Shown here piece after piece: positions 1 to 64,000 of a stretch of DNA of 64,000 nucleotides. Both the position numbers and the translations under genes were made by a program. The notes beneath the pieces are model-generated. The model was given only the letters and a program-made list of their open reading frames with translations. It was not told the DNA's origin and ran no database searches. The stretch is from Tubulanus polymorphus (Eukaryota; Animalia; Nemertea). The DNA lies in the NCBI RefSeq assembly GCF_964204645.1, contig NC_134029.1, positions 21,198,950-21,262,949 of the forward strand. The letters run 5' to 3'. Numbering within the stretch: position 1 is the stretch's first letter; every line of letters starts with the position of its first letter.

Positions 1-568
1 TTGAAAATTAAGATGAACAAACTTTTAGCAGTTACTAGATTTTTTAATTTGATGATTTTTGCAGAATTCCTGGTTGCGGATCCGTACTCAAAGTAATCAA
101 AAAAGCTCCAGTCTCGATTTTCAATTGTGGCCATTTATAATTAAATCGTCGAAATATACTCACTCACTAAAACGTGGCCAGCTACACATTTGGATTTCGG
201 GCGTCATTAACCTTTTCAAATTATTTTTCTTGATAATCGTTCTTTCATTATTCATAAATATATTTGTGTTATACGTGTAAACCTATTCAACGACAGTATA
301 TGTACTTCAAAAATCACGTGTAGTTAGAATGAAATATATGACACTATTTGAAAAAGGATCGTTTTTTGAGGGATTTTCCACTAAGGACGACGAGGTGCGT
401 TACGTATACTGAACTGGTATTCAGGTCTTATTATTCACTGTATTTAGGCTATCACGTGACACGTCATTCGTTGTACTAAAGTCCATTCTGTACAGTACAG
501 TAAACCTACGACAAATCATTACTGGTGGAGTAAACTTGTACTGTCTACTGACGACTGACTCGATATAC

Positions 569-576
569 TATAAATA
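569..576 (+). promoter_or_regulatory. TATA box of SULT copy 1, with upstream CACGTG E-boxes
   Basis: TATAAATA at 569-576 precedes a likely short non-coding exon and an intron ending at AG 696-697. CACGTG occurs near 316 and 453. Confidence 0.5.
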
Positions 577-704
577 ACAGCACTGTTGATACCTTTCGAA
601 AGTAACTGAGAAAAAGGTTAGTGTGATCATTCACCTAAATATTTAAAATATCTTGTATACAATGGCTTTATTGCCAATCAATCACGCTTTCTTATAGAAA
701 CACG

Positions 705-1778
705 ATGGAACCAAAAGAAGAAGATCTTTGGCCTCGACCTATCGAATTGATTCATGGCTATCCGTTCAGTGTAACAAACCATAGTAAAGAGCTCATTGAT
801 AAAATAATGAACTTAGAATATAGAGAGGATGACATCATTATAGCGACATATCCCAAAGCAGGTAATTGATCAAACTATCATGAATTGAAAACACTAGCGA
901 TTATAAACCTTTATTCTCGTTTGATAGAGATAATTCGTTGACTATTCTAGTATAGTTTGCAGCTTTGACGTGCTCAAAAACGAAATACGAGATTTTCAGA
1001 ACATGATGTTTTGTTTATGATATATTTCACAGGTACTACGATGACGCAAGAAATAACGTGGTTAGTGATGAATAACGGTGATCTCGAGGCCGCGAAACAG
1101 GACTATCTATCGGCACGGATGCCTTTCTTAGATTTTACACCACCGACTCGTAGCCTGATCTACGGTGATCTCCATACACCTCTAGAACTCTTCTTAAAGC
1201 AAAGTTCTCCTCGGATTTGCAAGATGCATTTACCCTGGAACCTAGGCCCGAGACAAGCTGTCGATAAATTTAAATCTAGATTAATTTACGTCATGAGAAA
1301 TCCTAAAGATATAGCCGTTTCATATTATCATTTCGCACAGGCTTTTGCTAGAACCCCTTTCATTGGCTCCTTTTCCAATTTTCTTAAAGTATTTTTAGCC
1401 CCAAATATGAGTTATGGGCCCATATTTGATCACTATTTGGGTTATTGGAAAGAGCGCCATAGAGAAAATATCCTCATTCTATATTACGAAGATTTGGTTC
1501 ATGATCACAGAGCACAAGTCGTCAAGATCGCTAAATTTCTCCAGAAAGATCTAACCGATGAAGTCATAGATAGAATCGTAGAAGCGACCAAATTCAAATC
1601 TATGAAAGCGAATCCTATGACTAATTATAAAGGTGATGGCTATGCAAAACCTAATGCTCCACCATTTATGCGCAAAGGTGAAACGGGTGATTGGAAGAAC
1701 CACTTTACTGTGGAAGAAGCAGAAACCTTTGATCGTCTGATCGCCGAGAAACTGACATCCGTCGGTATAAAATACTAA
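705..1778 (+). CDS. Cytosolic sulfotransferase (SULT family), copy 1; coding exons 705-861 and 1033-1778
   Basis: Splicing G|gt...ag|GT joins the 5'-PSB loop TYPKAGTT. Also present: catalytic KMHLP, 3'-PB motif RNPKDIAVSYYHF and C-terminal RKGETGDWKNHFT. Confidence 0.95.
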
Positions 1779-2432
1779 ATATTAGTCTCTAAATTCAATG
1801 TGTTGAAAAAAATAATTCAAATGCAATTCAAATTAGTTTTAACTTGGTCGGTCATCAGTGAGTTTTATTTCTCAAGGATTATCGATTAGTGTTTTGTTAT
1901 GAATAAAGATCTATAATATAAGAACAAAGCAAACAACAGTTTTTAATTGTTTTTTCTTCCTTCTTCAAGGAAAATGTCTTTGTTTCATCCGAAAGAACAA
2001 TGTACATGTACAATATATATCGTTGTTTGGTTTATTACACGAATAAATTAGTTACAATTTCTATAACGAATTTGCTTATGAGGATGCCGCAAGACGTGGG
2101 AATTTCACTACTATGAGAAAATATAGATTTTTAGAAGAATGTGGGCTTTAAAAGTCTAAAGAAATGGCGATAATTATTCGAAAATGGCGTTACATTCTAG
2201 AAAAAAATATATCCATCGATAGCTACGTAAAAGCCTTTTAGGCCATCAAACACAACTGTGACATACTATATGTTGTCGTAGCAGTACATTTACATATACG
2301 AAAGGCAGTACATAGTCAACCTGCACCCTGAATAAGAAAGGTAAGACAGACTTTCTGAGGATTAAATTTCACTATATATGCGAAAGTTCTGTTTTGGACA
2401 TTATTTCAGTTGTAAGAAAAAGGTAAATTGCA

Positions 2433-3542
2433 ATGGAACCGAAGGAACAGGATAAAAATTGGCATCGACCAATTGAATTTCGTGGCTATAAATTCGATAA
2501 GGACAGACACAGCATAAAGCTCCTTGAGGAAATAATGAGCTTAGAATTCAGGGAAGATGATGTCATCATTGCTACATATCCCAAAGCAGGTAAACATTTA
2601 AAGCCCAGTAAACCGCATTGAGGGACATCAGCATTTGACAGAAAATGAATTTATTGACTTTATTGATAAAACCTTGATAAGTAAGTCACGTTATTTGGCT
2701 TAATTCATGATATCAGTTACATCGTGGACGACAGCTTTGTAAACGACGATACTTTCAACGACTCTGGAGAAAAGAATGATTAATCTATCTTTACAGGGAC
2801 AACGATGACCCAAGAAATAACGTGGTTAGTGATGAATAACGGAGACGTAGAGGCCGCTAAACTGGAATATGTATCGGCACGTTTACCGTTCTTGGAATAT
2901 GCTCCATTAACTCGTAGTATGATCTACGGTAAAATTCACACGCCGCTAGAACTGTTCCTAAAGCAAAATTCTCCTCGAATGTGCAAGGTACATTTACCTT
3001 GGAATATAGGGCCGAGACGAGCTGTCGAAAAGTTCAATTCCAGATTAATATACGTCATGAGAAATCCTAAAGATGCAGTCGTTTCTACCTTTCATTTTGT
3101 GCAGGGATTTACAAAAAACCCGTTCACTGGTTCGTTTTCCGATTTTCTCAAAGTCTATTTAGCACCCGAAAAGGCATACGGGACTATATTTGATCATTAT
3201 TTGGGTTATTGGAAAGAGCGCCATAGAGAAAATATCCTTATTCTATATTACGAAGATTTGGTTCACGATCACAGAGCACAAGTAGTGAAGATCGCTGAAT
3301 TTCTCCAGAAAGATCTATCGGATGATGTCGTTGATAGAATCGTAGAAGCGACAAAATTCAAAGTGATGAAAGAGAATCCTATGACTAACTATGTTTATGA
3401 TGACTACGCAAAACCTAATGCCCCACCGTTTATGCGCAAAGGTGAAACGGGTGATTGGAAAAACCACTTTACACCCGAAGAAGCAGACATCTTTGATCGC
3501 CTAATCGCTGAGAAACTGACATCCGTCGGTATACAATGCTAA
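2433..3542 (+). CDS. Cytosolic sulfotransferase, copy 2; exons 2433-2589 and 2797-3542
   Basis: Same intron position and motifs as copy 1 (TYPKAGTT, KVHLP, RNPKD, RKGETGDWKNHFT). Confidence 0.95.
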
Positions 3543-4129
3543 GTATTAGTCTATAAATTCAATATATTAAACAAATGATCCAAGATATAATTTCAATCTC
3601 TTTTTAGTTTGTCGGTCATCAGTGAGTTTCATTTCTCAAGGATTATGTTATCGATTAGTGTTTTTGTAGTACAAATAAAGGTCATCTATAAGAACAGTTT
3701 TAATGCGAACAACAGTTTTTAATTGTTTTTCTTCTTTCTTCTTTTTCTTTTGTTGGTTGTTATGAGAATTCTGATGGACGTCGTAATTTCACTATTGAAA
3801 AGAGAGATACACGTATTCAGAAGTATATGTGGGCTTTAAAAGACAAAACCAACATATGAAATGGCGAATGATAGTTATTCGAAGATGGCGTTACAAACAT
3901 AAAAACATATGCACTGATTAAAACCTTTTACGTTATGAAACACGACTGTGACATAATACATGGTGGGAGCAGTACATTTACGAAAGTCACTTGACAGTAA
4001 ACAGTCGATCAGTATACTCTGAATAAGAAAGATAAGACTGACCTTCTGAGTATTGAATTGTATAAAAAGCTACGTATGTGAAAGTTCTGTTCTGGCCAAT
4101 TTACATGTTATAAAAAGAAGAAAATTGCA

Positions 4130-5204
4130 ATGGAACAAAAGGAACAGGATAAAAAATGGCATCGACCGATTGAATTTCATGGCTGTCAATTCAATAAGGG
4201 CATACACAATAAAGAGCTCCTTGAGGAAATAATGAGCTTAGAATTCAGGGAAGATGATGTCATTGTTGCCACGTACCCCAAAGCAGGTAAATATTTAGAT
4301 GAGCGGACCATGAGTGATTTCAGCATTTGGTAGAAAGTAACAATTGTATTGGTAAAACCTTAATCATTTATTCACGATGATGTGACTGAATTCATGAATT
4401 TATTTATTTTTCGATGTTGTCAACGGCTGTGGAGAAAATAATGATTGTCTCTTAACAGGAACAACGCTGACACAAGAAATAACGTGGTTAGTGATGAATA
4501 ACGGAGACGTAGAGGCCGCTAAACTGGAATATGTATCGGCACGTTTACCGTTCTTGGAGTATGCTCCACTAACTCGTAGTATGATCTACGGTAAAATTCA
4601 CACGCCGCTAGAACTGTTCCTAAAGCAAAATTCTCCTCGAATGTGCAAGGTACATTTACCATGGAATATAGGGCCAAGTAGAGCTGTCGATGAATTTAAT
4701 TCTAGATTGATATACGTCATGAGAAATCCTAAAGATACAGCTGTATCTAACTATCACTTTGCGCAAGGCTTTACTAAAAACCCGTTCACTGGCTCATTTT
4801 CCGATTTTCTCAAAGTCTATTTAGCACCCGAAATGGCATACGGGACTATTTTTGATCATTATTTGGGTTATTGGAATGAGCGCTATAGAGAAAATATCCT
4901 GATACTATATTACGAAGATTTGGTTCATGATCACAGAGCACAAGTTGTGAAGATCGCTGAATTTCTCCAGAAAGATCTATCAGATGAAGTCGTGGATAGA
5001 ATCGTCGCAGCAACCAAATTCAAAGTGATGAAAGAGAATCCTATGACTAACTATGTTTATGATGGCTTTGCTAGACCTAATGCCAAACCATTTATGCGTA
5101 AAGGTGAAACGGGTGATTGGAAAAACCACTTTACACCGGAAGAAGCAGACATCTTTGATCGTCTGATCGCCGAGAAACTGACATCTGTTGGTATAAAATA
5201 CTAG
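4130..5204 (+). CDS. Cytosolic sulfotransferase, copy 3; exons 4130-4286 and 4459-5204
   Basis: Same intron position and motifs; highly similar to copy 2. Confidence 0.95.
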
Positions 5205-5573
5205 CTATCAGCCGCATTGTGTCATTTTATTTCATAGTTCTGTTAGAATTCCTATTAACTGAGAGAATAATTTTTAAAGGACCAAAGTAATTTAGTAGAT
5301 ACACGTATGGACACATTTCTTAGATGAACTAATGGGACTTTCAGATCTATATTGATATTACCGTATATGTTCATGTAGCGAAATAAACTATGATATCGCA
5401 ATCGACGATATCATTGATATTTCTGATCGAGTATCTTATACCTGGCCTTACAACCTTTCACACTTGCCACGTGTGACAGGCATCGGCTGCCTCGTGCTTT
5501 CTTATCTCAAAGATATTTCGAGAGGTTTTACTGCATTATTTTATCTATTCTACCGTCGTTACCGCCTGTCGGC

Positions 5574-5620
5574 TCGAACTGGTTCGAACTGGTGTTGCTC
5601 GAACTGGTCCTCTATATAAA
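5574..5620 (+). promoter_or_regulatory. MATE promoter: three TCGAACTGGT repeats followed by TATATAAA
   Basis: CGAACT at 5575, 5585 and 5600. The TATA box at 5613-5620 lies about 150 nt before the ATG at 5768. Confidence 0.5.
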
Positions 5621-5767
5621 GGCAGATCTTCAATGAATCAATTATCAGATTACTAGAAATCGCTCACAGATACCAGTTAATCATCCTACATAATCTGTAA
5701 TTCGTAAAAGTTGTAGGGCCATAGAGGAGTACGTAACAAATTGAAAATAAAGATTATATCAGGCAAA

Positions 5768-8700
5768 ATGCCACCGACAACTCAGGTAGGGTTGATTTTC
5801 TCGGAAACTTTTCTCCATCGTTTTTGTACTATCTCTATATGTTCAAGGTTCATTTACTATTTTCACTTATATTCATTAAAAAAGGTTCGTTATGATCGTT
5901 TAGTAGAGGAGACTGATTCTATCCTGGATAAGCCGGGTAAAGGTATGCCTACAGCCCTATATTATATTACGGATCTTCTATTTCATTTACGGAAACTTGA
6001 TTCCCTTTTATTTACCTCTTCTAAAGATGATGCGATTTACACGTCTGTATCTGGTGCCACAATCACGTCACGAATACCAGGGTGGTTTAAAACGGAACTC
6101 AAACAACAGCTGAAGCTCGCTTGGCCATTGGTACGTGATAACATTTCCTTTATAAAATAAACTTATTCTGTAATACGTTTTACGAAATCTTAATACTTTT
6201 CATCTTGATCTAGGTGTTGGTAGTTGGATTCACGAATATAGCGCCAACAATGAGTTTGGCATTTACTGGTCACTTGGATACTACATCTCTGGCCGGACAA
6301 TCGTTGGCCATATCTGTGAGTGCAACCAATTCTATACCCATCATTTATAGTTTAAGAAATGGTTACCTTTTTGTACGGAGATTTCTATTTCTTCGTTGGC
6401 AAGTCTCCCGACATACACGTCTCTTAGAAATAAATTTGTACCTGCCTATTTTTCTTCCTAAGAGACCAAAAGGACAAACTGCTTTTTTCATGACCAGAAA
6501 TATGTATCGGTAAAGTTATATCATTCATTTCTCGCTATCATATTTTGCAGTTGATAAATGTTCTTGCGATAGGCGTCGGAATTGGACTCAGTTCTGCCTG
6601 TGATACTATGTTCGCTCAGGTTTGTTCTTCATATCATCCTATATTTCATAAACCAACATATTACGGAAAATCTTCAGAATTTCACAGAACTTATTTCTAC
6701 GTAATTCGATTAAAATTCTAATCTGAATGATATTAATAGGCCTATTGTATTCGTAAAAACGAAATTTAGAATCACGAGCTTACTCATTTGCCTGATGAAG
6801 CTACTATGAATTCCTGCTTTGCCTTGATAATTTGATATCAGGTTGGCGCGGTTCTTCTATACGTAATTCGAATAATTTCTCGCATCTCGCGCGAAAGAAG
6901 TTATTTCATACGTATTTTTTGTTTGTAGACGTTCGGAACAGAACAGAAAAAAGAGATTGGGAATCAATTACAGCGGTGTAAGTGAAATATATATTCATAT
7001 GACAATTAAATTCAAAATTTATTCAGTAAATAATCACATAATGATTGAGGCTAAAGGACAGTACATAGAAAATTCCATAAAACGAATGAGTTGATCAACA
7101 AGTCAAATTCAAAGAGACAAGGTCTAAGTGTAACTGTAAATAATCAGAATACCGCGGCGCATTAGTGTTTACGCGTGATCGTCGTTTTGCTACAAGGGAC
7201 CTGTTCAAACCGGCGCTTACAAACCACAACGACGTATCTTTATTCGATCTGTTTATCAAAGCTAATCTTTCAAAATGCTATAGGCAGGTTAAATATCATT
7301 GGTTAAGTATCATTACCTGTTTTCGAGTATGTTCCACGGATTTGATAACAACTCATCAAAACAACCTATCATTTTACGTATTCGTCGTATAGGCCTCAAT
7401 ACGGTTATATCTTCAACGCCAGATAAAGTTTATGATATTCTTCGATCGAATAAGATATAATATTTTTAGGCCTGAGATGGAAATAAAACTTTCTAATCGG
7501 TTGACCATTTGCGAATGTGTTTTGTAGGTTTAATAATGATGACTTTGTACTGCTTTCCGATATGGTCTTTGTTCATGAACGCAGAATCGTTGCTGTTATT
7601 AACCGGACAAGAACCTGCTGTAGCGAAGTAAGAAACTAATAACGATTCCCCGAGGTGGAAGATATCATTTCTCCTTTCTGGAGATATACAATTAACTTTC
7701 GGATATTGAAGGAACGCAATGATCCACTTGGCAAAAATGTGTAAAAATGAATACAAGAAGTTGGAAAAGATTTTTTGAAATCTATGTAATAATCTATCTA
7801 TGTACACATACTAAACGTTTTGATATTTCTCCTTGTTGATGGATGAGTTTAAAAAGGTAAATCGTGGAATATTGTTTACGTTCCTTCAATATTCGATACC
7901 TGATATATACCTCAATTATGACCAATATTGTTATTTCTATCAGGTATAACTCGTAAGTATCTATATGTTTCCTAATTAGGGCTATATGGAAATTAGGTAT
8001 AATGTAACACCTACATATTTTTCTGCACTATGAATGACATCTTTTTCATAGAGAATTCACGAGAACTTTTTCTGTTTTGTCTATTGTGTTATGTAGGATT
8101 GCTGCCGACTATCTGTTATGGTTTTTCCCTGGTGTATGGGTAAGATCTATCAACAAGACATCAACACGCACACAAGCTCACAGTCAACCAACTCTCTGCT
8201 TACAGTCCCGTTGTTCGCGCGGGTCACACACCCATCGTCGTTGATTCTTTGCGTCAAAACAAACTTCAAGTTGACGAACGAACTTGAACGAAATTGTTTT
8301 GGGCCCGGTCACACAAAACTGTCAAAGCTTGGAATTGCAATTTCATTTACCGTATCTTCTGAATAGGAGTTCATGACGTTTTGTGAAACCGGGCCCAGTT
8401 ATCGAACGGTTCGGTATTATCTAAGTCGATATATACGTTGAAGATTGACATTTTGATTTATTGATCGTGATGAATCTTTCAACGATTTATTTTATCGTAA
8501 TATTTATGTAAATACAAACACTCAATTTTTATAATCGATTAAACATTGGATCTTGCATTTTTCAATAACTACCTCGTAAAAACGAAAATATCGACTTGAT
8601 CTTACCCAACAACAATGACTAACTTATCTAAATGATCTTAGAAGTCTTAACGTTTTTCTAATTCAAACGTTTCCTAATTTTTCAGTTCAACTTCATGTAC

Positions 8701-10722
8701 AACGTGCTCTGTAGATATTTGATGAACCAAAATATTGTTAGACCACTGGTTGTAGTCGGTTTCCTTGCAAATGTAGTCAATGCTGGATTCCATTACCTGT
8801 TTGTGTTTACACTTGACTTCGGATCTAGGTAAATGTAAATAACTCTTCACAGAATTACCACGTTAACTTTAATATATTGAGTTTTTTGAAATATTTTCCA
8901 GAAAAATTTCAATACAATTCCTATACATAAGTTAGAATTAAAATTTTTCATTACAGGGGTTCCGCAATAGCGCTCTCGAGTACGTATGCTGGCCTTGCTA
9001 TCTTCACCTCCCTGTATATAATCATATTCCGCATTCATAAACCAACCTGGGACGGTTGGAGTTTATCGGCTTTCAAAAATTGGGGTACGTTCAATCGTCT
9101 GGCTATACCGGGTATGTGTATGGTACTCTTGGAGTGGTCGGCACTTGAGATATCGACCATTATGGCAGGTAAGCTGCGGGGCAGATGATAAAAAAGTAAT
9201 CTTCTCTGGACTTGAATATTTATGACGTAATTTTTTCCTGTTTAGGTACGCTCGGAGAGGTTGAAGTTGCTACCCAGATTATCATCATGCAACTCGCCGT
9301 TATAACCTATAGTGTTAGTATCAGACATAATTAAGACCTTGATTCGTCTCATATTCAAGTCATAAAAGTTACTAAGATACCTTCGGTTTATTTCAGATGT
9401 ATTTTGGTTTGTCAGTTGTTGTCAGTGTCAGGGTTGGTCAATCCCTAGGTAGAAATAATCCTACTGATGCTAAACACGCGGTCCGTGTATCATTCGCCAT
9501 CTCTTGTGAGTATGTCGCAATATAAGGCGATTCATCATTAGTAAAATCGGTAAAATTGGATTCGTTGATCTCAGACACATGAATATGCTTTCATTTCAGT
9601 ATGTTTGTGTACTATCGGTTCCATCTTTTTCTTATCGTTGAAAGACGTTTTACCACCACTTTTCAGTAATGACAGGTAAGCAATAAAACCAAAAAATAAA
9701 TCAATTCCAAACTAATTGAAAATTTGTGCTCTTTTCACGGGAACAACGAAAAAGAAACCTATTATGTTTTAAGATTATTGATCCCAAAAACAATTTTCAA
9801 AAACGAAAGATCGTTGTTTCAATTTTTGCTCGAACGTCTTTTTGCAGCCGAGTCATCGATTCCGTTTCTGACGTGTTATGGTTGATGGTTCCCTATCAGT
9901 TTTTGTCCGGGTTATCGATCGTATATTCGGGTATATTGCGAGGTTGCGGTAGACAGGTTATCGGGGCTATTGTTTATCTAGTATGTTTCTACGGTCTCAT
10001 AGTTCCGCTGGGACTGTACCTGATGTTGGGAACGCCACTAAAAGTGAAAGGTACGAGGGACCTCCCAAGTCGGGATTAAATGAATTAAAACAGGGCCGTC
10101 AAAACAAGTGTTACTGCATTGAACATGCTCACTTGATCAGATTTTATAACAATTTTTCTAGGAAATTGGATCGGTAATTCGGCAGGGCAGATCTTCTCCA
10201 CGCTTACATTTTGTTTGATAGTTTTCTGCACGAATTGGAAAAAGGAAGCAGCGAAGGTATATAGAATTAATCGCGCGTTCAAAGTTATACGAGTTTCATC
10301 GTTATCTTGGTGTTTTAACGGACGAATTATGTTTTTCGATCGCTAGGTTGGCGAAAGAACGGGTCTGAAATTATCCGATGAACCAGGACGGAGGTCGTAC
10401 GGTACAACGCCAGTGGAAGAATCTGGAAATACGGGTATTATTCAAGAAACCTTTCAGGCACGATTAGTAACTAATCGCTATGATTTGAATAATTCATGTT
10501 CATCTCTTGTGAAATGTCGTATTTTCAGAAGAGCCGCGAGAAAGTCCGACGAAAATAGCGTTAAAACGCGTTGCAGTGGTTTTAGTATTTTCGGCAATTC
10601 TGTTTGGCGGAATTATGGCGAGGGAATATGCTCCGATGCCGTCTTCAAGCTGGCCACACGATTTCCCGTCGTCAAACAACGCGACAAATTCGACGGATGT
10701 CAATAATTCGCCTTCGTTTTGA
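5768..10722 (+). CDS. Multidrug and toxin extrusion (MATE/SLC47-like) transporter, about 17 coding exons
   Basis: Spliced exons give ELKQQLKLAWPL, FTGHLDTTSLAGQSLA, GLSSACDTMFAQTFG, WDGWS..AFKNWGTFNRLAIPGMCMVLLEWSALE, SVRVGQSLG and SGILRGCGRQVIGA. The last exon encodes the metazoan-type TM13 (KRVAVVLVFSAILFGGIM) and ends at TGA 10720-10722. Confidence 0.92.
8301..8396. mobile_element. Short MITE in a MATE intron
   Basis: Terminal inverted repeats GGGCCCGGTCACACAAAAC...GTTTTGTGAAACCGGGCCC. Confidence 0.6.
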
Positions 10723-11272
10723 ATTCCGACGATAAAAGCAATATAATATATACCGGTGCTCATATTGTAAGCTTTCATTTCTGAAAACAATCTGTAAATA
10801 TGAAATCCAGAGCGAACAAACTTCTCAGCTTCGCTCATTTTCAAACTCTTACATGCAATTCCACACTTATTGCGCATTTCTTCGTTATATGTATATGTAT
10901 ATATATACATATACATATATATCAATACGAATTCATATAAAGGTTATGTTTGAAAAAGGAATATACTTCGATGCCACACGATTCCTCGTCGTCAAAAACA
11001 TGACAAATTCGACAGATTGTAAATGACTGGCCTGTGATCTTAATCTAAAAAATAGATCTTAATCTAAAAAATAGCTCAGTGTTGCAATACCGGTACTCAT
11101 AGTGTAAGAGCTTTTATTTCTGAAAACAATCTGTAAATATGAAATCAAGAGCGAACAAACTTCTCAGCTTTGCTCATTATTAATCTCTTATATACAGTTC
11201 CATATTTATTGCGCATCTCTTCCTATATGTCGATGTATTAATGTAAATTCATGTAAAGGTTATGTTTGAAAA
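10652..11272 (+). repeat. Diverged tandem duplication (~320 bp unit) of the MATE C-terminus and 3'UTR
   Basis: 10652-10955 aligns with 10973-11272: both begin GCCACACGATT, share TTTCTGAAAACAATCTGTAAATATGAAATC and end TAAAGGTTATGTTTGAAAA. Confidence 0.85.
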
Positions 11273-12053
11273 TAAAATACATATGTATATGAGTTAATGA
11301 AATACTATTTCTGTGTAGTTTGATCGCGAGGTATATAACGCAATCGTTGATTTCAATCGTGGTTCGAACCTGAATATCTAATTTCGATTTCAATTTCGCA
11401 AATACGGTATAGGCTTGAATACTGGTACGAAACCTGACACGACGCTGATGTGAACGTCGATTTTGAAGTGCAATTACCTGCTGATAATTCGGCCTTAATG
11501 AGTCGATATTGCTACCTCTTCACGGCCCGTGATTACTCCCACCCAGGGGGGAGATATTTCAATTAGATAATAATAAGCGAGCAATTCAAGCTTTCCGGTT
11601 TTCATTGCAGCTTTTCATATTCAAAGTCTATTAAAGTTGATTGCTGCGTACGGGCTAAATTAGATCGGGTCCCGGCAATGGTTCTTGGTGGTTTGATGGA
11701 TAGAAGGAAATTGTAGACCGGCTGCTAACGGCAACCGGGGAAAACTGTAGAATGTGGCTATTTATCTGATTGTGCTGCTGGTTTTGTGAACCAAAAGGTG
11801 TTTGGATGGACGTATCAAATCAACACGCTCAACTTCGGTTCATTCGCCGGGCAGCTTTTCATAACGAAAATATTTTCTTTCGTGTCAAACAAACTTGAAG
11901 TCGACGCCGGTGTTATTCGAGTCGATGGATGGAGATGAAATCGAAATTTAATCTCTCGGATTAAAACAGAAGGATAGAAGTCGTCATAATAGTTCGATTG
12001 TATGAATATCAGGGCTAGTTTTTTTTTGAAATAAAACCCCGTTGACAAATATC

Positions 12054-15000
12054 ATGAGTGAAGTCGGGGATGATGATAGGGACGTTTGGTTCAATGAAGA
12101 ATATTCATTCGACACAGACAGTGGTAAGTTGGTAGCGCTGTACCTCTAGAATAAGTTTATAATATATATTCTAAATCATTTAACTTGGTTACGCTGATCC
12201 GTAGTTTGCATATCCAGTTATATTAACAATGATTTATATTTGAATTCATAGATTTACGTAGCATAATGCAATAGTTTCTTTGAACTATATATTCTTCAAG
12301 GCACTTATCGTACCATCGTCGTTAGAATTTGTAAACGCTACTTCCAAGTTGCTTGTACTTCATTGAGACTTACGACTCCCAGGCGATATGACAAACAAAA
12401 CAATTTGTGGATCTCCGCTTTTTCAGACGAGGGCGATTCCGTTAGTTCGGAAAAGGATGGCGCCATTGTTATCTATGAAACCGCTTGCAGAAGATGCTCT
12501 ACACAGTGCATTAAACAAGTTAAAGATCAAATAAATCGGAAACGCGTCAACTTGGAAAACCATAGCCTCGGCGAAAACGACATCAAAGCACTGTGTATAT
12601 CATTAGTGGTAATGTCTGTAAAAAGATACTGTTTGATAATGGACTCTGAAACTATTATCTTCATTTTAGAGTCCACGGTTTAATGATCCACCATGAAAGG
12701 ATGGACATGTGTATTTATCCCGATCCCGGTTCGACCTTCTCGTGTATTCATAGGCCACGTCGATGACGAATACTTTTGCGATCTGTTCCTCAACAACTAT
12801 ATATTTGTAATTAGTCTAACTCAATCATGATGTAAATCGTGATACTTTTACTGTGAGATTGTTTATACTGTCTACGATTAGAATAATTTACCACCGATAC
12901 CGATAGATTTCAGTCTGTGACATTTTTTCGCAGGGAAATGTCACCGTGACTGACTTGAACTTGTCCGGAAACAATATCGGCTCTCGCGAGGCTTCTTGGA
13001 TTGCGCAAGTTATATCCGAAAACCAGTACATATCTCGTTTGGTAAGTGCGCATAACGGATATTCATTAACGATAACAAAAATAAGGATTTTTGACCACAC
13101 TTTCCAGCCATACTGCTCAAAAATAAGCAATGCGATGTAACATAGTCCCGAACTGGAAAATGATAGGATATACAGCCTAAAATAATGTATGATATGACAA
13201 TTATCGTGTATGTCCAGAATTTTGATAAGCTCCGCTGATGTCCTCGGTATTATCAATTCTAGAATCTGGCAGACAATCACATATCAGGTGAAGGAATGAA
13301 ATGCCTTGCTTCAATATTACGGAAAAATAGACGAATAAGTTTACTCAATTTGGCAGGTCAGTCTCAAATGCGACCGTCTAAAACCATCTAGAAATTTCAC
13401 GTTTTTCACGATTTAACTTTTGTTGAATACTTGTCAACTGATTCTACCATTTTCATCTTTTTGAAATTTTTAGGCAATTCAATGGTAGAAGGTGATGCCG
13501 TATATATAGCTACAGTAATCAAGGTAATTTGCTTTGATAATCAAATTTTTCTCATTTTAACACTCTACATAATATGTGGTATGTTTTGTACAGTTCAACT
13601 CGGCGATTAAAGAACTTTACTTAAGTCATAATGAATTCAGAGAGAGTGGAGGTGAAATATTGGGTCCAGCATTAGGTAAACTATTAGTGTAACGGTATAG
13701 TCTGATCTTTGAGCTTTTCATCTTTACAAGCTACATCTTATGAGCACCGATTCGTGATTTCAGGGGAAAATAAAACCATCGAAAAACTTGATTTAAGTTG
13801 GAATCACCTACGAATGAAAGGAGCTGTAGCGATTGCTAAATGTTTACAGGTAATAATGAAAAACATCTGACAAAGCGCTCTGGGCATTGTCGTTGCGCCT
13901 CGATATTGGTCTATTCACTCCTAGGAAATATTTTCACAAACTTAGTTCACCCAACATAAGCGATACATTTCTCAAGGTTGCCGTTTACTGGAACAACACG
14001 AGAATAGTGCAGAGAACAGCAGATGACTTTGATAATGCCTCTTCTCAACCTACCACAGAACGAGTCTTGGAGAGAATTTCCCACTGCCAGGCCTGGTCAA
14101 CGCTCGTATAAAATACTGAATGTAACGACTTATGTTCATGTTTGTTAGATTGGAACCCTTGAAAACCATATTCCACTTTCGACTTATACATGAAATAAGA
14201 TTAATACATGTTATTCTTTCTAGCTCCGTTACAAAACTACACAAAACATTCTATCAGGAATAAGATTTTTTACTGTAATATGGTCGTAGTTGACGTTGAA
14301 ATATGAATCAAATCATTATTTGTAATATGAATTCCAGTTCAACGTTGGTTTGCGTTCGTTGAATCTTGCGTGGAACGGTTTTTGGGTCGAAGGATGCCAA
14401 CAATTCCAGATATCCCTTGAGAAGAACCGTACGTTACGTGAACTTGACCTTTCCGCAAACAGAATCGAAGCCAAAGCATTAGCTTACCTAATAAAAGGTG
14501 TTTGCAAAAATTCGACTCTAAGGACATTAAGGGTAAGTGGGTATATCAATGATTCTTCTGTAAGTATCTAGATTCAGAAACATTCACTACAGTACAGTTT
14601 CATCTGTAAATGAAATAGCATTTCTAGTCATTTCTCGTAGCTGGGTGGAAACCCCATTCATTGTGAGTTGGCCACGAAAATATTACGTGAATACGAGAGC
14701 GCTCCAAATTGTGGACTGCGGACCCTAGATATTACAGTAAGGAAGCATTTCAAAAAGATTCAGAATTCCGATTAATCGAGATAAATGATGTATACTTTTA
14801 TTTTTTTCGATAGAATGTTTCGATTGAAGATGATTTCCAAACTCTACTTTCGAAAATTCAGAAGTTACGTCCGCTGACAGTAGTTCACGGAACTGTTGTG
14901 AATATCTGCCGGCGCGGGCTTATTCGACAAATGTCGGTCTTCGACATGCCAACCGATCCATTACTGGTTCTATTCGAATATATGAAACAATCGAATTTGA

Positions 15001-15609
15001 GATTGGTGGATTTTTTCCACGTTTTAGACAAGGACAGTAGCGAGACCGTGTCAAAAGCGGAGTTTCGACAAGTTTTGAAGGTAATCGAGAAGATTACTCC
15101 GTTTTATTTAACTCGACGGAATATCTCTTCAGATTTTTTTTCAAATTTCAGAGAGTGAATATTCCGATGACCGAACGAGCTTTGACTGCACTGATGAAGC
15201 GGTTAGATGCAAATAATGACGGCCAGGTCGATTTTGGGTAAGTATGACATGGAGCCCTCATCTACACGTAATACTATAGCATATCAAATGTTTTGCATAG
15301 GATGTTCTATACTATAATCAATTTCAGTATCTACAATGTATACAATGTATTTGCAGGGAATTTGTCATGGGGCACCGGGACAACTTACGGAAATTGAGCG
15401 TGATCACGGAGGATCCACTGCGGGTAGAAGAAATCGGCAAACTGAAGGTCAAGGTGAAATCATTCCTCGAGCATCGTAAAGGGAGCAAGTCGAAATCAAG
15501 TGTAAGTTCCGGTCAAAGTCTGCTTCACTCGACGGCAACGATTTCTAAAGAGCCAACAGTCTCGAAGACAAATGAATCGAATGTTAGGGAACAATGGCGT
15601 CTAATTTGA
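12054..15609 (+). CDS. LRRC74-like protein (RI-type leucine-rich repeats plus C-terminal EF-hand pair), multi-exon
   Basis: Exons encode LNLSGNNIG, LDLADNHISGEG, LYLSHNEFRESGGEILG, LDLSWNHLRMKGAVAIA and LNLAWNGFWVEG, then the EF-hands LDKDSSETVSKAEF and LDANNDGQVDFGEF. This architecture matches LRRC74A/B. Confidence 0.82.
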
Positions 15610-17259
15610 TTCAATCAAAGAAGGAAATGTGAAGAAATAGATCTCGGATATGATTGATAAATAAAACAAACAAAGCGTTCATCTATCAAATCAATGAACA
15701 TTATTGATAATATCAAGGATATAGTTTATTTTGTTGTCGTCAATTCTATTAACAAACTTGTTTAGCAGTACAAACAAAATGAGATTGAGGTTGATAATAT
15801 GTATACTATTTCTACAATAGATTATTTTTACACTTTCCAGTATTTTTCCGGTTTCAATGTATCATACAAATTTTTGTAGTATAGTTTATATATACTATGC
15901 ACTTTACTACAAATACAAATGTACAGCAATGAAACGGACAAGATAACGAATGAACACTAAACGTAGAATTCAACTGGAAAATCATGGAAAGAGTCCTCTA
16001 GTTTACGAGTTTATACGTGACATCTATTTCACAAATCATAACAAATTACAATCTGAGCTACGCACTTGTACTTGTAAGAGCAACCAGATTTCAGTAGGAG
16101 TCGACATATTTGTACGATGTGCACCAATAATTAAGTAGTGATTATGTTTTGTTTTTTTGTCACTCGTTCCTTCACTAAGCTTTCTTCGACACGAAAAAGT
16201 TGTTCAATATCATCACGGCATTTTACGAAAAGAAGTATCGTACATGCAGCGGAATTACTCGGTGAAATCTGATTCGATGACCGTGGAAATTACATGGAAA
16301 TTATTGCTATGATCGGCGTGGAATGCTTGAAAAGGGCTGTTTATTTATGTCTGTTTATTCTTAATTCGTAATAATGAATTCGTTACAGCAATACAATGAA
16401 TGGAATATCAAAACTCATTTCGCAGTACCATCTTACATCACGTGGTATATTTACAATATCATAAGCACACGTTTTGTTGCATTTATATTTTGTGAACATC
16501 AATCAGGATTTGTTATATTTACATAATGCGGAGATGTTTACCGAGACAAATGAAATACTAGCCTGGCGATATTTCCGCGATACACGTCTCGCATTTTCTT
16601 TTAAGGTACGACGATAGCGCGTGGATGACAACATCAACAACAAAACATTACGACTGAGTACCGAAAACTGACATAAGAACTTACGTTGCAACCGTGTTTC
16701 AGAAAGTACACGGTTGCCATCGGAGGCCCGAGGACAATGAATGAATATAGATATCAGTGTATTTATCGGAGGCTGTGGACTTCGAAATATGAAATGAATG
16801 CAATCTGATGAGTTGTACCGAAACTCAAACACCAAACGGATGTTTTCAGAAGCTTCTTATCCGAGCCGCTTGCTGTGTTTTAAGCAACAGAGATAATTAT
16901 ATCATAGATCGCTTTCAAAAATTCCAGAAGGAATACAGTAATTCATTCACTTGCACCTCACCGACCGAATGAGGTAGGGATACTAGGATATGTTCGGTTA
17001 AGTAAAGATGCCGAGCGCTGATATATTTATATACATATGTATGTTATTATCAAGGACCAGAAATGAAAGAATACAGTTGTTTCTCAGTATCTGAAATCGG
17101 CTCATATCGTTCGGAGCACTATCCGTGACGCGCCCAACAAAGACCTATGCCGGGGTGATTTGGCGAATGCATTTGGCCTTTTATCAACAACGCCCATACA
17201 CCTTCTGACATGACATGCGGTTTTGATTTGATCGTTTTGCTATGATGTTTGGGTTATTG

Positions 17260-39503
<22,244 letters not shown>

Positions 39504-40380
39504 GATCCAAAAAATACTTCCAACAATTCAATAATACTTAGACCCGAAAATCGTTTCTTGAAGTTCAACTGAAATATAGCCGTTTATCATCTTGCGAATG
39601 TGCAAACATCTAGGCGCAGACGAACTTCTTCCGACACTGTTATCATCTGGCTAAGTAGGTATATCCTTTTTGTCAAAAATATCTATCCCGTTTTTGTAAT
39701 TCCTACAGCGTTAACATTTTATCCAGGGCGATAATCTTTATGCAGTTTATAATTGAATGTTGAACCAGCAGCAGATTGCTGATTCTGAATCGCGGCAATA
39801 CTCGCGTTGGTGACTGCTGTTTTTCACTGTGGGATAAGTCTCATTCACTGGTGCTACCATCTACTGGATCCAGTTAGTACTTACAGCGTGCAGACCAAGC
39901 GCCAAATGACCACAATACCCGCGTAATTTTATTCATGTAGTCAGTTCAACTTTGCAATTCGTAGAAACGAATATTACCGATAAACATAATATCTATGAAT
40001 TACTACTGGTGTTTCAGTCACAGGTTGACGAAATTAAATTCATTTCGTTTCTAATACGACCGATACCCACAGGTGATAGTCGACGTGGATATAGCATATC
40101 AAAATGCATAGACAATACTGGTCCGTATGACGAGTGCCCATGATACATGAATCAAAGTCCTGTGAACTGGTCGTATGGTCAGTACTGGCTATTGTTTTAG
40201 ACTTTCGATGACGTGGTCGTCTGGGTGTATAAAATCCAGAGCCAGACGACTCTCGCCATCTCTTTTGCTCAGACCGTGGCAGCCATCGGTTAGAAGTTGT
40301 TTAGATCCCATGAAATCGCCTAGTTTTGTTAAATTTGTTTTGGAGACGTTGCGATGGACTACAGGTGTAGAGAGAATCCC

Positions 40381-40577
40381 ACAATTATAGCGAAAAAGTC
40401 CGAAAATGTAACTTTAAGATAGTAGTTTATTCAACGTTTCGACTATATCCTAATAGTTATCTTCAGGGAATAATGGTCATCTTCATTATTCCTGAATATG
40501 ACTATTAGGATATAGTCGAAACGTTGAATAAACTACTATCTTAAAGTTACATTTTCGGACTTTTTCGCTACAATTGT
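40381..40577. mobile_element. ~95-bp-arm inverted repeat, probable inverted Penelope-like pLTR fragment with hammerhead-type core
   Basis: Near-perfect palindrome. Each arm contains CTGAA(G/T)AT-(G/A)ACTAT..ATAGTC-GAAACGTTG-AATAAA. Confidence 0.65.
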
Positions 40578-40777
40578 CTCTACATCGCGTCAACACGGAT
40601 ATAGTGTTCTATCAATCGGGATCACAGGTATTGTTCTGCAAAAGTACAATCGGTATACTCACTAACTACAGTTTAACTACAGTTTAACGACCCTTTCATG
40701 GAATGGATTTTCCAATAACCAATGATTCAAAACTATATTCGTCATTGCGTTTTCCTGTAAATGAAATAGGTAGTTTT

Positions 40778-40980
40778 AAAGCCAAACGCACACGACACGG
40801 GGAAACACAGAAACAGGGAAACAAACTTGTTTGATCTCGGTAACATTGTTCCCGAAACCAAGTTTATTAAACCTGTTTGATCTCGGTAACATTGTTCCCG
40901 AAACCATGTTTATTATTTTTTGTAAACCGCACGACACAGAGAACATGTTCTGTGTTTCCCTGCGTTATGTGCGTTTTACT
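40778..40980. mobile_element. MITE of the 34188 family, with an internal ~44-bp duplication
   Basis: AAAGCCAAACGCACACGACAC...GTTATGTGCGTTTTACT; TGTTTGATCTCGGTAACATTGTTCCCGAAACC occurs twice. Confidence 0.65.
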
Positions 40981-42900
40981 GGCGGATCGAAATCCTCATT
41001 TCTTTTGTCACTCGCTACATTTTTCACACAATATTTAAAAAGAAAATTGGCTTCATAGCACGAAAGTGCTACAGCCATTTTTCATATATATGATATCTAT
41101 CTGTCATGTCATCCGGAGCACTTCATATTCACTGTGATGCAATTCACTATAATTTAATGCATACGCATCAATAGTAACACTATGCAGCGAATTTTGTCGT
41201 AGATAAAAGCCTAGGAAATATAAATATCAGCGATTAAAAGGTTAATGGTACTCAAACGCTCATATGGATTATTGAACATTAATTACCAGGTATTCAAAAC
41301 GGGCCGTTTACAGTCATATATACATTATATATACGCATATATACATTTAAATAGAATCATTATTTCTAAAATCCTCGACTGATAAAACACGAATAAAACT
41401 TCTGCTGATTTCTGAATATTTTCCTTTGTTCGGCTAAGTGCTGCATTGGAACTTAACAATGGCTTTTAACGTTTTTTTTTTGTTGGTATTTTCCGCAAAT
41501 CTGTATTGACTGTAAAAAAGACTAGTCCACAAAGTAACGAGATAGAACCTGGTTGTGAGTTCCACTGTAGTCAGTCACTGACTTCATTAGACCCCTGTAG
41601 ATATTCTTGGGATGTTTATAGAATATCTATGATGCATTTAGTTCAATGGAAAGGAATTGAAATTTGACTCTGTTGAATGCCATGATAGTCACATGCGTGG
41701 TAGGATAACATTTTTGGATTATCATATGCAAACGAATGACGGAACACCATAACTGTGTCAGTGTATTTATTAATAAGATTTACATCAGGTATGAATTAAA
41801 ACTATACGTACGTCGTGATCATCAATTCACATTAACCCGAACGAATCGAGGTGGATAATAACGTACATAATAGAACGATGTTGAAACGCTTCAATGAAAT
41901 CATACTTGTGACAGAAATCTCAGAATTCCGGAAATTTTCTGCATTAAAAAAACAGAAGTCTGGAAAATAGAAAATTTCTGCAGAAAAATATATTAACTCT
42001 TTAAGAGAGGGCGCTGTCGCAGAATTTCGGAATTTTCTGATTGATGTTCTTGGAGCCAAGTATTGATGATTCTGAGGCGGTGATTTTGTTGCCATTCACT
42101 ATCGCAATTTTGCGCGCACGTTGAATCCGCCATCTAACGATACAATAACCATGGTCTTTTAACAGTCTCACAGTTGCTTTCAATCCGTAGTCAACTTCAG
42201 TAATGATTCGAATTTTCACAAGGTCCCGCAGTTCGAATTAATTTTTTATGATTTCAAAATTTGCTCGTCGATCGATTTTTATAAGTTCTTGTCTTGCATC
42301 GTTATCGTTAACTAGCGTAATTTGAACCTTCTGAATATTTCAGTTTTTAGACGTGAAGTTAATCATATATACTTAATTCGACGAACTGAAAAGATATTCA
42401 CCAGCGCGCATACACGCGTCGATTCTGGAACCATCTGAACGGATGTTTGTAACACTGACTTAGGTTTGAATGTTCTCCGTGTTTGGTCTAAAGCTAGGAG
42501 AAGCAGGACAACATTACCTATAAATGCTGGTTTTTCGTAACAAGGCTTTCGGGTTACAACTTGTTTAGTTGCTCAGTTAATCATTAACAGAACTCAATGG
42601 GAACCGAATGGTAAATTTTTGAGAATAATGGCAAAACTATAGTGCCACGGGCATTGCCGCAAGAAGATTTGCTTCACGTTCGAGTCCGAGATGCAAAACG
42701 AATAGGGGTACATTTTTTCCCTTTTTCCTTTCGTGAGTTTCTCGTTTGTGCTGACTTCTATAATGACGAAACGTTACTTGATATGATGCCAAATTAGCGT
42801 TTACAAAAATACGCTGTATATTGGCATGAGTTGCGGTGATTAAATAGGTGAAAAATTGATTCAAAGAGATGCGGCAAATCGGAGTGACATTTCAGTGAGC

Positions 42901-43884
42901 ATGGACGACAGTTCCGCTGCACGGTTCCGGCAAAATGCAACCGGTATGATTGAACCGTTAAGGTACCCACCGACTTGGTTCCAACAATTGAAGATCGGTG
43001 TAGTTTATGTAGTCCTACCGGTGATTTGCTTCCTGGGAAGTATCGGGAATACTCTGGCTTTATGTGTACTCGTAGCCCCGTTCTATAGGACAACATCTAC
43101 CGGTGTTTACATGATCGCTTTGGAGGTTTTCGATCTTTATGTTGTGGCCGGTACTATTCCTGTCGCGTTCGTACGAATTGTCTTTCGTAACGAACTACTC
43201 AACACCCCGTTATGCATGGTGTATATATTTACAAATATTTCAGGTAATTGTTTATCGAATTTGACTCTCGCTTTGATGAGCATAGATCGAATGATTGTCG
43301 TCGTTCTCCCGTTGAAAGCGGCACAAATTTGCACCCCGAAAAAAGCGAAAATATGTCTGATTATACTATTCCTGTTTCAAATGACCAAAGTATCTGTGAA
43401 AACATATTTTACGGAAATGAAGACCGACGAAAAAGGTGCCAAATCGTGCGTGGCATTCGATCAGTTCGGGTACATTTCCATAGTTTTTATCAAGCAATTT
43501 CACGTATTACAAGAAGTGACATTACCGGTATCTGTGATAGTGATAACCAACATCATAATTAGTATAATAATGGTTAAAAAATCGAGGATCCGCACAAAAA
43601 TAATCGCACAGAATAATAATAATAGCGAAGATTCTGTTTTCCTCAAGATGATGCTCGCTATAACGAGTACATTTCTTATTTTGCATATACCACGCTTTAT
43701 CTATTTTACTATTCCGAGTTACTCCGATCCCTTGGTGCAAGCCGCGTTCTATTGGGTCGCCTTGTCATTCACTAACGCGAATTCGGCCGTCAATTTCTAT
43801 CTGTACTGTTTAAGTTCGGCGCGTTTTAAAACATCGGTTAAGTTGATTCTCAGAAAAATATATAATATTTTATTTTTCACTTAA
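42901..43884 (+). CDS. Intronless class A (rhodopsin-like) GPCR, peptide-receptor/chemoreceptor-like, copy 1
   Basis: Seven hydrophobic segments. Motifs: TM1 GSIGN, TM2 LEVFD, TM3 Cys and DRM, ECL2 Cys, TM7 NSAVNFYLY and helix 8 SARFK. N-terminal NAT sequon; first ATG at 42901. Confidence 0.92.
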   Translation: MDDSSAARFRQNATGMIEPLRYPPTWFQQLKIGVVYVVLPVICFLGSIGNTLALCVLVAPFYRTTSTGVYMIALEVFDLYVVAGTIPVAFVRIVFRNELLNTPLCMVYIFTNISGNCLSNLTLALMSIDRMIVVVLPLKAAQICTPKKAKICLIILFLFQMTKVSVKTYFTEMKTDEKGAKSCVAFDQFGYISIVFIKQFHVLQEVTLPVSVIVITNIIISIIMVKKSRIRTKIIAQNNNNSEDSVFLKMMLAITSTFLILHIPRFIYFTIPSYSDPLVQAAFYWVALSFTNANSAVNFYLYCLSSARFKTSVKLILRKIYNILFFT

Positions 43885-45096
43885 ATACAGCAATGGAATG
43901 AAAATATAAACGCAGAGTTTAAATCAATAAGTGATAATGCAGTCACAGAGTTCATAGGCTGTAACAACTCTGGACCAAGCAAAGTGGTGACTGTATCCAA
44001 ATATGCGAATGGTAATATTGATGGGATGGTTTAATGTTCTTTGATGCCATTTCTTTGCTTCTTCTAAAACACAATTTGAAGAAGCAATTTGATCATGAGC
44101 GAGGAAATAATTTTATTGAATTCGAAATTTTCATATTCGCTCTTGCAAATTACTACGTATATATACTTAATATATTCAAAACATATTGCAGCCATGTATG
44201 GAATTTGTCAGAGCAAAAGAAGAATTGTACGCGATAGCGTAAAACATACGTATATACATGCCAGACAATGGTATCTGCTAGAATGGAGGTAAACGAATGA
44301 ATCGCAAGACATTTACAAAAGTCCTGATTAGAGAAAATGAATAGACCTATATTGTCATTATCAAATGACGGTTATAACGCTATATGTCCATGAAAATAGA
44401 ATTAATTTTGGTGCAGTCGTTTCCTTGCTGTGGTATGGTTCAATTTTAGTTTCCACCATAGGTTTGATTAGTCCAGATGTGATTTATTTCTATTCTGCCG
44501 AACTATCTTGTGGAGCGTTTAAGATTCACGTTAGATCGCTTTTTCTCTTCTCAATTTATCGTGAATCGGTTTAAAAAGTTGGGTCTATTCGAGCAAATCA
44601 CAGATCAAATACAGATAATCATTTTAACGATGTTCAACAGACACTAAAATATTCGATGATCAAGAAAGGTAAATAATTTTGCATTAAGAACACCGATTCG
44701 AAAGGATTACCTGTTATTTTGAAATTTTCTCACATGTAATTAATTGATCTGATAAACATATACATGTTCCGTACATAAAATAACGGTACTATAGGTTTTT
44801 AACAACACAGAATCATTTCCATGATATAGTTTCTAGACTTATTTTCTCTGCATTTCTAACATCAATTGAACCTGATTCAAAACTCCAGGTTCGATTACTT
44901 CAAAGCTAAGTCCTCCATTATACTACTATGTAAGTTTCTCATATTTACTGCGTATGAATAATAAGTATAGATACGCTACTGGGCTCGAAATTCGATTCGC
45001 CGCATAATATTACCTCATTATAAATTCTACGCGAGAATGTATATATATTTACTACGAGAAAAATCGAAGTCGCGAGAGTCGAATTTCTAACTTAGC

Positions 45097-46062
45097 ATGA
45101 AAAACATTTCTACAGCATGCTTGCAACTGAACACGACTGGTTTGATCGACGCGGCAACATCATCGGAGTATCCGCTTTGGTTCCGGCAGCTGAAGATCGG
45201 TGTAGTTTATGTAGTCCTACCGGTGATTTGCTTCCTGGGAAGTATCGGGAATACTCTGGCTTTATGTGTACTCGTAGCCCCGTTCTATAGGACAACATCT
45301 ACCGGTGTTTACATGATCGCTTTGGAGGTTTTCGATCTTTATGTTGTGGCCGGTACTATTCCTGTCGCGTTCGTACGAATTGTCTTTCGTAACGAACTAC
45401 TCAACACCCCGTTATGCATGGTGTATATATTAACAAATATTTCAGGTAATTGTCTATCGAATTTGACTCTCGCTTTGATGAACATAGATCGAATGATTGT
45501 CGTCGTTTTCCCGTTGAAAGCGGCACAAATTTGCACGCCGAAAAAAGCGAAAATATGTCTGATCATTCTTCTCCTGTTTCAAATGACGAGGGTTTCGATG
45601 ATAGCATATTTCATTGAAATGGAAACCAACGAAAGATGCGCCAAATCGTGCGCAGTGTTAGCTCAATTTGGTGAAATACTCAGATTTGTAAACAAGCAAT
45701 TTCACGTATTACAAGAAGTGACATTACCGGTATCTGTGATCGTGATAACCAACATCATAATTACCGTTATACTGATTAAACAATCAAGGATCCGCACAAA
45801 AATCATTGCACAAAATAATAATAGCGAAGATTCTGTTTTCTTCAAAATGATGCTCTCTATAACGAGTACATTTCTTATTTTGCATATACCACGCTTTATC
45901 TATTTTACTATTCCGAGTTACTCCGATTCCTTGGTGCAAGCCGCGTTCTATTGGGTCGCCTTGTCATTCACTAACGCAAATTCGGCCGTCAATTTCTATC
46001 TGTACTGTTTAAGTTCGGCACGTTTTAAAAGATCGGTGGACCTAATTCTTAGAAATTCATAA
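45097..46062 (+). CDS. Intronless class A GPCR, copy 2 (recent paralogue)
   Basis: Same motifs; TM1-TM3 and TM6-TM7 are nearly identical to copy 1. Confidence 0.92.
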   Translation: MKNISTACLQLNTTGLIDAATSSEYPLWFRQLKIGVVYVVLPVICFLGSIGNTLALCVLVAPFYRTTSTGVYMIALEVFDLYVVAGTIPVAFVRIVFRNELLNTPLCMVYILTNISGNCLSNLTLALMNIDRMIVVVFPLKAAQICTPKKAKICLIILLLFQMTRVSMIAYFIEMETNERCAKSCAVLAQFGEILRFVNKQFHVLQEVTLPVSVIVITNIIITVILIKQSRIRTKIIAQNNNSEDSVFFKMMLSITSTFLILHIPRFIYFTIPSYSDSLVQAAFYWVALSFTNANSAVNFYLYCLSSARFKRSVDLILRNS

Positions 46063-46960
46063 GCGGTAACATATGTATTAAATTGAATCAGATTCATGGC
46101 TAAATGTGTTCTTGTTGACCAATCTAGGTACCGAATATTTGACACTGCAATAAAGCTTGGCCCTGAATGACAGAAGAAATAAACTGAAAATAAAAAAGAT
46201 TTTAGTTTTCTCACGCGTAAAAATACAAATTTAATAATCATTTCATATACACAAACATATTTTCATAATAAATGATATTATTTGTACATGGGATTCATTG
46301 GCACGAAAAGTAGTAAGATGGCGCAACAAAGCTCTACAAGGCAGGTAATGATATTCCGGTAAAATGGATGCGAAAGGAAGAACTTCGGAAAATCCTTTTA
46401 AAGGAAAATATATAGAATCCTATACTCGATGAAATCGAATGTCACATTTATAAGTCGTTAAAAACAATGTTGTATATGCTGGAATCAATGCTATATGTGG
46501 TACATTGAAATTTTCCGAATGAAATTGGATTATCGTCTCATCCAAATCGCATTAGTCTAGTAGTACGGATACCTCCTGGCTTTCAACCCGCAGGTGGCCT
46601 CAGGTTTCCCGGAGTGGGAATCTATACTTTTGTTGATAATCGGATACACAAACCTAACAATAACATTATACATTATTTAGCACCATAAATCACTAATAAC
46701 ATAAACCTGATCTTAATATACCACTAATATACAATATTTCTCTACTATACCAAACTCTCTTGGCGACTGCTTAACGGAGTTTTGGGGTCTTCTTCGATCA
46801 AGTCGATAGATGGCGTGTTGCCACTTTCTGGTGAGGCTAGTGGCGCTAACTGGGAAGTATTACTGCCGTAGCTTCGCAGCCCGTTTAGATCTTTTACCCC
46901 AATTTCCTCCCAATTATTCGATGGACTTCGGCTTCCATCATACACAACATTGTTCTTTTG

Positions 46961-49900
46961 TCAAGCGGTCGAGCTCCTCTTTCTCCATCTGCGCATACAG
47001 GGCGTAAATTCGCATATGAATAGTAATATGGCCAGAACGACACCACCAAGCAGGACGAAAAATACACCGGCAACATTCACTAATTTCAGTTCAGTAGTTT
47101 CGTCATCAGATGAAGAATCTTTGCTACATTTTGATGATCTCCACCATCTATAATAAAAAGACAACAAGAAAATAGATTATGAATCAGTGGAGAGCCTGAG
47201 GCGATGACAATGCCAACGCACACAACGCTCGGAAAGAGGAGACAGAAACTGTTTCCGAGCGTTTCGTGTGTCGTGTGCGTTGGGCTTAACTATCTGCCTT
47301 TATACTAGAGCATGACCAGTACTAACTTGTGTTCTAGTTCACCAAGTCTTCCAGAATCACTAAGGTTCAAGATAGCCATTGTAAGTTGCTCGCGGTATGG
47401 AGCTCCGACAGGTAAAGCGATACCAAATCCTTTAGTATTGTCGAATTCCGGACCGATCGCCATCAGTTTACAGTTCTGCGAAACTTCGTAATCGATTACA
47501 GTACTGTCCCAGAGAAAAGCGTAATTCCCCTCGAGGACCCGAGCTAAACCTGCCGATGAATTCAACACCATATCTTCTTTAATCGTATTCATGTGAACGT
47601 ACATTTTATTAAACTGTTCTATAGACGTATATTTGAGGAAGTTGAGGACGCCACTGTTCTCTACGGAGCCGTATCTGACAGTCGTCTGATAAGCGAGATC
47701 TGTAACAGACGATATGGGCGCTTGAATCTGACGGATGGTAAGAAATGCGGCCAAATTGGCCGTATACGACGACACGAGGATCAGCGCGAAAAACCACCAC
47801 GCGCTTGTTAAAATTCGTCCCGGTATCGTCATCGGAGTCGATTCGGTGCTGCCCCCTACAATCGCGCCAAATACGAACCAGAAACTCTCGTACCAATCGA
47901 AAAATACAGCCCCTTCATCGCGAACTGTGCGACATTTATTTTCAAAAATGTATTCGAGTACGGCGACTAGTACCACAGACAACATCACACAGAACCACAC
48001 CAACCCATGGAACGGTTTCAGAAACTGTAGATACGACATTTCCGGTGGGATTTTCTTCATGATGACCGATATTCCTCGAGTTTTGAACGGTTTAGTGAAA
48101 TCTATCGCTTGTTCGCGTTCAGCGTTGATACTAAGCGGAGCGACAGACATGGTAGCATTCTGAAATGATAAATGATTAAATACATGCTAAAAATCAAATG
48201 AAATAATTCCAAATTCGGTTCTCATACCCCGCTTAGTAGTTGTCTGACGATTCCGTTCCATTCGCCAAATTTGTTTTTCGCCCCATACTGGCCGTCCGGT
48301 ACTTCATATAACTCATAACTGAAACCCATATTGCGACTGATTTCTTCAATTAGATCAATGCAGTATCCTTTCCAGCGGCTGTTACCTTTCAATTCATTAA
48401 ACCGATGTCTTCTCATTACGAAGGGCGGTTCCTGAACAAAAGAAAAACCCACAAAAAAAGATGTAGTTTTTATTGTGTGTATGACCGAATTGATTCCAAT
48501 TTTCAAAATCATTATAAAGGCATTTGATCGAACCAATGGAAGATCATAGATCACTTTAATTTTAGAAATGCATTTCTCAGGACGACCAATTACACCGTCT
48601 TTGTCGTTGGACAATCTCATCAACCAGCTACTTCATGTCCTCGCCCCAATCTTGGCACTGGTATCTTGATACTTATCTTTATTTTCTTGATACTAATACT
48701 TATTTCACGGGTGTACTTATGAGGGATTTTATTCACGAGTGTTCAGGTCGCCCAAACCTTATCTTTCTTTAGTTCTCATCACGTTAATCCATTTACACGG
48801 ACTTCGGTGCGATTGCCTGCGAGATCACCGATTTACACACAACATCAACCCCTTCATGAATAAAACATGTTACCTGTATAATGACGACCTTGGCAACGCT
48901 TTTTCCTAATGTGGCTTCCGTCAGATCTGGGACTATATGCGTGAATTGAAGACGCTTCTCGAACATAGTGGCATTTGAGCACCAACGAGCACTCTGAAAT
49001 ATTTTTGAAAATATAGATTATACAAACAGCATCTTACTCAGCACACTCAGAATCTTACCTGATTAGAATATGATGCATAGATACGACGCGGCTTGACGTT
49101 TACTCACGTTCAGAATCGTGTCTTACCTGAAATGCTTTGGTTGACTCGAGATTCGTTATACCCAACGTGAAATTCACTCTTCTTCCCTGACTATCAAATT
49201 GAATATTTCCACCTTTGCCTATGTAATGATTCTGTAACGAAATAATGCGCTGAGATTGATAACAATCGTATACGACACGAAGAGTAAATGCAAATGCGAT
49301 AGACTCGCTGAAGCCGTTTTCATTAGGGTCGCTAACATCTTAGATAATAAAGACTATATAAGTGCCGCTACTATCATCCTGACGATCATGAGAAACCTGG
49401 CTAAACTAACCGTGGAAAGTTGATCGTTGACATCATTAGCGACCAGGTCCCCGTTCCAACCTATCATTGCCATACCAATACTAGCCAACATCGTCGATAT
49501 ATCAGAAAATATAACAGCTTTCAGATTGCTCGGGCGTTGGCCAGAAGCGATAGTGTCGAATAGGGTTACTTGAGAAACATTCGGTTTTATATGTTGGAAT
49601 TTGTCGTATCCGATGTTTTCAAATCCCTGGATAGAAATATTTCGTGATTATTCTAATAATTTCAATATCTTCAATCGTGTATTTTTTCATGTCGATGTCA
49701 ATCAATACTTACTGGATTCAACGTTATCCATCGATTATTTCGTCCCAAAATTGATAGATATCTGGCCTGAAAGATGTTAAAACGATTATCAACGTCGGTT
49801 TTATGCTCCACCGGTTGCGTGTGTTTAGATCGCGACCAGTTCCACTGGTAGCCAATCGTGTTAGAACGATATGTGGCGTATGGGCGATAGCCAAAACTCA

Positions 49901-52900
49901 GGGCGGATCCAAGGCGAGGGTGTAGGAAGTGCACATCCCCTAAAATATCTAGTTACCCAATGATTTTAAGGGGGATTGAAAAATATTGATACTAGAATAT
50001 CAACTGGTACTTAGAAATTCATAAGCTTGCTCTCTGTACTTCCAAAATGAAGTAATGTTTCCCGATGATCGGATGCCCTTTTCATCATATGCTCTATTTT
50101 GGGCTCCTCTCTGAATGAGACCCTAGATCCGCCACTGAAATCGAACGTTGAACTCCAAAGAATCAAAAAAAAGATTAAGAGATTGATACCTCTTTTAGAA
50201 TTATCTGTATGAGCGTCGGGTCAACGGCCAACACGTAATGATCGATATCGTGATCTGCTGCTGCGGTACCGAATGTTTGCCGTACAGTCAACACACTGAC
50301 ATTACCTCTTAGGCGCCATACATTCATCGATACCCACGATTTAAGCACAAACTGTTGACTGATTTCCGATCCTGAAAAAATACCAGTCATTCGTTCATTT
50401 CATCTTAAAGCAACCTAAAAGAAATCTGCTTATCAACCGCCCGGACAAAGTTTATATGAACCAGTTTCAGTGACAAGAAAATCTTGGTATTGATGCTTAT
50501 TCTTGGTCCAATTTCATAAACAGCGAAATACATAAATTTCTTCTAGATTTTATGTTTCTTAGCACTACGTTTTCCTGAAAATTCTATCATTTTATGATTA
50601 TGATATGATGGGTATTCTAACTATTAGGCATAGTTATTCAATTTATGGGTCATACGTAGTTGCACCAAGAATGTTCCATGCTGGATTGGTTTCCGGCAGG
50701 CATATCTTCCTTGCATCTTTTGTTGACTCGACTCGCAGTTACACCGGTAACGATGTCATAAAATCTAATAAATGTCTAGTTTTTGGTATGGTATCCATGG
50801 ATACAAATTACATTCAATCAGGCATCACATGTAGGGCATATTCACAGATTCCACAATAGGTAACCAGGGGCGAATTACTGCCCTCTGTCAATCAGTCAAA
50901 TCTACTAAAAAATCTAAGTTGGAACCAAATCATTTCTCACATAAATTTGAATTTACGAAAATTACGATATTCTATTTACGAAACGCTACAGAAATAACTC
51001 TTTTGAAGATATCAAAGATCTAGTGTTAACCATCTTAAGAAAACGGATAGATGTTTATAGCATATTTCAAAGGAGTAGACTTTTTATCATAATATTCAGC
51101 ATAATTTTTCTTGAGTGACCTTCAGGCTGTAGATATCAAACGCACCGATAAATTGGTATAGTCAATGGAACGGAATCTTTATGAGCTCTGGGTACCATAA
51201 ACGGAGAGACGAACTCTCGTAAATCAAGCCGTCTTACCGTCGATAAAGTGCTTAAGCACGCAGAAGGCTTTATTATCGATAGGTTCAGTGGCAAGGCAGG
51301 CAATCTACGAAATAAACTTTAATGTTTGATCAGGAGCAAAAATTCCATCAAAGATTAAGCATTTACAACGATTTTTATGATCTCGAAATGTAACATTATA
51401 ACTATTGAAGTGCTCGAGCTAAGTGAATCATCTAAGACTTTCGTCGAACGTAATAAAAAAGATGAAAGCAGTTTTTGTGTTTTAAAAATTACATACTAAA
51501 ACTAGTTACGTATATACGGTATAAAACATGATCAAAAGCATTGTGTAAACACTCATTTCCTAAATAAATTCACGGTAACTATCTGTAAGCTACAGAACGT
51601 AGAAAATAATGTGTTGCATTTTGCTTTTTATGTATTTGTGATGTAAATTCATAGCGAAATGAAGAATAGTTTTATAGTGAATTCGAAATTCGACGTTTGA
51701 ACAATAAGTTTGTTGAATTCAATTTTTTCCGCGAATATTTCTATAGACAAAGCCCGTTTCTACGTCATTTGGGATTTTGCGGTTGTTGAGTACACGCTGG
51801 GATATTGCTCGATTCAAGTCACTGCAGTGATTTATACAGATATAAACGGTGTAATAAGCCATAAACAAAAGGTCGGTAACCTTCATTAGCAAAATAACGA
51901 TCGTCGGCTACATCAAAATGAATTCCCTTATCTTCAGAAGGCTTATGCTCTATTCAAAAATATGGTTGAATGAAATCATTGCGAAGATTTATTGGTTCAT
52001 CTATCATAGAATGCTCCCCGATGAGGAATGGCTTAATGGAAATTATATCTTATTTAACAAAATTATGGAAATCACGTAGAAATAAATCAGTTCTTTTAAT
52101 CGTGTAAAGCGCAGCATTCTCTTCAATAAACATTTTATGCGTGTATTTTGTATATATTCCTGATTTTTTCATTTTCATTGGTGTTTTTTATGGGGGATTT
52201 TCTCGCAAAGGGATCCTCGTATGCCAGGGTTCGATTGCCTCCCACTTGAGCTCGGGTGGGAGGCAACCGAATCCTGGCTTGGGCCCCATGCTTGGAGTAC
52301 TCCGAGATCCTGGCAAGCGAGGATGGCAAAGGGGGATTAAAGTTGAACCGAATCTAGGTGTTTCTAACCCACTCGATTGAGAAGCGTAACATGAGTTCAC
52401 ACTCACCCAAGGTTTTGTCGTAAACCAACGCAAATCGCTGAATATCGTAAGCTTCGACCAAGTCGATCATAGCCTGGCCAAAATCTTCCGGTTGAGGTAA
52501 AAAACAGAACTGATACGCGCCCAAACATCTGGACAACGATATCGTCATGTACGGTATCTTCAAAGATTCAGTGACGATCAGAATAGTCGCATCTTCCGGT
52601 GCTATCACTAGAGCAACTTTCTGCGACTTCAGGATATTTTGGACTGAAATAGAAAATGTTATTGTAGTTCTGCAAACAAAAAATGTAAGGTTCATTAAAG
52701 CTCCATATTAGCTTAGACCTATAAAGACTATATCAGAGACTGCACAAGTAAGAACTTCGAACCGTTGTGGAATATTAAGGCCATTGAGCCAGTATAAATT
52801 GGTAACAAAGAAGAAAAAGAAATTCATTACTCGAGGTTCAATAAACTTTCGTGTTTGCATATCTTAACATGCGCCGACATTTTCACGACCGATTTTCTAT

Positions 52901-54605
52901 CGGACCGTTTAGATTAAGCCTTTTAATACGTCGTCTAAATTCAAAACAGGCATATCTTGATTTAGTGGTTTGACGAAATAGATGATAAGGGGACATAGAA
53001 ATAATGCGCCTCAATTTAAAACCTATCAAAACACAATGGCTCGAATAACGGAATTTAACGTATCGCTAAACAGAATAACGAATATCTTTTTTGATCAAAT
53101 TGTCCATTCGAATCAACGGACACTGATACGATGACGTCATCACCAGGAATACCCCGAACATGGAGATCAAGTAACTGTCATGATTTTACCGTGAAAGCTA
53201 TGAAATTTATAATCATCATTAAGCAACATTATTGATGAACATGTACACATACCCTCTGTCAGTCTCTGATATTCTTTCGATTTATCAGTAGCTGGATCGG
53301 GTAATTCTATATACGTGATAGTAATGGCACCACTTTCCCGAGTTTCGGTACGTGCCGTCTCCTTATCACTGGCCAATACACCTAGAAAATTAACGTAGAC
53401 GATTTATTTTGGTAATCTTTCATCTTGTTATGTCATTCAATCGTTCTTTCGGGGGTCCGGGTTGAGGATTTTTGATGCGGAAAACCATCGCAGTCGCAAT
53501 CGAATGTGCCGTACTTGGTTGGATTTCGAAAGCGACCTTGTCCTGTTTCACACTGTCACTGTCTGATTGATATTAACTATATCCTTGTTTATGGTCATTT
53601 AGAGACGTTTCACTGGATATGCAATAGGCGGTGGGATTTAATTACTTAGTCAGTGGTGGTTTTTTATGATTATGACCAGACTGTGCTATTATATTGTGCG
53701 TATCAGCATAGCAAAAGCATTGACGCATTGACTGTGGCCGCGATCGAGCTCGTTGATCTTATGATAACCACCACTAGAGCAGCATTATGTCGAAAGAAAC
53801 ATGGCAACTCAAATAGCTTTATTTCTCAAAAAGAGGGTCTTCTTCGTGTCTGACTGAAAAAAATGAATATATAAGACATCGATGCATATGTCTGACAAAA
53901 GGGAGGATACGGATCGGTTAATTGAGACAGAAAATATGGAAGTTCCAGTTTCAATCGCTGAAGCTCTACTACGTGTACAGCCATTTTTTACATTCATTGG
54001 GCTTATACTACTCCTCGGCCTTCAAGGCTGAAATTCTCTTAATTTCCCGGTAGTGCTGATAATTAAACAATGATAGATTACAAAAGGTCGTTGGAGTTCC
54101 AATTTTCGCTTGGTGATGGTATCAAGCATTTTCATCAAGTCATCAAGGTCACTGGTCATATCGCGCACAAATGGTATATTTGTGATGTGATATGAATAAC
54201 AAGTATGGACATTATCTGCCCAGGGGGCGGATTGCCAATAGCATACAATTAATCTACATACATCTTCAACTTCACTAACGATTTGCGCTTTGAATGTCAA
54301 TGCAGCATTTACTGTCCTAGAAATTATCTCCAAAAGATGTACATTCTACGACAGAAAATCGTTCATATTCACCATCGCTGCCGGCTCAGACAAAATGTAA
54401 TTTTTCCCATTTAACAAATTGCTTTCAACTATTTCCAATAATTCATATTTCAATATGGTATGTATCTATTATCATTCATCATCTTCACGACTGAATGGAA
54501 AAAATGTTTCATTTACGTACCAACTTTCACTCCAGGAGCTACAGCCTCTTGCACCAGTACCAGTACCCATAAAAACACCGTCACTACGAGGTGTGCACGC
54601 TTCAT
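46961..54605 (-). CDS. Ionotropic glutamate receptor-family subunit B (non-NMDA, AKDF/delta-like), about 11 coding exons; first stop TGA 46963-46961, possible readthrough to 46745
   Basis: Signal-peptide exon 54605-54521 (MKRAHLVVTVFLWVLVLVQEAVAPGVKVG). Further exons: ~53381-53253, ~52643-52407, ~50371-50190, ~49766-49711, ~49627-49307, ~49231-49128, ~48992-48874, ~48431-48227 (EPPFV...KGYCIDLIEEI...WNGIVRQL), ~48159-47327 (APLSINAEREQAIDFTKPF, SYTANLAAFLT, YAFLWD) and ~47148-46961 (M4 NVAGVFFVL). Confidence 0.93.
47212..47288. mobile_element. Short MITE of the 34188 family in the last intron of iGluR-B
   Basis: GCCAACGCACACAAC...GTCGTGTGCGTTGGGCTTA. Confidence 0.7.
49899..50137. mobile_element. 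hAT-like MITE
   Basis: Termini CAGGGCGGATCC...GATCCGCCACTG; no clear target-site duplication. Confidence 0.55.
52213..52324. mobile_element. GC-rich palindromic MITE-like element
   Basis: Outer inverted repeat ATCCTCGTATGCCAGG/CCTGGCAAGCGAGGAT and inner 22-bp stem CCAGGGTTCGATTGCCTCCCAC/GTGGGAGGCAACCGAATCCTGG. Confidence 0.65.
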
Positions 54606-55443
54606 TTTGTCAAAGATCCTATTTCACGTACAAAATCACCACGATCTTTTTTATATCACCAATATCATCATAACAGAATTTTTGCGAGATTTTTACTGGT
54701 ATCTCTATCGTGATAGAGATATCTAAGCCAGTTAGTAATGGGAATGATTTCCAGGATGCAACCACACAGGTAAATGAATGCCTATATCTACGTGAAGAGT
54801 AGATGAAAAGAATTTTCGTCGACAGCTGTTCACGAATAAAACACTTTTGTTTTTGTCTTGTTGTTGTTGATATATATTATCAGTAAACTACAGTGTTCAT
54901 TGTAATTCCGCTCTGTAAGGTTGAGATTTATGTAACGACGTCGATGAAAGTAAATTTGCCGCCTGTAAGAAGTACGAGCCGTACGGCGTACTGACTGATA
55001 GTGAAGCGCCGACTGCTGCTAGGTCGTAACTCGGCCGATGTCGGTAATAAAACTGTCGCTGCGATGAACGCGTTAGATCAGTTCCTCCGCCAGTTGACAG
55101 GACGTCTAATTGGGATTTTCGACCAAATCTTCAATTCCCATCCTTAGGATCCCCAACCTCACCCAACTTCATGGTCCACTTCAGGAACCTAGCTTCCCTA
55201 GCTCCCCCAGCTATTACTCAACTAACCACACGTCCTATGAAGTTGTTCAAGACTTTGTGAAGTATCGTCAATCTGTCAGATTATTATGTCACTTATCTAA
55301 GAAAATATAAAACATTGATTTTATTGATAGGCAAAGAGAACTGTGTCGTTATCAATAGATTGATTTTGCGCTCCAATTTGCAATTCATACACACATACAC
55401 GCGCGAAGATAATCAGTCAGTATACCGACCTTCTAGACCGAAG

Positions 55444-56975
55444 ATGTCTAAAATTGCCGTGGTAAGTACTAAACGACCAAACGTACCTACTCAGAATTGG
55501 TCATAAACTTTCTAATCAAATTTCATTCAATCTAGTGTGTTTTTATAAATGTAATTTCATTATGAATTTCAGGTAACAGGAGCAAATAAAGGAATAGGAT
55601 TTTGCATAGCTGAACAGCTATGTGAGAAACTAGGCCCAGACTCCATCGTTTATCTCACTGGTAGATTCTAATTTTTCACTAAACTGGAATTATTTCCCAA
55701 CTTGCATCTGTTGAATATGATACATTTCTTAGCTAGGGATGTCGGACGTGGTGAGAAAGCCGTACAGGATCTTGCAGAAAAAGGTTTAAAACCGAAATTC
55801 CACCAGCTCGACATCGCTAGCGTCGACAGCATTAGGACATTTGCGTCCTTTCTGAAAGAAACCCACGGTGGTTTAGACATCTTGGTTAACAATGCGGGAA
55901 TCGCTTTTATGGTACGTAAATATGTCAAGAGAAAAGAAGATCGGGGGAATTTAGACTTGTTAACCAATTTGTCAAAGGGTCTATTCATATATTGTCTTGT
56001 AGAATGATAAGGGTATTCCGTTCTCGGAACAGGCGGAAAAAACTATAGAAGTGAACTATACAGGCTTAGTGAATGTATGTAAAGAGTTATTTCCCCTTCT
56101 CAGACCTCATTCAAGGTCAGTCAGTTTCAGGGAGCATTGTTCATGATTGTAGAAAATTTGAAAACCATTATTTTGGTTTCGATAATCTTATGCTAGACTG
56201 ATTTTTCTGAAATGAGAAACTGATTTAGTTAGCTTCGACGAGTGCTACAACGTTTGCGTCTTTACCACTTGCAGAGTCGTTAACGTATCCAGCATGCTCA
56301 TCCGTATGACGTTGAAAAAGTTCAGTCCTGAAATGCACGAACGGGTAAAATCCGAAATGACTATGGATGAATTGGGTGCCTTCATGCAGGAATTCGTCGA
56401 GTAAATTCTAAAATCTATTGAGCTTAAAGTGTTCGAATTACGTTATTATTTGATATAATCATGTTTCATGCTTCATTCTAGACTTGCAAAAGCGGGAACG
56501 CACCAGGAAAAAGGCTTCTCCAACTCCGCCTATTCCGTTTCGAAGATTGGAGTGACGAAATTGTCTTACATTCAACAGAAACTGTTTGACACCGATGAAC
56601 GCGAGGATATCATCGTAAATGCTGCAAGTATCAACTAACCGAATTTTCATGAATTTCTATTAACCAGTTTTTAAACGCTGACAAATCTCTACGTATTTCT
56701 CTGATCAGTGCTGTCCAGGATTCTGCAAAACAGATCTCAACGGGCATAGAGGAGCGAAGAGCCCTCAGGATGGTCAGTATTTCTATCACGCGAAATAGAT
56801 GATATCTAGTTCCGGGGGGTCTCTTTCGCGTGATTTTTCTCTATACTGATTTGAATTTCTTTTCCTTTTTCCAGGTGCTGATACGCCCGTGTATCTAGCA
56901 TTATTACCACCGGGGACTGTAGAACCGAAGGGTGAACATGTGGAGGATAGAAAGATTATCAAAACACTCGAATAA
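55444..56975 (+). CDS. CBR1: Carbonyl reductase [NADPH] 1-like SDR, 8 coding exons
   Basis: Motifs VTGANKGIG, YLTARD, FHQLDI, GGLDILVNNAGIAF, RVVNVSS, catalytic YSVSK, NACCPG..KTDL and GADTPVYLALLP. Confidence 0.92.
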
Positions 56976-57097
56976 AACCTTCCGAACTTTGATGAAAAAA
57001 ATCTTACAAGAATTCATTTATACACATTGAATAAACATTTATTAACAGCAAAAGCACCGATAAATAGAATTCTCGAGAATGAATCATCATTCGATTA

Positions 57098-60000
57098 TCA
57101 CATTACTTCTGAGGAACTATAATTCGTAATTAAATTCTCTAATTTCTCGATAACTTCGTTGTATTCGTCTAAATCGATGTGCGTCTCTAGGAAGATGTGC
57201 GCGAATTTATGAATATTGATTCGTTTAACTTCGTCTCTCAGCGATGACAGCATGTCCGCCGTGCTGGAGTTCGACTGAAGACTCGTCAACACGGGAACAG
57301 AATCAACACCTATAATTATAGTAATAATCTAATTCATGAAATTTATTTCAAACAACAGTAACTTGAAATGAAATTCTCGGCATTTAACAATTTCAGACAG
57401 GAATTTAAGCGGAGGACTCTTCTGAAATAAGCGTGTCTTTAATTGCCAGATAACTAGTGTAAACAATTTCAATCAATATTTTCTCTGAAGACTGAAGGTA
57501 TAATGTACGGGTACCTTGATTGATGGGTCTTGGAAAATTGTCGTGAATCAATCCGTCAGTTTTCAGATTAGGGTGGAATATATGCGGATATGGCTTAGAT
57601 GTTTTACACGCTGTATTGTAAGCATTCACCATACTGAAATAGAAAATACATAGGTGTATACCAATATGCTTAATCTTATTCTACCCTCCTATATATGATT
57701 TTATATGATCTCCTGGATATGATTTAATGAAAACGTTTTAAGCTTAAAATGGTTAAGTTGTTGATGGAGCCACCAGCAACAACAATCTATAGTTTTCATG
57801 AAGAGGAGCAAGTGATATGAAATAAACTTGATTCGTTTACCTGTTAGTTGCAGGGTACAAATCCTGTAAATAAATCTGCAAAACTTCATCAGCTGATTTA
57901 CAATTTTTCAATGAAGTCGGCAAATTTTGCGTCATTGAACTGAAAAATGAAGGATTCTAAAGCTTATCATGGATTTTATATACAAATTTGAGCAAACAGG
58001 ATTCGAATTTTGATGAAAATACGTTTTGATGTTGGTGATTCCTCTGAGAACAACTGATTGTGATGCAACGTCGCCGGTGGCGCTGCCCGAGCAAGGTGTC
58101 AACGAATACCACAGAGGATTATCTCCTAGTCTTAAAAGCTTATCGATTAAACCTTCACCCGGTGATAAACTGAATGGAAATGTAGCCTGTAAATTAGCGA
58201 CCTAAAACGAACGAAGCGAGTTTAACGATGAACGATATTATTGAATAATTACCAACAATAATAATTACCAAAAATGTACAATGTATTTCAGTTACCTTTC
58301 GGCCAGAAAATGCAAGTACGTGTGACAGATCATATAAGTCTAGACAGTTAGTGTCACTTCTCAGCGGTAGAGTGGCTGTATCCAAACAAGCGGCTAAAAC
58401 CGCACTTGTGTGATATGATAAATTAGCCTGGAACAAGAATTAGAACAAATGAGCCAAAATCAACGAAATTTGGCACTCAAACTCACTTCAGTGAGGTCAT
58501 TCATTAATAGCTTACATTGTACTGAAGGTTTGGAGATTGTAAGTAGTTTGACGGTTTTCTCCATTGATTCATAGCACATGAAAGTGGTAACATAATTGAG
58601 GATTGTTCGACCATTGAAATATAAGATAGCATAGTGTTGATCATACGACAGTTATCTTGAACTGCCGTCTGAAAGAGACAATTAAACGGAGATACACCTT
58701 ACACATATCTTAGAAATTATGGCTATATTTGAGTTATCTTACAGTATCTCCGTAAACAGTGGGCATGGCGCCGATTGTAAATATTGGTCGTTCGTATTGA
58801 TCACAAATCTCCTCAAGTAAAGATCCAGTTATTCCCCCGAATCCATTGTGTACATCAGACATTATCTGAAAGCCCTAAAAAACCGAGACCAAGAAAAACT
58901 GATGATTACATTCCTCATTTTGTTTCGCAGCATAAATAAAGATCTAGAAGAATCAAGTTGTCAGGAACAAGATTTTGTGAAGAGATTGATTTATTTACCT
59001 GTAGATGATCACATTCTTCAACAAAGACATGAATTCGATCTTCAAGCTGATTATGGAATCCACGATCCTTGTACACACTTAAACCATAGTTATACACATC
59101 AAACGGGCTAAATTCACTATAAGTAATGAGTCAAAATTAAACTTAATTTATCGAATAAAAAATGATGCAAGAAATTCTCGTGGCATACCTTTCATGTGTG
59201 AAGTTCTCGACAATGTTGAGGGTTTTCGGGTGAAGATGTATTTTGAGGAAATCTGACCAGACTTTGATGTCATCATCGAGATTGTACAATGATTTTGGAC
59301 CAAAAACTTGGCTTTTTTCAGCAGGGCCTGTAAAACAAATTTGACGATTCTATTTTAACCGACCCTTGAAGAAAATGTTGCTGCCAAAAATTATCGGAGT
59401 TAGGGGCCCTACATACCTTCTACTTTCATTTCTTTGTCTTCGTCATCCTCATCAATACTCTCTGGTTCATGATAATAAGCCTGCATCATAAAAAGGTGAG
59501 TTAGAATAATCAAATATTCAAAGAATAACTGAACAAGTTTCCTTTGTTTTTCAAATACCTCTTCTTTTTCCAAATCTCGTAGAAATTCATTCTTTACGAA
59601 TTGTTCAGATTTGTGTAGGGTTATATCATTTTGCCTGAAATTAAGATTTCAAAGATTCCTGAATTCCGTGTAAATAAACCATGAAATATCATAATGGAAT
59701 GTTGCAATAATAAGTAAGCTACCAATTAATGTTCTCCTCTTCGCCGGGTAGGGTGTAAAGAACGCCCTCTTTTTTCAGTGTATTCAAACTTCCTACAACC
59801 GAAAACAAATGAATAACTAAATATCTGAATATGATTTTCATTAGTTGAGTCGAGAAGATACACAGATCCGTGTAAGATGAAAAACAAGAGAAATCTCAAT
59901 AGATTCAGCCAAAAATGAATGTTTTGGCTAAATTCTATTAGCCATCATCGGGAGTACACCTGCTGATAGTTTAGCCGTAATGTTGCTTGAAATACATTTC

Positions 60001-60568
60001 ATTTTACTAAAGAACTTTTCATTTTTTGGGTCTGAATCTATTGTGGAATTTCTCTCATTCATTAGTTGCTTACCTTTCAAATCCACAGATATCAATCTTG
60101 GAGTATAAGTAATTTCACCCTTGAAAGTAAAAAATGGAAATATTAAATTTTGAAAGGAAATGATGAAATTCATCAATCATTCGGATTCAACAGAAGTAAT
60201 GGGGTTATAATCCGATTACCAAAAGGTTGGCGCCTTCCCTGAAAAGGACGTCATTGTCGATTTCTTTTTTATGTTTTTCCTTAGCATCGTAGATAAAAGA
60301 AGCCTCCTGAAAATATATATTACAAAAAATAAAAAAAATGATAATGTATGATTTCACTGCTAAAAATGAATAAATTATTACAGCAAAACCTGTTAGTTAT
60401 CTGAGCCAGCACCTGCTGTCACCTAGTCACAGTGGTTCACACTTCAAATTTGCAATTAGCACCATTTAAAGCTTTAAAACATACCTGTAAATTCCACCAA
60501 TGACATCCTACGAAGTTTGAGTAGTGGCCGAGTTGTAAAGTTACAATTTCTTTCGTTTGAGAACCCAT
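57098..60568 (-). CDS. MSTO1: Protein misato homolog 1 (tubulin/FtsZ-like), multi-exon
   Basis: Exon 1 reads MGSQTKEIVTLQLGHYSNFVGCHWWNLQ. Later exons give VLFREG, TYTPRLISVDLKGSL, WSDFL..HLHP, IHVFVEECDHLQGFQI, YHTSAVLAACLD and AFLHMF-like KFAHIF near the C-terminus. Confidence 0.92.
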
Positions 60569-61121
60569 TTACCTTCAGAATGAAGAACCAGAGATGATTA
60601 ACAAAATTATTTTTCACCAAAACAGGATTTACGACGCCATGACAGTTTAGACTCCACACGACCTTCAAAATCAAGAAGAGCGAAGTAATTACTGAACATC
60701 AACTGCCAAAGTCCACTCTACTGACGTCACTAATTACCTTATCCAAAATTTTTGGAAAAATTTTGCCACTTTATTCTAATTTCATATTTCGATGTTTGTT
60801 TCACTAAGTTATCGAATTATTTGCACTCACCTATTCTACATAGAATCAGACATTTGTAAATAATAGGTGGCAATTAAATTAAATTGAATTGATCGAAGTA
60901 AACTCTGTCAGATGTGAACGAGCCCGTAATGTCGAAAGTAAGCCTATGTGACATGTCGAGTTTTACTGGGGTTTTTTAGATTTTTTAGGATGGAAAAATA
61001 GCCACAATGGCCATTTCTTTTTCCATATCGAGTGAACAGTTGCTCAGACATGTGGTGCTGATATTTGTCGTGTGACAGAATTCAAGTTTACCCAGTGACA
61101 GTTTCGGATTAGCTTTAAATC
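60569..61121. promoter_or_regulatory. Bidirectional promoter region between MSTO1 and the PDZ gene
   Basis: Head-to-head ATGs ~550 bp apart; palindromic CRE TGACGTCA at 60722-60729. Confidence 0.5.
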
Positions 61122-63718
61122 ATGGATGAATCACAAAAGAAGATTTTGTTGACGGTTGTTTTACAAGGTGGAAGTCCGTGGGGTATAAGTCTACAGGGAG
61201 GCGCAGAACTGAACTCCCCACTCGTAATATCGAAGGTTTGTTCACAAAAAAGTATTTTCTGCTGAAATTTTATTGATATTTGAAAGCGCTGTCTTCTGGC
61301 TATTTTGGCCGGCCTTTCGTGAAATATGCTCTAATGCTGAATTTGTGGGGGTTGGGCCTTGGTTTACCAAGTCATAACCAATAGGTCTTTTATTTACTTA
61401 AAATAAATACTGACTTTTTGCATCTTCAACCCTTGTATCTTTATTTCTCAGGCGTCCTCAGTTTGGCCGCCAATATTAAGGGCTCTTCATTTCTTTTTCC
61501 TTCACAAATGTCAGTTTTTCTGTCTTGAAATGATGCCATAATCCGTCAAAATTTTGAATAAAGGGTTGTTGAACATTTCAGAATGCAGTAGGCCGAACTG
61601 ACACCTAGAAAAAAAAGTTGGTGGTCAATGTACTTTTATCGGGTTAACTGCACTCACAGGTTTTCTAGGGTTGTGTTAATGAAATGAAAGTGTGAAAATA
61701 TGTCTAACTTCATCACATTCTGGTGTTTTTGAACAGTCTATGATTTTGCAGACTTATCTTTGATTTATATGAATTTCGTATGATAGCTTCAGTCACTTTA
61801 GTTTTTTCATGCAGAATCATGAGGTGGATGCAGCCATTTCAAGTGGTTAATTGAAGCTGATTTATGGGGTCCATAATCACATGAATCTTTATTACTGTGT
61901 AACACAGTTATTATTGACGGATAATTTCGGGCATTTTTTTCTTAAAATAACAATCATTATTATTCCTGGATCAGCTGACTATTTATCTACTTGTTATAAT
62001 TATACATTGTAGACCAAAAATTTGGATTTCGTCCAAGTTGACGTCCAATATACGTATTAATCCAGGGCTAGGTAATGGTAGGTAGCAGGCCTAACCCCGA
62101 ATAACCTTTCTATCCCTAAACAAACTTTAGATCTAATTTGTCAATAAATTTCCTTATTCGACCCATGTGTTAGTTAGTTGACAAGCACAAGGCATGACTG
62201 AAGGTACAGTTTATATCATTCAGATTTTTAGGCTTTTATTGTTTTATGATTCAGACCTACGAATAAAATCTAAATGTGGATTGCATAATTTAAGGGTCAT
62301 ACATTCGGGGTTCCCTCGGGACATTAGTCACCTCAAATGCTCTAATTTTAGCTTAAGAATATTTCCAGGGAGGGGAAAAAGACATTTTTGACCTCTAGAG
62401 ATGCTGTCATGTAGCCTATGATAGATGTCTGAACATTTTCAGTGTTCTGCATTTATGGGCTGCATTAATTTGATATTAGTATAGGGGGGGGGGGCCTATG
62501 ATGTTGTGGCTGGGGAAGTAGCAAGGCTTTCGATCTCCCCAGAAAATATAGAAAACTAAGCTTTATTTTGGTGTAATCTTCTTATTTTTCACGTTGACTC
62601 ATTTCAAAGGAATTTTACGACGAGACCTTTTGCATTCTTACTTCATTCTGTTTCGAAGTGGAAAAGTAGAATATTAGATTTTCTCCTCGAATGTTTGGGA
62701 CCGACGCAGAGTGAAAGTGAATTTTCGCAATATGCCAACCGAGTTGTCGTCTGTTCGTCTCGGTGGTTGGTCATATTGTACGCCGAATCGAGAATACGTG
62801 TTCGATATAAGAGAGACTTGGAAACATTAATGCATTCCGTTGTAAATAGAAACAAAATCCGCAGGAATTCTCGTCGTCGATAATAGACTTGTGTGCTCAG
62901 TATTTCCTGAATTACTCGAATGTAAAATGTTCTCAACAGCGTGACAAATGGCCGGCCGTTTTCTCCATCGGAATTTTAAGCATTTCCTATTCTTTAGTAT
63001 TTTAAGTATTTCCTATTGTGTAGTAATCGATTGTGTCTTCGGCAAATATATTTCAGTTTCATAATACGCGAAGTGTTGTTAAACGTCAATCAAACTGATT
63101 CTATTCACGGACACCCTCGTACCCGTGTCGAAACCTAAATCCCGGAAAATTTACTTTTTTTAACTGAAAACATATTATTCGGCAAACATATTTCAGTTTC
63201 ATAATACGCAATGTGTTGTAAAACGTCAATCAAAGTAATTCTATTCACAGACCCCTGGTACCCGTGTCGAAACCTAGATCCCGAGAAATTTACTTTTTTA
63301 GAAAAAAAAGAAAACGCACACTTGGATAATTTTCGATAATGCTGTTTTATTGTTGTTAAGAAATGGGAATATTGATTCAAGATATTGCCATATTTGGATG
63401 TTTGATGTTAGAATATCAGCTGCTTGAGGACTGAAACGCTTATTTTATTCGTTCCTGCAATAGTTTTAAGAATCTCTTCACGCTTTCAATAAATGTTTTC
63501 AATTGTATATTATTAATTGTATGAATAAATTCTTGAATTCCTGAATGAATTACATTTCTTTTTTTTTTGATACAGGTGGAAACGCAAGGTGCGGCCGATG
63601 GTCACTTGCAAATCGACGATGTTCTAGTGAATATAAATGGATCTGAGGTGTTATCTCGAGCGCAGGCTATTCTGCTGATTCGAGGGGCTCAGAGAACCCT
63701 CACTCTTACAATACTCAG
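61122..63718 (+). CDS. N-terminal PDZ domain of a Shroom-like protein (partial; exons 61122-61235 and 63576-63718, continues beyond the window)
   Basis: LQGGSPWGISLQGGAELNSPLVISK|VETQGAADGHLQIDDVLVNING...RAQAILLIRGAQRTLTLTILR resembles the Shroom PDZ. PDLIM/synaptopodin-2 type is not excluded. Confidence 0.75.
63038..63299. repeat. Direct duplication, ~140-bp unit x2
   Basis: TTCGGCAAA.ATATTTCAGTTTCATAATACGC...GTACCCGTGTCGAAACCTA..TCCC...AATTTACTTTTT occurs at 63038 and 63178. Confidence 0.9.
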
Positions 63719-64000
63719 GTAAGTGACCAGGACGTGCTGCCACCTGGTATATGTATCATGGAACTATTGAATAGCATAGCATGAGGAAATGAGAATGTAT
63801 TGCAGCGAGACACTATTGACGTGGTTATGTAAATAATTCATTATTCCCCTATTTAGGTTTCACCCTTGAGTTCGTGAGTGGTATTGAAAATCTATATAAT
63901 TTGTTTCCCTTTTGGAAACTGACATTACGGTACCATAGCCTTATTCAATACCCGTACGTACATTTTGCTTTGATATGCCAAGAATATTGATGCATATACG

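Follow-up and report, generated by a model that had tools for sequence, protein, structure and literature searches.

A candidate leaky UGA stop codon ahead of a PDZ-ligand-type end in a GluR8-type glutamate receptor of the nemertean Tubulanus polymorphus

Among 52 species surveyed, stop-codon readthrough was abundant solely in Pancrustacea, according to the available text of that survey (PMC5100048), and the rows of its species table (Table S1), as far as the table is accessible, include no nemertean, mollusc or annelid. The conserved readthrough genes of Drosophila and Anopheles, as presented in the available sections of the same study, have a TGA followed by C and a coding-like second frame, and for these genes splicing, a downstream ATG and selenocysteine were tested and not favoured (PMC5100048). 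The gene described here, an ionotropic glutamate receptor gene of Tubulanus polymorphus that we call iGluR-B, resembles them in each of these points; in contrast, their stop is conserved over many genomes, while that of iGluR-B is known from alleles of one species. In the receptor family itself, Aplysia GluR8 (P0012 and its clade) stands among the AMPA-type subunits in Table 1 of PMC5225553, in the part of that paper available to us. With abundant readthrough held to be pancrustacean, and with the accessible rows of the species table containing no lophotrochozoan, iGluR-B provides a concrete and cheap test case. We propose that a fraction of the ribosomes translating iGluR-B may read through its UGA, producing a subunit that would be 72 residues longer and end in E-S-L-V. 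Judging from the sequence, we give this reading a slightly better than even chance; this and the other likelihoods expressed below are our judgements and not computed posteriors.

What kind of receptor does this gene encode? The iGluR-B coding region extends over 46964..54605 on the minus strand of the window, the whole 64,000-nucleotide stretch of DNA that was analysed, and consists of 11 exons encoding 783 amino acids, with all ten introns bounded by GT..AG. Its large upstream exon matches, with 100% identity, the public Tubulanus polymorphus model “glutamate receptor 1-like” (783 residues, P0001), which terminates at the TGA at 46963-46961 and forms a cluster of one member without an isoform. 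In a quick IQ-TREE phylogeny of 30 chosen rows, with support by SH-aLRT and without bootstrap, iGluR-B groups with a Lineus protein (SH-aLRT 97), and the two fall inside the Aplysia GluR8 clade (SH-aLRT 99). By its placement in this tree, iGluR-B is the Tubulanus polymorphus orthologue of Aplysia GluR8, a lophotrochozoan GluR8-type receptor. Protein searches returned no closer orthologue protein, none exceeding 62%.

The iGluR-B branch is long (0.79), and in the ligand-binding/channel exon (47327-48159, minus strand) 10 of the 19 upstream SNPs listed are residue-changing, which is unusually many. The many residue-changing alleles and the long branch together suggest that the gene may be under relaxed or diversifying selection. 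The pore loop (47800-47870, minus strand) reads I-V-G-G-S, as compared to I-A-Q-G-S in the Lineus orthologue; the Gly apparently lies at the Q/R site and could presumably alter ion selectivity. A 37-nt piece of the large exon (48081-48117) is also present, with 3 differences, in contigs of another locus, which is probably an iGluR paralogue, and a short repeated element in the last intron (47250-47287) is covered by many reads and contigs of other loci.

Elsewhere, the window contains a second, distant iGluR gene (17263-30280, minus strand), whose last exon ends in H-S-T-W-V, followed by TAA CAA TAA; this end is reached via an intron after M4 (17457-17377). Three tandem frames on the plus strand (969-5201), which from their motifs we take to be sulfotransferase-like, long dinucleotide and trinucleotide microsatellites (35150-35440 and 38540-38890), and two near-identical single-exon GPCR-like frames on the plus strand (42844-43881 and 45091-46059) are also present. 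The second of these frames ends some 150 nt away from where the iGluR-B transcript, which runs on the opposite strand, apparently has its 3′ terminus.

Is the first stop real, and is it retained in the spliced transcript? The M4 exon (47147-46964, minus strand) closes with R-S-S-T-A, after which come TGA and C (Table 1). We compared the locus with the sequences of six of the ten listed runs, among them X1, X2, X5, X6 and X7. The X1 contig represents an independent haplotype with 13 differences over 47153-46300, all 13 of them listed, and its TGA is unchanged. The X2 contig, of 3564 nt, skips the introns 47148-47326 and 48160-48227, and because two introns are skipped, we take it to be spliced RNA, although it is not recorded as RNA. 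This contig is unbroken across 47147-46300, including the TGA, and continues past 46300; over a narrower stretch, its ten differences, all ten listed, leave the TGA untouched. Moreover, about 20 raw reads of X5 cover the TGA without any listed variant, in a listing that omits variants found in fewer than three reads. The TGA is a genuine stop, carried in the spliced transcript of iGluR-B.

The preliminary description of this DNA had named an assembly error or nonsense allele, and a splice bypassing the TGA, as findings that would speak against readthrough. Both were checked: an assembly error is refuted by the same TGA in X1, X2 and the X5 reads, and a major bypass is refuted by the spliced X2 contig, in which none occurs. 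Since contigs drop rare splice forms, such forms may still exist. Major editing is refuted by the unchanged 46961-46963 in X1, X2 and X5, while low-level editing is invisible to a contig.

The short end that had been described, RRWRKRSSTA, is present with its TGA; however, this tail is specific to the allele, as another allele has a 27-nt in-frame longer form near 46974-46975, with nine extra codons upstream of the same last residues and TGA. The basic stretch near the short end, whose RxR motif had been put forward as a putative ER-retention signal, would reside in both the short and long forms. Assuming no further indels, the spliced contig stops some 20 nt past the ATTAAA hexamer, although a contig end is not proof of an RNA end.

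Table 1. Features around the first stop codon of iGluR-B, with positions in the window
Feature	Position	Strand	Basis
Last coding exon: M4 helix and 14-residue tail	46964..47147	-	sequence
First stop TGA; G at -7, C at -4, C at +4, A at +5, G at +9	46961..46963	-	sequence
Second open frame, 71 codons, without in-frame ATG, rich in Ser/Asn/Pro/Glu, four S/T-P sites	46748..46960	-	sequence
Small hairpin of the preliminary description, ordinary stability, one polymorphic arm	46920..46939	-	sequence, folding
Block conserved in a divergent relative, 22/24 letters, codons of L-A-P-L-A-S-P-E-S, in frame with M4	46825..46848	-	X6/X7 contig
E-S-L-V end, class I PDZ-ligand pattern	46748..46759	-	sequence
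Double stop TAG TAG	46742..46747	-	sequence
ATTAAA, sole polyadenylation-type hexamer 3′ of the stop	46230..46235	-	sequence

Can splicing remove the TGA? Splice sites were scored with weights from the 11 introns of the two iGluR genes of the window, and the acceptors were scored leave-one-out. None of the 19 AG sites within the extension scores above 0.7, as compared to 4.3-10.2 for the 11 true acceptors. The sole GT donor after M4, at 46998, scores 3.2 (true-donor range, 2.6-9.8), and the four in-frame acceptors for it score -3.7 or lower. The earlier assertion that no plausible intron removes the TGA holds for the acceptors, but is weakened by this one fair donor. The extension contains no Met from which a downstream start could open the second frame. 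No SECIS family of Rfam matches within 46100-47200 at E values up to 1; two sub-threshold Rfam matches (E 0.43 and 0.72) were taken as chance. Splicing, a downstream ATG and selenocysteine do not explain the extension, leaving room for rare splice forms.

The second frame was confirmed on the minus strand: 71 open codons after the TGA lead to S-R-Q-E-S-L-V and then to TAG TAG. The coding-like composition claimed for it, against an AT-rich 3′ flank, is also borne out, with a GC fraction of 0.469 in the extension and 0.355 in the next 442 nt. Stop-to-stop segments of at least 71 codons make up 60 of 4333 (1.4%) in the non-coding, unmasked DNA of the window. Over all six frames of the same DNA, 214 of 5559 segments (3.9%) end in S/T-x-V/L/I, and 19 of the 5559 (0.34%) have E/D in front of this motif. 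In a small Markov model, trained on 4.7 kb of coding DNA, the coding score of the extension is +1.0 in frame, versus -5.6 and -8.0 in the other frames; control open stretches score as high in 8 of 189 cases, while the frame advantage is ordinary, being matched in 37 of the 189 controls. As a package, the open frame, the end motif and the composition exceed chance. A class I PDZ ligand is a C-terminal S/T-x-hydrophobic residue sequence; E-S-L-V fits this pattern, and the long form is thus predicted to bind a PDZ domain.

Allelic variation within the extension consists of a 3-nt in-frame difference, giving one additional codon at 46858, and seven SNPs, five residue-changing and two silent, as neutral drift would give. 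In the first frame, 14 of the 28 SNPs listed are residue-changing, and the comparison with the extension (Fisher p 0.41) gives no signal of constraint.

Does the TGA lie in a leaky context? In a fly study, the top UGA readthrough stops are enriched in G at -7, C at -4, C at +4, A at +5 and G at +9, according to its available text (PMC13278127). All five letters are present at the iGluR-B TGA, which is the only one of the 2808 TGA triplets in the window with the complete set; this match, made with fly letters in another phylum, was found after the fact. The leaky-type arrangement of TGA followed by C is present, while the CA(A/G)N(U/C/G)A motif after the stop is not: positions +4 to +7 fit, and +8 is A and +9 is G. 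The preliminary description had drawn on readthrough in insects; since the animal is a nemertean, this argument is not directly transferable.

The same description had offered a hairpin (GATGGA/TCCATC) in support of readthrough. The hairpin is present, with arms at 46939-46934 and 46925-46920, 22 nt behind the stop, but in context its stability is not above chance (z -0.50 for 64 nt and -0.79 for the whole extension); a z of -2.54 is reached solely when it is cut out to 31 nt. In addition, the SNP at 46921 breaks one arm in X1, X2 and 4 of 16 X5 reads. The hairpin is probably not a readthrough signal. No stable RNA structure was found in four windows beginning at the stop, where z ranges from 0.25 to -1.04 against shuffles; the linear sequence around the stop is the more informative feature.

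How is the extension represented in relatives? X6 and X7 carry an identical 868-nt contig, which we counted once. In this contig, 57 of 68 letters agree with M4 and 22 of 24 with the block at 46825-46848, the latter with a chance expectation of about 6e-6. The spacing between M4 and the block, the interval in which the TGA is located, is 224 letters in the contig and 191 here; the difference of 33 is a multiple of three, and therefore the frame is kept between the two. Past the block, 30 letters of the contig are open solely in the frame of the extension, and the nine residues visible behind the block are unlike the Tubulanus tail. An extension frameshifted and unconserved in relatives, which had been named as a finding against readthrough, is not what one 24-nt block shows: it is kept, and in frame. 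We take the contig to be probably the orthologous gene of a related species filed under one label with the other runs. A close paralogue as its source is less likely, since searches turned up no such gene.

We also examined the tails of homologues. From the top 59 matches we set aside ten longer than 1000 residues and another four that lacked an M4 match; the 45 homologues left include isoforms and near-duplicates and are not independent, and 16 of these 45 end in E/D-S/T-x-V/L/I/M after M4. The 14-residue tail of the short form is the third shortest among them, whereas the 86-residue tail of the long form would exceed them all (maximum 60). The close paralogues end in HETTL and KESSI. The body of the extension matches none of the homologue tails; similarity to the best, that of Lineus, was rejected (p 0.037, uncorrected among 16). 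A search of the extension against 1.84 billion representatives yielded no iGluR-like match, and its two top non-self matches are compositional, in unrelated-looking long proteins. A metagenome scan gave 18 loci, without the sought Lineus contig, and the closest loci apparently have an intron after M4 and are uninformative about the stop.

Could the second frame be a remnant? A fairly recent, fixed nonsense change may have cut an ancestral long tail. In that case the short subunit alone would matter, any leakage would be a by-product and the 71 codons would be a relic still awaiting decay. We regard this as unlikely, although it carries some weight. It accounts equally well for the coding-like composition, the family-type end and the in-frame block, and the SNP pattern, with five of seven residue-changing, is neutral-looking. 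The gene is fast-evolving, and with its long branch and many residue-changing alleles, the truncation could have drifted. Seven neutral SNPs would also miss creating a stop with a probability of 0.75. Furthermore, Jungreis 2016, in its available text, leaves out stops found solely in close relatives, since these could be recent nonsense changes (PMC5100048). However, the TGA is present on every allele seen (window, X1/X2 and X5), and these alleles are about 2-3% apart, so the stop is not brand new; because frame and motif decay, a relic requires a stop older than this divergence but not much older. In simulated neutral decay, with assumed indel rates, frame and motif are both intact in 56-68% at 0.02 changes per site, in 25-68% over 0.02-0.05, in 7-18% at 0.1 and in 4% or less at 0.2, which leaves a narrow age window. 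Moreover, a nonsense change striking at random would not be expected to fall in a readthrough-type context, and the sole indel seen in the extension is frame-keeping.

The other explanations are considerably less probable. A minor splice form, in which the donor at 46998 is joined to an acceptor in the extension and E-S-L-V closes a normal alternative last exon, like that of molluscs, whose genes have an intron behind M4, is improbable in our estimation. The score of this donor is within the true range, homologous loci and exon-sized matches suggest an intron after M4, and rare forms are lost from contigs; the conserved block also starts precisely at the TAG at 46848-46846, a candidate acceptor in frame for this donor, which keeps the explanation alive. 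Nevertheless, this acceptor scores -3.7 and the other in-frame acceptors score lower, the would-be intron has 46% GC as compared to 25-44%, X2 contains no such junction and the public model cluster has its one member and no isoform. The join would also cost the receptor the basic residues found behind M4 in homologues. An ordinary 3′ UTR, with the open frame and E-S-L-V arising by chance and the conserved 24-mer serving as an RNA element (a protein or microRNA site), has a similarly small chance of being correct: open frames this long follow 1.4% of stops, an in-frame offset has a one-in-three chance, the SNPs look neutral and a single short block aligns, but the open frame, the E-S-x-V end (0.34%), the raised GC and the coding score would have to coincide, together with two frame-keeping length differences and the open frame of the relative. 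Finally, it is highly improbable that the UGA is made sense by A-to-I editing or selenocysteine insertion, or that it is an assembly error. Editing could convert a UGA into a codon for Trp, and at a low level it would not appear in a contig; against this stand the unchanged stop letters in all three runs and the lack of a SECIS family match in the searched region.

Readthrough is therefore the best single reading, as the preliminary description had proposed: the stop is real and the frame is open, while the hairpin is unsupported and readthrough itself stays a candidate. How might it operate? Most ribosomes would likely stop at the UGA and make the short subunit, whereas in the remainder a near-cognate tRNA would insert an amino acid. 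Near-cognate insertion at UGA gives Trp, Cys or Arg. Readthrough would be driven by the letters around the stop, and not by the hairpin, and by analogy with flies and Platynereis it may be higher in neurons. A PDZ scaffold could then anchor the long form, and the S/T-P sites in the extension may be phosphorylated. As for its origin, we infer that the stop was gained within an older coding tail and was kept leaky, rather than that a new tail arose from 3′ UTR. The broader proposal, that a leaky UGA before an ancestral PDZ-anchoring end is shared throughout Tubulanus and that readthrough, probably neuronal, sets the anchored share of subunits, is possible but rather doubtful.

If readthrough occurs, the public annotation, with its 783-residue protein, covers one of two forms and lacks the one that bears the anchoring motif. 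The broader proposal, if right, would also hint that neural genes undergo readthrough of the insect kind in Lophotrochozoa as well, a group missing from the accessible species rows of the main survey. If readthrough does not occur, iGluR-B offers a clear-cut case of a receptor tail that was truncated recently.

How does iGluR-B compare with the known systems? A literature search, in which few subscription papers were covered, found nothing on readthrough in iGluR-B or in nemerteans. In the fly genes beat-IIIb and CG42404, according to the available text of the report, a pre-existing C-terminus was made readthrough-dependent, and the tail is polar and of the disorder type (bioRxiv 10.64898/2026.07.13.738141); the same would apply to iGluR-B. 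The two fly genes have ribosome-profiling support, whereas for iGluR-B a continuous ancestral frame is deduced from a single block together with the end motif. Of the 87 fly neuronal readthrough cases in the same source, 2 arose by a stop gained inside an older coding sequence. The Drosophila sechellia “pseudo-pseudogene” Ir75a, as described in the available part of PMC7244557, belongs to the iGluR superfamily, and its fixed in-frame stop is read through in neurons; the stop of Ir75a would destroy the receptor, while that of iGluR-B lies after M4, and both forms would keep the whole channel and be distinguished by their tails alone. Within Lophotrochozoa, antibody staining of the Platynereis FVa/EFLGa neuropeptide precursor suggests neuron-restricted readthrough, according to the accessible text of PMC3890597, although this is a secreted precursor of another gene family and iGluR-B is a channel. 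Aplysia GluR8 and its molluscan orthologues belong to the same clade as iGluR-B, and many of them end in E/D-S-F/L-L/I/M. Their end is reached by ordinary translation through tails of about 20-40 residues, whereas the first frame of iGluR-B stops before any such motif. If our reading is correct, readthrough would switch the PDZ end of iGluR-B on and off, as splicing appears to do in the molluscan orthologues.
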